64,000 nucleotides of DNA from an uncultured Gemmataceae bacterium (GTDB lineage: Bacteria > Planctomycetota > Planctomycetia > Gemmatales > Gemmataceae): assembly GCA_963750165.1 (NCBI GenBank), contig CAVVPN010000003.1:1-64000 (forward strand). Reading direction: 5' to 3'. Under the pieces are notes generated by a model. That model worked only from the letters and a program-made list of their open reading frames with translations. It had not been told where the DNA came from and ran no database searches. The position numbers and the translations under genes are program-made. Within the stretch, counting starts at the first letter, position 1, and each line of letters starts with the position of its first letter. Positions 1 to 64,000 of the stretch are shown one piece after another.

Positions 1-1412
1 TCACTTACGACCCGACCATTCTCAACGTGACGGCGGCGACCCTGTCGTCCGACGCCGCCACCAACGGCAACCTCGTCCTCAACCCGATTGTCTTCACCAG
101 CATCGACGCCCACCACATGCAGATCGGCTTCACGGTGGTCGGCGGCAGCGGCGGCGGCCACTGGAACCCCACGGGCGGCACCGGCACGCTCTTGACCCTG
201 ACCGCCACCGTGCCGAATAACGCCCCCTACACGCAGAAGGCCCTGCTCGCCACCCAGAGCGTGGTCATCAACGGCACGGCGGCCCAGGGCGATGATTCCG
301 TGGATGTCAACGCCTACCCCGGCGATGTCCTCGGCAACCACTCCTACTCCGGTCTGGACGCCACCCTCATTTCCCGTGTCGTGACCGGCGGCGGCACCGG
401 CTTCAGCGTCTTCAAGGACCTCGACCCCTGGATCATCGGCAGCGTCACCGCCAGCCCCACTCTGAGCGTCAGCGGCCTGGACGCTACCGACGTCTCCCGC
501 GCCGTCGTCGGCTCCTTCCCTGGCGTCATCCCACAGCCGCCCACCGGCATCACCATTACCGGACCCACCGGCCCCGACCCGCGCCTTTACCTCGTCGCTG
601 CCAGCGGCAGCGTCGGCCAGACGGTCACGGTACAGGAGCGGCTCGACGTGACGGCGAAATCGGGCGTTGCCATCGACACCCTCGATTCGGTCATCGACTA
701 CGACCCGAGCCAGTTCACCGTCTCGAACATTCGTGTGGGCAGCCTGCTGCCGGGCTTCCTCGTGGTCAGCAATATCGACGCGGTGCAGGGCGTCATCCGC
801 GTCACCGAGTTCACCACCCACCCGGTGCAGGCCGCGTTCGGCACCGACGGCGCCGTGCTGCTCCTGGACCTCACCGTCCAGGTCGCCGCCACGCCCGGCC
901 CGTCGCCGCTGGTGCTCGCCGCCAACGACGGCGGCACCACCACGGCGGCTTACAACGCCAGCGGCCCGCTGACGCTCAGCCCGGCCCCGCAGAATCCGAA
1001 TCAGCTGCCCATCAGTGGCGCCAGCGTGAGCCCCTTCGTCGCCGACGTGGACAGCTACTTCACCATCGTCGGCACCCCCGGCAGCAAGCCGACCCCGACA
1101 TTGGTTGCCGACGACAAGAGCCCGGTCACGCGCAGTCCGGTGGCCGTCCCGGGGGTGAGCGCCGTCCCATCGGTCCAGCCGCCGGTCAACTTCCTGCCCG
1201 CGGCCATCCCGGGCGTCCCGACCGCCACCGCCGGAGCCCTCCTTCCGCTGAGCGCCACCGACGAATTCTGGCGACGCTACGGCGGCCAGGGCGCGCTCGG
1301 CCTGGGTGATGACGTGGCCACCGCCGAGAACCTCGCCCCAGTTGATGCGGAGTCTCTGTGGTTGCCGGACAAGGTGTGGGCGCTGGCGTGGGATATGCTG
1401 GAGGCGACTTGA
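1..1412 (+). CDS. Large extracellular protein, C-terminal part (5' partial), with dockerin-like and cohesin-like segments
   Basis: ORF open from the window start and T/G/V-rich. 'PGDVLGNHSYSGLDATLISRVV' resembles a dockerin loop; 'GSVGQTVTV..LD...IDYDPSQFTVSNIRVGSLL' resembles cohesin. Confidence 0.65.
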   Translation, partial: TYDPTILNVTAATLSSDAATNGNLVLNPIVFTSIDAHHMQIGFTVVGGSGGGHWNPTGGTGTLLTLTATVPNNAPYTQKALLATQSVVINGTAAQGDDSVDVNAYPGDVLGNHSYSGLDATLISRVVTGGGTGFSVFKDLDPWIIGSVTASPTLSVSGLDATDVSRAVVGSFPGVIPQPPTGITITGPTGPDPRLYLVAASGSVGQTVTVQERLDVTAKSGVAIDTLDSVIDYDPSQFTVSNIRVGSLLPGFLVVSNIDAVQGVIRVTEFTTHPVQAAFGTDGAVLLLDLTVQVAATPGPSPLVLAANDGGTTTAAYNASGPLTLSPAPQNPNQLPISGASVSPFVADVDSYFTIVGTPGSKPTPTLVADDKSPVTRSPVAVPGVSAVPSVQPPVNFLPAAIPGVPTATAGALLPLSATDEFWRRYGGQGALGLGDDVATAENLAPVDAESLWLPDKVWALAWDMLEAT

Positions 1413-1509
1413 CCTGGTGCGACAGGCACGAGCCACCGCCAAGGGGGATTCAGCCCGATATCCAGCGGGATTGGGGCTATGACCGCCCTGGGAACATTTT
1501 CGGCCGGCT

Positions 1510-1634
1510 TAGAGCGGTTCCCAGTCGCGTGGACTACAAGTCGTGGGACGGCTCTCCAGAGCCGTCGGGAGAACGCTGACGGCTCTGGAGAGCCGTCCCA
1601 CGACTTGTGCGCTACCCAAACGCGAACCGCTCTA
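1510..1634. mobile_element. MITE-like element with ends TAGAGCGGTTC/GAACCGCTCTA enclosing a REP hairpin (GTGGGACGGCTCTCCAGAGCCGTC ... inverted copy)
   Basis: Terminal and internal inverted repeats read directly; related partial copies at 21031-21090, 25939 and 26388. Confidence 0.65.
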
Positions 1635-1653
1635 GAGCGGTTCGCAGTTGGGT

Positions 1654-1713
1654 GTAGCGGAAGTCGCCAGACTTCCGTCCGGTGCTGCTCGGAAGTCTGG
1701 CGACTTCCGCTAC
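1654..1713. repeat. GTAG-type REP doublet (GTAGCGGAAGTCGCCAGACTTCCG ... CGGAAGTCTGGCGACTTCCGCTAC)
   Basis: Perfect 24-bp inverted arms; same arms at 26051, 41531 and 48011. Confidence 0.85.
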
Positions 1714-1781
1714 ACGCATTCGCAATCTGCAATAGAATTGCAAAACTTCTTAGCGATCTGTCGTCCGTCTGGGTGATCGAG

Positions 1782-3005
1782 TCAACAGACCGAAGTGTCA
1801 CCAGGAGCGCTCCCCCTGCCGGATGGTGACTGCTCGGAGGTTGCCTGAGGGGCTGTGGCCAACGTGACGGTCGTCGTGCAGCCTCGGCCGGGTTCGCTCC
1901 TGGCGTTGAATCGGCATCTGTTTCCATCCAGGATGGTCAGGGCTACTGCCAGGGTCATCCCCAGGGTCCGCACACTATCCCGGGAGAGTGGCAGCGCGAG
2001 TGCCGCGAGTTGAGCCTGGGGCATCGGCAACCCGGTGTCCTTGAAGACCACCGCCACGGCCTCCCCCGCCTGCCGGCCGCGGACGGCCAGTCGTCCGCCA
2101 TCACGCATGCGGTCTCGGGCGTGGCGGATGAGACAAACGAACGCCTTGCAGATCTGACCCCCATCCCCCTGCGCTGCGGGCAGTGACAGCGGGAAGTCCT
2201 GCTCTACCCGAATGGTCGTCGGCAACGGAGTCCGCTCCAGCGCCTCAGCCACGCACGATCCGACCTGGAAGGGGCGCTCCAGGGGGGCGGACATCCGGGC
2301 GAAATCCGAAAGTTCCAGGAGGATTTGCCCGGCCGCGCCCATCGACTTCTCGATCCGCTGGAAGTGCTCGGCGGCCTTCTCCGGCAATGGGTCACGCGCG
2401 TGGCGGAGGAAGTAGGCGGAAGTGCGCAGCACGTTCAGGGGGCCACGCAATTCGTGCCCCACGCATCCGACGACGTGGCCGGCCTTGACCAGATACTCGC
2501 TGCGCCGAACCCTGGCCAGGTACTCCGTCTGGTAGGCGTTTTCAAGGATGGTCAGATCCAGGTCGAGCAGTTTGTTGAGCGACAGGATCGCGGGCACCAG
2601 GCCGTCCCGTTCCGTTGGCCAGCACCGATCCAGGGTCGTGACCAGTTCGGCGCGAAGTCGCGCCAGGGCCGTGCTGACGTAGACCTGTTCCAGGCCCACC
2701 TCGACGTGCCGCCGGCCGACCTGCCAGCGCCGCGCGACGTACTCCGCGTCATACGGCCCGGTCAGGAGATCCTGGAGCCATTGCCGCAACGCCCCTTTGA
2801 GCTGGAGAACCGTCGTCTGGCTGCCGTCGAGGACCTTCCGGGTTTCGGGGTGTCGGCCGATCTCCGCGTAGAAATCGTCGATGAGGGGCTCCAGCCGCTG
2901 AAGTAGGATCTCGGCGGCGGCCCGGAGGTGCTGCTCGTCGGTGACGGTCCAGCCGACATAGGACTGGTACTCCTGATAACGACGGAACAACAGTTCCTGG
3001 TTCAT
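1782..3005 (-). CDS. Protoglobin/globin-coupled histidine-kinase-like sensor with degenerate ATP-binding motifs
   Basis: N-terminal 'YVGWT..DE...LIDDFY..I..HP', 'VGRRHVEVGL' (sensor globin); H-box 'VGHELRGPLNVL'; HATPase-like C-terminus. Start placed at MNQELLF. Confidence 0.8.
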   Translation of the reverse strand: MNQELLFRRYQEYQSYVGWTVTDEQHLRAAAEILLQRLEPLIDDFYAEIGRHPETRKVLDGSQTTVLQLKGALRQWLQDLLTGPYDAEYVARRWQVGRRHVEVGLEQVYVSTALARLRAELVTTLDRCWPTERDGLVPAILSLNKLLDLDLTILENAYQTEYLARVRRSEYLVKAGHVVGCVGHELRGPLNVLRTSAYFLRHARDPLPEKAAEHFQRIEKSMGAAGQILLELSDFARMSAPLERPFQVGSCVAEALERTPLPTTIRVEQDFPLSLPAAQGDGGQICKAFVCLIRHARDRMRDGGRLAVRGRQAGEAVAVVFKDTGLPMPQAQLAALALPLSRDSVRTLGMTLAVALTILDGNRCRFNARSEPGRGCTTTVTLATAPQATSEQSPSGRGSAPGDTSVC

Positions 3006-3304
3006 GGCTCCGCTCGGCAGTGAGTCGTGGGAACGCGGCCGTCGCGCGGCGGTGAGTTGCGATAGCAAAACCAATGCCGGCGCCCCCGGCCGCATTCCCG
3101 CCGCCGTTTCCTGCGGCCGGCGTTGCGAGCTTGCTGCCGCAGGCTCCCCGAGAGTGTGCCCCGGGCGACGATTCCGCCCAGTCGGTGTGCGGCTTCGACA
3201 CAGACCCCGGCCCGGCAGTGGAGGGCTCCCCGGCCGCCATCGTCAACGCCGCCAGCGCCGCCGAGCGAGCCGGGGGGGCGGCCGGCGGGCAGGACTGGCG
3301 GCCG

Positions 3305-3630
3305 GTCATCGACCGCCGCGCCCGGCACATGGCCCGCCTGCTCGACGACCTGCTCGACGTGGCCCGGCTGACGCATAACAAGATCGACATCCGCAAGTCG
3401 GTGTTCGACCTGGCCACCACGATGGGAGACGCGATTGAGGAAGTGCGGGCGTACCTCCAGGAACGGAACATCGAGCTGACCGTGAGCCGCTCCAGCGTTC
3501 CCTTGCTGGTGGACGGAGATCCGGCGCGGCTGCAACAGATCCAGGTGAACCTGTTGCGGAACGCGGCGAAGTACACCCCGGCGGGGGGTCAGGTCTGGTA
3601 CTCGCTGCAGCGCGAGGAGGGGCAGGCGGT
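3305..3630 (+). pseudogene. Internal fragment of a sensor histidine kinase
   Basis: 'IDRRARHMARLLDDLLDVARLT..KI', 'GDPARLQQIQVNLLRNAAKYTP.GG'; lacks the H-box and G boxes and abuts an IS fragment. Confidence 0.75.
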
Positions 3631-3870
3631 GGTTCAAGGCCCAGGTAGCCTTGGCCGCCCTCAAGGCCGACAAGACGGTCAACGAACTGGCCAGCCAGTA
3701 CGGGGTCCACCCGACCCTCATCCACGGCTGGAAGAAGCAACTGCTCGCTGGGGCCGATCTGGTCTTTAGCAATGGCAGCAAAGCGCTCAGCGCCGATGCC
3801 GAAACCGAGAAGGCCGAGTTGTTCGAGCAGATCGGCCGCCTCAAGATGGAGCTGGAGTGGCTCAAAAAAC
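3631..3870 (+). mobile_element. IS3-family transposase OrfA remnant
   Basis: 'FKAQVALAALKADKTVNELASQYGVHPTLIHGWKKQL...LFEQIGRLKMELEWLKK', ending at an A-run; no OrfB follows. Confidence 0.8.
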
Positions 3871-4623
3871 CTGACCGTCACGGAATGTGGGGCGGGTTTT
3901 TACGCCGAAGGCGTTTGATCTCAGAGCCCAGGGTCGCGCAGCGCACCCTGGGAGACTCGAATCGGCCGCCACCCGGCCGTCCTCAAGCGCGATGATCCGG
4001 TCGGCGAACTCGAAGACGCGCGGGTCGTGCGTCACCACCATGACCACCCGGTCCGGTTGCAGGGCGACCTGGCGAATCAACCCCATGATGATGTGCCCCG
4101 TCTCGGCATCAACGGCGGACGTGGGTTCGTCGCAGACGAGACGGCACGGCTGGTGGATCAGGCTGCGGGCGATGGCCACGCGCTGCTGCTGACCGCCGGA
4201 CAGCTGCCGCGGCAGCGACCCGCTGCGGTCGGCCAGGTTCATGGCCCGCAGCACCTCGGCGGCGCGGGTCAGGGCCTCCTTGCGCGACCGGCCCTGGATC
4301 AGCAGCGGCACGGCCACGTTCTCCACGGCCGTCAACGCCGGCAGCAGGTTGAATTGCTGGAATACGAAGCCGACGTTGTAAGCCCGAAAGGCCGCCTTCT
4401 CGCCGCGCGACGGTTTGGCCACGTCCACGCCGAGTACCTGGACCTCGCCCGCCGTGGGCTCGAGCGTCCCGGCCAGGATCGAGATCAGGGTCGTTTTCCC
4501 GCAGCCGCTCGGCCCGACCAGCAGCGTCAGTTCGCCGGGGGAGACGGTCAGGTTGACGCCGCGCAGCGCCCGCACCCGGGCGTCCCCCTTGCCGTAGTCC
4601 TTGACCAGTTCCCGGCAGATCAC
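3862..4623 (-). CDS. ABC transporter ATP-binding protein (LolD/DevA-like); orphan, ends probably disrupted
   Basis: Walker A GPSGCGKTT, signature LSGGQQQRVAIAR, CDEPTS, VTHD; no permease nearby; 3' tail runs through a REP-like hairpin at about 3900-3955. Confidence 0.8.
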   Translation of the reverse strand: MICRELVKDYGKGDARVRALRGVNLTVSPGELTLLVGPSGCGKTTLISILAGTLEPTAGEVQVLGVDVAKPSRGEKAAFRAYNVGFVFQQFNLLPALTAVENVAVPLLIQGRSRKEALTRAAEVLRAMNLADRSGSLPRQLSGGQQQRVAIARSLIHQPCRLVCDEPTSAVDAETGHIIMGLIRQVALQPDRVVMVVTHDPRVFEFADRIIALEDGRVAADSSLPGCAARPWALRSNAFGVKTRPTFRDGQVF

Positions 4624-4645
4624 CTGGCCCGACGGTGGTACACCA

Positions 4646-6642
4646 TCACACCGCCCCGGCCAGGTTCAGGTACTCGGGCGAACTCAGGAACAGCGCCGCC
4701 ACGGCATTGTCGCTGAGCTGGCCGCTGGCGGTCGCGGCCAGCCAGGCCTGCACCTCCGCCATGCTCCCCGGCCGGCGCAGGAAGGTCGTGTACAGGGCCT
4801 CGAAGCCGTTGTCCTGCGCCTCGGTCGAGTTCAGCAAGGCCGCCGCCACCGTCGGCCGGCTGAACACGCCCTGGTCGAGCATCGCCGTCCAGGCGGACAC
4901 CTCGGCCGGCGTGTACACCCCGTGGCGGCCCAGCACGTCGTCATACAGGCCCTCGACGTAGGACTGGCTGCCCGGGTGCAGCGCGGCGTACTCCGGCGAG
5001 GTCACGAACAGCATAGCCACTTCGGCCTCGGTCAGGGCGCCCGTGGTCAGGGCGCCCTCCCAGGGGCGCACTCCTGCGGGCTGCCGGCGCGCTGCAGGTA
5101 GCTCAGGTAGAACTGCTCGACCTCCTCGCCGCGGTGTTCCGCGGAGCCCCAGACGGCCGCGGCCACCTGGGCGTAGGAGACGGTGCCGACGGTCAGGCCG
5201 GTGACCCAGCCCTGGAAGCCCGCCGGGTCCGGCGTCCGCCCCAGCACGTCGTGGTACAACTGCGTCACGAAACGCTGCGCCAGGCCGTTGGTCCCCTGCG
5301 ACTCGTAAGCGCCGATATCAATGTTGGGATTGGGGGTGCGCGGCTGGCCGCGCTGGTCCGTGGTCGGGGCGTTCACGGGACTGCCGCCGCCGATGGCAGG
5401 GCTGCTCGGTTGCAGGGCCATCGTCGGCGTGGGGCCGCCGTTGTTCTGCAGCGGGCCGAGGCCGGGGTCGATGGGGGCGGCAGTGGTGCCTACCTGGTCG
5501 CCGGTGGCGCCGAAGCCGGTGCTGCCGTCCGCGGCGCTGATCAGGTTGTGGCCCTGGCTGACAAAGGCGCCGGCCACGTCCTGCGCGGCCGTCGTGGTCG
5601 TGTTGGGCGGGTTCGCCAGCAGCGCGTTGCCGGCGATGATCGTGTTGTAGACCGTGACCGTGCCGGACGGGTTGTTGTAGACGCCGCCGCCGCTGCCGCC
5701 GTAGTCGGCGTTGCCGGCGACGGTGCTGTTAATCAGGGTCAAGTTGCCACTGTTCCAGATGCCGCCGCCCTGGCCGCCGTCGTAGCCGTTGCCCGGGTTC
5801 TTCCAGACGTTGATGAGCTTGCCCTGGGCGACGTTCCCCGTCACGGTGCTGTTGATGAGGACCGCGGTGCCGGCGTTCAGGATGCCGCCGCCGTGGCCGC
5901 CGATCGGGTACGTCGTAATGCCTCCGGTCACGATGTTCTGAGAGGAGGAGTAGCTGCCCGGGGCGGTGTTGCCCGAGACGGTGCTGTCGGTGAGCATCAG
6001 CGTGCCGGCCGAGACGATGCCACTGTCGCCGTTGTTGGCGATGAGGCTGCTGGTGATCGCCAGCACCCCACTCGTCCCGATGGCGGACCACGAGATGTAG
6101 ATGCCGTTCGCGCTGTTGTCGGCGATGGTGCAGTTGCTGACGGTCAGGTTCGTGTCGGAGAAGTCCCAGATGCCGGTGGCGCTGTTGGCGATCGTGCAGC
6201 CGGTGACGGTCACGATGCCGTGGTCAATGTTGATGCCCGCACTGCCGCCGGTGATGGTCAGCCCCGAGATGGACACGGCCGCATCGACCGCGACCGGGAA
6301 GACCGGGCCGGCGTTTGGGCCGGTCGGCGCCGAGACCTGGATGCTGGCCGCACCGGGGCCTTGCACATCGATGGTGCCCTGGAGGTTGGGCAGGCCGCTG
6401 GCCAGGGCGATGGTGCCGGTGAGTCCGGGGGCGAAGGTGATGATGTTGGTGCCGGGGTTGGCGTCGGCGTCGAGGATGGCCTGACGCAGCGAGCCGGGGC
6501 CGCCGTCGTTCAGGTTCATCACCGTGCTCGGCACCCAGCGACCCTCCAGGCACTCGACCGTCGGGCGAACGCTGACTTTGCCGCGGAATCCGGCACGACG
6601 TGACCGCCGTGCGGCCGACTGCTGGAACGGGAAGCAGGGCAT
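4646..6642 (-). CDS. Planctomycete extracellular protein with beta-helix/choice-of-anchor Q region and C-terminal DUF4214-like repeats; frameshift near 5062
   Basis: N-terminal 'RPTVECLEGRWVPS'; 'LGPLQNNGGPTPTMAL..SPAI', 'TDQRG..R...DIGAYE'; 'LYHDVLGRTPD' repeats continue in ORF 4646-5071. Confidence 0.8.
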
Positions 6643-7167
6643 GTCAACTCCAGGGTGCGGACAAGTTTAGGAATTCCGGCTTGATCTTTGGCACGTTTGG
6701 TGCCGGAAATGCTTTTTTTTGCCGCGGATAGGGAAGGACACACCGTAAGCGGCTTGGCCCCACACCCTTACAAGGGATTATCGCCCGGTGGCTGGCGGCG
6801 ACACCAGAAAAACGGCGCGGCGGCGTGCTGAATCGATACGACCGGTGTGCGTGCGGGATACAGCCGTGCCGGCCGACTGTGCGAAGCGGGGCGCGGGCCG
6901 CCATTTCATTGACATACACCTGTCACTAACTACCGGAACGGAGCACCACGGTTCGCAAGCTGCGGACGGCGCACCCGCCTGGGCACAGCCGGGAAGCGCC
7001 AGGCAGCTCTTGTGTTCCCGGGAGACGCGGCACGTGGATTGCGTGCAGGACAGAGGCGGTAACATACATTGCGCGTCCGAGATAATCGATCAAGTTCCGC
7101 ACGCGGGGTCGCCTGCTTTCCGCGCTGAGGCAGCGGGCATGACCCGGTGGAAATGAAGGGGTGAGTC

Positions 7168-8526
7168 ATGAGTTACGGAGAAGCCCGCGAACTGGAAGAA
7201 CGTCCGGTGGCGATTGCCACTGCCGGGCGGCTGCTGCCAGGCACCTTAAGTTTGCCCGAAGGGGCGGAGGGGGTAGTGCTGTTCGCGCACGGCAGCGGCA
7301 GCGGCCGGTTCAGCCCCAGGAACCAGTTCGTGGCTCGCGTGCTGCAGCAGGCGGGCCTGGCGACCCTCCTGCTCGACCTGCTGGACGAGGACGAGGCCCA
7401 GGACCGGGAGAAGGTGTTCGACATCGAACTCCTGGCGGAGCGCCTGCTGGACGCCGCGGACTGGCTGCGCCGCGGACCCGATACGGGCGCACTGTCCCTG
7501 GGTTACTTCGGCGCCAGCACCGGCGCTGGCGCTGCCCTGGTTGCCGCTGCCCGGGAGCCGGCCCTGGTCAGGGCAGTGGTTTCCCGTGGCGGCCGTCCCG
7601 ACCTGGCCAGCCCTTATTTGCCCGAGGTCCAGGCGCCAACGCTGTTGATCGTCGGCGGCAACGACGACACTGTGCTCCGCCTGAACGAGCAGTCCCTGCG
7701 CCTGCTCCGCTGTCCCAAACAGCTGGTGGTCGTTCCGGGTGCAACCCACCTCTTCTCCGAGCCAGGTGCGTTGGAGGAAGTCTCCCGCCTGGCGAGGGAC
7801 TGGTTCGTCCGACACCTCGCCGCGGCGGAGCACTGGCTGTTCCCCCCGTTTCGGAACCGGGAAGACGCGGCCCGCCGGCTCGCAGCCCGGTTGAAGAGCC
7901 GCGCGTTGCACGACCCGCTCGTGCTGGGGATCCCCCGCGGCGGGGTGGTCACGGGAGCCGTGCTGGCCCGGGAACTCGGCGCCGACCTGGACGTGGTCCT
8001 GTCCCGCAAGCTCCGCGCCCCCTTCGTGCCCGAACTGGCCGTCGGTGCCGTTTCCGAGGACGGCCAGGTTTACCTCAACCACCACGCCAGAGAAGTACCC
8101 AACCTGACGGATGAGTATCTGACCGAGGAGCGCCGCCACCAGGTCGCCGAGATCGCCCGGCGCGCGCAGTTGTTCCGGTCGGTTCGCCCAAAGGCGAAGG
8201 TCGCGGGCCGCTCGGTGATCGTCACGGACGACGGCATCGCCACGGGCTCCACCATGATCGCCACCCTGAAGACGCTCAAGACACAGGCCCCGCGCGAGGT
8301 CATCGTTGCCGTGCCCGTGGCCCCGCCGGATCGATTGGAGGAAATTCGCCACTGGTGTGACGACCTGGTCTGCCTGCTCAGCCCGGAGACGTTCCAGGCG
8401 GTCGGCCAATTCTACGCCGACTTCGGCCAGGTGGAGGACGAACAGGTTGTCGCCCTGTTGCGCGCGTTCGAACCTGACTCGGAGAGGGCCGTTCCCCCCG
8501 GGTACACCGCCCCACAGAAAAGGTGA
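7168..8526 (+). CDS. Fusion of dienelactone-hydrolase-like alpha/beta hydrolase and phosphoribosyltransferase
   Basis: 'FAHGSGSGRFSPRN', 'GYFGASTG', 'SRGGRPDLA', then 'F.NREDA...LA', 'GIPRGG' and PRPP motif 'VIVTDDGIATGST'. Confidence 0.85.
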   Translation: MSYGEARELEERPVAIATAGRLLPGTLSLPEGAEGVVLFAHGSGSGRFSPRNQFVARVLQQAGLATLLLDLLDEDEAQDREKVFDIELLAERLLDAADWLRRGPDTGALSLGYFGASTGAGAALVAAAREPALVRAVVSRGGRPDLASPYLPEVQAPTLLIVGGNDDTVLRLNEQSLRLLRCPKQLVVVPGATHLFSEPGALEEVSRLARDWFVRHLAAAEHWLFPPFRNREDAARRLAARLKSRALHDPLVLGIPRGGVVTGAVLARELGADLDVVLSRKLRAPFVPELAVGAVSEDGQVYLNHHAREVPNLTDEYLTEERRHQVAEIARRAQLFRSVRPKAKVAGRSVIVTDDGIATGSTMIATLKTLKTQAPREVIVAVPVAPPDRLEEIRHWCDDLVCLLSPETFQAVGQFYADFGQVEDEQVVALLRAFEPDSERAVPPGYTAPQKR

Positions 8527-8629
8527 CCTTCACGGGGCGCGACGCTTGGCCACTCTCAGGGCCGAGACGGGGACCACCCGGCGCGGCAGCGGGGCAGAAT
8601 GAACAAGGAAAGGGGTGAGTTATGGACCT

Positions 8630-9000
8630 GTACCACCCAGGCGTCACGCTCGACGAGGTGCGTGCCCTGGCCGCGTGGATGACCTGGAAGTGCGCCCTCA
8701 TCGACGTGCCCTTCGGCGGCGCCAAGGGCGGGGTGTGCTGCAATCCCAAGGAACTGAGCGAGGGCGACCTGCGCAAGATCACGCGCCGCTACGTCTCGGA
8801 CCTCGGCGACCTGATCGGCCCCCACACCGACATTCCCGCCCCGGATGTCTACACGAACGCCCAGACCATGGCCTGGATCTACGACACCTACGCGCGCATG
8901 CACCCCGGCAAGAACAACCCGCCCGTGGTCACTGGCAAGCCGCTCGACCTTGGCGGCTCCCACGGCCGCAACGAGGCCACCGCCCAGGGGCTGTTGTTCG
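8630..9000 (+). pseudogene. gdhA: Glu/Leu/Phe/Val (glutamate) dehydrogenase internal fragment
   Basis: '[22 protein letters not shown]...PFGGAKGG', 'DIPAPDV.T', 'VVTGKP..LGGS.GR.EATA'; both ends missing. Confidence 0.8.
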
Positions 9001-9004
9001 CCTC

Positions 9005-9102
9005 CGCTCGCCCAGGCCAACGAGGCCCTGACACACTTGCGGGAAGGGCGCCTGCGGGGGGCGGCGGTCCTCCTCACGACCCCGGAGTGTCCGCTCCCGT
9101 AA
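9005..9102 (+). pseudogene. C-terminal fragment of a zinc-dependent alcohol dehydrogenase family protein
   Basis: '[23 protein letters not shown]' matches the typical C-terminus of this family. Confidence 0.6.
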
Positions 9103-9351
9103 CTGTGCGGAATGGGATCATTTTGAGACACGAGTGGACGGAAAGAGCCCATCGTGTCGGGTGCATGTCGCCCACCTCTCCACCACCTGACAGACGCCAG
9201 GACAGGGCAGTGAGGGAAGAATTATGGCCTGGGGCTTGCTTTTCCGGGCGAAATGTCCCACGGGTCGCCTCCGGGCACATCCTTTGCAGAAGGTTCTTGC
9301 AGACATCTCGTGCCGCGGCACGACCGCGGCAAACAAATCGGAGAGTGTACC

Positions 9352-10092
9352 ATGCGATACCAGAGTTCGTCAGAGCGATTGTCCGCCATGATGGAGAAGA
9401 CGCTCAGTAGGTTGCGGAGCGAATCCCATGGTGAAACCGAGAGCGCCGCATCGGCGGTGGCTTCCCCCCCTGCGTTCACCATTGCCCTGAGCCGCGAGGC
9501 CGGGGCCAACGGTTCCCTGGTCGGCCGCGCCCTTGAGGATCGCCTGGGTTGGCCCGTCTACGACCGGGAACTGCTGCAGCGGGTCGCCGAGGGAATGGGC
9601 CTGCGGGCCAGCCTGCTGGAAGCCGTGGACGAGAAACGTAAGGGCTGGTTGCGGGAGAGCCTGGAGGCGCTCAGCTCGGCGCCGGCGGCGAACGAGAGTG
9701 CCTATGCCCGACACCTTCTGGAAAGCCTCATGTCCCTGGCAGCGAACGGCGAGTGCGTGATCGTCGGCCGAGGCGCGGCGCAGGCCCTGCCCGCTGCCAC
9801 GACGCTGCGCGTCCGCCTCGTGGCACCGCTCAGGGACCGGCAGGAAGTGATGCGGCAGCGGCATGGGATCACGCGCGAGGAGGCGGCCCGGTTGGTCGAG
9901 AAAACCGACATTGAACGTGCCCGCTTCGTCAAGGACCACTTCCTGAAAGACCCGGCTGACCCGTGCGGCTATGACGTGCTGATCAACTCATCTCGGTTCT
10001 CGGTCCAGGAGTGTGCCGACCTCATTGTCGATGCCCTGCGCCGCATGCAGGCGCGTGTTCCGGCCCGGAAGCCGGCGGCGAAAATGTCGTGA
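9352..10092 (+). CDS. Cytidylate-kinase-like family protein
   Basis: '[12 protein letters not shown]', '[11 protein letters not shown]', 'CVIVGRGA', '[11 protein letters not shown]', 'YDVLINS'; GGAG upstream of the start. Confidence 0.85.
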
Positions 10093-10110
10093 CGGGTCTT
10101 CGCAGCCGAA

Positions 10111-10150
10111 GACGTGAGACTTCGGAAGCGCCTGTCCGAAGTCTCACGTC
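10111..10150. terminator. Stem-loop between convergent genes (terminator or REP)
   Basis: GACGTGAGACTTCGGA...TCCGAAGTCTCACGTC, 16-bp perfect stem. Confidence 0.5.
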
Positions 10151-10171
10151 GTTAGCTACGACAAATCTGTT

Positions 10172-10695
10172 CTACTCCATGGTGAACCGCGAGCCGATGA
10201 GTTCCAGCACCTGGCGCGTGATCTCCCCCTGATGCTCCTTGCGTTCCAGGTCGAGCAGTTCCTGAAGCATTCGCTTGGTGTTGCGCGTGGCCCCGTCCAT
10301 GGCGATCAGGCGGCTCGCCTGTTCCCCCGCGTAGGATTCCGCCGCCGTGCGGTACAGACTGATGAAGGCGTATTCGCTGACCAACCCCGCCAGGATATCG
10401 GCCACGGGAAGGTACCGATGGTACTCCCTGGCCGGCCGCGGCAGGCTGGACAGGTCCAGGGGCAGGATGCGTTCCTCCGTCGGCACCTGTTCGCTGACCG
10501 AGCGGTAGCGGCTGTAGATCACGTGCAGTTCCCCGGCCTCCCCCCGTGCGTAGCGTCCGTCCATCATCGTCGCCAACCGCTTCACCAGGTCGCGCAGGCC
10601 CTGCAGGGACGTGGCCCCCGCGTCGCTGGCATCGGGCACAACCCCCCGCGCCATAAGCTGGCGCAGCCCGCGCTGGCCGACGACCACCAGGGATG
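10172..10695 (-). pseudogene. atpG: F0F1 (N-ATPase-type) gamma subunit, C-terminal fragment
   Basis: 'AESYAGEQASRLIAMDGATRN...L.....Q.EIT..VLELI'; N-terminus and the rest of the operon are absent. Confidence 0.75.
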
Positions 10696-10763
10696 ACGGG
10701 CCGGGTGGGTGAGACCTGGCGGGACGACCCCGGCTGCGTCGCCCGGGTGCCTAATTCCTCATT

Positions 10764-10977
10764 TAGCGCGGTTCGCAGTTGTGTGGCCCACGAACGGCAG
10801 GCCAGTGCTCCCGAACCGTCCTGCAAACTGCGCGAGCCGCTCCCAGGCTCGAATCTCGACGTGTGAAAAAGTTGGCCCCCTTGGCCTCCTTGGCCCCCTT
10901 GCTGTGGCAGCGCAGGCCGCTGGAGGTCAGCCCGTGCCCGCCGCCACTTGTGCGCAAACCGTGCCTGAACCGCTCTC
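10764..10977 (+). mobile_element. MITE-like dispersed repeat with a CTCGACGTGTGAAAAAG core followed by a 9-mer (CCTTGGCCC) tandem
   Basis: Core 10851-10942 nearly identical to 26184-26275; ends GCGGTTC/GAACCGCTC. Confidence 0.7.
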
Positions 10978-11646
10978 GCCCAATCCGTTCCTCAGCCGCT
11001 GCGTTCTCGCGATGCGCTCCTGGTACGACATTTCCAGCTTGCCGGTGGGAGTGCCGTCGGCGCCAGGCGGTGTGACCCGTGCACCCGGGCGAGGGAGCAG
11101 GTTGATGCGTTCTTTCCAACCCAGGTCGATCTGACCTCCGCACCCAACAGCATGTCACAAATCCGCTTCAGTCTTTCAGACCGAAGCAGGCAAGGTTACC
11201 TACTTCACAAGCCCACCCCGCACGGGGCCGACTTCAGCATAAGTGCTGCGCGCCTGAACGGGGGCAGGCAACTCCGGGGCTGGAGACCTTGCCATTCGCC
11301 GTCCTCGGCACCGCCCAGATGTTGTCCACTTCGAGCGGTCGGGTTTCTGGCGTGAGACTCCGGCGAGTCAGTACAAGGCCGCCTTTCGCTTCGACTCAAC
11401 CGGTGTCACCTTGATCGACACCGCAGCAAAATAACCCAGACTGCGGCGCGAAAATTGCTTTCACATTCTACCTGGTGCCGGCGAATTTCCTATTGGCGCC
11501 CATCTTCGACGCCACCGTGCCCAGTGGATCTCCCACCTCGCCTGAAGCAGCACCGTTGTGCCAGCAGATGTCTTCTCGTTTTTGACATCCGCTTGCTCAG
11601 ACGGCCAACTCTGGTCGAGGCAGGGCTTGAGACATTGGGGGATAAC

Positions 11647-11920
11647 ATGAGTCACCAAGGTCAGCCGATAATTGCCGGGGCCGGGCCGGTTGGGCTTGGC
11701 GCCGCACTGTTCCTGGGCCGGCCAGGCCGGGTTGCCCGAGTCGTCGAGATGCGCGACGAGCCCTCCCAGGAGTCGAGAGCACTGGCTGTCAACCCGCGCA
11801 CGCTCGACATCCTGGAGCCGACCGGCGTCACCAGCCGGATGCTGCAACGGGGTTCGCGGATCCACGGAGTCCGCTACTACCGGCACGGACGGATCATCGC
11901 GCACCTGTCGTTCGCGGGCA
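11647..11920 (+). pseudogene. FAD-dependent monooxygenase N-terminal fragment
   Basis: 'IIAGAGPVGL.AAL.L', 'SRALAVNPRTLDIL'; similarity stops after about 90 aa. Confidence 0.7.
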
Positions 11921-12011
11921 GCGAAGGCGGGCTGAACTTGGAGATGCAGCCGACTGCAGGGCTGAAGCTGAATTGCCGGCGGCAGACCGAAGCGTGCGAA
12001 GGAGGTGCCCA

Positions 12012-12755
12012 ATGGCCGCAGCCAAGCAAGTGGTCCCCGGCCTGTTCGTCATTCCGACCGGGGTCGTCAACACGTTCCTGCTCGACGCCGCCGACGGATG
12101 CGCCCTCATCGACGCCGGGCTGCCGGACCGCGTCAATGACATCCTGCGCGGGATCGCGGCGGCGGGCAAGCGGCCCGCCGACGTCCGCCATCTGATCGTC
12201 ACCCACGCCCACCCCGACCACATCGGCAGCCTGGCCGCCCTCCGGGCGGCCACCGGGGCGGCCGTGTACTGCCACCCGGCCGACGCGGCGATCATCACGG
12301 CCGGGGGCGGCTTCCGCCCGCTGAGCGTCTCTCCGGGGGTGGTCAGTTGGCTCGTGTGGCGGCTGTTCATCCGGCCGATCCTCCGCCGCTACCCGCGCGT
12401 CGAGCCCACGCCGGTGGACCAGCACCTGTCCGACGGGCAGGTGCTGCCCATCGCCGGCGGTCTGACGGTCGTCCATGCCCCCGGCCACTGCGCCGGGCAG
12501 GTCGCCCTCCTGTGGGCGGCGCACGGTGGAGTTCTGCTGGCGGCTGACGCCGCGGCCAACGTCCTTGGACTGAGGCCGTCTCCCGCCTACGAAGACCTGG
12601 CCGTGGGCGAACAGTCGCTGCGGCGGCTGTCGGCGCTCAATTTCCAGGTCGCCTGTTTCGGGCACGGCAAGGCCATTGTCGGCGAGGCCGCCGTCCGGTT
12701 CCGCCGGCACTGGCCGGTCGCCCGCGCCTCGGACGCCGAACTAGCCCAGGTGTGA
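12012..12755 (+). CDS. MBL-fold metallo-hydrolase
   Basis: THAHPDHIG, HAPGH, AADA, FGHG motifs; strong RBS AAGGAGG. Confidence 0.9.
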   Translation: MAAAKQVVPGLFVIPTGVVNTFLLDAADGCALIDAGLPDRVNDILRGIAAAGKRPADVRHLIVTHAHPDHIGSLAALRAATGAAVYCHPADAAIITAGGGFRPLSVSPGVVSWLVWRLFIRPILRRYPRVEPTPVDQHLSDGQVLPIAGGLTVVHAPGHCAGQVALLWAAHGGVLLAADAAANVLGLRPSPAYEDLAVGEQSLRRLSALNFQVACFGHGKAIVGEAAVRFRRHWPVARASDAELAQV

Positions 12756-12877
12756 AAGGAGGTGCCCAATGGCTGAATCTCCTCTGCGCCCCACCGTGGC
12801 CGACCGGAGTCGCCTCGGCAATGGAAGGAAAGGCGCGACACGCGCGGACCACGGCAACGACATGATCCGCGCCGACC

Positions 12878-13200
12878 ATTCGCGGACCATCGGGCAGGGC
12901 CGGGTGGTCGATGAGCTGATTGCTCGCTTCACGCATTCGATCCGCATGGACTGGCTGCTGCCCGGCATCCCACCGACCGGCAAGCGCGTGGAGCTGCCGT
13001 TCGTCGTCATCGTGCAGTTCGACGGCGACAAGCTGGCGCACGAGCACCTCCACTGGGACCAGGCTTCGGTGCTCGTCCAGGTCGGCCTGCTCAACCGGAC
13101 GCTTCCCGTCTGCGGCGGCGAGATCGCGGCGCAAGTGCTGAATCCGACACAACCGATGAATGAACTCATCCACCGGACATCGAACAACGGCAACAGGTGA
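12878..13200 (+). pseudogene. SnoaL-like/ester cyclase domain fragment
   Basis: 'SRTIG..RVVDE.I..FTH...MDWLLPGIPPTGKRVE.P.VV...F.GDKL.HEH.HWDQASVL.Q'; fused to an unrelated N-terminus starting at 12769. Confidence 0.7.
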
Positions 13201-13233
13201 GTCGCTGGCGTCAGGTCATCAGAGGCGAGAAAC

Positions 13234-14700
13234 ATGAACGCTTTCACGAACAAGGGCACCGGCAGCACGGCCGGCAACAGCGGTATCCGCCCAGCGACCA
13301 CCAAGGAATCGAGCCTGCAGGCGACCAGGGATGAGCCGCATCCGACGCCCCTCTCGGAGGCAACCAACCTGTTCCTGTCCGGGAACTTCGCTCCGGTTGA
13401 AGCGGAGACCACCTGCTTCGACCTGGACGTGCATGGCACGATCCCCGAGGAACTCAACGGACGGTTTCTCCGGATCGGTCCGAACCCGATCGGGCCGATC
13501 GATCTGCTGCGATTCCACTGGTTCCTCGGCACTGGCATGGCGCACGGGCTGCGGCTGCGGGGCGGGCTCGCGGAGTGGTATCGCAACCGGTTCGTGCTCG
13601 ACGCCCAGGCTGCCCAGGCACTCGGCCGTGCCCCGATCCCCGGCCCGGGCGCCGGAAGTCGCGACGGCGTCGTCAATACTCACTTCACCACAGCCGCAGG
13701 TAAGCTGTACGCGCTGGTCGAGGCCGGCAATCTGCCGATTGAACTCGACGATGAGCTGGAGAGCGTCGCCCGCTCCGACTTCGGCGGCACGCTGGAGGCC
13801 GGCTTCGCGCCGCATCCCAAATACGACCCCGCGACAGGGGTTCAACACGCGATCGCCTACGAGCCGGGCCTGCCCGTGCGCTACCTCACACTCGACGCGG
13901 CTGGCCGCGCTGCCACCGTGGCGCGGATCGAGCTGCCGCACACGCCGATGATCCACGACGTTGCCTTCACCGCTTCGAGCATCGTCGTGCTCGACCTGCC
14001 CGTGACGTTCCAGCCCGAATCGGCGCGGACCGGCCTGCCCTGGCTCTGGGACGAGCGGAGGGACGCTCGGGTCGGCCTCTTGCCGCGCGACGGCGACGTG
14101 GGGCGGCTGCAATGGTTCGCGGCGCCGCGCTGCTTCGTCTTCCACTTCCTCAACGCCTACGACGACGGCGACCGGACGATCGTCGATCTGGTCCGCTACC
14201 CGCGGATGTTCGCGGCCGATCCGAGCGGACCCAGCGAGGGACCGTCCCTGCTGGCCCGCTGGACACTCGACCGTTCGAGCGGCCGGCTCATCGAGACGAT
14301 CCTTGACGAGCGCGCACCGGAGTTCCCGCGGATCAACGGGGCCTTCGCCGGGCGCCCCTACCGCTACGGCTACACCGCACATGCGCCGGACGGGGGCCAC
14401 AACGGCCCGGCCATCAAGCATGACCTGGAGCGGTGCTCGTCCGAGATCCACGACTACGGTCCCGGCCGCGTCACGCTCGAACCGGTCTTTGTCCCGCGCC
14501 CCGACCCTCGCGCCGAGGATGACGGTTGGATCCTGTCTTACGTCTACGACGCCAACCGCGACCAGAGCGACGTCGTGATCCTCAACGCCCGTGATTTCGG
14601 CGGCGATCCCGTCGCGATCATCCGTCTGCCCGTCCGTGTCCCCTACGGGTTCCACGGCGGCTGGGTGGCTGAAGGGTCCGCCAACCCGCCGGTCGCGTGA
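13234..14700 (+). CDS. Carotenoid cleavage oxygenase / lignostilbene dioxygenase family protein
   Basis: 'LSGNFAPV..E', 'GPNP', 'HWF.G.GM.H', Fe-ligand His motifs (PHPK, MIHD, FHFLN, GFHG), 'EPVFVP...EDDGW'. Confidence 0.9.
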   Translation: MNAFTNKGTGSTAGNSGIRPATTKESSLQATRDEPHPTPLSEATNLFLSGNFAPVEAETTCFDLDVHGTIPEELNGRFLRIGPNPIGPIDLLRFHWFLGTGMAHGLRLRGGLAEWYRNRFVLDAQAAQALGRAPIPGPGAGSRDGVVNTHFTTAAGKLYALVEAGNLPIELDDELESVARSDFGGTLEAGFAPHPKYDPATGVQHAIAYEPGLPVRYLTLDAAGRAATVARIELPHTPMIHDVAFTASSIVVLDLPVTFQPESARTGLPWLWDERRDARVGLLPRDGDVGRLQWFAAPRCFVFHFLNAYDDGDRTIVDLVRYPRMFAADPSGPSEGPSLLARWTLDRSSGRLIETILDERAPEFPRINGAFAGRPYRYGYTAHAPDGGHNGPAIKHDLERCSSEIHDYGPGRVTLEPVFVPRPDPRAEDDGWILSYVYDANRDQSDVVILNARDFGGDPVAIIRLPVRVPYGFHGGWVAEGSANPPVA

Positions 14701-14814
14701 ACGCTCTTGCCCGGCGGGGCTGGAGGAAAACCTTGGCCGACCTGTACTCACCGGGAACCAGCGCGAGGTGGGTTAGACGCAGCGGAATGGAGGGAACTAC
14801 CCTGCAGTTCTTTC

Positions 14815-14888
14815 ACCTCGCCTCGGACGAGAGCAGCTTCACCACGGGCATCAACCTCGTCGCCGACGGCGGGCTGTCGGAGTTCTGA
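14815..14888 (+). pseudogene. Short-chain dehydrogenase (SDR) extreme C-terminal fragment
   Basis: 'LASDESSFTTGINLVADGG'. Confidence 0.6.
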
Positions 14889-14947
14889 CGACCGCCGGTT
14901 GCCGACTGGCGGGACACAGGACCGAGGAACGCAACGGGAAGAATGAG

Positions 14948-15421
14948 ATGGGCGTTGACCTTGTTATACGGCTGGTCGCCATCCTGCTGGCTGCTCTCGC
15001 CACCGGTGGCCTGATGGTCAATTGGATCGGCCTCGCACGGGCGATGGCTCGGGTTTCGTCCGCTTCGGCGTACACGGAGTTTCATCAAGCGACCAACCGA
15101 ACGTTCGATCCCTACATGCCGATCGTGGTGTTCGGCGCTATTTTCGGCGGCATTGCGCTCGCGGTGGTCGCTTCCGGGGCGAATCCCGCATCCGGTCCAC
15201 TCGCGATCTCGGGCGCCGCCTGCTATGCCGTCGTAATTGCGATTGCTCTATCGACCAACGTGCGCATCAACAAACGCATCGCAGGATGGTCGATCCAGTC
15301 TCCGCCTGACAACTGGATGGCCATTCGCGCGGGCTGGATTCGGTGGCACGTCCTGCGCACGCTGGTGTCGGTCCCGGGTCTCGTTTGTTATATCTTGTCC
15401 GCTCTGCTCAGTGCTCGGTGA
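14948..15421 (+). CDS. DUF1772 / anthrone-oxygenase-like membrane protein
   Basis: Four hydrophobic helices; 'NVRINKRIAGW....PPDNW...R..W..WH..RT'. Confidence 0.75.
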   Translation: MGVDLVIRLVAILLAALATGGLMVNWIGLARAMARVSSASAYTEFHQATNRTFDPYMPIVVFGAIFGGIALAVVASGANPASGPLAISGAACYAVVIAIALSTNVRINKRIAGWSIQSPPDNWMAIRAGWIRWHVLRTLVSVPGLVCYILSALLSAR

Positions 15422-15494
15422 ATCGGTACGGGATCGAGATTCTGCCGCAGCACGGCGACCGGGCGCGCTCGCCCACAGACCACAGGAGAGATCG

Positions 15495-15953
15495 ATGAGA
15501 CACGAACTACTTACCGCGACCCTGTTCGCCGCGACGATGGTCCCGAGTGGGCAGACCGACGAGCCCGCCCCCGAGAAGCAAGTCGCGGCGCTCTCGGAGC
15601 AGCACCGCCTGGCCGCCATCAAGGGCGACACGAAGGTTCTCGACGCTGTGCTGGCCGACGACTGGGTTGTCGTCGGCCCCACCGGCGCGGTCGAGACCAG
15701 GCGCCAGCAGGTGAAGAAGATCAAGGACAAGAGTCTCGTCTTCGAGGCGATCGATCCCAGGGAGGTCAAGGTGCGGGTCCACGGCGACGCGGCGATCGTG
15801 ATGGGACTCTATCACATCAAGGCGACCCTCAACGGAAGGACGGTCGATGGCGTCTTCCGCAACACCGAGGTCTTCACCAGGCAGGCGGGGACGTGGCGGT
15901 GCGTCTTCAATCAAGTCACACCGGTGGCGGAGCCGCCGGCCGAGAAGCGCTGA
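15495..15953 (+). CDS. NTF2-like (DUF4440) secreted protein
   Basis: RBS AGGAG; signal-like N-terminus; 'LDAVLADDW', 'VRVHGDAAIV.G', 'FRNTEVF.R..G.WR'. Confidence 0.75.
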   Translation: MRHELLTATLFAATMVPSGQTDEPAPEKQVAALSEQHRLAAIKGDTKVLDAVLADDWVVVGPTGAVETRRQQVKKIKDKSLVFEAIDPREVKVRVHGDAAIVMGLYHIKATLNGRTVDGVFRNTEVFTRQAGTWRCVFNQVTPVAEPPAEKR

Positions 15954-15982
15954 CGGCGGCCCCGCCACGGAGGAAGTGAACG

Positions 15983-17339
15983 ATGACGCAGGAACAGAAC
16001 GCGCGCAGCGCACAGGCCGTCCAGATGCTCACCGCGCAACTGGGTGCCGCCAAGGTGCTCTCGTCCGGCCCAGCCTACGACGAGGCACGGCATGTCTGGA
16101 ATGCCGCCGTCACCCGCCGCCCGGCCGTGATCGTCCGTTGCGAGAGCACGGGCGACGTTCAATCCTCCGTCCGAGCCGCCAGGACGTGCGGCCTGTCGCT
16201 GTCGGTCCGGGGGGGGTGGGCATGACTGGGCGGGGCGTGCCCTGCAGGGAGAACTGGTCGTCGATCTCACCCGGATGCGGCAGGTCAGCGTTGCCGGTCG
16301 AGTGGCCACCATCGGTGGCGGCGCGACCACGATGGCGGTGGCCGAGGCGGCCCAACCCTATGGGTTGGCGGCGGTGACCGGCACGATGGGGTGCGTCGGG
16401 ATGGCGGGCCTCACGCTCGGGGGTGGCTACGGCCCCCTCACGGGGCGGTTCGGCATGGCGTCGGACAATCTCCTGGGAGCAGAAGTGGTGCTCGCCGACG
16501 GCCGGGTGGTTCGGGCCGATGAGACGCACGAGCCGGACCTGTTCTGGGCACTTCGCGGCGGCGGTGGCAACTTCGGAGTGGTCACCAGCCTGCGCGTGCG
16601 GTTGCATCCGGTCGCCGATGTGTCGGCCGGCGTCGTCGCCTTCCCCTGGGAGCAAGCCAGGAGTGTCTTCAAGGCCTATGACGATCTGGTCGTGGCGATT
16701 CCGGATGAACTCACCCTGACACCCGGATTGTTGCCAGGCCAGGATGGCAAGCTGACCGTCCTGATGCTCCACGCGTGGTGCGGCGACCGGCGCGAGGATG
16801 AGCGCGTGCTCGATGTGGTCAAGGGCCTCGGCGCACCGAGCCTGGTTCAGGTCGGCAGAACGAGTCCCGCGCAGATGCTGAAGGATGCCGATCCGCTGGT
16901 TCTCCATGACGTGAACTGGATCGTCCGCACGGTGACGCTGGCCAAACTGGAGCCCGGAGCCGTCGAGGCTCTCATCGCTGGCATGGAACTCCGCAGCTCG
17001 CCGCTGAGCTGGATTGGCGTGCATCCATTCCACGGGGTCGGTGAGCGCATCGCTCTGGAATCGACGGCCTTCGGCCTCAGGGCACGTCACTTCATGGTCG
17101 GGATCTTCGCCGCCTGGGAGCGCGGCGAGGATGCTCCGCACCGGGCCTGGGCCGACGCGGTCGAGGCAAAGCTGTTGCCCTACGCATTGCCGAGCGCCTA
17201 CCCCAACTATTTCGGACCGGATCGCCCGGCGCAGGCCGCGCAGGCCTATGGGCGGAACACCGCCCGGCTCCTGGGGATCAAAGCGCACTACGACCCGAAC
17301 GGCGTGTTCGCCGCGACGTCCCTGCCGGTGCTGGCCTAA
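15983..17339 (+). CDS. FAD-binding oxidoreductase (berberine-bridge-like); frameshift in G-run at about 16209-16216
   Basis: 'RPAVIVRC', 'SVRGG(G)HDW', 'GLTLGGGYG', 'DLFWALRGGGGNFGVVT', 'AYG.N..RL..IK..YDP..VF'. Confidence 0.85.
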
Positions 17340-17354
17340 CCCGAGGAGATGTTC

Positions 17355-18380
17355 ATGAAAACCACGCTGTGCGACACGCTGGGGATCGACTACCCGATCT
17401 TCGCCGCGCCGATGGGGCCCGACCTGACCGGCTCCGATCTCGTCGCGGCGGTGAGCAACGCCGGCGGCCTCGGCATCCTGCAGGCACAACTCTGCACGCC
17501 GCCGGTCTTCCGCCAGGAGATCCGCCGCATGCGGGCGCTCACCGCCAGGCCGTTCGGGGTGAACCTGGTTCTCCACTTCCCCGTCGAGGAGCAGGTCGCC
17601 ATCTGCCTGGAAGAGCGGGTGCCCGTCCTCTCCCTCTTCTGGGGTGATCCGACGCCGTACGTGGGGCGTGCCCACGCGGCGGGCGTGAAGGTCTTCCATC
17701 AGGTCGGCTCGGTCGCGGAGGCCCGCCGGGCGGCGGCCGCGGGGGTGGACGTCATCATCGCGCAGGGCGTCGAGGCAGGCGGCCACGTGGCCGGGGCAGT
17801 CTCCACCCTGGCCCTGGTCCCGCGGGTTGTCGATGCGGTCGCCCCGCGGCCGGTGGCCGCCGCCGGCGGCATCGGGGACGCCCGCGGCGTGGTGGCCGTC
17901 CTGGCCCTGGGGGCGCAGGCCGCGGTGTTGGGCACACGCTTTCTGGCCAGCGCCGAGTCGCGCGCCCACCCGCACTACAAGCAGAAGTTGTTGGAGGCCG
18001 GCGAGGAAGACACGGTTCGCACCATCCTGTTCGGCCACGGCTGGCCCAACGCCCCGCACCGGACCTTGCGGACGGCGTTCGTGCGGCAGTGGCTCGACCA
18101 GGAGGCTCGGGGCCAGGAATCGCGCCCGGACGAGCCGGCAGTCGGCCAGACCGTCGTCGGCGGGCAGACGATGCCAGTGCTGCGGTTCATGGGGCTCCCG
18201 CCGAATTGTGACGCCAGTGGGGATATCGAGTCGATGGATTTGTTAGCGGGCCAGAGCGTTGGCCTGGTCGGGGAGATCAAGCCGGCCAGTCAGATCGTTC
18301 GCGAACTGGTGGAGGAGGCACGGCAAATCGTCTCGCAGCGTCTGGCCGGTTTGGTCGCAAGAGGAGCAGGCTGCGGCTAA
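17355..18380 (+). CDS. Nitronate monooxygenase family flavoprotein
   Basis: 'LGIDYPI..APM', 'AAVSNAGGLG', 'AQGVEAGGH', 'AAGGIGD.RG', 'LGTRF'. Confidence 0.9.
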   Translation: MKTTLCDTLGIDYPIFAAPMGPDLTGSDLVAAVSNAGGLGILQAQLCTPPVFRQEIRRMRALTARPFGVNLVLHFPVEEQVAICLEERVPVLSLFWGDPTPYVGRAHAAGVKVFHQVGSVAEARRAAAAGVDVIIAQGVEAGGHVAGAVSTLALVPRVVDAVAPRPVAAAGGIGDARGVVAVLALGAQAAVLGTRFLASAESRAHPHYKQKLLEAGEEDTVRTILFGHGWPNAPHRTLRTAFVRQWLDQEARGQESRPDEPAVGQTVVGGQTMPVLRFMGLPPNCDASGDIESMDLLAGQSVGLVGEIKPASQIVRELVEEARQIVSQRLAGLVARGAGCG

Positions 18381-18891
18381 CCAACGGCCAAGCTGCCGGG
18401 GCCGCTCGCGTTCACACGCTTTTGGCTCGTCAGATTCGTGATCATGGTCCGTGGTGGCTTTCATCGTCCCGCCTAGCCAGGCGCTCCCAGGACGCCACGC
18501 AAGTAACAGTGCCCGCGACTTCACCCGCCTCCGCCCACCCCCAAGACAACACGTATCGGGGTAGATCCTGGCTTATCTGATGACCATTTCTCTGTCATTC
18601 ACAATTTCGGACATGGTGGAGCGGGGTTCACTTTGTTTTGGGGTTCAGCACGGGAAGTCCTGCGCTTGTTGGGAGGTCCGTCATGAGTGACCTTCGCATC
18701 CGAGCGAACCGCGGTCTAAACTGGTAATGGAGCTACCTGGTGCGGTACGCGGCATCAATTTTGCCCGTGCAGTCACCTTGAGGTCGGTGTGGACGGATAG
18801 CGGCCACAGGCCCTCTGTCGCCGCCCGCCCGGATTTGCTAGAATGACCTGAGCCAATGGATTGGCAAACCTCAGGTCGGGAGAAGACCGCC

Positions 18892-19356
18892 ATGAACAAG
18901 TCCTTGCTCAAACTACCGCTGGAGAAGAAACGCGAATTGCTCCGCGCCCGTCAGCTGGCCCGGCAGTTTGCCGGCCTGCTGGGCTTCGACGCCATCGAGC
19001 AGGCAGCCATTGCGGCCGCGGTGTTCGAGGTCGCCCGCCAGGCCCGGGCCGCCGCCGCCACTGCCGTGCTGCACTTCCAGGTGGTCGATGACGTGTTCCT
19101 GGTGCAGCCCGAAGGCGTTCCGGTCGGAACGGCGCCGCTGCGGTTGGAGAAGCCCCGGCCGTCGAGCGCGACACGGCCGGCGGGCGAGGATCTGGCGTGG
19201 GTGGTGAGCCGGTTGGTGGAGTTGACGCCGTTCACCGTCCTGGAGGAGGTCCAGCGGCAGAACCAGGAATTGCTGCGCACAGTGGCGGAGTTGAAGGCGT
19301 GTCAGGCGAAACTGGAGCAGTTGACGGCGCCGCAGACGAAGCCGAGCGCGGCGTAG
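18892..19356 (+). CDS. Hypothetical protein resembling the RsbT-like N-terminal module of stressosome-associated histidine kinases
   Basis: 'ARQLARQFAGLLGFD..EQ..IA.AV.EVAR' and C-terminal coil 'EEVQRQNQELL'. Confidence 0.55.
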   Translation: MNKSLLKLPLEKKRELLRARQLARQFAGLLGFDAIEQAAIAAAVFEVARQARAAAATAVLHFQVVDDVFLVQPEGVPVGTAPLRLEKPRPSSATRPAGEDLAWVVSRLVELTPFTVLEEVQRQNQELLRTVAELKACQAKLEQLTAPQTKPSAA

Positions 19357-19372
19357 CGGGGAGCGCTGGTTT

Positions 19373-19410
19373 TGGTCGGAGCCCGCGCTGGCGCTCGGGC
19401 TCCGACCCAA
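19373..19410. terminator. Hairpin between convergent genes
   Basis: GGTCGGAGCCCG...CGGGCTCCGACC stem. Confidence 0.5.
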
Positions 19411-19414
19411 TCGG

Positions 19415-19891
19415 TTAACTCCCGAGCTTGAGCTGTTTGCTGATGCCCTCCCACGCCTCCTTGCGCAGCCGCTCATAACTGTTGGCGTACTCCTGCTTGC
19501 CGGTGCTCCAGAACTCCTTCAGCACGACCGTCTGGCGGCGCAAGAGTTGGTTGAGTTGCCGCAGCTTGTACAGGCCGATCCGATCCTCCTTGCCGATGTC
19601 CATCTTGCCGACCAGCTCCAGCTTCTTGTCGGTGGCGTCCACGAGCCCGAGCACGGATTCGATGAGTTGACGGGCGGCCTTTTCGTCGTAGGTGCCGGCC
19701 GCCTTGCCGTCCGCGACCAGGCCGATGTTGAGGTAACCCTGATACACCTGCGAGGCGGTGAGCAGTCCGACTGTCTCCAGCAGAAGTTGACGTTCCTTGG
19801 CGGCGGCGTCCTCCCTGGTGCCCTGGGCCGTCGCCGTGGGGCACCAGACGACCAGGCCGACCACCGCTACCCAGCCAGCGTACTTACGCAT
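19415..19891 (-). CDS. Hypothetical secreted helical protein
   Basis: Signal-peptide-like N-terminus, coding-like composition, GGAGG upstream. Confidence 0.7.
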   Translation of the reverse strand: MRKYAGWVAVVGLVVWCPTATAQGTREDAAAKERQLLLETVGLLTASQVYQGYLNIGLVADGKAAGTYDEKAARQLIESVLGLVDATDKKLELVGKMDIGKEDRIGLYKLRQLNQLLRRQTVVLKEFWSTGKQEYANSYERLRKEAWEGISKQLKLGS

Positions 19892-19976
19892 GGGTCGATC
19901 CTCCGCAAACGCACTGGAGCCGGAGGCTGGGCACCCTCCGGCTCTGCTGATTCAGGGGTGTGAGCGGCTCCGCTGC

Positions 19977-20879
19977 TTACCTCTTCCCATGGATGGCGGG
20001 GGCGTGGTGGACGGCCGGCGCGTGTTGCGTTGCGTGGACGGCCGGCGCATGGTGGATGGCCGGCATGTGCTGATTCGCGTGAACGGCCGCCGCGTGTTGC
20101 GCCGGATGCATCTGGACGCCAGCGGGCATGTGGGCCGTGGTCACATGGCCTTTGCCGGTCCCCTTGCCCTGCTGGCCGCCGACCGTGCCCTTGCCGTGCT
20201 GGGCGTTCATCCCCGTGAACTGGGCCGTATGCTTCGCGTTGGCCATCTGCGTGCCGGTGTTCGTATGGCCCTTGTTCGCCTGGAGGCCGCCCATCTGACC
20301 GCCGAATTTTTGACCGCTGCCCAGGCCATTTTTGGCGAACTGCTGGCCCGCGCCCTTGTGATTCATCGCCGCCCAGTGCTGCTGGCCCGCCGCCAGGGCC
20401 GCGTGGCTGAGGTGCGCCAGGCCCGAGAAATGGCCGCCGAGGAAACCGGCCCCGTGGGCAAAGAAATCACGGTGGTGCTGCTCAAAGCGGTGATGATCGA
20501 AGCGGTGATCGTGATGATGGAAGCCGACCATGCCGGCGCTGTGCCCGTCGTGCCGGTGGTCCTGGTGCTGCTTGTCGCCGGGGTGGCGGAAGCTACCGAA
20601 CTGGCCCACCACCTGCCCGAGCTGCTGCACGGAGCCGACCGACTGCGTGCCCCTGTTGTTGGAGTTACCACTCTTGCCTCCGCCCTGCAGGACGGCCTGC
20701 TGGGCGCCGACACTACCGGTCAGCGTGCCGCTCGCCTGGGCAATGCCGACAGTCAGGCTGCCGCTGTTGCGGTTGCCGGTCGCGGTTTTGCCCCTGGTGG
20801 TTTGGCCGGCAGCCGGCACTGCGGTCAGCGCCGCCACGGGAAGCAACCCCAGCAGCGCGAGTTGATGGAAGCGTCGCAT
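19977..20879 (-). CDS. Secreted low-complexity Gly/His/Gln-rich protein
   Basis: Signal peptide 'MRRFHQLALLGLLPVAALTAVPAAG'; His-rich tracts; HAPAVH repeats. Confidence 0.6.
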   Translation of the reverse strand: MRRFHQLALLGLLPVAALTAVPAAGQTTRGKTATGNRNSGSLTVGIAQASGTLTGSVGAQQAVLQGGGKSGNSNNRGTQSVGSVQQLGQVVGQFGSFRHPGDKQHQDHRHDGHSAGMVGFHHHDHRFDHHRFEQHHRDFFAHGAGFLGGHFSGLAHLSHAALAAGQQHWAAMNHKGAGQQFAKNGLGSGQKFGGQMGGLQANKGHTNTGTQMANAKHTAQFTGMNAQHGKGTVGGQQGKGTGKGHVTTAHMPAGVQMHPAQHAAAVHANQHMPAIHHAPAVHATQHAPAVHHAPAIHGKR

Positions 20880-21030
20880 ACACCAATCCCCTTTCCCATA
20901 CCCGTCACGGGGGGTGAGAGACCCTGGCGGTCAATTCATAAAACGACGGCCAGGCGGGTTCGTTGGCGCGGCGGCGCGATTTTCATTTTTCTGACCACGG
21001 CGGCCCGTTGACCCGCACAGGATTTTGACT

Positions 21031-21090
21031 GGAGCGGTTCCCAGTCGCGTGGACCACAAGTCGTAGGACGGCTCTCCAGAGCCGTCGGGA
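21031..21090 (+). repeat. Partial copy of the 1510-1634 MITE/REP
   Basis: GAGCGGTTCCCAGTCGCGTGGACCACAAGTCGTAGGACGGCTCTCCAGAGCCGTCGGGAGAAC matches 1512-1575. Confidence 0.8.
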
Positions 21091-21124
21091 GAACAACGCG
21101 ATCATCGGCTGCAACGCCGCCACC

Positions 21125-21312
21125 GTCGTCAGGTCGTAGCAGCGCCGCAGGGCGTTGGGGTCGTGCAATTGCTCGGGGAGGCTGCCGCCAGGGTGTTGTG
21201 CCAGGCGATCCGCCAGATCCACGAGCGCGCGGGTGCGCCGGCGGTGGCCGAGTTGGGCATGGCCGAAATGTTAGTGGCCGAAGTCGTGCGTGACAGGGGA
21301 AGGCAGGGACAT
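21125..21312 (-). mobile_element. IS4-family (Tn5/IS50-like) transposase N-terminal remnant
   Basis: 'HFGHAQLGHRRRTRALVDLADRLAQHPGGSLPEQL.DP..LR..Y.L'; stop and frameshift near the start; AAGGAG upstream. Confidence 0.65.
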
Positions 21313-21454
21313 GCGGGTCGCTCCTTGACAAAGGGCCGCCAGGTCGCCGTTTACGGAGTCGATAGTATACATGCAGATCGTAAAAGTTGAGGCTAAACCT
21401 GACGCCTGACGGCCCTGGCTATTGGCTGCCGCCCCTTCGGGGCTCAAGACCCAA

Positions 21455-24142
21455 TCATCCGCCCAACTTTTCGCGCACCAGCTTCGCCGCGAGTTGCAGC
21501 GCCTCCGCGAGCTTCGCGGGCTCCTTGCCGCCGGCCTGGGCCAGCGTCGGCTTGCCGCCGCCGGCGCCGCCCACGACCTTCGCCACCTCGCCGACCAGCT
21601 TGCCCGCGTGCAGTCCCTTCTTGACCAGGTCGTCCGTCACGCCCGCAAGCAGGCCGACCTTGCCGTCCTCCGTCCAGCCGACCAGCACCGCGGCACTGCC
21701 CGCTTTCTGCTTCAGCCGATCCACCTGGTTGCGCAACTGCTCGTCCGGTGACGCCGGCAGCTCACCGATCATCACCTTCGCGTCGCCGACCACCGCCGCC
21801 GCGTCGAACAATTTATCTGCGACACCCTGCAAATCCGCCGCGGCGCCCTTTTTGAGCTGCTGCTGCAATTTCTTGATCTCGTCCTGCAACTGCTCGACAC
21901 GGCCCGGCAACTCCTCGGGCTTGCAGTTGAAGCGGCCCGTCAGCGTGTCAAGCACCGACGCCAAGCGCTGCACGGTGGCGACCGCCCCACGGCCGGTGAC
22001 GGCGGTGACGCGGCGCACGCCCTTGGCGACCGCCTCCTGGCTGACGATCTTGAAGAAGCCCGCCTCGCCGGTGTGCGTCAGGTGCGTGCCGCCGCAGAAC
22101 TCCACCGAATGCTCCGGCGTCGCCTGCCCTGGCGCCGCGGCACCGATCAGCAGCACGCGCACCGGGTCCGGGTACTTCTCGCCGAAGACCGCACGCACGC
22201 CGGCAATCTGCTTCGCCTGCGTCAGCGGCAGCGTCACCGGCGTCACCGGCAGATCCGCGTAAATCCGCTCGTTGACCAGCCGCTCGACCTCCGCGACCTG
22301 CTCCGGCGTCAGCGGCTTATCATGGGCAAAGTCGAAGCGCGTCTTCTCCGCATCGACCAGCGAGCCTTTCTGCTCGATGTGCTCGCCGAGGACGCGGCGC
22401 AGCGCCCAGTTGAGCAGGTGCGTCGCGGTGTGGTTGCGCATGGTGTCGGCGCGGACGCCGTCCACCGCCGCGGTCGCCGACTGGCCCGGCTCCAGCGCAC
22501 CGTCCACGACGCGGCCGACGTGCAGCACGCTGTCGCCGAGTTTCTGCGTGTCCTCGACCTCGAAGCGGCCCGTCGTGGTCGTGATGCTGCCCACGTCGCC
22601 GACCTGGCCGCCCTGCTCGGCGTAGAAGTTCGTGCGTTCCAGCAACAGCGCAACCTCGTCCTCGCCGCCGAGGCGACCGGACTTCACCACGGCGTTGTCC
22701 TTGACCCAACCAAGCACCTTCGCGTTGACCGCCAGGCCAGCATACTTGGCGGCGTCGTCGGTCTTCGGCAGATCGCCCTGCACCGCGGTTACGACGAACT
22801 TCTTGCGCGACGCCCGCGCCCGCTTCTTCGCCTCATCCAACTCGCGCTGGTAGCCGGCGCGGTCCACCGTCAGGCCCGCCTCGTATGCCATCTGCTCGGT
22901 GATGTCGATGTAGACGCCGTAGGTGTCGTGCAGCGTGAACGCGTCCATGCCGCTGACGACGTTGGTGCCGTTCTGCCGCGCCCGCGTCGCCGCCTCCTCG
23001 AACAGCTTGATGCCGCGATCCAGCGTGCGGATGAAGCTCTCCTCCTCCTCGCGGATCATGTCGATCACCTGCTGCGGGTGGCGCTTCAACTCCGGGAACG
23101 CGCCGCCCATCGTCTCCACCACCGTCGGCACCAGGTCGCACAAAAACGGCTTCTTCGCGCCCAGGTATTGCCGGCCGTAGCGCTCCGCCCGGCGCAGGAT
23201 GCGGCGCAGCACGTAATTCCGGCCGGTGTTGCCCGGCCGCGCCCCGTCCGTCAGCGCGAACGTCAGCGCCCGGATGTGGTCCCCGATGACGCGGTACGCC
23301 GTGTCCTCGTGGCGGTCGAGCCGGAACGTGTACGGCCCCGCGCCGGTCACCTTCTGGATCGCCGCGAAGATCGGCGAGAACACGTCCGTGTCGTAATTGC
23401 TGTCCTTGCCCTGCAGCACCGCCGTCACGCGCTCGAAGCCCATGCCCGTATCGACGTGCTTCGCCGGCAGCGGCGTCAGCTTTTTATCCTCGCCGCGATT
23501 GAACTGGATGAACACCAGGTTCCAGATTTCCATCACCTCCGCCCGACCCGCGTTCACCAAATTGCCGCCGCTTTTGTCCGGCGTGCGGTCGATATGGATT
23601 TCGGTGCAGGGGCCGCACGGCCCGGTGTCGCCCATCTCCCAGAAGTTGTCCTTCTTGTTGCCGAAATGAATGTGGGAATGGTCAATGTCCGTGACCGTGC
23701 GCCACAGTTCCGCCGCCTCGGTGTCGGGCTCCAGGCCCTCGCCGCCCTCGAACACGGTCGCGTGCAGCCGGCTCCTGTCGAGGCCCCACACCTGCGTCAG
23801 CAGCTCCCACGCCCACGCGATCGCTTCCTTCTTGAAGTAATCGCCGAACGACCAGTTGCCGAGCATCTCGAAGAACGTGTGATGATAGGTGTCCTTACCC
23901 ACGTCGTCGAGGTCGTTATGTTTACCGCCGGCGCGGATGCACTTCTGCGTGTTCGCCGTGCGCCTGTACGGCGGGCTGGCGGTGCCGAGGAAGTACGGCT
24001 TGAACTGGTTCATGCCGGCGTTGGTGAACAGCAGCGTCGGGTCGTCCAGCGGCACAACACTGCTGCTCGGCACGAACGTGTGGCCGTGCTTCTTGACGAA
24101 GAAGTCGATGAACTCCTGACGAATCTGGTTCGCGGTACGCAT
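21455..24142 (-). CDS. alaS: Alanine--tRNA ligase
   Basis: 'DPTLLFTNAGMNQFK', 'HHTFFEMLGNWSFGDYFK', 'DTGMGFER', editing motifs 'NHTATH' and 'EFCGGTH', C-terminal GGGKP.LAQAGG. Confidence 0.98.
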   Translation of the reverse strand: MRTANQIRQEFIDFFVKKHGHTFVPSSSVVPLDDPTLLFTNAGMNQFKPYFLGTASPPYRRTANTQKCIRAGGKHNDLDDVGKDTYHHTFFEMLGNWSFGDYFKKEAIAWAWELLTQVWGLDRSRLHATVFEGGEGLEPDTEAAELWRTVTDIDHSHIHFGNKKDNFWEMGDTGPCGPCTEIHIDRTPDKSGGNLVNAGRAEVMEIWNLVFIQFNRGEDKKLTPLPAKHVDTGMGFERVTAVLQGKDSNYDTDVFSPIFAAIQKVTGAGPYTFRLDRHEDTAYRVIGDHIRALTFALTDGARPGNTGRNYVLRRILRRAERYGRQYLGAKKPFLCDLVPTVVETMGGAFPELKRHPQQVIDMIREEEESFIRTLDRGIKLFEEAATRARQNGTNVVSGMDAFTLHDTYGVYIDITEQMAYEAGLTVDRAGYQRELDEAKKRARASRKKFVVTAVQGDLPKTDDAAKYAGLAVNAKVLGWVKDNAVVKSGRLGGEDEVALLLERTNFYAEQGGQVGDVGSITTTTGRFEVEDTQKLGDSVLHVGRVVDGALEPGQSATAAVDGVRADTMRNHTATHLLNWALRRVLGEHIEQKGSLVDAEKTRFDFAHDKPLTPEQVAEVERLVNERIYADLPVTPVTLPLTQAKQIAGVRAVFGEKYPDPVRVLLIGAAAPGQATPEHSVEFCGGTHLTHTGEAGFFKIVSQEAVAKGVRRVTAVTGRGAVATVQRLASVLDTLTGRFNCKPEELPGRVEQLQDEIKKLQQQLKKGAAADLQGVADKLFDAAAVVGDAKVMIGELPASPDEQLRNQVDRLKQKAGSAAVLVGWTEDGKVGLLAGVTDDLVKKGLHAGKLVGEVAKVVGGAGGGKPTLAQAGGKEPAKLAEALQLAAKLVREKLGG

Positions 24143-24147
24143 GAGAG

Positions 24148-24201
24148 GAAAGTACTATGTACGAAGTACGAAGTACGAAAAAAAGAAAAAAGGAAGAAGG
24201 A
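24148..24201. repeat. Left arm of inverted repeat around the four-helix-bundle gene: (GAAGTAC)n plus purine tract
   Basis: GAAAGTAC TATGTAC GAAGTAC GAAGTAC GAAAAAAAGAAAAAAGG; reverse complement of 24619-24672. Confidence 0.85.
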
Positions 24202-24219
24202 TACAAAGCTGACAACGAG

Positions 24220-24600
24220 TCAGGGTTTGTTCTGAGCCTTCTTGAGGATGGCGGTCAGTATCATGATTAACTCTTCGGATTCGCGGAGCAAGGGTTGTCC
24301 CGCGGCCGGGGCGACGATCTCGCTGGCGACCAACAACCGCAGCCAGTATCGCGTTTCTCGTGCCTCCTTGCGTGAGATCGAATACTTCGAGATAAAATCG
24401 GCCCGGCTCTGGCCGGCCTTGCCCTCTTCCACGTTGGCCCCAATAGAAGTCCCCGACCGCAATAGTTGATTCGCGATCGTCCTCGGCACCCCCGGCTGTC
24501 TTGACAGCGATTGACACAATTGGATGATGCGGAGTGCGAATTGAAACGTCCGTTCGCATAAATCAAAAGGCGGCTGAGTTTCTGTTCGACCGTTCTCCAT
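24220..24600 (-). CDS. Four helix bundle protein (23S rRNA intervening-sequence protein / Avd-like family)
   Basis: 'DL.ERTFQFALRII', 'IANQLLRSGTSIGANVEE', 'QSRADFISK..I.RKEARET.YWLRLL', 'ESEEL..IL.AI'; lower GC than neighbours. Confidence 0.92.
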   Translation of the reverse strand: MENGRTETQPPFDLCERTFQFALRIIQLCQSLSRQPGVPRTIANQLLRSGTSIGANVEEGKAGQSRADFISKYSISRKEARETRYWLRLLVASEIVAPAAGQPLLRESEELIMILTAILKKAQNKP

Positions 24601-24618
24601 GTTCCCCCCTTTTTCTTT

Positions 24619-24672
24619 TCCTTTCTTTTTCTTCTCTTTTTTCGTACTTCGTACTTACTACTTCGTACTTTC
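24619..24672. repeat. Right arm of inverted repeat around the four-helix-bundle gene: pyrimidine tract plus (GTACTTC)n
   Basis: TTTTTTC GTACTTC GTACTTA CTACTTC GTACTTTC; overlaps the larC stop codon. Confidence 0.85.
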
Positions 24673-25830
24673 TTCATAGCCGCGCTGCGCTGCCAAATAC
24701 ACCTCCCGCAAAGCCACACCGCGTTCCCGGGCGACGCGGGCGCAGTCCTCGTACTCCGGCGCGAACACCGGTGGCCGGCCGTCGCGCCAGCCGAGCTTGC
24801 CCTGCACCGGCCCCCACGGGGTAGACACCGTGACCGCCCGCCGGTTCAACTTCGACCGGCTCACCACATACCGCCGCACGCCGAACGTCGTCGTCTCGCG
24901 GAACAGCACATCCTCCAGCGCCGCCAGCGTCGCCGGCTCCGCGAGGAGGCTCAGCAGCACGCCAGGCCGGTTCTTCTTCATGAAAATCGGCGCCGTGAAC
25001 ACGTCGAGCGCCCCGGCGGCGAACAGCTGCTCGACGCAGTAGCCGACCCACTCCGCGGGAAGGTCGTCCAGGTTTGTTTCCAGCACCCACACCTGATCGC
25101 CCACGGCCGGCGCCTCCGCGGCGGTGCCGACGAACAGCCGCAGCAGGTTCGGTTGCTCGACGAACTCGCGCCGCCCGGCGCCGTGGCCGATGCGCTCGAT
25201 GGTCAGCGCCGGCTGCTCGACCCACTCCTGCACGACGGTAGTGAGGATGGCGGCACCGGTCGGCGTGGTCAGTTCGGCCCGGACGGGGCTGGACCGCAGC
25301 GGCACACCCCGGAGCAGTGCGGCGGTGCCAGGCGCCGGCACCGGCATGATGCCGTGGGCGCACTTGACGGTGCCGCTGCCGACCGCGACCGGGCCACTGC
25401 TGAAGCGCGCCACGCCGAGCAGGTCCAGCGCTACCGCGGCGCCGGCAATGTCGGCGATGCTGTCGAGAGCGCCGACCTCGTGAAAGTGGACCTTCTCCAG
25501 TGGCATCCCGTGCGCTTCCGCCTCGGCCTCCGCCAGCCGGCGGAAGATGCGTAGCGCCAGGTCGCGCTGCGGCGGCGTCAGGCTGCCGCGGTTCAGGATC
25601 GCCTCCACGTCGGGCAGGAAGCGGTGTGTGTGCTCCTCGGCGGCCGTGACGCGAACGTGGGTCGCGGCGAAACCGCCCTTGTGGACCTTCTCGACCTCGA
25701 CATTCACGGGCAGGCCCAGCGAGGCAATCGCGCCGAGCACCGGTTCCTGGGGGACGCCGGCATCGAAGAGCGCGGCCAGGGTCATGTCGCCGCTGATGCC
25801 GCTGAAACAGTCGAAATGGGCCACGCGCAC
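24658..25830 (-). CDS. larC: Nickel pincer cofactor biosynthesis protein LarC
   Basis: 'FDCFSGISGDM', 'HFHEVGALDSIADI', 'PVPAPGT', 'ELTTPTGAAIL', 'ETNLDD', 'MKKNRPG', 'PEYEDC'; GTG start with GGAGGA RBS. Confidence 0.93.
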   Translation of the reverse strand: MRVAHFDCFSGISGDMTLAALFDAGVPQEPVLGAIASLGLPVNVEVEKVHKGGFAATHVRVTAAEEHTHRFLPDVEAILNRGSLTPPQRDLALRIFRRLAEAEAEAHGMPLEKVHFHEVGALDSIADIAGAAVALDLLGVARFSSGPVAVGSGTVKCAHGIMPVPAPGTAALLRGVPLRSSPVRAELTTPTGAAILTTVVQEWVEQPALTIERIGHGAGRREFVEQPNLLRLFVGTAAEAPAVGDQVWVLETNLDDLPAEWVGYCVEQLFAAGALDVFTAPIFMKKNRPGVLLSLLAEPATLAALEDVLFRETTTFGVRRYVVSRSKLNRRAVTVSTPWGPVQGKLGWRDGRPPVFAPEYEDCARVARERGVALREVYLAAQRGYEESTK

Positions 25831-25938
25831 GGGTCGGTCCTCCTCCGCCGGGAATTTTACGGCGCGGGCAGACCAAAACCCAGCAAGTCGGGGGAACTGG
25901 GTGCATCCCTGTAGTGGCAGGGGCAGCGAATCACCTTC

Positions 25939-26411
25939 GTGGGACGATTCTCCAGAGCCGTCGCAGCGCCTTACACAGGGCCCGGTGGAGGCTGTCCGGT
26001 TCGTAGTACCGCCTTTAGTGCGCATCGCGGTCGGGTGTAGCGGTCTGTTCGTAGCGGAAGTCGCCAGACTTCCGTAGCGGCTTCGGAAGTCTGGCGACTT
26101 CCGCTACCCCCAAACGCCAACCGCTCTCGAGCAGTTCACAGTCGCGTGGACCACGAATGGCAGGACGGCGCTCCCCCGGCGCCGAATCTCGACGTGTGAA
26201 AAAGTTGGCCCCCTTGGCCCCCTTGGCCCCCTTGCTGTGGCAGTGCAGGCCGCTGAAGGTCAGGCCGTGCCCGCCGTCTCACCCGTGCCACGTCATGTGC
26301 GCCTGCCCTTCGTGAACCGCTCCAGGTGTCAGATTCCGCCTAAAGGCGGTACTACGAACCGGACAGCCTCCACCGGATTGAGAATTAGACGGCTCTGGAG
26401 AGCCGTCCCAC
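25939..26411. repeat. Nested REP/MITE cluster
   Basis: Outer arms 25939-25962/26388-26411, inner arms 25982-26018/26340-26376, REP doublet 26051-26107, MITE 26129-26324. Confidence 0.8.
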
Positions 26412-26533
26412 AAAGCGACCCCGGCGCAGCTACGCGGATGCACCCGGGGGAAATGTGGCGGAACTTCCCCTGGTGCTTTACAATGAGGACAACGACTCGC
26501 TCCGACCCACCGTTGCTCCACTCGGGAATAACC

Positions 26534-29500
26534 ATGCTCCGACGCCGCGCACTCCGGATCGGTTGCCCCCTGCTGCTGGTACTGCTCGCCGGCCGCACCA
26601 CGGCGGACGAGCCCACACCGGCCCAGGTCGTTTTCTTCGAGATGAAGATCCGCCCCGTCCTGGTCGAGCACTGCTACAAGTGCCATTCCGCCGCCAGGAA
26701 GTCGCCCAAAGGCGAGCTGCGCCTGGATAGTCGTGCGGCCCTGCTCAAGGGCGGCGAAACCGGCCCGGTCGTCGTCCCCGGCCACCCGGAGAAGAGCCGC
26801 CTGCTCGATGCGGTGCGCTACAAGACCGTTGATCTGCAAATGCCCCCCAAGGGCAAGCTCCCCGCGGCCGTGGTCGCCGACCTGGAGGCGTGGGTCAAGA
26901 TGGGCGTCCCGTGGCCGAAGGAGACCGTCAAGGTCGCCACCGACAGGTACGCCTTCGACCTGGCCAAACGCAAGCAGGAGCACTGGGCCTGGCAGCCGCT
27001 GCGGCCAACGCCACCGCCCGCCGTCAAGACTCGGCAATGGCCGGCTGGCCCCGTCGATCAATTCCTGCTGGCGAAGCTGGAAGCGAAGGGCCTCAAGCCC
27101 GCCGCCGTGGCCGACCGCCGCACGCTCCTCCGCCGCCTCTATTTCGACCTGATCGGACTGCCGCCGACGCCCGCGGAAGTGGCCGCCTTCGTCAACGATC
27201 AGGCGCCCGACGCCGTCGAAAAAGTCGTGGATCGGCTGCTGGCGTCGCCGCACTTCGGCGAGCGCTGGGGCCGGCACTGGCTTGACCTGGTGCGCTACGC
27301 CGAGTCGCGCGGCCACGAGTTCGACTACAACCTGCCCAACGCCTATCAGTATCGCGATTACGTGATCCGCGCCGTCAACGCCGATGTGCCGTACAGGCAG
27401 TTCGTCCTGGAACACCTGGCTGGCGACCTGCTACCGAAGCCGCGGCTGCACCCGACCGAGAAGTTCAACGAGTCGATCCTCGGCACCGGCTTCTTCTTCC
27501 TGGGCGAACAGGTCCACTCGCCGGTGGACATTTGCCAGGATCGGGCCGACCGCCTCGATAACATGCTCGACGTGACCGGCAAGACGTTCCTGGGCCTGAC
27601 GGTCGCCTGCGCACGTTGCCACGACCACAAGTTCGACGCCATCGCGCAGAAGGACTATTACGCCCTGGCTGGCTTCCTGCAGAGCGGCAGCTATCGCCTG
27701 GTGCCGTTCGATACCCTGGAGCACAACCGCCGCGTCGCCGCTGAGCTGTGGCGAGTACGCGACCAGGCGCGGGCGAAGGTGCGGCAGACGCTCGCCGCGC
27801 AACTCAGGCCCGGCGTCGAGCACACCGCGGCGTATCTGCTGGCGGCGCGGCAGGTGCTGGCGGGCCAGGTCGCGGCCATCGTGGCGCAGCAATTCAAGGT
27901 TGATGCGGCGCTGCTCGGCCGCTGGGTGACGCAGTTGCGAGCCGCCGCGAAGGACGCCACGGAACCGCTGCACGCCTGGACGCAGCCGGAAAACAGCCGC
28001 ACAGCAATGGCGAAGGATCTGCGCAAGCGCGACGCCGCTGCGGCTGTCGCTCTGGATCGTGCGGAAATCATCGTCGATTACGCCAACCCCGGCCGCGACG
28101 GCTGGCTGCCCGATGGCCCGACCTTCGGCCCCGGCCCGGTGCGGGCTGGTACGCTGCGCCTGGGCACCGACCCGGCCCGGCCGGTGCTGGGCGTCGCCCA
28201 TCTTGCCGCCGCGGAACGCGACCCGCTCTGGCCCGTGACGAAACTCGCTCCCGGCGCCGAGAACGAACCGGGCGCCCTCGGCGGACTGGTGCGCGCCGGC
28301 CGGACGCTGCGTACGCCGTCATTTCAGGTGAAGTCGGGCAAGGTCCACCTGCTGGTCAAGGGTGGCGGCCTGAGTTATGCGGCCGTCGAGAGCCACGTCA
28401 TGATCGCTGGTCCGCTGCACGGCCAGCTGGTCAAGAACTTCAAGCCCGGCCCCCGTTATCAATGGGTGCTGCACGACCTGAGCGCTACAAGGGCCGCCGG
28501 GCGCACCTGGAGTTCACACCGCGCGACCCGGGCGACTTCGCCGTCGTCATGGTCGTCCAGGCCGATGTCGCACCCGGGCTACTCGACCGGCCCGACCAGG
28601 CCCTGCTGCGGCTGCTAACCGGGCCCGCTGCGGCGAACGTCGAGGCGCTGGCGGCCGGCTATCAGGAAGCGTTGTCGGATGTGGTGCGGCGGCTGGCGCC
28701 GGACGACGCGCACGGCCCGGCGGACGCGGCCCGGCTGGCGGACTGGCTGGTGCGGCACCCGGAGCTGTTCGTCAAGGACGAGGCGGAGATGCGGAAGGCC
28801 GTCGCGGACGCCGCCGGGCCGCTGCTGGCGGAACAGGCGAAACTGCTGGCCCAGGTCAAGACCGCGTCGCGGCTGGCCCCGGCGATGCTGGACGGCAGCG
28901 GCGTCGATGAGTTCGTGTTCCTGCGCGGCAACTACAAGACGCCCGGCGCCGCGGTGCCGCGGCGTTTCCTCGAAGCGCTGGCCGGGCCGGAGCGGTTACC
29001 AACCGCGAAGGGCAGCGGCCGGCTGGAGCTGGCCCGGCTGATGACCGATCCAGCGCGGACGCCGCTGCTGCCGCGCGTCATGGTCAATCGCGTCTGGCAC
29101 CACCTGTTCGGCCGCGGCCTCGTCGCCTCGACCGACAACTTCGGCGTCCTCGGCGAGCGGCCGACGCACCCCGAACTGCTCGACTACCTGACGGACCGCT
29201 TCATCAAGGACGGCTGGTCGGTGAAGAAGCTCATCCGCACGCTGGTGTTGACGCGGGCGTATCAGCAGTCGTCGGCGATTGATAAGCAGGCGGACCAGAT
29301 CGATCCGCAGAACTTGCTGCTGCACCGCATGCGCCTGCGCCGCCTGGAGGGCGAGGCCATCCGCGACGCCATGCTGGCGGTATCCGGCCGGCTCGACCGC
29401 AAGATGTTCGGGCCATCGGTGCCGGTGTTCCTGACGCCGTTCCAGGACGGCCGCGGTCGCCCCGCCAGCGGACCGCTCGACGGCAACGGCCGCCGCAGTG

Positions 29501-29883
29501 TGTACCTGTCGGTGCGACGCAACTTCCTGCCGGCGATGCTGTTGGCCTTCGACACGCCGCAGCCGTTCTCGACCGTCGGCAAGCGTAGCGTCTCCAACGT
29601 GCCGGCCCAGGCGCTGATCCTCATGAACGATCCGTTCGTGCGGCAGCAGGCTGAGTTGTGGGCGAAACGGACGCTCGCCCAGGAGAAAACGCCGCGCGGG
29701 CGGTTCGTCGCCCTGTACGAGAGCGCCTTCGCCCGGCCGCCGGCGGCGGCAGAGTTGACCGCCTGCCTGGATTTCGTGGCACGGCAGGCCCAGCTGGACA
29801 ACCGCAACGCCGAGGACGCCGCCGTGTGGGCGAGCCTGGCCCACGCGCTGTTCAACACCAAGGAGTTCATCTACCTGCCATGA
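26534..29883 (+). CDS. Planctomycete cytochrome c / DUF1549 / DUF1553 (PSD1) protein; frameshift near 28482
   Basis: 'FFE.KIRPVLVEHCYKCH', 'LIGLPPT', 'GERWGRHWLD..RYA', 'CARCHDHKFD', 'RVMVNRVW.HLFGRG', 'HPELLD', 'PAQAL.LMN', 'NTKEF.Y'. Confidence 0.9.
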
Positions 29884-31319
29884 GCACGCAATGCGCCAAT
29901 TCCGTAGTGCGAGCGGCGCCGCTGACGCGCCGCGACCTGTTGCTGCGTTGCGCCAACGGCTTCGGTGCGGTGGCCCTGGCCGCCCTGCTGACCGAACAGG
30001 GCCGCGCCGTCCAGACGCCTGGCGTGGTGCCCGGCCGCGTCCGCCACCACCCGCCGCGCGCCCGGAACGTCATCTTCCTGTACATGGACGGCGCCCCGTC
30101 GCAGGTGGACACCTTCGACTACAAGCCGGCCCTGGCCCGCTACCACGGCCGCGATCCGCACAGCATTTTCACCGTCGAGCCGACGCAGTTCAACAACGTC
30201 GGCCGGGTCATGCAATCGCCGTGGCGCTTCCGCCGCTGCGGCCAGAGCGGTCAGTGGGTTAGCGACCTGTTCCCGCACGTCGCCGGCTGCGTCGATGAGC
30301 TGTGCTTCGTTCGCTCGATGACCTCACACTTCTCGGAGCACACGGGTGCCAATTATTTCCTGCACACCGGCAGCGGCATGCAGGGCCGGCCGAGCATGGG
30401 GGCGTGGCTCAGCTACGGCCTGGGCAGCGAGAACCGTAACCTGCCCGGCTTCATCGTGCTCAACGGCGGCCTGATTCCGCCAGGCGGTCTCGACAACTTC
30501 AACAGCGGCTTTTTGCCCGCGGCGTATCAGGGCTCGGTCTTCCGCGCCGCCGACCCGCCCGTCGCCAACATCCGCCGCCTGGAACCGACGCAGCAGCACC
30601 AGCGCAACCAGCTCGACCTGGTGCGGCAGCTGGACGGCGGCCTGTTGCAGCGCAGCGGCGGCGCCGATGAGGTCGAGTCGGCCATCGCCAACGCCGAGAC
30701 GGCGTACCGCATGCAGACGGCGGTGCCGGAGTTGATGGACATCCGCAGCGAGACGGCGCTGACGCGGCGGCTGTACGGCGTGGAGGCCACGTATGCGCCG
30801 ACGCGGATTTTCGGGACGCAGTGCCTGCTGGCGCGGCGGCTGGTGGAGCGCGGGGCGCGGTTCATCGAATTGACCTGCCCGAACGTCGGCGCCGACCGCT
30901 GGGACCAGCACGGCGGTCTGCGGACGGGCCACCAGAACAACGCCCGCGCTGTCGATCAGCCGATTGCGGCGCTGCTGCGCGATTTGAAGGGCCGCGGCCT
31001 GTTGAACGAGACACTGGTGGTGTGGGCGGGCGAGTTCGGGCGGACGCCGTTCGCGCAGGGCAGCGACGGCCGCGACCACAACCCGTATGGCTTCACGCTC
31101 TGGTTGGCGGGCGGCGGCGTCAAGCCGGGCTTCGCTTACGGCGAGACGGACGAGTTCGGCTACCACGCGGTGCAAGGGCGGCAGGAGATTCACGACCTGC
31201 ACGCGACGATGCTGCATCTGCTGGGGGTGGATCACACGCGGCTGACGTTCCGCTTCGGCGGGCGTGACATGCGGCTGACCGACGTGCATGGCGAGGTGAT
31301 TCGCGAGGTGCTGGCGTAA
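29880..31319 (+). CDS. DUF1501 domain protein
   Basis: 'TRRDLL', 'VIFLYM.G.PSQVDTFDYKP', 'WDQHG', 'GEFGRTP', 'GRDHNP', 'HDLHAT.LHLLG'; ATGA overlap with the upstream gene. Confidence 0.92.
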   Translation: MSTQCANSVVRAAPLTRRDLLLRCANGFGAVALAALLTEQGRAVQTPGVVPGRVRHHPPRARNVIFLYMDGAPSQVDTFDYKPALARYHGRDPHSIFTVEPTQFNNVGRVMQSPWRFRRCGQSGQWVSDLFPHVAGCVDELCFVRSMTSHFSEHTGANYFLHTGSGMQGRPSMGAWLSYGLGSENRNLPGFIVLNGGLIPPGGLDNFNSGFLPAAYQGSVFRAADPPVANIRRLEPTQQHQRNQLDLVRQLDGGLLQRSGGADEVESAIANAETAYRMQTAVPELMDIRSETALTRRLYGVEATYAPTRIFGTQCLLARRLVERGARFIELTCPNVGADRWDQHGGLRTGHQNNARAVDQPIAALLRDLKGRGLLNETLVVWAGEFGRTPFAQGSDGRDHNPYGFTLWLAGGGVKPGFAYGETDEFGYHAVQGRQEIHDLHATMLHLLGVDHTRLTFRFGGRDMRLTDVHGEVIREVLA

Positions 31320-31377
31320 TCGAGACGCGCGGAGTTGCGCACCGGGTGCAGGTCGAGAGCGCAGCGCTCGCGGACGC

Positions 31378-31569
31378 CGGGCACGGCTTGTCGTCGGGCG
31401 GCCTGCACTGCCACAGCAAGGGGGCCAAGGAGGCCAAGGGGGCCAGCTTTTTCATACGTCGAGAATTGGCGCCCTGGCTCCGTGCGGCTGGCACGGCGCG
31501 ACACCAAACGGCGGCGGCTGTCACAGCAAGGACGCCAAGAACGCCAACTTTTTCATACGTCGAGAATCC
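31378..31569 (-). repeat. Two tandem partial copies of the 10.8 kb / 26.2 kb MITE core
   Basis: CTTTTTCATACGTCGAGAAT occurs twice, each preceded by 9-mer tandems (CAAGGGGGC or CAAGAACGC). Confidence 0.75.
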
Positions 31570-31633
31570 GCACCCCCAGAGCCGGTCACGGGCGCTTCGT
31601 CCACGCGCAGGCAACGTGTGAGGGAGGGAAACC

Positions 31634-31813
31634 ATGTCGGACGTACCAGACCCGATCAAGAGCCTGCATCTTACACCTGAGTTGCTGGCCAGCCGCAGCA
31701 TACGCTACTTGCATGAGGCGGATCGCTCGGTTCTCCAGACGATCCGCTGTGGCGTGCTGTTCCTGATGGCGTTCTGGAGCGGACCAGCTTGCAGGAATGT
31801 CCGAGCACCGTAA
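31634..31813 (+). CDS. Small hypothetical protein or gene remnant (59 aa)
   Basis: GGAGGG RBS, ATG, protein-like 'GVLFLMAFWSGPA'; short. Confidence 0.3.
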   Translation: MSDVPDPIKSLHLTPELLASRSIRYLHEADRSVLQTIRCGVLFLMAFWSGPACRNVRAP

Positions 31814-31830
31814 CAACAGCTGCGCCACAA

Positions 31831-32606
31831 TCAACGCCCGAACAATAACCACCAGAACACGCCCGCCGCCACAATCCGATAGACGCCGAACCAGATAAAC
31901 GTGTGCGTCTGCACAAAGCGCAGCAGCCAGCGCACCACCACCAGCGCCACCACGAACGACACCACCATACCGATGCTCAGCAGCACCGCCTCGTCCGCGT
32001 GCAGCCCTTCCGGGCGTTCCTTGTACAGCGAGTAGGCCGAGGCCGCCGCCATCGTCGGCACCGCCAGTAGGAACGAGAACTCCACCACCGTCCGCCGCTT
32101 CAGCCCCACCGCCAACCCGCCCAGGATCGTCGCCGCCGCCCGCGACACGCCCGGGATCAGCGCCACGCCTGCGCGACGCCGATCAGCAACGCCTGCACCA
32201 GGGACATGTTTTCCACGCCCTCGACCGCGTCCTTGCGCTCGCCGTGATACACCTCAAAAAGCACCAGCACGTTGCCGCCGATCAGCAGCGCCCAGAGCGT
32301 TACCTCCACGTTGTCCAGGTACTCGCGCACCACCCGGTAAAACAGGAACCCAATCGCCGCCGCCGGCAGGAACGCCACCGCCACGCGCAGCATCACCCGC
32401 CAGTTCACCAGCAGCATCCGCCAGTACAGCATCACCACCGCCAGGATGGCCCCGAACTGGATCACTACCTTGAAGGTCTTGGAAAACGACGTGTCCGGCA
32501 ACTGCATCAGGTTGGACGCGACGTTCAAATGGCCCGTCGAGGAAATGGGCAAGAACTCGGTCAATCCTTCAACGACGCCGAGGATGACCGCATCGAGGTA
32601 ATTCAT
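31831..32606 (-). CDS. uppP: Undecaprenyl-diphosphate phosphatase; frameshift near 32166
   Basis: 'GVVEGLTEFLPISSTGH', 'IQFGAILAV', 'ALIPGVSR', 'EFSFLLAVP', 'FGVYRI'. Confidence 0.92.
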
Positions 32607-32633
32607 GAACGCTCCTGCGTGGGGCCGGCGGCG

Positions 32634-33119
32634 CTAAATCCATTTGATGCGGAGCAGGCCGACGAGCGAGAAGCGCGGGGCGTCGGGCCGCGGCTGCCAT
32701 TCGACCTTCTTGTAGGTGCCGAAGACGCGATCCCACAGGTCGAACGAGATGCCGAAGTTGTGGTGCCACATGTGCCGATCGTGGTGGAGGAAGTGGACCG
32801 GCCGCGGCAGCCAGAAACACAGCTCGGGCTTCTCGTGTTGCAGCTGATGGCTGTAGGCCGCCCAGGCGCCGTAGAGGACCGCGCCCGCCGCCCAGCCGAT
32901 GCCGGCCTCCACCGACCACAGGAAGCCCAGCCAGCCGAGGACGACGCCCCCCTTCAGGTAGTCCTTGAACTCCAGCAGCCAACCCTGACCGAAGCCTTCC
33001 TTGTGGTGCTGGGCGTGGACCTTGCGCAGCAGCCAGTTGTGCATGAAGCGGTGCAGCCAGTATTCGCTGAAGGTGCCGAGGAACAGCGACAGCAGCAATG
33101 CCCAGAGCCAGTCCGGCAT
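32634..33119 (-). CDS. Sterol desaturase / fatty acid hydroxylase family protein
   Basis: His boxes 'YWLHRFMH', 'HAQHH', 'HFLHH'; 'NFGI...WDRVFGT'. Confidence 0.85.
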   Translation of the reverse strand: MPDWLWALLLSLFLGTFSEYWLHRFMHNWLLRKVHAQHHKEGFGQGWLLEFKDYLKGGVVLGWLGFLWSVEAGIGWAAGAVLYGAWAAYSHQLQHEKPELCFWLPRPVHFLHHDRHMWHHNFGISFDLWDRVFGTYKKVEWQPRPDAPRFSLVGLLRIKWI

Positions 33120-33230
33120 GGCGATCCCCTCCGACACGACAGGGCTCCTCTCGGTACGCAATCCAGGCACTACTTTAGCCGACCCAACGCGGCGTGCAAG
33201 AGGTTTCGCGGGATCGTGGAGCAAAAAGAC

Positions 33231-33312
33231 GGATCCACAGCTGACACAGATGGCACAGATAAAGACAAATTCAAATGTCTTTATCTGTGCCATCTGTGTC
33301 AGCTGTGGATCC
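33231..33312. repeat. Inverted repeat of 9-mer tandems (CACAGATGG-like), empty
   Basis: Perfect 37-bp stem (33231-33267/33276-33312) with an 8-nt loop. Confidence 0.9.
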
Positions 33313-33419
33313 CTGTCTTTTTTTCTTCCGGCTGCTTCCTTGCACGGCCCCCATCTGCCGATTAAAGTGGAACCAACGATTTACCCCCCAGCGACTGCTT
33401 GCGCCTGCCTCGGAGACTC

Positions 33420-34979
33420 ATGGACACTGTAACCTCTCCTCCGGCCGTGGCCCCGGCCAGCCGCGTCCGCTACGGCGTGCTCGGCTTCGCCTGTTCGCTG
33501 TCGATGATTACCTACCTCGACCGCGTCTGCTTCGGCACGGTGGCGCCGTACATCCAGCGCGAGTTCGGCCTGACGGACGGCCAGAAGGGCATGCTGTTCA
33601 CCGCGTTCGCCCTGGCTTACGCCTCCTTCGAGGTGCCCAGCGGCTGGCTCGGCGACATGTTCGGGCCGCGGCGGACCCTCATCCGCATTGTCCTGTGGTG
33701 GTCGCTGTTCACGGCCCTGACGGGCATGATTTTCCCCATCGCGTCGCTGCCGTGGTTCGCCTTCAACGCCATGCTGACGGTGCGCTTCCTGTTCGGCATG
33801 GGCGAGGCGGGGGCGTACCCGAACCTGGCGCGGGCGCTTCACAACTGGTTCCCGTTCTCGGAGCGCGGCTTCGCGCAGGGGGCGGTGTGGATGGCGGGCC
33901 GCTTCGCTGGCGGCGTCACGCCGCTGATCGTGCTGGCGCTGCTTATGACCGTCACCGATTCGCACGGCGCCGTGGAAGTGCTCCACTGGCGACACACATT
34001 CTGGATCTTCGGCGTGCTGGGCGTGTGCTGGTGCGTCATCTTCTGGTGGTGGTTCCGCGACCGGCCCGAGCAGCACCCAGGCGTCAACGCAGCGGAGCTG
34101 GCGTACATCCGCAGCGCGGTCGCGCTGCCGCCGCTCGACCTGTCGCGGCAGGGCGAACAGCTGGCCGCCGGCTGGGACACCGCCCGGGAGGCCGAGGCGG
34201 CCATGGAGGACATCGGCCGCACGCAGCACGTCGGCACCGGCGAACCACCGCTGCCGGGCGCTCCGATCCCGGAAACGGCCCCCGCCCCGGGCACGACGCC
34301 AGCCCACGACAGCCATTCCCTCACCGGCGTGCCCTGGGGCAAGATCGTGACCAACGGCAACCTGTGGGTGCTGTGCCTGATGTACTTCTGCGGCGCCTAC
34401 GGCTGGTACTTCAACATCACCTACCTGCCGGGTTACCTGCAGAACACCTATGGCCTGAAGCAGGGCCAGCCCTGGAGCGAGGAGTTCTGGACGCTGGGTC
34501 TGCTGGCGGGCCTGCCGCTGCTGTTCGGCTCGCTGGCGTGCCTGACAGGCGGGCTGCTGACGGACCTGTTCATCAAGCGGACGGGCAATCGCAAATGGGG
34601 CCGCCGGCTGTTCGGCGTCGTCGGCCACGGGGCGTGTGCGCTGTGCTACTTCCTGAGCATGGCCGCGCCGAACGCCTTCATGTTCGCGCTGATGGTGGCC
34701 CTGGCGGCGTTCAGTAACGACCTGACGATGGGTTCGGCGTGGGCGAGTTGCCTGGACATTGGCCGCAAGTATTCGGGCATCGTCTCGGGCTGCATGAACA
34801 CCATCGGCAACCTCGGCGGCGCCGCAGCCGGCTATGCGACCGGCTGGGTGCTGGAGCATTACGGCAAGAGCCAGGGCTGGCAGATCAACTTCCTGAGTTT
34901 CGGCGTGGTGTACGTCGTGGCGGTGGGCCTGTGGCTGTGCTTCGACTCGACCCATCCGATAGTGCAGGAAGAACATTGA
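33420..34979 (+). CDS. MFS transporter (anion:cation symporter-like)
   Basis: 'ITYLDRV', 'PSGWLGD.FGPRRTL.RIVLWWS', 'RFLFGMGEAGAYP', 'SGCMNT.GNLGG'. Confidence 0.9.
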   Translation: MDTVTSPPAVAPASRVRYGVLGFACSLSMITYLDRVCFGTVAPYIQREFGLTDGQKGMLFTAFALAYASFEVPSGWLGDMFGPRRTLIRIVLWWSLFTALTGMIFPIASLPWFAFNAMLTVRFLFGMGEAGAYPNLARALHNWFPFSERGFAQGAVWMAGRFAGGVTPLIVLALLMTVTDSHGAVEVLHWRHTFWIFGVLGVCWCVIFWWWFRDRPEQHPGVNAAELAYIRSAVALPPLDLSRQGEQLAAGWDTAREAEAAMEDIGRTQHVGTGEPPLPGAPIPETAPAPGTTPAHDSHSLTGVPWGKIVTNGNLWVLCLMYFCGAYGWYFNITYLPGYLQNTYGLKQGQPWSEEFWTLGLLAGLPLLFGSLACLTGGLLTDLFIKRTGNRKWGRRLFGVVGHGACALCYFLSMAAPNAFMFALMVALAAFSNDLTMGSAWASCLDIGRKYSGIVSGCMNTIGNLGGAAAGYATGWVLEHYGKSQGWQINFLSFGVVYVVAVGLWLCFDSTHPIVQEEH

Positions 34980-34982
34980 AGA

Positions 34983-35040
34983 ATTGCAAATTGAAAGACA
35001 GCAGAAGTTCTGTCTTTCAATTTGCAATCTGCAATTTGCA
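34983..35040. repeat. Inverted repeat of 7-mer tandems (TTGCAAA/TTGCAGA), empty
   Basis: ATTGCAAATTGAAAGACAG...CTGTCTTTCAATTTGCAATCTGCAATTTGCA fills the gap between two convergent stops. Confidence 0.85.
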
Positions 35041-35041
35041 C

Positions 35042-35854
35042 TTATTTTCGCGTCTGCGCCAGCGTCAGATACAGCTGCCCCAGGTGATACCAGGCGCTGC
35101 TGTCGGGCAGCCTGGCGACGGCGGCGGTCAGCGCGGCGACCGCCTGGGCCGCCTCGTCGCAGAACAATGCCGCCATGCCGCGATTGAACAGCACCGGCAC
35201 GTTCGCCGGCTGCGCCTGCCACAGCGTCCGCGCCTCGTCGTGGCGGCCACGGTGCCAGAGCAACGCGGCCTGTTCATTCGCCCAGGCGTCCTTCCACGCC
35301 GCGGGCACGGCCGTCTCGCTGGTCTTCAGCAACTCGGCCGCCGGCCCAAACTGCTTCGCCAACCGCAGCGCGCCGATCGCCAGCAACACCTGCGGGAACT
35401 GCTGCCGGGCGGTCACCTGCTTCGCCCAGTCCAACAGCCCCGAGGCCACCATCGCCGTGCCAGTGCGCGGCCGCAGGTCTGCCAACTTCGGCCGGGCCAT
35501 GAGCACGTGCAGGTTGCGGACCAGCTGCGGGAAGTTGCCGAAGCTGAACGCCAGCGCCGCGGCCGGCTCATGCACCAGCACCAGTTGCGGCCACTGCGGC
35601 GGCGCCTGCCACTTCTGCGGCTGGCTGGTGGGGTCAAAATACGTCGCCACGGACACCGCCTCGACCCAGGCCGGCCGGGCGTCGATGGGCTGCACCGGAC
35701 CCACGTCATACGGCACCACCTCGCCGCTGGGGTCCACGGCCGCCAGGCCCGACGCATGGGCCTCCGCCTGCTGCCGAAGGTAGTTGGCGAACAGCACTTG
35801 CAACGATGGCTGAACGGGCGTCTCGTTCGGCTGGTTGGGATTGGCGTGCGACAT
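35042..35854 (-). CDS. Hypothetical protein with TPR-like C-terminus
   Basis: 'NEQAALLWHRG...EA..LW', 'LFNRGMAALF', 'WYHLGQLY'. Confidence 0.7.
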   Translation of the reverse strand: MSHANPNQPNETPVQPSLQVLFANYLRQQAEAHASGLAAVDPSGEVVPYDVGPVQPIDARPAWVEAVSVATYFDPTSQPQKWQAPPQWPQLVLVHEPAAALAFSFGNFPQLVRNLHVLMARPKLADLRPRTGTAMVASGLLDWAKQVTARQQFPQVLLAIGALRLAKQFGPAAELLKTSETAVPAAWKDAWANEQAALLWHRGRHDEARTLWQAQPANVPVLFNRGMAALFCDEAAQAVAALTAAVARLPDSSAWYHLGQLYLTLAQTRK

Positions 35855-35958
35855 GGATCACTTCCTTCCTGGGCGTGCGTTTCCGGGATCGAGTGCGGGT
35901 CTTCGCCAGGAAAACGCACCGGCGGACGAAACTTGCGCCCGAATGAGAAGGAGGCCGC

Positions 35959-36324
35959 TCACAGCAGCCCGTCCACCTGATCGGCGCTCAGTGGCGTGAC
36001 GAAGGCACAGCCGACGTGATAGTCGCCGCCAGGTTGCAGCGTACAATGCTTCACCTCGGCGGGCAAGTCCACCACCTTGCTCGTGGTCGGGTTCTTGATC
36101 TGAATGACGAGGTTTTGGCCCTTGGTCAGCGGCTTGGCGAGCACCAGGCCGACGCCCTCCGGGCTGAGGTCCACGACCCAGGCGCGGCGGTATTCCGTGC
36201 GGTCGGCCAGCACCAGCCGGCTGGGGGTGGCCAGGGCACACTGGTAGCGCACGGAGGCGCGGCGGTTGGACGGCCGGCTTTCCTTGCGCGGCGTGCCGCC
36301 GAACGGGATGTACTGGAACGACAT
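35959..36324 (-). CDS. PilZ domain protein
   Basis: RxxxR 'RRASVR' and DxSxxG 'DLSPEG'. Confidence 0.85.
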   Translation of the reverse strand: MSFQYIPFGGTPRKESRPSNRRASVRYQCALATPSRLVLADRTEYRRAWVVDLSPEGVGLVLAKPLTKGQNLVIQIKNPTTSKVVDLPAEVKHCTLQPGGDYHVGCAFVTPLSADQVDGLL

Positions 36325-36364
36325 GCTCGCCTCCTTGATCTCTGGCGGGGGTGCTGGCGGTGGG

Positions 36365-37096
36365 TCAAGCCAGGGCTTTCAGGTCGGCCTCGCTCAGCGA
36401 GCGGATGAAATTGCAGCCCAGCTCTTGGGTGTGGTCGGCCTGGGCGGTGACGTGGACCACGCAGGCGAGCATGGTCCGCCCGAAGTCGCCGTGAGCGGCC
36501 CGCAGTTCGATGCTCAACAGGGTGCCGTTGGCGACCTCCTCTCGCACGCGCAGGCCGACGCCGCTGGCCGAGATGTTGAACACCTCGGCGGCGAACGGCA
36601 CGGACGCCGGCAGGGCGACCGCCAGACATGAGGCGGTCAGGTTGCCCGGGAAGCGCACCCAGCGGCGCTGGTCGGGCGGCTCGGGCCGCTGCCGTTTGGC
36701 CCCGAAGGCGGCCAGATCCTCATCGTTCAACTCGCGCGCGAAGGTGCAGCCGACGGCCCATCGACCGTTCGCCTGGCGGTTGACGTGGATAACGCAGGCC
36801 AGGACCGTGGAGCGCTCCGCGTCGCTGGCGCAGGGCAGTTCCATGCTGACCAGCTCGCCCTCGCTGAGGGACCGAGTCGTGACCAGGAACACACCGCCCA
36901 GGGAGATGTTGGTGATGCGCGCCGCCAACGGCTTGCCGTCGCCGCCACCGACGGATTGCAGGGTGGTAGCGAAGTCGGTGGGGATGCGGTGCCAGGCGCG
37001 GCGGTCGTCCTCGGCCACAACCGTGCCGCCGCCGTCGGCCAGTGTCGGTTTGCGGTTCACCAGGCGCCGCCAGAAAGACACGGTGCGTTCAAACAT
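36365..37096 (-). CDS. Tandem PilZ domain protein
   Basis: 'RRAWHR...NISLGG' and 'RRWVR...NISASG'. Confidence 0.85.
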   Translation of the reverse strand: MFERTVSFWRRLVNRKPTLADGGGTVVAEDDRRAWHRIPTDFATTLQSVGGGDGKPLAARITNISLGGVFLVTTRSLSEGELVSMELPCASDAERSTVLACVIHVNRQANGRWAVGCTFARELNDEDLAAFGAKRQRPEPPDQRRWVRFPGNLTASCLAVALPASVPFAAEVFNISASGVGLRVREEVANGTLLSIELRAAHGDFGRTMLACVVHVTAQADHTQELGCNFIRSLSEADLKALA

Positions 37097-37261
37097 GAGG
37101 ATGCCACCTTCAGGGTGCAGGATCCTGGGTAAGTTTAGTTCACGCGGCCGCCCCTGTCAAACGGCCGCCGACGGAACCGCCGCCCAGGCCGCCGTCAAGA
37201 CCAAAGTCGTCAACTACAGTAACTGTTCCGCCAGGTGTTTGGCGGTGCGGGGAAGTAGTAA

Positions 37262-37392
37262 CAGCGCTTTATAGGCGAGCGGCGCAGCGTCAGCCCGCCG
37301 GTACTTCGGAGCAGCGCTTTTTAGGCGAGCGGCGCGGCGTCAGCCCGCCGGTGCTCCGAAGTACCGGCGGGCTGACGCCGCGCCGCTCGCCT
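37262..37392. repeat. REP triplet: two direct copies at 50-bp spacing plus one inverted copy
   Basis: AGGCGAGCGGCGC(A/G)GCGTCAGCCCGCCGGT at 37273 and 37323; reverse complement at 37363-37392. Confidence 0.85.
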
Positions 37393-37520
37393 GGAGCGGT
37401 TCGCGCACGGGTGGTGGGACAGCGGGCACGGCTTGACCAGCAGCGGCCTGCTCTGTCCTATCAAGGACGCCAAGAACGCCAAGAACGCCATCTTTTTCAT
37501 ACGTCGAGAATCGGCGCCTG
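37393..37520 (-). repeat. Partial copy of the 9-mer-core MITE
   Basis: GAGCGGTTC end, CAAGAACGC tandem, CTTTTTCATACGTCGAGAAT. Confidence 0.7.
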
Positions 37521-37645
37521 GGAGCGACCCGCTCGAAAAAGTGGTGGCGACAGCCGCCGCCAGCGTGTATCTTCAATTCCAACCGCCGGGAGTCCTCGGC
37601 GGCTGGCTTCATGACCAACCCCCTCTCCGCCACTGAGACACCGCC

Positions 37646-39180
37646 ATGTGCGACCTCCAAACCCGTCCCTCGTCCGCCCTGCTCCGCCGACTGCTGCCGG
37701 CCCTGGTGCTGGCGCTGCTGCTGGCGCCGGCGCTGCGCGCCAGCAGCCGCCGGTCAAACAGGTGCCGGCCGTCGCCACCGAGCCGGAACGCAAGATCCTC
37801 GCGGAGATCAAGCAGCACTCCGAACAGCTGAAGAACCTGACGTATTTGTGCGACGTGATCGGCCCACGCCTGACCGGCACGCCGGCGCTGAAGCGCGCCA
37901 ACGACTGGGGGGCCGAGCGCATGAAAGCGTACGGCCTGACCAACGTCCACCACGAAGCATGGATAATGCCCGAGGGCTGGAAACGCGGCCCCGCGCACTG
38001 CCGTGTCCTGGAGCCGGACAACGGCCGCAGCATCAGCGTCGCCTCGATGGCCTGGACACACGGCACCCCCGGCAAAATCCAGGGCGACGTGGTGGTGCTC
38101 AAGGCGAAAACGGTGGCCGACCTGGACGCCTACAAGGGCAAGCTCAAGAACGCCATCGTGCTGCAAAACCCGCCCACGGTGCTGCCGCCCTACGGCGAGC
38201 TGGACAAGGGCGGCTTTCTGCCGGCCGGCGGCGGTGGCAAGAAGAAGGGCGGCGGCCAACCGATTGAGGAGATCGTCGCCTTCCGCAAGGCGCTGCGCGA
38301 GTTCCTGACGCGGGAGGGCGTGGCGGCGGTGTTCATCGACGCGAGCAAGCATTTCAACCTGCTGGCGACCACCGGCGGCTGGGGCCGCTACTTCGGCAAC
38401 GAACGGCCCAGCGCCATCAACAAGCTGCCGCAGTTGTTCGTGGCCCACGACCACTACGCCATGCTCTACCGCCTGGCGACGCGGCCGGCGCCGGCCAAAA
38501 CACGCGTCGAGCTGGAGGTGACCAACGAATTCGTGCCGGGACCGCTCACGGTCTACAACACGGTCGGCGAGCTGCGCGGCAGCGAGAAGCCGGACGAGTA
38601 CGTGGTGGTTGGGGCGCACCTGGATTCGTGGGACCTGGGCCAGGGGACGCTGGACAACGGCACCGGCACGTCGGTGGTGCTGGAGACGGCGCGGGCGCTG
38701 GTCAAGAGCAGCGCGGCGCCGAAGCGCACCATCCGCTTCATTCTCTTCACCGGCGAGGAGCAGGGTCTGCACGGCTCGCGCGCCTACGTCGAGAAGCACA
38801 AGGCCGAACTGCCGCGCATCTCGGCGTGCCTGGTCCATGACACCGGCACCGGTCGGGTCATCAGCCTGGGCTGGCTCGGCCGGCCGCCCATCCAGGAGAT
38901 TTTGGAGAAGGAGCTGGCGGTGCTGAAGGAACTGGGCGTCAAGGACCTGTACGGCCGCGGCTTCGGCGGCAGCGATCACGCCTCGTTCGCCGCGGTGGGC
39001 GTGCCTGGCTGTGCCTACAACCAGGAGACGGCCGGCTACCGCTTCGCGCACCACTCGCAGGCAGACACGCTCGGCATGGTGCGGCAGGATGACCTGATCC
39101 AGGGGGCGCAGGTGACCGCCCTCGCGGCGTTGCGGTTGGCGAACCTGGAGCAACTGCTGCCGCGCGACAAGAAAGAGTGA
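37646..39180 (+). CDS. M28 family metallopeptidase (carboxypeptidase Q-like); frameshift after the signal peptide near 37740
   Basis: 'L.D.IGPRLTG', 'VGAHLDSWD...G.LDNG.G', 'FTGEEQGL.GS', 'SDHASF', 'HHSQADT'. Confidence 0.9.
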
Positions 39181-39191
39181 CACTGCGGTGT

Positions 39192-39257
39192 CACTCGTGC
39201 CCGGTTCCGTTTCGCGCGGGCTCATCCGGGGGCGCGAAACGGAACCGGGCACGAGTG
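39192..39257. repeat. Long hairpin after the peptidase gene (REP or terminator), related to 61285-61335
   Basis: CACTCGTGCCCGGTTCCGTTTCGCGC...GCGCGAAACGGAACCGGGCACGAGTG. Confidence 0.7.
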
Positions 39258-39322
39258 GCGCCGGGAAGCGTCAGCACCGTTCACGTTTGATCGGCCCCGG
39301 ATTTTCTCAGACAGGAAGTGCC

Positions 39323-40186
39323 ATGACCCAGCCCCATCCGCAGCGGCTCGGTATCACTCGGGTTGAAGTGATCCTGATGATTTCCATCCTCGTCCTGGTG
39401 ATCGGGCTGGCGGTGCCTGCCGTTCATCTGATGAAGGCGGAGGCGGCCCGGACAACAACGATCAACTATCTGACCTTTCTGGGCAAGGCGACGCACAACT
39501 TCGCCGGCACCTACGGCACCAAGCTGCCGTACAACGGCACGCCGACCACCGGCATCCGGCTCAACGACAGGAGTGTCAGCATCTTCGCCCATCTGGTGCC
39601 GTTCGTCGAGCAGGACTGCTGCGTCAGGACCGCGCCCGACTCGACCGTCATTCCGCCGTTCACGACGCCGCAGGACTTCACCGCCCGGCAAACCGGCTTG
39701 ACGAGTAACGGCCTGGGCCTTGTCAGCTTCGCCGGCAACGCTCAGCTGTTCAACAGTGGCACCATCCAGCGCCTGCCCGCCGGCTTCGCCCCGGCCGGCA
39801 CGTCCAACGTGGTCATGTATGGCACCGCCTGGGCGGTCTGCGGCAACACCGAGCGGGCCTGGAGCAGCCTGTCCGCCTTCGAGCTGCCGCCGCCGGACAG
39901 TCTGGTGACCGGTACCATCACCTGCTACCAGAGTTCCAACGCCGCCTACCGTGGGGAAGTGGAGCCCCTTATTCCGAACGTGCTGGTGCCACTCCCGCAG
40001 CCCAGGAACACGGACCCGACCGACTGCGTCGATTCACGCTTACAGTCCTTCGGCAGCGTCACCCACGTGTGCATGGGGGACGGCAGCGTTCGCGGCGTCA
40101 GTTCTTCGGTGACCATCTACACCTGGTCGGTCGTCAACAGCCCCAAGAGGGGGCCTGAACCGAACTTTAACCCTTGTTGTGAATGA
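39323..40186 (+). CDS. DUF1559 (prepilin-like, SBP_bac_10) protein, divergent
   Basis: 'GITRVEVIL.I.IL...IGL.VPAV', 'A.RT...N.L..LG.A.HNF', 'GTSN.V', 'MGDGSVR.V'. Confidence 0.8.
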   Translation: MTQPHPQRLGITRVEVILMISILVLVIGLAVPAVHLMKAEAARTTTINYLTFLGKATHNFAGTYGTKLPYNGTPTTGIRLNDRSVSIFAHLVPFVEQDCCVRTAPDSTVIPPFTTPQDFTARQTGLTSNGLGLVSFAGNAQLFNSGTIQRLPAGFAPAGTSNVVMYGTAWAVCGNTERAWSSLSAFELPPPDSLVTGTITCYQSSNAAYRGEVEPLIPNVLVPLPQPRNTDPTDCVDSRLQSFGSVTHVCMGDGSVRGVSSSVTIYTWSVVNSPKRGPEPNFNPCCE

Positions 40187-40309
40187 TGGCCCGTCTGCCC
40201 GGTTTGGCGGAGGAGAATGATTTCTGGTAATCGATGCCGGCCCTGAATTCACCGGCAGATCTGTTCCCATGCAGGCGGTTCTGGCGAACAAAATCCCCGG
40301 CAAAGCACC

Positions 40310-40520
40310 GCGATGGCTCTCGAAGTCGGCCGCGAACGCGGCCGCGAACTGGGCGACCCGGTCGGCCTGCAGGGTGGGTGGGTTGCCTTGGACGTGCAGC
40401 AGGTAATCGGCCTTGGTGCTGCGGATCGCCTGGGCGATTTCCTGCTGGCAACCGCGGGCGTCAATCGAGACCAACGCGCCGTGGAGTTCCAGCAGTCGGA
40501 GCAGATTGGGAATGGCGGCG
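40310..40520 (-). mobile_element. ISAs1-family transposase internal fragment
   Basis: 'AIPNLL.LLEL.GALVSIDA.GCQ.EIA..I....ADYLL.V.GN.PTL'. Confidence 0.75.
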
Positions 40521-40600
40521 TGTGGGAATAGCGGGAAGTCGGGGTACGGCTTGGTGGGCTTGCCAGGCTTGGGAGGGGTGGTAAAATGTGTTTCGGACAT
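40521..40600 (-). pseudogene. N-terminal remnant of a planctomycete-type phage integrase
   Basis: 'KP.KPYPDFPLFPHA' recalls the N-terminus of planctomycete tyrosine integrases; lies next to a tRNA. Confidence 0.5.
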
Positions 40601-40755
40601 GGTGACGTTATGCTTGAACTGGCGTCACAATGTTCGGGCAGGTGGTAACGACACTCCGGCCAATGATTAGAAGTATAACTGGTGTAAAAGCGGGTGAAAT
40701 GCTGAGTAGGCAAAGGGCAAAGAGACGACGCAAACAGTTGAAATAAAAAACCTTC

Positions 40756-40826
40756 TGGGGAATGGTGTAACGGTAGCACAGCAGACTCTGGATCTGCTTG
40801 TCTAGGTTCGAATCCTAGTTCCCCAA
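40756..40826 (+). tRNA. tRNA-Gln(CTG)
   Basis: TGGGGAA/TTCCCCA acceptor stem, GCAGA-CT-CTG-GA-TCTGC anticodon arm, GGTTCGAATCC T-loop; CCA not encoded. Confidence 0.95.
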
Positions 40827-41049
40827 CTTCCTTAAAGCCTTTCGCAACAATAACTTGGGGGAGGTTTTTTCTATTGCTATGGTGGCTGATTCACTGTTTG
40901 TCCACACTTTTCCCACACTTTTTGAAAAGTGTGGGGAACCCCATTCTTTGACGACCCGCGCCACAACAACAGCCCTCAGCTTCAATTCACCAAACCCGCG
41001 AGAGAACCGTAAAATGGACCCACCCCAGCCGCATCCGTTCCAATAGGCC

Positions 41050-41300
41050 CCGTCGCCCGCGGGGCCTTCCCAAGCCCTACACGCGCACCCGGCCGCCGGC
41101 AGCACCCGTCCTCGGCCCCTTCCACGCCGTCATCGACGCCATTCTCGCCGCCGACGAGGACGCGCTTCCCAAGCAGCGCCACACCGCCATGCAGTTCTTC
41201 CGGCGGCTGTGTGACGAGCACGGCTACCAGGGCGGCTACGACCAGGTGCGCCGCTACGTCGGCTGCCAGCGCCGCGACCGCCGCGAGACCTTCATCGCAC
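41050..41300 (+). mobile_element. IS21-family transposase (IstA) N-terminal remnant
   Basis: 'IDAILAADE..LPKQRHTA...FRRL.DEHGYQGGYDQVRRYV...R....ETFI'. Confidence 0.75.
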
Positions 41301-41337
41301 TACCTGGCCGCCCTGGGGCGAGCGCTCGCCCCAGGGC

Positions 41338-41490
41338 GCCGTGCAAGATCTTGAGGGCATCGCGTTCCTTCTGGCTCATAGCAATCCGGTCGGGGGTTGG
41401 CACGCTGGTAGTCATGGCTCCTCCTTGGCCTGGGCAAGGAGGACTTTTCTACCGCGTGCAGACCGGACATTTTTATTGTCGTTCAACACA
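41338..41490 (-). mobile_element. Left end of an ISNCY/IS481-like element
   Basis: End TGTGTTGAACGACAATAAAAATGTCC, RBS GGAGGAG, ATG at 41415, 'DRIAMSQKERDALKILHG', then truncated. Confidence 0.55.
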
Positions 41491-41530
41491 GGGTCTTTGT
41501 CGATTTTGCCGGCGTGGTTGGCTCTCGGGG

Positions 41531-41590
41531 GTAGCGGAAGTCGCCAGACTTCCGTCCAGCGCTGCTCGGAAGTCTGGCGACTTCCGCTAC
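41531..41590. repeat. GTAG-type REP doublet
   Basis: Same arms as 1654-1713. Confidence 0.85.
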
Positions 41591-41622
41591 CCCCAAACGC
41601 CTCGCGATCAAGCACCGCGGCC

Positions 41623-42750
41623 TCAGTCCGGCCCCGGTGTCGTGAGCAGGTAGGTGGCGAACGACGCCAGCCAGTGCTCGCCCTCGTAACTGCCGCTGGC
41701 GACATGGCCCAGCGCCGCCGCGGCGTGCCGCGCGGCCGCATTGATCAGCACCTTGCGGGCGGCGTTGTCGGCCGGCAGCGCCGCCGCGACGCCGCGCATG
41801 CACCACGCCCGGCTCAAATTGAGCCCGTCCAGGTGGACAATCTGCGGGTCGGTGCGATCCGCCACTGTCGCCGGCACCAGCAGCGTTTTCGGCTCGCCCT
41901 TCGCCAGGTCCGGCAGGTAGCGCTGGAACCACTGCCGGAACTCGGCCGCCGGCAGCACGCGGCGCATCAGGTCCGCTTCCATCAGGCTCGGCGAGAAGAA
42001 ATCGGCGCCGTCCGGCTCCCACTTCGCGGGAATCTGCTCGTCCTTGCCGAAGTAGGTCCGGCTGCGCTCCTCGACCAGCGCCAGCAACTGCTTGTGGCTG
42101 ACGGCCTTCGCATAATCATGGGCGAATGCGAGGCCGAAGGCGGTGTTGGGGTGAACCCCCGTGCGAATGGGGTACGTCTGCTTCGGCAGGAATTCGAGGT
42201 AGCGCGTCACGAGCACGTCCGCGACCGGCTGCAAATGTTTGGCCCACTGTTTGGCGTCGGCGTCGTCCCAGGCGCGCAGCTCCTCCGTGAGCTTGAGCAG
42301 CCAGGCCCAGCCGTAGGTGCGCTCGAAGGATTTGCGATTGGGCTGGCTGAAGTAGTCGGCCTCGACTTGCAGGTTCTTCGCGGTCAGGTGCACCGCGAGG
42401 GCGGCGCGGATGTCCTTCGCTTCGGGCAGGTCGGGGAAGCGGCGCAGCAGCCGCACGAGCATCCAGTGGCTGTGGACGGCGGAGTGCCAGTCGAAGCAAC
42501 CGTAGAACGCGGGGTGCAGCGCCCGCGGCGTCTTGGCGTCGGCGTCCGCGTTGAGGACGTGGCCGGGCTTGTTGGGGTATTCCTTCTTGATGCCCTTGAG
42601 CGCCAACTTGGCGAAGGCAGACGCCTGTTGCTGCGTCAGGGTCAGGGTGGTTTTCGGGGGCTGCGGTTGCTGGGCAGGTGTGGACATGGTAAGCCAGGGT
42701 GCCAGAAGGATGGGAGATACAATCGCCGCCAGGACGCACGTTGATCGCAT
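41623..42750 (-). CDS. DUF2891 domain protein (secreted)
   Basis: 'EYPNK', 'HPAFYGCFDWHSAVH.HW', 'FERTYGWAWLL', 'HLDGLNLSRAW', 'Y.GEHWLASFA'. Confidence 0.88.
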   Translation of the reverse strand: MRSTCVLAAIVSPILLAPWLTMSTPAQQPQPPKTTLTLTQQQASAFAKLALKGIKKEYPNKPGHVLNADADAKTPRALHPAFYGCFDWHSAVHSHWMLVRLLRRFPDLPEAKDIRAALAVHLTAKNLQVEADYFSQPNRKSFERTYGWAWLLKLTEELRAWDDADAKQWAKHLQPVADVLVTRYLEFLPKQTYPIRTGVHPNTAFGLAFAHDYAKAVSHKQLLALVEERSRTYFGKDEQIPAKWEPDGADFFSPSLMEADLMRRVLPAAEFRQWFQRYLPDLAKGEPKTLLVPATVADRTDPQIVHLDGLNLSRAWCMRGVAAALPADNAARKVLINAAARHAAAALGHVASGSYEGEHWLASFATYLLTTPGPD

Positions 42751-42753
42751 GGG

Positions 42754-43359
42754 TCAGGTCTCCTGCTTCAGTTGGGTTGGCTCGAGGTGTGCCAGGCGCG
42801 CTTGCAGCCGTGCCTTCACCTGCGGCCACTCGCTAACGATGATGCTGTACATGACGGTATCCCGAACACGGTCGCCCTGGGTGAGCCTGTGCGACCGCAG
42901 CACGCCTTCCCTGACCGCGCCCAGTTTCTCAATGGCGGCCTGCGAGCGCGTGTTGCGGAGATCGGTACACAGGGCGACGCGGTTCATGCCGAGGACTTCA
43001 AACGCCTGGGCGAGCAGCAGCAGCTTGCACTCCGGGTTGACCGCCGTGCCCCACACCGCCGGCGCGTACCAGGTGGAGCCGATTTCCAGGCGCCGGTCGC
43101 GCGGCGTGAAGTCGAGGTAACTGGTGCTGCCGAGGACGGCCTGGTCGGCACGGCGGCGCACGGCGAACGGGATCAGCCGACCCGCCGCGCGCTGCGCCAG
43201 GGCGTCCTCGAACCAGCGATCAAAGCCCGGGCCGCGGGCCAGGGTCAGGGTGTACGTCCAGATGCGTTCGTCGTCCGCGGCGGTGCGCAGCGCATCGCGG
43301 TGCTGGTCGCCCAGCGGTTCGAGTTGCACCCACTGCCCGGTCGGGTTGGGAATGTCCAT
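42754..43359 (-). CDS. GNAT (RimJ/RimL-like) N-acetyltransferase
   Basis: 'LEIGSTW', 'NPECKLLLL..AFE', 'TD.RN.RSQ.AIEKLGA.REG.LR', 'RDTVMYSI...EWP'. Confidence 0.88.
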   Translation of the reverse strand: MDIPNPTGQWVQLEPLGDQHRDALRTAADDERIWTYTLTLARGPGFDRWFEDALAQRAAGRLIPFAVRRRADQAVLGSTSYLDFTPRDRRLEIGSTWYAPAVWGTAVNPECKLLLLAQAFEVLGMNRVALCTDLRNTRSQAAIEKLGAVREGVLRSHRLTQGDRVRDTVMYSIIVSEWPQVKARLQARLAHLEPTQLKQET

Positions 43360-43416
43360 CGATATACTCCGGGTTCCTGTCTCCCGATGCCAAATCGAGG
43401 AGATGTCGCGCATGGG

Positions 43417-43484
43417 TCTTTGCCCCGAAGGGGCGGAACAACTTAGCCCAGGGCTAAGTTGTTCCGCCCCTTCGGGGCAAAGAC
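43417..43484. repeat. REP palindrome (GCCCCGAAGGGGC type)
   Basis: TCTTTGCCCCGAAGGGGCGGAACAACTTAGCCC A GGGCTAAGTTGTTCCGCCCCTTCGGGGCAAAGA; half copy at about 21430-21450. Confidence 0.8.
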
Positions 43485-43522
43485 ACCTCCAGGATGGCGC
43501 TTGCAACCACGACTGCCGGCAC

Positions 43523-44545
43523 TCATTCTTTCCGCTGATAAATCGGCAGCAGCCGATACTCGACCGTCAGTGCCAGCACTGCCATCGCCGTGCCATAGTT
43601 GGGGCCGTAGCCGTCGCCGCCGATCCAGCTGCCGTTCGGCAGTTGCTGGCTGAGCAGCACCTTGTGCAGCAGCGGCTTGAAATGGCTCCAGTAGCCGCCG
43701 CCAAGTTGAAACGTCCCCTGGGCACAGTAGTAGGCGCTGTAAAAGAAATGGCCATCGCTCCAGGCAGGCGGCTCCTTGAGCAGCAGCGCGCCGGCCTGCA
43801 GCGCCTCGCGTGTGTGGTGCCGGTCCTTGCCGCAAATCTCCAGCGCCAGGATGCCGGTGCCGGTGCAGGCGACCGTGTGCCGGCCGCCGGGCTGGTAGCA
43901 GAAGCCGTGCGTGTACGGGTCGCGGCAACTCAGGACATACTTCACCGCCAGGTCGATGCGCTCTGCGGGCACGTCGCAGCCGAGGTTTTTCGCGGCCCGC
44001 AGCGCCAGCAGCTGCCAGCCGGTCACGCTCAGGTCCGCGTCCGAGCTATCCACACGGTAGCGCCAGCCGCCGGCGTGCGGCCCGCTCGTCCGCTGCGCCG
44101 CCAGCAGCACCGGCACCGCCTTTTGCAGCGCCGTCCGGATGTCCTTGCCCAGCGCCTCGTCGGTCATGCCCGCGACCTCCGCGAGCATCAGCGTGCAGAC
44201 GCCGTGGTGGTACATCTCATGGCCGCCGACCGTGGCGATCAGGCCGTTGGGCTGCTGCGCGGCCAGGACGTGCCGGATGCCCTTCGTGACCACCTCACCA
44301 TAGGGGCCCTCGCCCGGGACGTGGCCGGCGGACAGGTAGGCCATGACCGCCAGGCTGGTGATGGCCGGGTTGTGCTCCGCGGCGCGGGCCACGCGCCAGG
44401 AGCCGTCTTCCTCCTGCATGGTCTTGAGGAACGCCAGGGCGCGGTCCACGGCGTCGTCGGCGCGGTCGCGGGCGGGCGACTGGGCAACCGCGGCGCCAGG
44501 CCAACAAAAACCCAGGATCACGAGGACTGCCACGGGCCGGACCAT
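43523..44545 (-). CDS. Prenyltransferase/squalene-oxidase repeat protein
   Basis: 'Q..DGSW', 'MYHHG.CTL.LAE', 'GGWRY', 'DLSVT.WQL.ALRAAKN.G', 'Q..NGSW'. Confidence 0.85.
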   Translation of the reverse strand: MVRPVAVLVILGFCWPGAAVAQSPARDRADDAVDRALAFLKTMQEEDGSWRVARAAEHNPAITSLAVMAYLSAGHVPGEGPYGEVVTKGIRHVLAAQQPNGLIATVGGHEMYHHGVCTLMLAEVAGMTDEALGKDIRTALQKAVPVLLAAQRTSGPHAGGWRYRVDSSDADLSVTGWQLLALRAAKNLGCDVPAERIDLAVKYVLSCRDPYTHGFCYQPGGRHTVACTGTGILALEICGKDRHHTREALQAGALLLKEPPAWSDGHFFYSAYYCAQGTFQLGGGYWSHFKPLLHKVLLSQQLPNGSWIGGDGYGPNYGTAMAVLALTVEYRLLPIYQRKE

Positions 44546-44547
44546 CG

Positions 44548-47500
44548 TCAGTCCCCCTTCCGCGCCGGCCGCGCCAGCTGCTCGAAATAGCGCTGAATCA
44601 ACTCCGCGTAGTCGGCGCCGTAGCGGGTGCGGAAGTCTTGCAGCAGCCGTGTCCGCAGTTCCCCGGGCAGTTCACCCCACGACTTGCCGGCGTATTTGCG
44701 ATACTCCTTGCCGAAGCGCTCCAGGCTCGGCAGTCCGCCCGGCGCGGCCCCCAGGAAGTTCGACTGTGGGTTGGCCGTCGTCGGCCCGGCCGGCGCCAGC
44801 TGCTGGGCGGTCTGGTCCGCGGCACGCCGCAGCGCCTGGGCCGCGTCCTGCATGGCCGCCTGCGCCCCCGGCACCTGGCCCTGCGCCAGCTGGCTCTCCG
44901 CCCGGGCCATCTGCCGCGGCCCTGTTGCAGCGCCTGTCCCGCCACGGCCTGGTCCGCCTTGCCGGGGTCGCGTGCCATCTGGGTCAGCTGCTGGGCGGCT
45001 TCCTGGGCCTGGGCCGCCGCCTTGCCGAGCAATTTCAACGCCTGCTCGCGCTCCGCCTGGGCCTTGCCAAGGTTGCCCTCCTTCGCCTGTGCCTGCGCCA
45101 GCTTCATCGCCGTTGCCGCCTCGCCGGTGGCAGCCGCGGCCTCGTCGGCGGCCAGACCGGCGGTGGGCGTGCCCTGGCTGTCCTTGCCCAGCTGTTCCAG
45201 CTTCTTCATCAACCCGGCCGTCTCGGCGGCGACATCCGCCTGCTTGCCGGCCGTCTTCTCCGGCTCCGCGTCCGGCAACTTCGTCAGCCGCCGCACCGCC
45301 TCCTGCAATTCCCGCTGCGCCTCCGCCAGCTGCCGGGCCTGCTCCTGCTGCGCCTGGACCGCCGCGCTGTCCGCCAGGCGTTCGAGTTCCTTCACGGCCT
45401 GCCCCTGCCGCTCCACCGCGACGGCGGCATTGCCTTCCTTGAGCGCCTCGGCCGCCTTCCGGGCGGCACCGACCTCTGGCGTCTTTTCCGTCTTCACGTC
45501 GCGGGCCAGCTGGGCGGCCTTCTCGGCCAACTCCTGTTGCTGGCGCATCAGTTCCGCCAACTTCGTCTCGACCAGGTGCTTGAACGTTTTGTCACCGTCC
45601 ATGGTCAACTGCTGCTGTTTCTGGGTCAGCTCCTGAGCCTGCGTCGCCAGCTGCTGCGCCTGCCGGGCGCGGGCGGCGTCCAGGGCGGCGCGCACCAGCG
45701 AACTCTTTTCCGCCAGCCGCCGCATGGCTGCCGCCAACTTCGCCTGCTCCGCCCGCAGCGCCTCCAGCTTTTGCTGTGCCGCCGGGTCTTTTGCCAGGCG
45801 GGCCAGCTCGGCTTGTCGCTCCGCCAGTTTGGCCAACTCCAGTTGATCGAGGCGATCCTGCGCCGCCCGGTCGTTGTCCTGGTGCAGGCCGTCGAGCAGC
45901 TGCTGCGCCCGGGCCAGTTCCTCGTCGGCCGCGAGCAACAGCTGGGCACGGCGGGCGGCGTCCACCTCCGGCCGGCCGGCGTCGGCCAGGGCCTGCTCGC
46001 TGCGGTGCAGCGGACCGGCGGTCAGCTGCCGGGCGCGTTCGGCGAGGTCACGCAGCCCCGGCCGGGCGGCGGCCAGGTCCGCCAGCTGCGCCAGCTGGGC
46101 CGTGATCGCGTCGTTCTGGCGCCGCAGCGCCGCCAGCTGGCGGTCCTGCTCGGCGCCGGATAGCGGCTGTTCGCGCACCTGCGCCAGGTCTGTTCGCTCC
46201 GTTTGCAGTGCCTTCTGAATGGCCGTCACGCGGTCCCGAATGTCGTCGTGCTGCGCTGCCACCTCCTGCCGCGCCAGGGCCGGCGCTGCCTTGCGGACGC
46301 GCAGCAACAACCAGCGGGCCTGAGTCCCGTCCGGCGGCGGCCAGAACGCAGTCTGCGGCGCCAGGCCGGCGACACGGCGGTTGTCGGCGGCGGCCAGGCG
46401 GAACGCCAGCACGTCGCCGTCCTTGACCTTGCCAGCCAGCTGGAACAGGTGTCGCGCGTGGCGGTGCGTCGCCGTGGACCCGGAGGCGACCTGGAGTTCC
46501 TCGCGGCACACCGGGCCGTGGTTGACGCGGTATTCCAGCCACAGCCTTTCGACGCCGAAGTCATCCATCACGGTCAGGTGCAGCGGCAGGCGGTCGTCGA
46601 GCGGCACCTGGCGGGTCTGGGCCACGTCGAGCAGTTCATGAAACGGCGTGTCGCTGCGGCCGCCGGGCCACGCGGCGCTGGTGCCGCTCACCACCATGTC
46701 CGGCAAGTCCGGCGGCGCGATCAGCGGTGGGGCGTCGGCCACGACCGTCAGCGCCGGCAGTGGCTGCGGGCCGCCGGTCGATTCCAGGAACACGTTGACC
46801 GCAAAGGCCCCGGTTTCGGGCAGGGTCACCTTCACCCCGCCGCCCTTGCCGTCAGCCGTCAATGACAGCGGTACTCGGCGGCGCTGGCCGGTGGCCAGGT
46901 GGGTGAGTTCCAGGTGCGCCCGGCCACGGGCCGTGTGAAGCGCAGGTCAAAGGCAACGGCGCCGTGCTGCACGGCGGTGCGCAGCGTCAGCGGCGGCTGC
47001 GTTTGCGGCGGTTGCGCGACCGGATCGACGTAGGGCGGCGGCGTCACGGTGACGCGCGAGGCAGCGGCGTCCAGGCGGACCGGCTCCGGGTCGCACTCCA
47101 GGGTGCAACAGAAGTCCGGATCGACCGGGTTCCATAAACGCTGGATAAAGTGTTGCGCGCTGGCCGACAACGCAGCCGTTGCGGTCGTGAGCAGCAGTGC
47201 TGCCAGAGCCGCGGCCGCCAGCCGTAGGCTCGCCCGCACCGGGGCCACGGCCGACACGTCGAGCCCTTGCGTCTGGTCCGCCGTCTGCGCGAACAGCAAT
47301 TCCACCAGGACAGGCGCTCCGTTGGTGAGGTCGCGCCGCTCGACGAGGGCGACGCTACTGGTCAGGCGTTCGCAGAGCTGCGGATAACGGCGTTCGATCA
47401 GCGCCGCCAGTGCGTGAGCGTCGGCCCGTCGGCACAATGGCCGCAGCACCAGAAAGCCGATGATCGCCAGTGATCCGACAGCCAGGACAATCTCGCCCGC

Positions 47501-47680
47501 CCACAGCTGGAACGGCGTCAGCTTTAGCCAGTGGTCCGCGGCGAAGAGCAGTAACAGGCCGAGCGCCAGGAAGAGCACCACGGCACTGACGCCGCGCAGC
47601 AGGCGCAGGCGGCGGAGGCGGCCGGCCAGGACGACGAGTGGGCGGCGCAGCGGCGCGGGCAACGTGGAGGGGCTGGTCAA
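44548..47680 (-). CDS. Large membrane-anchored coiled-coil protein (DUF4175-like); frameshifts near 46915 and 44915
   Basis: N-terminal TM helices, 'IE...P.L.ERL.S.V', 'DDFGV', long Q/A/E coiled coils, C-terminal 'WGELP', 'Y.ELI.RYF..LA' across three consecutive ORFs. Confidence 0.7.
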
Positions 47681-47989
47681 GGCAAGTCTCCCTGGGCGAG
47701 GCGGCGTCAGACGGCGGGTTCGCTCGGCAGTGGTGTTGATTGTATGGCAGCGGCGGGCGGCCACACAAGGAAGAAAGCCCCTGATTGCCCTCGGCGCCTC
47801 CTGCACGAGGCGTAAATGGCGCGGGCCGGTCGCCGAATAGAGCAGAGTGCGGAGGGGAGTAGCGGTCTGGGGAGTCACCTGGCCACATGGCCACATGGCG
47901 CGCCCCCTACCTCCCGGCCTGGCAACCCCTGGCACTGCTACTCCCCTCCACCAACTGCGCTAAGTTGGCGATGAGGAGAGGCAAGGGTT

Positions 47990-48092
47990 TATTGCAGATT
48001 GCGAATGGGTGTAGCGGAAGTCGCCAGACTTCCGAGCAGCACCGGACGGAAGTCTGGCGACTTCCGCTACACCCAACTGCGAACCACTGCTC
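47990..48092 (-). repeat. REP doublet with flanks; about 100-bp inverted copy of 1636-1734
   Basis: Reverse complement matches GGTTCGCAGTTGGGTGTAGCGG...CATTCGCAATCTGCAATA. Confidence 0.85.
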
Positions 48093-48227
48093 TGTAAATA
48101 GGCCGCATTCCTGATGGTACGTTCAGTGGTTGCGGCCATTTTCATGAACTCTGGGTGAACCCCAGTTCATGACGACTCTAATAAGGGCGAGAAACCTCGG
48201 TTACATACACTCTGGAGGAAGGCCACG

Positions 48228-48440
48228 ATGACTGGGCAATTTCAGATGAGTGAAGCGGACCTGGGCGGGTTGGCGGGGTTGCTGGTGGACGAGGCCGAAC
48301 GGCAAGCGCAAGCCAGGGGCGGCCACGTCACCGTGTACTTCCGGGATGGGGTGTCGTTTCCGGTGACGGCCAACTTTGATCCGCAGCGTGTGTGCGTGGC
48401 CGTCACCAACGGCGTGGTCACCGATGCGACCATCGGCTGA
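48228..48440 (+). CDS. Small protein resembling the I78/I13 peptidase-inhibitor fold
   Basis: RBS GGAGGA; 'PVTANFDPQRV.V.V.NGVV....IG' resembles 'VTMDF.P.R....GVV...G'. Confidence 0.5.
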   Translation: MTGQFQMSEADLGGLAGLLVDEAERQAQARGGHVTVYFRDGVSFPVTANFDPQRVCVAVTNGVVTDATIG

Positions 48441-48452
48441 GTAGAAAGAGAT

Positions 48453-48552
48453 TTCACCACAGAGAACGCGGAGAGCGCAGAGAGAGGACAAAAGAGCTGG
48501 GTTGTCCAATTCTTGGTCTTCTCTCTGCGCTCTCCGCATTCTCTGTGGTGAA
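48453..48552. repeat. Inverted repeat of 9-mer tandems (CGCAGAGAG-like), empty
   Basis: TTCACCACAGAGAACGCGGAGAGCGCAGAGAGA ... TCTCTCTGCGCTCTCCGCATTCTCTGTGGTGAA. Confidence 0.85.
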
Positions 48553-48565
48553 TATTGTCTTCTTT

Positions 48566-49276
48566 CTATTCCCCTTCGCGCAGCGGCTGCGGTCGCAGCA
48601 ACCGTACCGCCTCCGCCAGCGGCTGCGCCTGCCAGGTGTGGCCCACCGGCTGCACCGCCGGCGGCTGCGGCGCCGGTGCCGGCTGGGGCAGCGCCAGCTG
48701 GACACAGATGTCGCGGTCCACTTCCAACGTCCGCGGCCCGTTCAACGTCAGCTGCGCAACCACGCGCAACCGCTCGTGCTTCGGCCACGCCTTCCACGGC
48801 AGCACCAGGAAATAGCCCGAGCCCGTCCGCGCCGAGCGCCACTCGTCGCGCAACTGCTCCGCCGGCACGTCCCAGGAACACAGGATCGATTTCGACCCGT
48901 CCGCGCTGATTTGCAGCGCGGTGATGCGCAGGTTGCCGTGGATCGGCACGATCTGATCGGTTGCGTCGCGCGGCTCCAGCGCGACCTGCAGCGCCTCGTC
49001 GCCGGGCTGCTCGTCGCTGTCGTGGCCGCTGGTGCGCGGGCCCAGCGTCAGGCGTTTGACGGCGGCGGCAGGAACGGGGGGCGGGGGAGGCGATTTCTTG
49101 GTACTGACCTCGGTGGCGGACGTTTGTTTGATGCCGTCCGGTTTGGTCAGGTTGTCCTTGTCGGCGCCGTCGCGGCCGGGCATGAACAGAGGGGAGTCGT
49201 TGACGTTCACCTGGTGACAGCCAGCCAGGGCGCACGCCAGGAGCAGGGCGAACCAGGGTCGGCGTCGTGCCTGCAT
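48566..49276 (-). CDS. Hypothetical lipoprotein
   Basis: Lipobox 'LAGC'; 'PGDE.LQV.LEPRD', 'LPWK.WP'. Confidence 0.75.
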   Translation of the reverse strand: MQARRRPWFALLLACALAGCHQVNVNDSPLFMPGRDGADKDNLTKPDGIKQTSATEVSTKKSPPPPPVPAAAVKRLTLGPRTSGHDSDEQPGDEALQVALEPRDATDQIVPIHGNLRITALQISADGSKSILCSWDVPAEQLRDEWRSARTGSGYFLVLPWKAWPKHERLRVVAQLTLNGPRTLEVDRDICVQLALPQPAPAPQPPAVQPVGHTWQAQPLAEAVRLLRPQPLREGE

Positions 49277-49293
49277 GGGGGGACTTCCTTTGT

Positions 49294-49361
49294 GATTGCA
49301 GATTGCAAATTGAAAAACAACAACGTTCCGGTCTTTCAATTTGCAATCTGCAATCTGCAAT
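49294..49361. repeat. Inverted repeat of 7-mer tandems (ATTGCAG), empty
   Basis: GATTGCAGATTGCAAATTGAAA ... TTTCAATTTGCAATCTGCAATCTGCAAT. Confidence 0.85.
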
Positions 49362-49366
49362 GCTTG

Positions 49367-49984
49367 TCAGCCGTTGGCCGGCGGTCGCGCACCCATCGTG
49401 CTCGGCAACCGCTCCAGCACGACATCGACCAGGCCGTACTCCTTCGCCTCCCCGGGCGACATGAACTTGTCGCGGTCGGTGTCGCGCTCGATCTCCTCCA
49501 GCGTGCGGCCGGTGTGCTTCATCAGGATTTCGTTGAGGTCGCGCTTGAGGCGCTGGAACTCCTTCAGGTGCAGCAGAATGTCGGTGGTGGTGCCCTGGGT
49601 GCCAGCCAGCGGCTGGTGGATCATCACCCGGGCGTGCGGCAGCGCGTGGCGTTTGCCTTTCGCCCCGGCCGTCAGCAGCACCGCGCCCATGCTCGCCGCC
49701 TGGCCGATGCAGTAGGTCGCCACGGGACAGGTCAGGTACTGCATCGTGTCGTAGATGCTCATGCCCGCCGTCACCGACCCGCCGGGCGAGTTGATGTACA
49801 GGTGGATGTCGGTCTTGGGATCCTCGAACTGCAGGTACAGCAACTGGGCGACAATGAGGTTGGCGCTGTGGTCGTCCACCTGGCCCTGCAGGAAGACGAT
49901 GCGGTCGCGCAGCAGACGGCTGTAGATGTCGTAGACTCGATCTTCACGGCCGTTGCGTTCGACCACAAAGGGGACGCTCGGCAT
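49367..49984 (-). CDS. clpP: ATP-dependent Clp protease proteolytic subunit
   Basis: '[15 protein letters not shown]', 'YINSPGGSV', 'GQAASMG', 'MIHQP', '[17 protein letters not shown]'. Confidence 0.96.
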
Positions 49985-50105
49985 GGCTGGGTTCTCCTTG
50001 CTAACCCGGCCCCGAATCAATATCGGCAGCCGGGTGGGGTCGCGTTGAGGAATTCGATTCGGTTAGTTGTGCGGGGGCCGCGACGCGGAGCGTCCCGTGC
50101 CGCGG

Positions 50106-50757
50106 TTACTTCTTCGGCAGCTCTTCCGAAATTTTCTGGATGACCTCATCGACCAGGCCAAACTCCTTGGCCTCCTGGGCCGAGAAGAAGCGGTCGCGCT
50201 CGGTCTCAGTGGCGATCTGCTCAACCGGCCGGCCGGTGTGCCTGGCCAGGATTTCGTTGAGGCGCAGTGCGCTCCTTCATGATCTCATTGGCCTGAATCT
50301 CGATGTCGGAGATCTGGCCGCCGACCTCGCCCCAGGGTTGGTGGATCATGACCTTCGAGTTGGGCAGGGCGTAGCGCTTGCCCTTGCTGCCGGCCGCCAA
50401 AATGATGGCGGCGCCGCTGGCGGCGATGCCCATGCAGTAGGTCGAGATCGGGCACTCCATGTACTGCATGGTGTCGTAGATGGCCAGCGTCGCGGTCACC
50501 GAACCGCCAGGGCAGTTGATGTAAAAGTGGATTTCCTGGTTGCGGTTCTCGTACTGCAGGAACAGCAACTTCTGGATGGTGACGTTGGCCAGGTAATCGG
50601 TGATCGGAGCCTGACCGCCGGTCTCGGGCGAGCTGCCCAGGAAAACGATGCGGTTCTCCAGCAGCAGGTCGCCCAGCGTCATCTGCCGCTGCCGGGCGTA
50701 GTCGCGGTAGCGCTGGTTCATGGGCGTGAACGGAGTCGGGCCGTTCGTCTCGAACAT
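50106..50757 (-). CDS. clpP: Second ClpP paralog; frameshift near 50268
   Basis: '[10 protein letters not shown]', 'YINCPGGSV', 'GIAASG', 'MIHQP'; after the shift, '[10 protein letters not shown]...[19 protein letters not shown]'. Confidence 0.9.
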
Positions 50758-50775
50758 GGCACAATCCTCTTGTGG

Positions 50776-50923
50776 ATTGCAGCTTGCAGATTGCGGATTG
50801 CAGATTGAAAGGCCGGGTTCGTCGTACCAGCTGTAGCCGGAACCGGACACCCAGATTCCGCCTAAAGGCGGTACTACCAACCCAGGCTCTTCAATCTGCA
50901 ATCTGCAAGCTGCAAGCTGCAAT
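50776..50923. repeat. Inverted repeat of 7-mer tandems (ATTGCAG) with a REP pair in the loop
   Basis: Arms 50776-50809/50890-50923; loop contains CAGATTCCGCCTAAAGGCGGTACTAC as at 26330. Confidence 0.85.
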
Positions 50924-50931
50924 TGATTTGG

Positions 50932-52528
50932 TTACGCCGTCGCCTCCGACGTGGTTTCCGAAGGCGGCGCCGCGGTCGGGTCCTTCATCTCGCCGGGTAC
51001 GGCCTGCTCTTCGACCGTGCCGATGGTCCGCTCTGCCTCGCCGACCGGCACGTCATCATACTCGGCGCTCTGCAACACCAGGTCGAGCGTCTTGCGCTCG
51101 ATGATCTGGGCGGCGAGGGTGTCGAGCAGGTCTTCCTTCTCCATGCGGGCGCGGACGCGGCGCGCCGATTCGCCGTTCTGCTCTGCGATGCGGTCGATTT
51201 CCTCGTTGATCTCGTCCTCGCTGACGTCGATCTTCTCCGTCTCGGCGATCTTCTGCAGCACGAAGTGTTCCTTCAGCGAGCGCGTGGTGCTCTGGAGCAC
51301 GTCCTGCTGCAACAGCCGCTGCCGGCCGCGGATTTCGTCCTCGGACATGCCGGCGTCCTGCATCTCCAGCACCTTGCGGGCCAGCGCCTTGCGGGCCTGG
51401 CGCATCAGCAGGTCCTGCGGCAAATCCCAGTGCTGGGCCTCGGCGATCTGGTCGAGTACCTGATCGCGGGCGGACTGGCGCTGCTCGTACTCCAGGCGCC
51501 GCTCCAGCATGATGCGTACCGTCTCGCGCAACTGCTCCGGCGTGTGGACGCCGAAATTGTGCAGGAACTCGTGTGTCAGTTCGGGCAGCCGCAGCATCTT
51601 GACATCCTTGATGTCGAAGGTTGCCTGCACGGTCTGGCCGGCGAGTTCGCCGACCGCGACGGCGCCGGCCATCACAATGTCCACCACGCGGGCGTCGCCG
51701 GCCTTCGCCCCGACGATGTGCTGTCCGAATTGTTCGGCGACACCATCCTTGAAGGCAAGGCGCGGCTCGACGCGGACGGTCAATTCCCTGGCGGTGCCGA
51801 TGGTCTTGTCGCCCTGGCGCGTGGTGAGATCGGTGATGATGTAGTCGCCCATCTCGGCGGCGCCGCCCTCCTTGGGCACCAGCTGGCCGTAGCGCGACAG
51901 AATGCGCCGCTCCTCCTTCTCCACGTCCTCTTCGCTGAAGGTGCGCACGGGCCGCCGGAGCTTGAGGCCCTTGTAGTTGGGCAGGTCGAACTGCGGCCGC
52001 ACCTCCACTTCGAACTCGTAGACGAACGGCCCCTGCTCGGGAATGTCGATCTTGCCGGGGTCGATGTTCGGGGCGCTCGAGCGGGGCGATGTCGTGCTCC
52101 TCGGCCAGCTGTTCCAGCGAGGCGAGCAGCACCTGGCCCTTGATCTGATCGACGACTTCCTTGCGATACATGCGCGTGACCACCTTGCGCGGCGCCTTGC
52201 CGGGCCGGAAGCCGGGCACCACCGAGTCCTTGACCAGTTCGGAATACTTCTGGTTGAGCAGCTCGTCGATCTCCTTGCGATCAACGATCACCTTGATGTG
52301 CTTCTTGCAGGGGCCGACATCCTTCATCTCGACCGTCTGCTGCAACTTCTGGCCCTTGTCCTCGGCCTGCGTCTCGTCGCCCTTTGGCTCGGCCGCGGGT
52401 TCGGCGGCGGGCTCAGCCGTGGCGGAAGCGGCGTCCGGCGGGTTCTCGACGGCGGTGGCAGCGGCAGGCTCCGGCGGGGTTTCCGTGGCGGTGCCGGGGG
52501 TCGGTGTGCTGGGAGTCTCGTCGGTCAT
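50932..52528 (-). CDS. tig: Trigger factor; frameshift near 52078
   Basis: 'VPGFRPGKAPR' ribosome-binding motif, 'EVEVRP.FDLP.YKGL', 'LPEL..EF', 'KIAE.EKI.V'; directly upstream of clpP. Confidence 0.92.
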
Positions 52529-52625
52529 GGCAGAACAGCCCCCTGAAAGTTAAGAAAGCCGGGAAGGCCACAACAATCGCGCCCAGGGACAGGTCGCGAT
52601 CTTATGGCCTTCTCGGCCGGAAAAG

Positions 52626-52699
<74 letters not shown>

Positions 52700-52935
52700 C
52701 CTTGGTGCGTGGCTCACTCGTATTGTAGGAAGGGGGGCAATAGCTGCCACCCCTGAAGATTATAAAAGCGGCGAAAACATCTGCAAGGGGAAAACCGCCC
52801 ATGAATGCTGGGTTGAGATCGACTGGGCGCCCGAAACAGACCGTCGCTCGCTGACAGTCTCCTCCGGGCTTCCGCCTGCTGATACACTGATCACAGGGAA
52901 ATCGACGCCCCCGCGCCCGTCCCCGGAGGAGCCTC

Positions 52936-53367
52936 ATGAACCCGAAACCCATCCCGCTGGAGACCACCCGCATTAACAGGCACCCCGAACCGGACCCCGC
53001 CGCCGCGCCCGCCGCGGACACTCCGCCGTCCGCCCCCGCCGAGCCGCTGACGCCCGAGCAGCTGGCGGCGCTGCGCCAGCAGGTCATCGACGCATTGTGT
53101 ACCTGTTTCGACCCGGAAATCCCCGTCAACATCTACGAGCTGGGCCTGATCTACGACATCGACCTGACGCCCGAGGGGGCCGTCGGCATCCGCATGACGC
53201 TGACGACGCCGGCCTGCCCCGCCGCCGGTTCGCTGCCGGGGGATGTCAAGGCCCGGCTGCTGCGCGTGCCCGGCGTCACCGCCGCCAGGGTCGATGTGGT
53301 CTGGGATCCACCCTGGGAGACGAGTCGCATGTCCGAGGCGGCCAAGCTGCAGCTCGGCATCGATTGA
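52936..53367 (+). CDS. DUF59 / SufT-like Fe-S cluster assembly protein
   Basis: 'DPEIPVNIYELGLIY', 'MTLTTP.CP.AG', 'VWDPPW...MSE.AKL.LG'. Confidence 0.92.
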   Translation: MNPKPIPLETTRINRHPEPDPAAAPAADTPPSAPAEPLTPEQLAALRQQVIDALCTCFDPEIPVNIYELGLIYDIDLTPEGAVGIRMTLTTPACPAAGSLPGDVKARLLRVPGVTAARVDVVWDPPWETSRMSEAAKLQLGID

Positions 53368-53610
53368 CGCGCGGCCCTTGCGACACGGGCTGGCGTTTGC
53401 GCATAATGGATGAGGTGGAGGGTGCGGCGTCCGGTACGTCGCCGGCGTAACGGAGGCTCATTCGGGCCCCGGCAGGACGCCCTGGAGGCGTTATGCCAGG
53501 GCTCGTGCATTTTGCGACGGAAAATGTCGCGGCTGGGGCGCAGCGGTTTCAGTGCCGTTTTGCTAAAATGCCCCAAACGATGGGACGTGTCTGTCTTGTG
53601 AGACTCTCAA

Positions 53611-54462
53611 ATGATTGACGAAGCCGAAGCGAGCCGCCGCGAACAAGAGCGGCGCTGGCGCGAGTCGCTGATCCTGCTCGGCCTGGACCCGGGGCCTGAG
53701 GAAGATGCCGCCCCGGAACCGGCGCCGGCGCCCGCACCGGAACCCGAGCCGGTGGCCGCGGCGCCCGTACCGCCGGAGCCGCGACGCCGCGACGCGGACG
53801 AGGACGAGGGCGGTCCACGCGGCCGCCGTCGCCGTCACGGGCCGCCGCGCGAGGAAGTCGCCGAGCCGGAAGCGCCACCGCCGGCCGTCCCCGAACCGGC
53901 GGCCGAGGAGCCAGCGGCAGCAGCCGTCGCCGAGCCGGCCGCCGCGGAGCCGACGGAAACCGCGGAGGATGAGGAGCGGCCGTCGGGCCGGCGCCGCGGT
54001 CGGCGCGGGGTGCGCGGCAGCCGGCGCGGCAAGGCCGAGGTCGAGGCGGAAGCCGAGGCCGAGCACGACGTGGAACCGGTGGTGGACGACACCGACCAGG
54101 AAGCGGCGCTGGAGGCTGGCCTGGCCGAACTGTCCACCGAGGCGGAGGTCGAGCCGGAAACCGCGGCGGAGGCGCCGGCGCAAGAGGAGGCCGAGGAGCG
54201 GCCGCAGGGACGGTCCCGGCGGCGGCGCCGCAAGCGCGGCCGCGGTCGGCGCGACCAGGAAGTCGAGGCCGAAACGGAAGAGGAGACCACGGATACTGCC
54301 GCCGCCGAGGCCGAGGAGCCGGCGGAGGACGAGGAGTCCGAAGCCGAGGTGACGGCCGAGGACGATGACGAGGACGATGACGAGGAGCCCGACACGCTGT
54401 CCGACTGGAACGTGCCGAGCTGGAACGAATTGATCGCCTCGCTGTACCGCCCGGATCGCTGA
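53611..54462 (+). CDS. Acidic intrinsically disordered hypothetical protein with Arg-rich patches
   Basis: E/A/P-rich; 'RRRRRKRGRGRR'; short ordered termini. Confidence 0.7.
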   Translation: MIDEAEASRREQERRWRESLILLGLDPGPEEDAAPEPAPAPAPEPEPVAAAPVPPEPRRRDADEDEGGPRGRRRRHGPPREEVAEPEAPPPAVPEPAAEEPAAAAVAEPAAAEPTETAEDEERPSGRRRGRRGVRGSRRGKAEVEAEAEAEHDVEPVVDDTDQEAALEAGLAELSTEAEVEPETAAEAPAQEEAEERPQGRSRRRRRKRGRGRRDQEVEAETEEETTDTAAAEAEEPAEDEESEAEVTAEDDDEDDDEEPDTLSDWNVPSWNELIASLYRPDR

Positions 54463-54550
54463 CTACCTGGCGCCGCACGGACCACGGCGGCGCCGTTTTC
54501 GCGGCCGTGCCGGCAGGTGGCCGGCCCCAGCCGTTCGAGGTTGCCGCTTT

Positions 54551-55000
54551 ATGGCTGACGCCATCATTGACCTGGTCGGCCCGGAAGAGTTGCCGACCAT
54601 TGTGGAGCTTTACAATCAGATTTTCCGCCCGCCGCGCAACCTGGAGTCGTTCAAGCGCCGGTATCGCGGCCGCTACAACATTCTGCAACTGATCGCCCGT
54701 CTCGGCGAGCGGCCGGTGGGCTTCTTCCTCGGCTTCGAGTTGAAACCGCTGGTGTTTTTCGCCTGGTTTTACGGCGTCCATCCGGAGGTTCGCCGTCAGG
54801 GCATTGCGTCGCAGATGATGGACGCGGTCCACAGCTGGGCGCTGCAGAACGAGTACGAGTTTGTGCGCTTCGAGTGTCACAACCAGCACCGGCCGATGCT
54901 GCACCTGGCGATTGAACTGGGTTACGACATTGTCGGTATGCGCTGGGACTCCGACCGCGGCGACAATCTGCTGATCTTCGAGAAGGTGCTAACACATTGA
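54551..55000 (+). CDS. GNAT family acetyltransferase
   Basis: 'GVHPEVRRQGIASQMM' acetyl-CoA motif A. Confidence 0.85.
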   Translation: MADAIIDLVGPEELPTIVELYNQIFRPPRNLESFKRRYRGRYNILQLIARLGERPVGFFLGFELKPLVFFAWFYGVHPEVRRQGIASQMMDAVHSWALQNEYEFVRFECHNQHRPMLHLAIELGYDIVGMRWDSDRGDNLLIFEKVLTH

Positions 55001-55005
55001 ATTGA

Positions 55006-55132
55006 AAACCACGGAACACACGGAACACACGGAAAAAAGACAAAAGAATAGAACGTCGGGTTGAAGTCCCTGGACATGAACCCAGGGCAATTATTCTTTT
55101 GTTTTTTCCGTGTTTTCCGTGTGTTCCGTGGT

Positions 55133-55134
<2 letters not shown>
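55006..55134. repeat. Inverted repeat of 9-mer tandems (CACGGAACA), empty
   Basis: AAACCACGGAACACACGGAACACACGGAAAAAAGACAAAAGAATA ... TATTCTTTTGTTTTTTCCGTGTTTTCCGTGTGTTCCGTGGTTT. Confidence 0.88.
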
Positions 55135-55720
<586 letters not shown>

Positions 55721-55725
55721 GCCCG

Positions 55726-56013
55726 TCAGCCTTGCTTTTCCGGGATAGGCTGGGCGCTGTTGACCTTGGCATCGTACTTGGATTTGGCCTCGGCCGGGTC
55801 GAGCTTCGTCAGGTACTCCTCCGACGCGGTGATGTCGTACCAGCCGCCATCCTGGAAATCGATGATCGCCTTGCCATTATAATTGACGGTGACGACTCGG
55901 CCGATGATGCCCGCAAAGCGGCGCATCTCCGGCCGCTCCGGCTTGACCATGACGTACTGGTCCGTCCACACACGCTTCAGTTCCTCGCACTGCGCTACCG
56001 TCTGGGAGATCAT
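55726..56013 (-). CDS. Small hypothetical protein
   Basis: Coding-like composition, tightly packed in the operon; 'G.V.TVN.NG.A...F....WYDI'. Confidence 0.75.
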   Translation of the reverse strand: MISQTVAQCEELKRVWTDQYVMVKPERPEMRRFAGIIGRVVTVNYNGKAIIDFQDGGWYDITASEEYLTKLDPAEAKSKYDAKVNSAQPIPEKQG

Positions 56014-56024
56014 CGCGGGTCACC

Positions 56025-57026
<1,002 letters not shown>

Positions 57027-57037
57027 TTGCCCTCCTT

Positions 57038-57152
57038 AGTCCTTAGTCATTGGTCATTAGTCATTAGTTAACAGGGTTTCAGATCCAAGCAAAAGTTTAG
57101 GTTTCGACAGCGACCCAGATAACTAATGACTAATGACCAATGACTAAGGACT
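57038..57152. repeat. Inverted repeat of 7-mer tandems (TAGTCAT), empty
   Basis: Perfect 33-bp arms AGTCCTTAGTCATTGGTCATTAGTCATTAGTTA / TAACTAATGACTAATGACCAATGACTAAGGACT. Confidence 0.9.
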
Positions 57153-57154
57153 TT

Positions 57155-59422
57155 TTACGGCTTCTTCCCCTCGGCTTCCGTCTCCGACGCCCTGGCGCCG
57201 TCAGACGCGGGCGCCTCGCCGCTGGCGGGCTCCTTGTCGGTCGGCGGCGCGGCGGGAGCGGGGCCCGGCGTACCGCCCAGGCCGCTCGCCGGCAGTTCGG
57301 GGCCAGGTGGCGCCAGCTGCGTCGGCCGCGCCGTGCTCGGCGGCGGGGCCGTCGGTGGCGCTGCCGGCGGCCGTAGCGACGGGGGCTCCACGAGTTGCAA
57401 ACCCGTCTTCGCCGCGGTCGGCTCGACGGCCGTCGTTGGGGTCGGCGGCGTCGCGTTGGTCGTCGCCGGCGCCGCTGGATACGGCACCTCCGGTTCCGTC
57501 TGCTCCAAATGAACCTCGTCCAGTTCCGTGTCGTCCACGTTTCGCCGCATCAGGAAGTAGATGATCGTGCTTGCCGACCAGAAGAAACTGTAGCCGAAGC
57601 CCACCACCAGTAGGAACAGGAGGTACAGCCACACCGACACCATAAACGCCCCCACAAAGTCGTACGGCGCCCGCTCCTTGAGGTAGTTCGGGTTCAGCGT
57701 GTACGTCTCGGCGACCTGGCCAGAATTGCGGATCACGTCCTCGGTGGTTGCGTCGGGCGCCTTGTGCAGCAGCAGATCGCGCCAGCCGAACGATGTCGGC
57801 GCGTACATGAACAGATACTCCGGGTCGCGGCTCTGGAAGCCGGGGGCCTGCGATACCCCCCACTTGCCCAGGTAAACCATCAGCGAGCCCATCAGGCCGA
57901 CGAAGAAGATCAGCACCGCCCCGTACACCAGGGCCACCACGCAGTACCAGGCGTACTGCCACGGCGCCTGGTAGACGTAGCTGTATGAGCGGCTGATGGC
58001 GTCGAAGCTGTCGCTGCCCTCGGCGCTGATGGTCGGGTACATCAGCGGCCAGCCGACCAGGCCGACCAGCACGATCGCCATGATCAGACCGACGAGCAAC
58101 ACCACCGGCCAGAGCAGGCCCGCCAGCACGATGTCGCCGAGCAACGGAATGTTGCGCTCCAGCAGGCCGAAAACGATCAGGAACAGCGTCAGCACCGCCA
58201 GGAAGATCAGCGGGAACAGCGGCGCCAGGAAGAACGACTTGAAGCGCGCACAGGTGAAGCGCACTGCCTCGGTCATGCTGACCTTCTCGTTGGTGCGCGC
58301 GACCTGCACCGCGGCCATGCGCGTGATGGCGCCGCCGAAGAAGCCCCAGACTGCCAGGGCCACCAGGATCACCAGAAACAGGTAAATGCGGTTCCAACCG
58401 CCGGCCGCCGGGTCCAGCAGATACACGATCGGCCGCAGGAATTTCACCAGCGGCTCCAGCAGCACCGGCGCCTGGTCGTTGCCCAGCCAGGTCAAAAACT
58501 CGCCGCGCTCCCACGGCACGTGGCGCGTCGTGCCCTCGGTGCCGACCATCTTGACGTTGCCGGTGATGAGCAGATACGGGTTGGGGCCGCGGTCCTCGAA
58601 CCACGGCAGCGTCCGCAGCCGGCCCGACGGCTTCACCTTGGGGTTTTGCAGCTCAATCGCCTTGTCCGTCAACCGCTTGTTGCGCAGATTGTTGGCGACC
58701 TCCGCCTTGATCTCCTCGACCGTGCGGCTCTTCTCGCGAAAATCCTTGATCTTTTCCGCCGCCGGCTTCGACAGCGGCCTGACGGGAATATCCTTGATCT
58801 TCACAGTCACGTTCTCGCCCATGCCGCGGATGTCCAGGTCGCGCAAGCGCAATTCCTCGTTCTTGACCCAGCGCTCGATGGTCTCGATGTTTTCCTTGCT
58901 GCTTTGGATGGTGAGCGGCAACTTGTCCACTTCCAGTTTGAACATTTCCTGGTCGTCGCCCGAGGTGCCGGTCACGATCATTGCGCGGCGGGCCAGTTCG
59001 CTCTTGATACGGGCGTATTCCTTCTTGATGTTCTCCCAGTCCTGCCGGCTTTCGGCGAAGTCGGCGGCGTCGTAGATCCACTTCTTCTCCTTCGCCTCCT
59101 TGTACGTCTCTGGCGTGGTGCCGGCCATCTCGAAGGTCAGGTTCCAGTGCTGGCGGGCCGACTTGAAGGCCTTCCAGGCGGCTTCCTCGCCGCCCACCTC
59201 ATAGTCCGACGCCTTGAAGTCCTCCGGTTGCGGCGGGTTCTGGTTGAAGCTGAAATAGATGGCCGACAAGATCCACCAGCCCAGCGCCATGGCGAGGACG
59301 CCGCCGCCGGCCAGCAGCAGTTTCTTGGGGTCCATGGCCACCTTGAACGCGCTGAACAGCCGGGTCCACGGGGCAAACTCGCGCAGGTAATCTTTCTTCA
59401 GACCGCTCTGATCATCGGCCAT
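57155..59422 (-). CDS. Hypothetical multi-pass membrane protein
   Basis: 755-aa ORF with several TM helices, 'GGAITR.AA', 'DSFDAISRSYSYV.Q.PW' and a Pro-rich tail. Confidence 0.8.
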   Translation of the reverse strand: MADDQSGLKKDYLREFAPWTRLFSAFKVAMDPKKLLLAGGGVLAMALGWWILSAIYFSFNQNPPQPEDFKASDYEVGGEEAAWKAFKSARQHWNLTFEMAGTTPETYKEAKEKKWIYDAADFAESRQDWENIKKEYARIKSELARRAMIVTGTSGDDQEMFKLEVDKLPLTIQSSKENIETIERWVKNEELRLRDLDIRGMGENVTVKIKDIPVRPLSKPAAEKIKDFREKSRTVEEIKAEVANNLRNKRLTDKAIELQNPKVKPSGRLRTLPWFEDRGPNPYLLITGNVKMVGTEGTTRHVPWERGEFLTWLGNDQAPVLLEPLVKFLRPIVYLLDPAAGGWNRIYLFLVILVALAVWGFFGGAITRMAAVQVARTNEKVSMTEAVRFTCARFKSFFLAPLFPLIFLAVLTLFLIVFGLLERNIPLLGDIVLAGLLWPVVLLVGLIMAIVLVGLVGWPLMYPTISAEGSDSFDAISRSYSYVYQAPWQYAWYCVVALVYGAVLIFFVGLMGSLMVYLGKWGVSQAPGFQSRDPEYLFMYAPTSFGWRDLLLHKAPDATTEDVIRNSGQVAETYTLNPNYLKERAPYDFVGAFMVSVWLYLLFLLVVGFGYSFFWSASTIIYFLMRRNVDDTELDEVHLEQTEPEVPYPAAPATTNATPPTPTTAVEPTAAKTGLQLVEPPSLRPPAAPPTAPPPSTARPTQLAPPGPELPASGLGGTPGPAPAAPPTDKEPASGEAPASDGARASETEAEGKKP

Positions 59423-59649
59423 GCCATCGCTCCTTCTCCAGAATGCCCGCCGACCCCGCCGCCGCGTGCCGGCCCGGTCGGAAGTGCTTTCTTCTTGTTG
59501 GAGGTGGCATTATATGGCCGCCCCGGGGCTTTGCAATCGCCTCGGGCAAAATGGGCCGCGGCCGGCGCCCTCCCCCGCACGCGGAGAGCGCCGGCCGCGG
59601 TTGCGCGACCGAAGGCCTTAGGGAGATGGAGGTTAACCGCCGGCCTTTG

Positions 59650-60894
59650 CTAGAACGTGAAGGCCACGTTGATGGTGAAGCCGTTCATGAAACGGGTGAT
59701 GCCACGGTCCCAGCCCGGGTCCGGATTGCTGGCGTTAAAATCGACCGGCCGCTGCGACGCCATCGTGTTAAAGAACAGCATGGCGTCGTAACCCATCTTC
59801 ACCTGGATGCCCTCGTAGGGATACCACCACACGTTGGCACTCCCCATGATTTCGGGGGAAATGGTGAAGAACTGGCGCTTGTGCGACGCGGCGGTGCTCA
59901 GGTCGCCCAGCTGATACTTCGCCTGGGCATCGACGAAGTCCGCGAACAGGGCCGCGTCCAGGTCCAGGCTGAAGGCGAACGCCCCGATGGGCGTCGTGCC
60001 CAGATACCACTCGTTGCCCAGACCCCAGTGCAGGCCCCACAATTCGTTCGACACCACGTTGGTGTACAGGGCCTGGTCGGTCGGCCCGGCCACCAGGTTG
60101 ACGTTGTCGGACACCGTATTCCAGCTGAACCGCTCCCAGATCGCGACCTGGCGCGGCCCGAACGTGCTGTACAGCCGGTAGGTCTCCGTCTGCTGTATGG
60201 GGTAGCGGACGTTGATCTGGTACTGGTTGAAGCGCTGCAGGAATTGAATGGTCTGGTACGTCGAGGCGTTCCAGATGCCGAAGGTCGCCCCGGCGTTGCC
60301 GATGCCCACCTGGTCCGCCGGGCCGTTGTAGGCCGGCGTGTAGTTGTACACAAACGAGGTGATGAACGTGTTCTCCTGGAAGTTCCCCGGGAAATGGGTC
60401 GTCGGAATGGCCGAGGTGGCGCTCGCCGAATAGCGCGCGTCCTGCAGGTGGAACCAGTTGAACTCCAGGGCGATGCCGCTCTCGAACCGCCAGCCGATGG
60501 TGAAGTCGTAGCCGGGCACGAACGTCAGCGGGCCGGACACCGCGTCGGTCAACAGCGCCGGGGTGCGGTCGCCGACGAACTCGCCCGGGGTGGGGCCGAC
60601 CTGCCCCAGGGCGGCAGCGATGCTGCCGTCCTGGTCAATGAGGCCGTGGACGGCGATGATCTGTTGCTTGATCGGGTTGGTACTCATGAAGAACTTGAAG
60701 CCGCCCGCGACGTACAGGCCGCCGTTCTCCAGGCGCGGGTGGCCCAGGATGGAGGGCACAATGTACTCCGGCGGCGGCACCTCGTAATTGCCGTTGGTGG
60801 GCGGTTGTCCCTGGGCGTCCCGTGCCAACAGCACCACCCCCAGCAAGCTGGCCGCCGTCACCGACCCCCACCAGCCGATTTGTTTCCGTGCCAT
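59650..60894 (-). CDS. Outer-membrane beta-barrel protein (BBP7-like)
   Basis: Signal peptide, amphipathic beta strands, 'WWYPYEGIQ...GY', C-terminal Phe. Confidence 0.7.
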   Translation of the reverse strand: MARKQIGWWGSVTAASLLGVVLLARDAQGQPPTNGNYEVPPPEYIVPSILGHPRLENGGLYVAGGFKFFMSTNPIKQQIIAVHGLIDQDGSIAAALGQVGPTPGEFVGDRTPALLTDAVSGPLTFVPGYDFTIGWRFESGIALEFNWFHLQDARYSASATSAIPTTHFPGNFQENTFITSFVYNYTPAYNGPADQVGIGNAGATFGIWNASTYQTIQFLQRFNQYQINVRYPIQQTETYRLYSTFGPRQVAIWERFSWNTVSDNVNLVAGPTDQALYTNVVSNELWGLHWGLGNEWYLGTTPIGAFAFSLDLDAALFADFVDAQAKYQLGDLSTAASHKRQFFTISPEIMGSANVWWYPYEGIQVKMGYDAMLFFNTMASQRPVDFNASNPDPGWDRGITRFMNGFTINVAFTF

Positions 60895-61284
60895 CCCCAT
60901 CTCCTCCATGACGAAGGCGCTGCGGCCGGGCTCCACAAAATCCCCCGGGAGCCAGGACCGTGCAGGGCCGGCCGACGCGCTTGCGGCCGCCCTGTGCGTG
61001 CTTCTTTTTCTCTGAACAGAGAGAGCGAGGGAATATAGCAACCGGCCCGTGGTGGTCAAGGCCAAATTCGGGCGCGGTGCGTTTTTTGGTCGTGTTCCCA
61101 ACCGAACAGGGCCGTTCCCCCAAAGCGGACTGGGCGGTATAATAGAGATAGTGCCAGGGAGGGCTTTCATCTCGTTTCATCTCACAGACCCCCCTGCCTC
61201 TCCAGGGGCCGCGCAGATTCCCTATTCACAGTTGTTAGGCGAGCCGGGAGGCCCTGACCCAACCGACGATTGATCTACCGCCAA

Positions 61285-61335
61285 CCGGCCCGTTGACGTT
61301 TCGCGCGGGCCGCGCGAAACGTCAACGGGCCGGGT
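61285..61335. terminator. Hairpin immediately downstream of the large surface-protein gene
   Basis: CCGGCCCGTTGACGTTTCGCGCGG G CCGCGCGAAACGTCAACGGGCCGG. Confidence 0.6.
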
Positions 61336-61338
61336 CGC

Positions 61339-64000
61339 TCACGCATCCAGCACGCCGAGCCAGTAACTTTCGCCGCCCTGGTCCGCGGGCCGATCCAGCA
61401 CCCTCATGTACGTGCTGGTGATCCAGTTAGCCGCGGTGCCGCCCTGCTTCTGCAGGTACTCCTGCGAACTGAGGAAGCCAACCTGAATCTGCGTGTCGGT
61501 GGCGCCGTGCTGCAGCTGGTTGACCCAGTACGACAGTTCGCCGGCGCCGGCGGTGCGGCCCAGGTACTGATGGTAGTAACTCTGAGCCAGCATGGTGTCG
61601 CGCTCCGTGCTGGTGGTGAAGCCCATGACGATGTTGCTCTTCGAGGCGCCAGCATTCACCTGCTGCACCCAGCCGGACAGGCCGGCGGAGTCGGCGGCGC
61701 GGCCGAGCAGGTCGGTGTACAGCGCTTTCACGTATGCCGTCGGGTTGTTGCCGACGTGCTGGTAAAACTCCGTTGAGCCGAGGAATCCCGCCAGCACCTG
61801 GTTGTCGTTGCCGCCGTGCTGCAGGTAATTGACCCACGGGGCGATCTCACCGGCGCTGGCGGCGCGGCCCAGATACATCTGGTAGTAATTGAGGATCAGC
61901 CCGGTGTAGTATTCCGTGCTCTGCAGGATGCCGAAGCCCGCCGTGGTCAGCCCGGACGCTGTCGGGCCCGTCGCCACCGTGGCCGTGCCGAGGCTCACCG
62001 CCTCGTCGCCGTCATTGTCGTGGATGTTGACGAGCACCGTGAAGGTGCCGGCGGTCGCGTAGGTGTGCGTGCCGGTCACGGTGAAGCCGCTGCCGCTGGT
62101 ATTCGCGGCCACGGTGCCCTGCGAGGTCCGGCCGTCGCCCCAGCTGATGGTCGCGGTGAAGTTGCTCACCCCGGAGCCGTCCGCGTCGGTGAAGGTGGCC
62201 ACGGTGCCGGTGAACGCGGTGCCGGCGGTGGCGCTGACCGGCACGGCCGTCGCCACCAGGCTCGCCGGTGTCGTCGTCACCGTCGCCAGGCTCGCCGTCG
62301 TCGCCATGCTGTTGTCGCTGGTGTTCTGGATGCTCACCGTCACGACGAAGGAGTCGTCCTCGCCGAAATTCGGCGCTTTCAGGGAAGTCGCGTCCGTGGT
62401 GCTGGCGCTGCTGTAGGTATGCGTGCCGGTCACCACGAAGCCGCTGCCGCTGCTGTTCGCCGACACCGTGCCCGCGGAACTGGTGCCGTCACCCCAGTTG
62501 ATGGTTACCGTGAAGTCGGACGCCTGGGCGCTGGTGTCCAGCGATGTGAAGCTGGCCACGGTGCCCGTGAAGGCGGTGCCGACCACGGCGTTGAAGGACG
62601 TGCCATACGCCTGCAGCGTCGGCGGCGCCGGGGCCACGCTGGCCACGGCCTGCGAAGTCGCGGTGTGGCTGGCGGAGTCCGACACCGTCACGCTGAAGAT
62701 GTACGCCGCGCCGCCCAGGCCGAAGCTGGTCGCGCTGTGGCCAAAGCCCAGGCCGGGGCTGCCCCAGACCGGCGTCGGCGCCTGCAGCGTGTAGGTGTGC
62801 GTGCCGGTCACGTCGTAGCCGCCGTTCGGGTCGGCGGTGACGGTGCCAGCGGAACTGCTGCCGTCACCCCAATTGATGGTTGCGGTGAAGGTGGTGCTGG
62901 TCGTGGCGGTGGTGTCGGTGAACTTCGCCACGGTGCCGGTGAACGCGGTACCGGAGGTCGTCTGGATGTTGTTCGCCGTCACCGTGAGGACGACCGGCTG
63001 CGCCGTCACGGTGGCCAAACTCTCGGCATTCACGGTGGTGCTGTTCGACGTGTCGGTGATGCTGACGCCGACGATGTAATTGCGGCTCGGCGGCGGGTTG
63101 AAGGCGAACCACGGGAAGCCGCCGCGGTAGGTCGGCAGCGTGTAGGTGTGCGTGCCGGTCACGTCGTACTGGCCGGCCACGGTCGGGTCCGCGGCGACGG
63201 TGCCGGTGGACGTGGTGCCGTCGCCCCAGGTGATGGTCGCGGTGAAGGTGGCCGCGGTGGCGGTGCTGTCGGTGGACGTGAACGTGGCCACGGTGCCGGT
63301 GAAGGCGACGCCGCTGGCGGCCTGGAGGTTCTGGCCCCTGGCGGTGATGCTCGGCGGAATTGGCGCCACCCTGGCCAGGCTCTGCCCCACGGCCGTGGCG
63401 CTGGCCGGGTTGTCGGTCACGGTGATGGTGAGCACGTAGAACTGGTTGCCGGGCGTGCCGCCGTGCCAGGGGTTGGTGAAGCCGAAGCCGAAGCCGCCGA
63501 AGACCGGCGGCGTGGTGCTGCTGTTGGCGTAGGTGTGGGTGCCGGTCACGTCGAAGCCGCTGCCGTCGGCGACGACGGTGCCGGTGGAGCTGGTGCCGTC
63601 GCCCCAGTTGATGGTGGCGGTGAAGTCGCCGGCCGCCGCATTGCTGCGCACGTCGGTGAAGCTGGCGACAGTGCCGGTGAAGGCGGTGCCAGCGGTGGCG
63701 CTGAGGACCGTGCCCTTGATCGTGACGGTCGGCGGCGGCGGCGTCACGGTTGCCCGGGACAGGCTGGAGCCGACGACGGCGCCGGTGGCGTCCTTCACGG
63801 TGACGGTGACGGCGTACCAGCCGGCCCCGGTGTAGGTGTGGGTGCCGGTCACGTCGTAGTTGCTGCCGTCCGGGGCGAGGGTGGCGGCGGAGCTGGTGCC
63901 GTCGCCCCAGCTGATGGTGGCGGTGTAGCCGGCGGCCGCGCTGGCGCTGGCGCCGCTAATGGTGGCGACGACGCTCGTGAACGACTGGCCGGCGACCGCC
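61339..64000 (-). CDS. Large surface protein with PKD/Ig-like repeats and C-terminal DUF4214-like repeats (5' partial)
   Basis: At least six 'TATI.WGDG..S.GTV...F.VTGTHTY' repeats; 'YLGR.A...E..YW', 'F..S.EY' repeats; ORF runs to the window end. Confidence 0.85.
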   Translation of the reverse strand, partial: AVAGQSFTSVVATISGASASAAAGYTATISWGDGTSSAATLAPDGSNYDVTGTHTYTGAGWYAVTVTVKDATGAVVGSSLSRATVTPPPPTVTIKGTVLSATAGTAFTGTVASFTDVRSNAAAGDFTATINWGDGTSSTGTVVADGSGFDVTGTHTYANSSTTPPVFGGFGFGFTNPWHGGTPGNQFYVLTITVTDNPASATAVGQSLARVAPIPPSITARGQNLQAASGVAFTGTVATFTSTDSTATAATFTATITWGDGTTSTGTVAADPTVAGQYDVTGTHTYTLPTYRGGFPWFAFNPPPSRNYIVGVSITDTSNSTTVNAESLATVTAQPVVLTVTANNIQTTSGTAFTGTVAKFTDTTATTSTTFTATINWGDGSSSAGTVTADPNGGYDVTGTHTYTLQAPTPVWGSPGLGFGHSATSFGLGGAAYIFSVTVSDSASHTATSQAVASVAPAPPTLQAYGTSFNAVVGTAFTGTVASFTSLDTSAQASDFTVTINWGDGTSSAGTVSANSSGSGFVVTGTHTYSSASTTDATSLKAPNFGEDDSFVVTVSIQNTSDNSMATTASLATVTTTPASLVATAVPVSATAGTAFTGTVATFTDADGSGVSNFTATISWGDGRTSQGTVAANTSGSGFTVTGTHTYATAGTFTVLVNIHDNDGDEAVSLGTATVATGPTASGLTTAGFGILQSTEYYTGLILNYYQMYLGRAASAGEIAPWVNYLQHGGNDNQVLAGFLGSTEFYQHVGNNPTAYVKALYTDLLGRAADSAGLSGWVQQVNAGASKSNIVMGFTTSTERDTMLAQSYYHQYLGRTAGAGELSYWVNQLQHGATDTQIQVGFLSSQEYLQKQGGTAANWITSTYMRVLDRPADQGGESYWLGVLDA

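Follow-up and report, generated by a model that had tools for sequence, protein, structure and literature searches.

The larC–alaS junction of an uncultured Gemmataceae bacterium, within the 64 000-nt stretch of DNA that was analysed (the window), carries what we interpret as a promoterless mobile cassette of ~530 bp, in which a four-helix-bundle gene is enclosed by inverted heptamer arms and encodes a predicted ring protein that would recognise the unit of its own arms. We assign this reading a probability of about 0.5.

All coordinates in this paragraph refer to the minus strand unless otherwise stated. The 5′ arm of the cassette (24619..24675) consists of four GAAGTAC/GAAGTAG/TAAGTAC units with a spacing of 7 nt (at 24670, 24663, 24656 and 24649), followed by a purine tract, while the 3′ arm (24145..24201) consists of a pyrimidine tract followed by four GTACTTC-type units (at 24176, 24169, 24162 and 24155, also 7 nt apart). 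The arms are inverted, 57 nt each and 77 % complementary. Between them lie a G-run (24604..24609), which by its position is a putative Shine–Dalgarno-like sequence for the cassette gene, the 126-aa four-helix-bundle gene itself (24220..24600; TIGR02436/PF05635) and a 5-bp hairpin over its stop (24209..24223) that is terminator-like by pattern only, with three hairpins of this type found against 1.4 expected. One sigma-70-like site, positioned antisense (24501–24528), was found against 0.2±0.5 expected. The gene is lower in GC (55.9 %; GC3 67 %) than its neighbours (67–71 %; GC3 89–91 %), and tandem GAAGTAC is unique to this locus in the 9.6-Mb genome. Upstream, the stop of larC (24658..25830; TIGR00299/NF052512) is a TAG at 24660–24658, inside the 5′ arm; downstream, the ATG of alaS (21455..24142; TIGR00344) lies 5 nt from the firm end of the stem at 24148, with a weaker pair stretching the stem to 24145; the 3′ arm stops 2–5 nt ahead of this ATG, and the alaS initiation region falls within that arm and lacks a purine-rich Shine–Dalgarno sequence. 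These data bear out the initial annotation, which had described a low-GC 126-aa gene in inverted GAAGTAC arms, one of them giving larC its last codons and stop (the 5′ arm does encode E-S-T-K-stop) and the other stopping 5 nt short of the alaS ATG, as is the case for the firm stem end.

The larC start at 25830 was set by our own codon model. The open frame extends beyond it to 26025, a falsely long N-terminus created by REP-like repeats upstream of larC (25985–26016, 26043–26115 and 26344), among which there is also a long perfect hairpin; a REP-like 20-mer occurs there on both strands and has four exact copies genome-wide. Ribosome stalling has been described at E. coli REPs near stops.

The locus lies between larC and alaS and not inside an rRNA gene, with no rRNA match in 23500–26500, and an Rfam scan of it returned two weak matches that we ascribe to chance. 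No transposase was detected among the neighbours of the cassette gene, no template/variable repeat pair of a diversity-generating retroelement (DGR) was found in 23800–25000, where the neighbours are larC and alaS with no reverse transcriptase (RT), and the ends of the cassette show no target-site direct repeat.

It had been proposed that the gene belongs to a mobile cassette that has neither a transposase nor an integrase, and that larC–alaS junctions of relatives should be aligned in search of empty sites. The comparison was made with 29 alaS loci of relatives (30 including our own), drawn from 39 genomes with a match, and a search with the family profile found the gene at none of the 29. 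larC was located ≤1.5 kb upstream of alaS in 11 of these relatives, with a spacer of 25–171 nt in six and 468–1048 nt of other sequence in five; the empty larC–alaS alleles come from family-level relatives only, not from the same genus. The 29 empty relatives, the at least 22 contexts in which close homologues are found and three filled/empty pairs (both described below) support the proposal, and we consider it very probable that the cassette is an inserted mobile unit. In the relative whose alaS is most similar, the larC–alaS junction carries a different hairpin, built from 9–10-nt arrays, which starts in the last codons of larC and supplies the larC stop; this is an independent use of the same spot.

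Insertion could be followed at base level in three readable filled/empty pairs among Nostoc plasmid homologues, in which the insertions end at the arm tips; these are homologues at 46–54 % identity with other units, not the larC–alaS locus, and deletions could postdate insertion. In the first pair, a 524-bp cassette breaks an HTH gene of which five other plasmids have an intact copy, its 5′ end bringing an early stop into the gene, and a direct repeat (11 bp exact; 18 bp by BLAST overlap) is present at both ends but single in the empty allele. In the second and third pairs, the inserts have replaced stretches of host DNA of 188 and 328 bp, the longer one within a methyltransferase gene, and the empty alleles hold five and seven unit bases near the 5′ junction. 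A fourth pair was too diverged to read. Identical Nostoc flagelliforme copies were considered as separate jumps and rejected, as they represent one insertion on a duplicated plasmid module. Cassette ends show no excess of direct repeats (8/141 versus 8/141 controls), and there is no duplication of fixed length. One duplication and two deletions point to a discrete unit whose joining step is variable and repair-like, not the work of a DDE transposase, and from the variable target duplication or deletion and the short unit matches at two junctions, we infer that, at entry, the host would join the arm ends in a repair-type reaction.

For the larC–alaS cassette itself, the last codons of larC are the likely site of insertion. 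Cassettes would survive mainly at gene ends because there the stop comes from the 5′ arm and the gene is read by host transcription, and the insertions inside genes indicate that survival accounts for at least part of the preference for such ends. Two Nostocales plasmid homologues with 62–63 % identity are positioned antisense between cas1 and cas2, and another homologue, also antisense, fits precisely into the gap from a stop to an ATG.

Inverted arms accompany the gene family widely. Our sample comprised 222 loci (232 matches, 205 distinct full-length, 192 with 200-nt flanks) and leans to this phylum and to homologues of this protein. Inverted arms were present at 150/192 loci, compared with 10/400 mismatched flank pairs and 10/1180 small genes of the same genome as controls, and arms in direct orientation at 26/192; in 42/192 loci, arms were missing at the chosen cut-off. 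The concern that homologues might lack such arms was, on these counts, not realised. A period of 7 dominates, the median cassette size is 490 nt, and of 125 cases, 83 and 91 have arms with four to five units, short arms having been excluded by the filters. None of the 19 family loci without called neighbours contained rRNA. No homologue was found in viral contigs, while phage records contained two distant, unannotated ones.

Comparison of these sequences indicates that units go with the protein and not with the host. For the 125 loci at which the unit was clear, unit similarity climbs with protein identity, and the nearest protein in another genome surpasses same-genome family genes in unit likeness in 38/46 cases. 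The closest homologues of the cassette protein come from other phyla (up to 69 % identity) and occupy 22 flank groups among 35 loci, with neighbours including ribD, dnaA, gap, hemD, maf, nuoA/B and restriction genes. AAG is found in the unit of 34/34 close homologues with a clear unit versus 6/57 distant ones, and when counted without the arm filter, AAG..AAG before and CTT..CTT after the gene were found for 39/46 homologues (≥55 % identity) versus 7/100 distant ones, and never swapped. Among held-out plasmid homologues, AAG units were present in 2/2 from Nostocales at 62–63 % identity and in 1/9 at 46–54 %. An enrichment of stop triplets in the units was considered and rejected (30/68 versus 27.8 expected).

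The cassette protein matches TIGR02436 (E value 1.9e-26, 92.4 bits, cut-off 24) and PF05635 (E value 3.3e-21, 75.9 bits, cut-off 33.8). Its structure model (pLDDT 93) is an all-helical bundle with helices at residues 14–33, 38–61, 66–92 and 98–124, in which a nuclease fold is absent and no catalytic motif was recognised. The best structural matches are 2RLD (BT_0352; E value 1e-7, 40 % identical, rmsd 1.3 Å) and 2GSC (Xcc0516), with the DGR protein Avd (4DWL) weaker at 17 % identity; the four-helix bundle is common to the cassette protein, these two proteins and Avd (4DWL, 8UB7). The PDB entries 2RLD and 2GSC have five chains each, from which a homopentamer is inferred for the cassette protein. 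In Avd, flipped-out RNA bases are bound in crevices between its five protomers, according to the accessible part of 10.1101/2023.10.23.563531. The Avd system has an RT, a template and a variable region, none of which lies beside the cassette gene. We propose that the protein forms a predicted Avd-like five-part ring that probably binds its own heptamer units, which would likely aid the persistence and spread of cassettes and gene-less hairpins. Recognition of its own unit by the protein we regard as moderately probable; that the protein is needed for spread is a more tentative suggestion.

The association of gene and arms could also arise if the hairpins spread by slippage or through an outside transposase and the gene merely rides in the loop, the protein being unrelated to their movement and the unit tracking it by linkage. 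We consider this unlikely, but several observations fit it. A search for residue-to-base pairing across 68 representatives gave no family-wide pass (best z 3.9 versus a threshold of 5.6), target duplication was seen in one filled/empty pair, and slippage-driven homogenisation with linkage could keep a unit core without protein contact. A generic hairpin pattern, which detects AG-core units only, was found among 41 genomes in 22/25 with the gene, a figure that speaks for the cassette reading, and in 4/16 without a detected gene, kin not being independent in this count, and one genome without a detected gene had 174 matches.

A further point in favour of such passive carriage comes from the GxxExxY family (TIGR04256), the second protein family found to have this design and unrelated to the first. 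Both GxxExxY genes of the same genome (contig C11, 2028518–2028868; contig C3, 2939393–2939737) have near-perfect inverted arms of 8–10-nt CACA(A/G)AG units; in relatives, such arms are found at 22/28 GxxExxY loci versus 94/756 mismatched pairs, and gene-less hairpins of this type number 60 in the genome against 0 of reverse polarity. The packaging does not need the four-helix fold, since GxxExxY has the same build. Against passive carriage, however, the AAG core persists in 39/46 homologues from several phyla despite saturated silent sites (28 % identity at four-fold sites among close homologues), the family genes of one genome differ in unit, the duplication length is not fixed, and no transposase or RT was found in 63 flanking ORFs of 34 clade members.

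The genome contains two TIGR02436 genes, both armed and with differing units (GAAGTAC and TAGTCAT), in agreement with the expectation that four-helix-bundle genes would be enclosed by inverted arrays genome-wide (2/2 here). The second cassette (contig C11, 1894926–1895440) has TAGTCAT arms that are 100 % complementary over 25 nt, begin at the upstream stop, which is given by the first unit, and end ahead of the next ribosome-binding site. A scan of the genome for inverted 7/8-mer arrays returned 85 sites, 83 of them <400 nt and two gene-bearing. The AG-periodic arm comes first and the CT-periodic arm second 63 times, with no case of the reverse. The TAGTCAT unit is common to 38 short sites, whereas the exact unit of the larC–alaS cassette has no gene-less copy in the genome, its AAG/CTT core occurring in nine hairpins. 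One gene-less TAGTCAT hairpin lies in the window at 57040–57150, with co-directional genes on both sides. AAGACA/TGTCTT recurs in the loops of gene-less hairpins from nine unit families, and a CCGAAGG/CCTTCGG mini-hairpin adjoins 9/85 sites versus 0 controls.

The positions of these sites are reminiscent of a domesticated regulator, that is, an RNA-binding switch acting on stop-to-start hairpins to tune downstream translation or mRNA decay, with insertions as rare side events. Of the array sites with both neighbours called (by our own simple gene caller), 61/75 lie between co-directional genes (background 2326/3396, 68 %), and most begin ~20 nt or less from a stop. Likewise, a same-strand stop is found ≤25 nt from the 5′ arm end in 115/150 cassettes of the family (control 11/143) and an ATG near the 3′ end in 65/150 (control 26/138). 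On the sense strand of cassettes, G·U pairs weakly exceed A·C (161 versus 129, p=0.07; 31 versus 13 of 68 representatives), and in the predicted fold, the region of alaS initiation is largely paired (mean unpaired 0.30). A regulatory role was also proposed for the TAACTGA arrays of Beggiatoaceae, which are in direct orientation, in the accessible part of PMC4679880. We nevertheless judge regulation to be quite unlikely as the main role, as the sites are patchy and lineage-specific with unrelated neighbours, some cassettes are antisense to the host operon or inside genes, gene-less hairpins show no G·U bias (22 versus 18), and the larC–alaS unit lacks exact targets in its own genome. A simple folding model gave no support for translational coupling, as the alaS start was not freed (0.34) when a ribosome was placed on the larC stop.

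The initial annotation had further suggested that the transcript folds so that the gene loops out on a long stem, which would place the stop of larC beside the start of alaS. The first part stands as a predicted fold: the transcript (minus) strand folds better than 100/100 shuffles (z=−3.9), and the arm duplex reaches −64.4 kcal/mol against −40.2±4.7 for shuffles that keep the composition of each arm, 0/300 of which were as strong. The predicted stem has 14 consecutive Watson–Crick pairs followed by an A-U/G·U tract. The second part does not, as the larC stop lies ~15 bp inside the stem, with its first base paired to 24160, a position 18 nt away from the alaS AUG.

An mRNA intervening sequence in the strong sense, with the stem excised and larC and alaS brought side by side through rejoining or translational coupling of the message, could draw on this long stem and on the RNase III gene found in the genome. 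The similarly built Coxiella burnetii intervening sequence (IVS) is cleaved in vitro by RNase III (PMC4990558, accessible part), and in 14/83 cassettes, the AUG lies 0–4 nt from the partner of the stop. However, that excision results in fragments and not in ligated RNA, the offset is 18 nt at larC–alaS and spreads broadly in other cassettes (−59 to +102 nt over the 83), and cassettes within genes add a premature stop and are hence not invisible; we regard this reading as very improbable. A joined mRNA splice is not expected, because rRNA IVSs are cut without rejoining. What is plausible is that the mRNA stem would be open to RNase III cutting without rejoining, as in those sequences. Public sequencing runs contained ≤0.10 of the words of the locus in any run, and four runs at 80 % likeness had almost no cover of 24204–24605 and no joint across the cassette among the 15 listed of 52.

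Finally, retro-mobility, in which the ring would load hairpin RNA onto a host RT in an Avd-like manner and the cDNA would be joined into the chromosome, could appeal to the fold held in common with Avd, to Avd being a required RT cofactor (10.1101/2023.10.23.563531, accessible part), to variable target outcomes that suit a sloppy joining step and to cassette ends that coincide with RNA stem ends, but it is scarcely likely given the absence of an RT from the 63 flanking ORFs, the 17 % identity to Avd and the occurrence of both orientations to host genes.

Returning to the mobile cassette with its own unit-reading protein, its closest parallel in build is the S23p IVS of C. burnetii (Warrier et al. 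2016, PMC4990558), which, as described in the accessible part of that paper, carries a PF05635-family ORF within a 28-bp terminal-inverted-repeat stem, has tandem heptamers (GACAGAT) in its 5′ arm, measures 430–530 nt, is patchily distributed and, on cleavage by RNase III in vitro, gives fragments with no ligation. The larC–alaS cassette is alike in these features of build, its stem being predicted, and the link to IVSs drawn by the initial annotation is upheld as a shared design. Unlike the rRNA IVS, the cassette occupies an mRNA stop-to-start junction, where its arm gives the host stop. The family is also present at scattered rRNA sites of CPR bacteria, according to the accessible part of 10.1101/2024.02.27.582315.

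Heptamer arrays have been described as intergenic repeats by Rehm et al. 2015 (PMC4692102), with GGGAATC in Xanthomonas and GGGGA(C/T)T in Nostoc, including gene-less inverted arrays near stops. These published arrays share with ours the 7-nt unit, about four units per array, inverted pairs, fixed orientation and a position near stops between co-directional genes. They differ in being gene-less, with no protein partner named in the accessible text, as is also the case for the Beggiatoaceae arrays, whereas the arrays here enclose a gene and follow its clade; the accessible texts of PMC4692102 and PMC4679880 contain no match to ‘four helix’. One GGGAATC array (PMC4692102, supplement 2, row 15) begins 6 nt past bccP and extends over the start of XCC0516, the family member with a solved structure; it is listed without an inverted partner and without comment in the accessible main text. 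We found no paper tying this gene family to heptamer arrays outside rRNA, most subscription papers and preprint supplements being outside the scope of the search.

In genome layout, the system resembles a REPIN/RAYT pair (PMC3337134 and PMC3116915, accessible parts), with one or two repeat-flanked gene copies per genome alongside many gene-less inverted doublets; the 83 short and two gene-bearing sites reproduce this arrangement. The gene, however, is PF05635 and not the HUH tyrosine transposase of RAYTs, and an all-helical bundle and tandem heptamers take the place of a tyrosine transposase and short palindromes. The cassette resembles the IVS in build and the REPIN/RAYT pair in layout and belongs to neither, since it lies outside rRNA and lacks a transposase.

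MITEs and mobile insertion cassettes form a further class for comparison, having terminal inverted arms, a cargo ORF and no internal transposase, as does this cassette. Among the Nostoc plasmid homologues there are also filled and empty alleles whose boundaries fall at the inverted repeats, as in MITEs. The cassettes studied here differ in showing no target duplication of fixed length and in having a unit that tracks the cargo protein and not a transposase family. Among cyanobacterial repeats, STRR is an established name, and TRAP serves as an analogy.

A broader generalisation, which we put forward as doubtful but possible, is that there is a widespread class of enzyme-free mobile cassettes whose ring protein reads the repeat of its own cassette, each subunit taking one unit, and drives host-joined insertion, that these cassettes and their remains make up the bacterial heptamer excess, and that GxxExxY is a parallel design. 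If the proposal is true, a very large protein family of ‘unknown’ function would gain a cheap test, each ring against its own 7-base unit, and the excess of heptamer repeats in bacteria would have a source. Mobility is testable, as filled and empty alleles exist on the plasmids of culturable cyanobacteria. The intervening sequences of rRNA would then be one of the places in which a general cassette, moving without an enzyme of its own, has landed.
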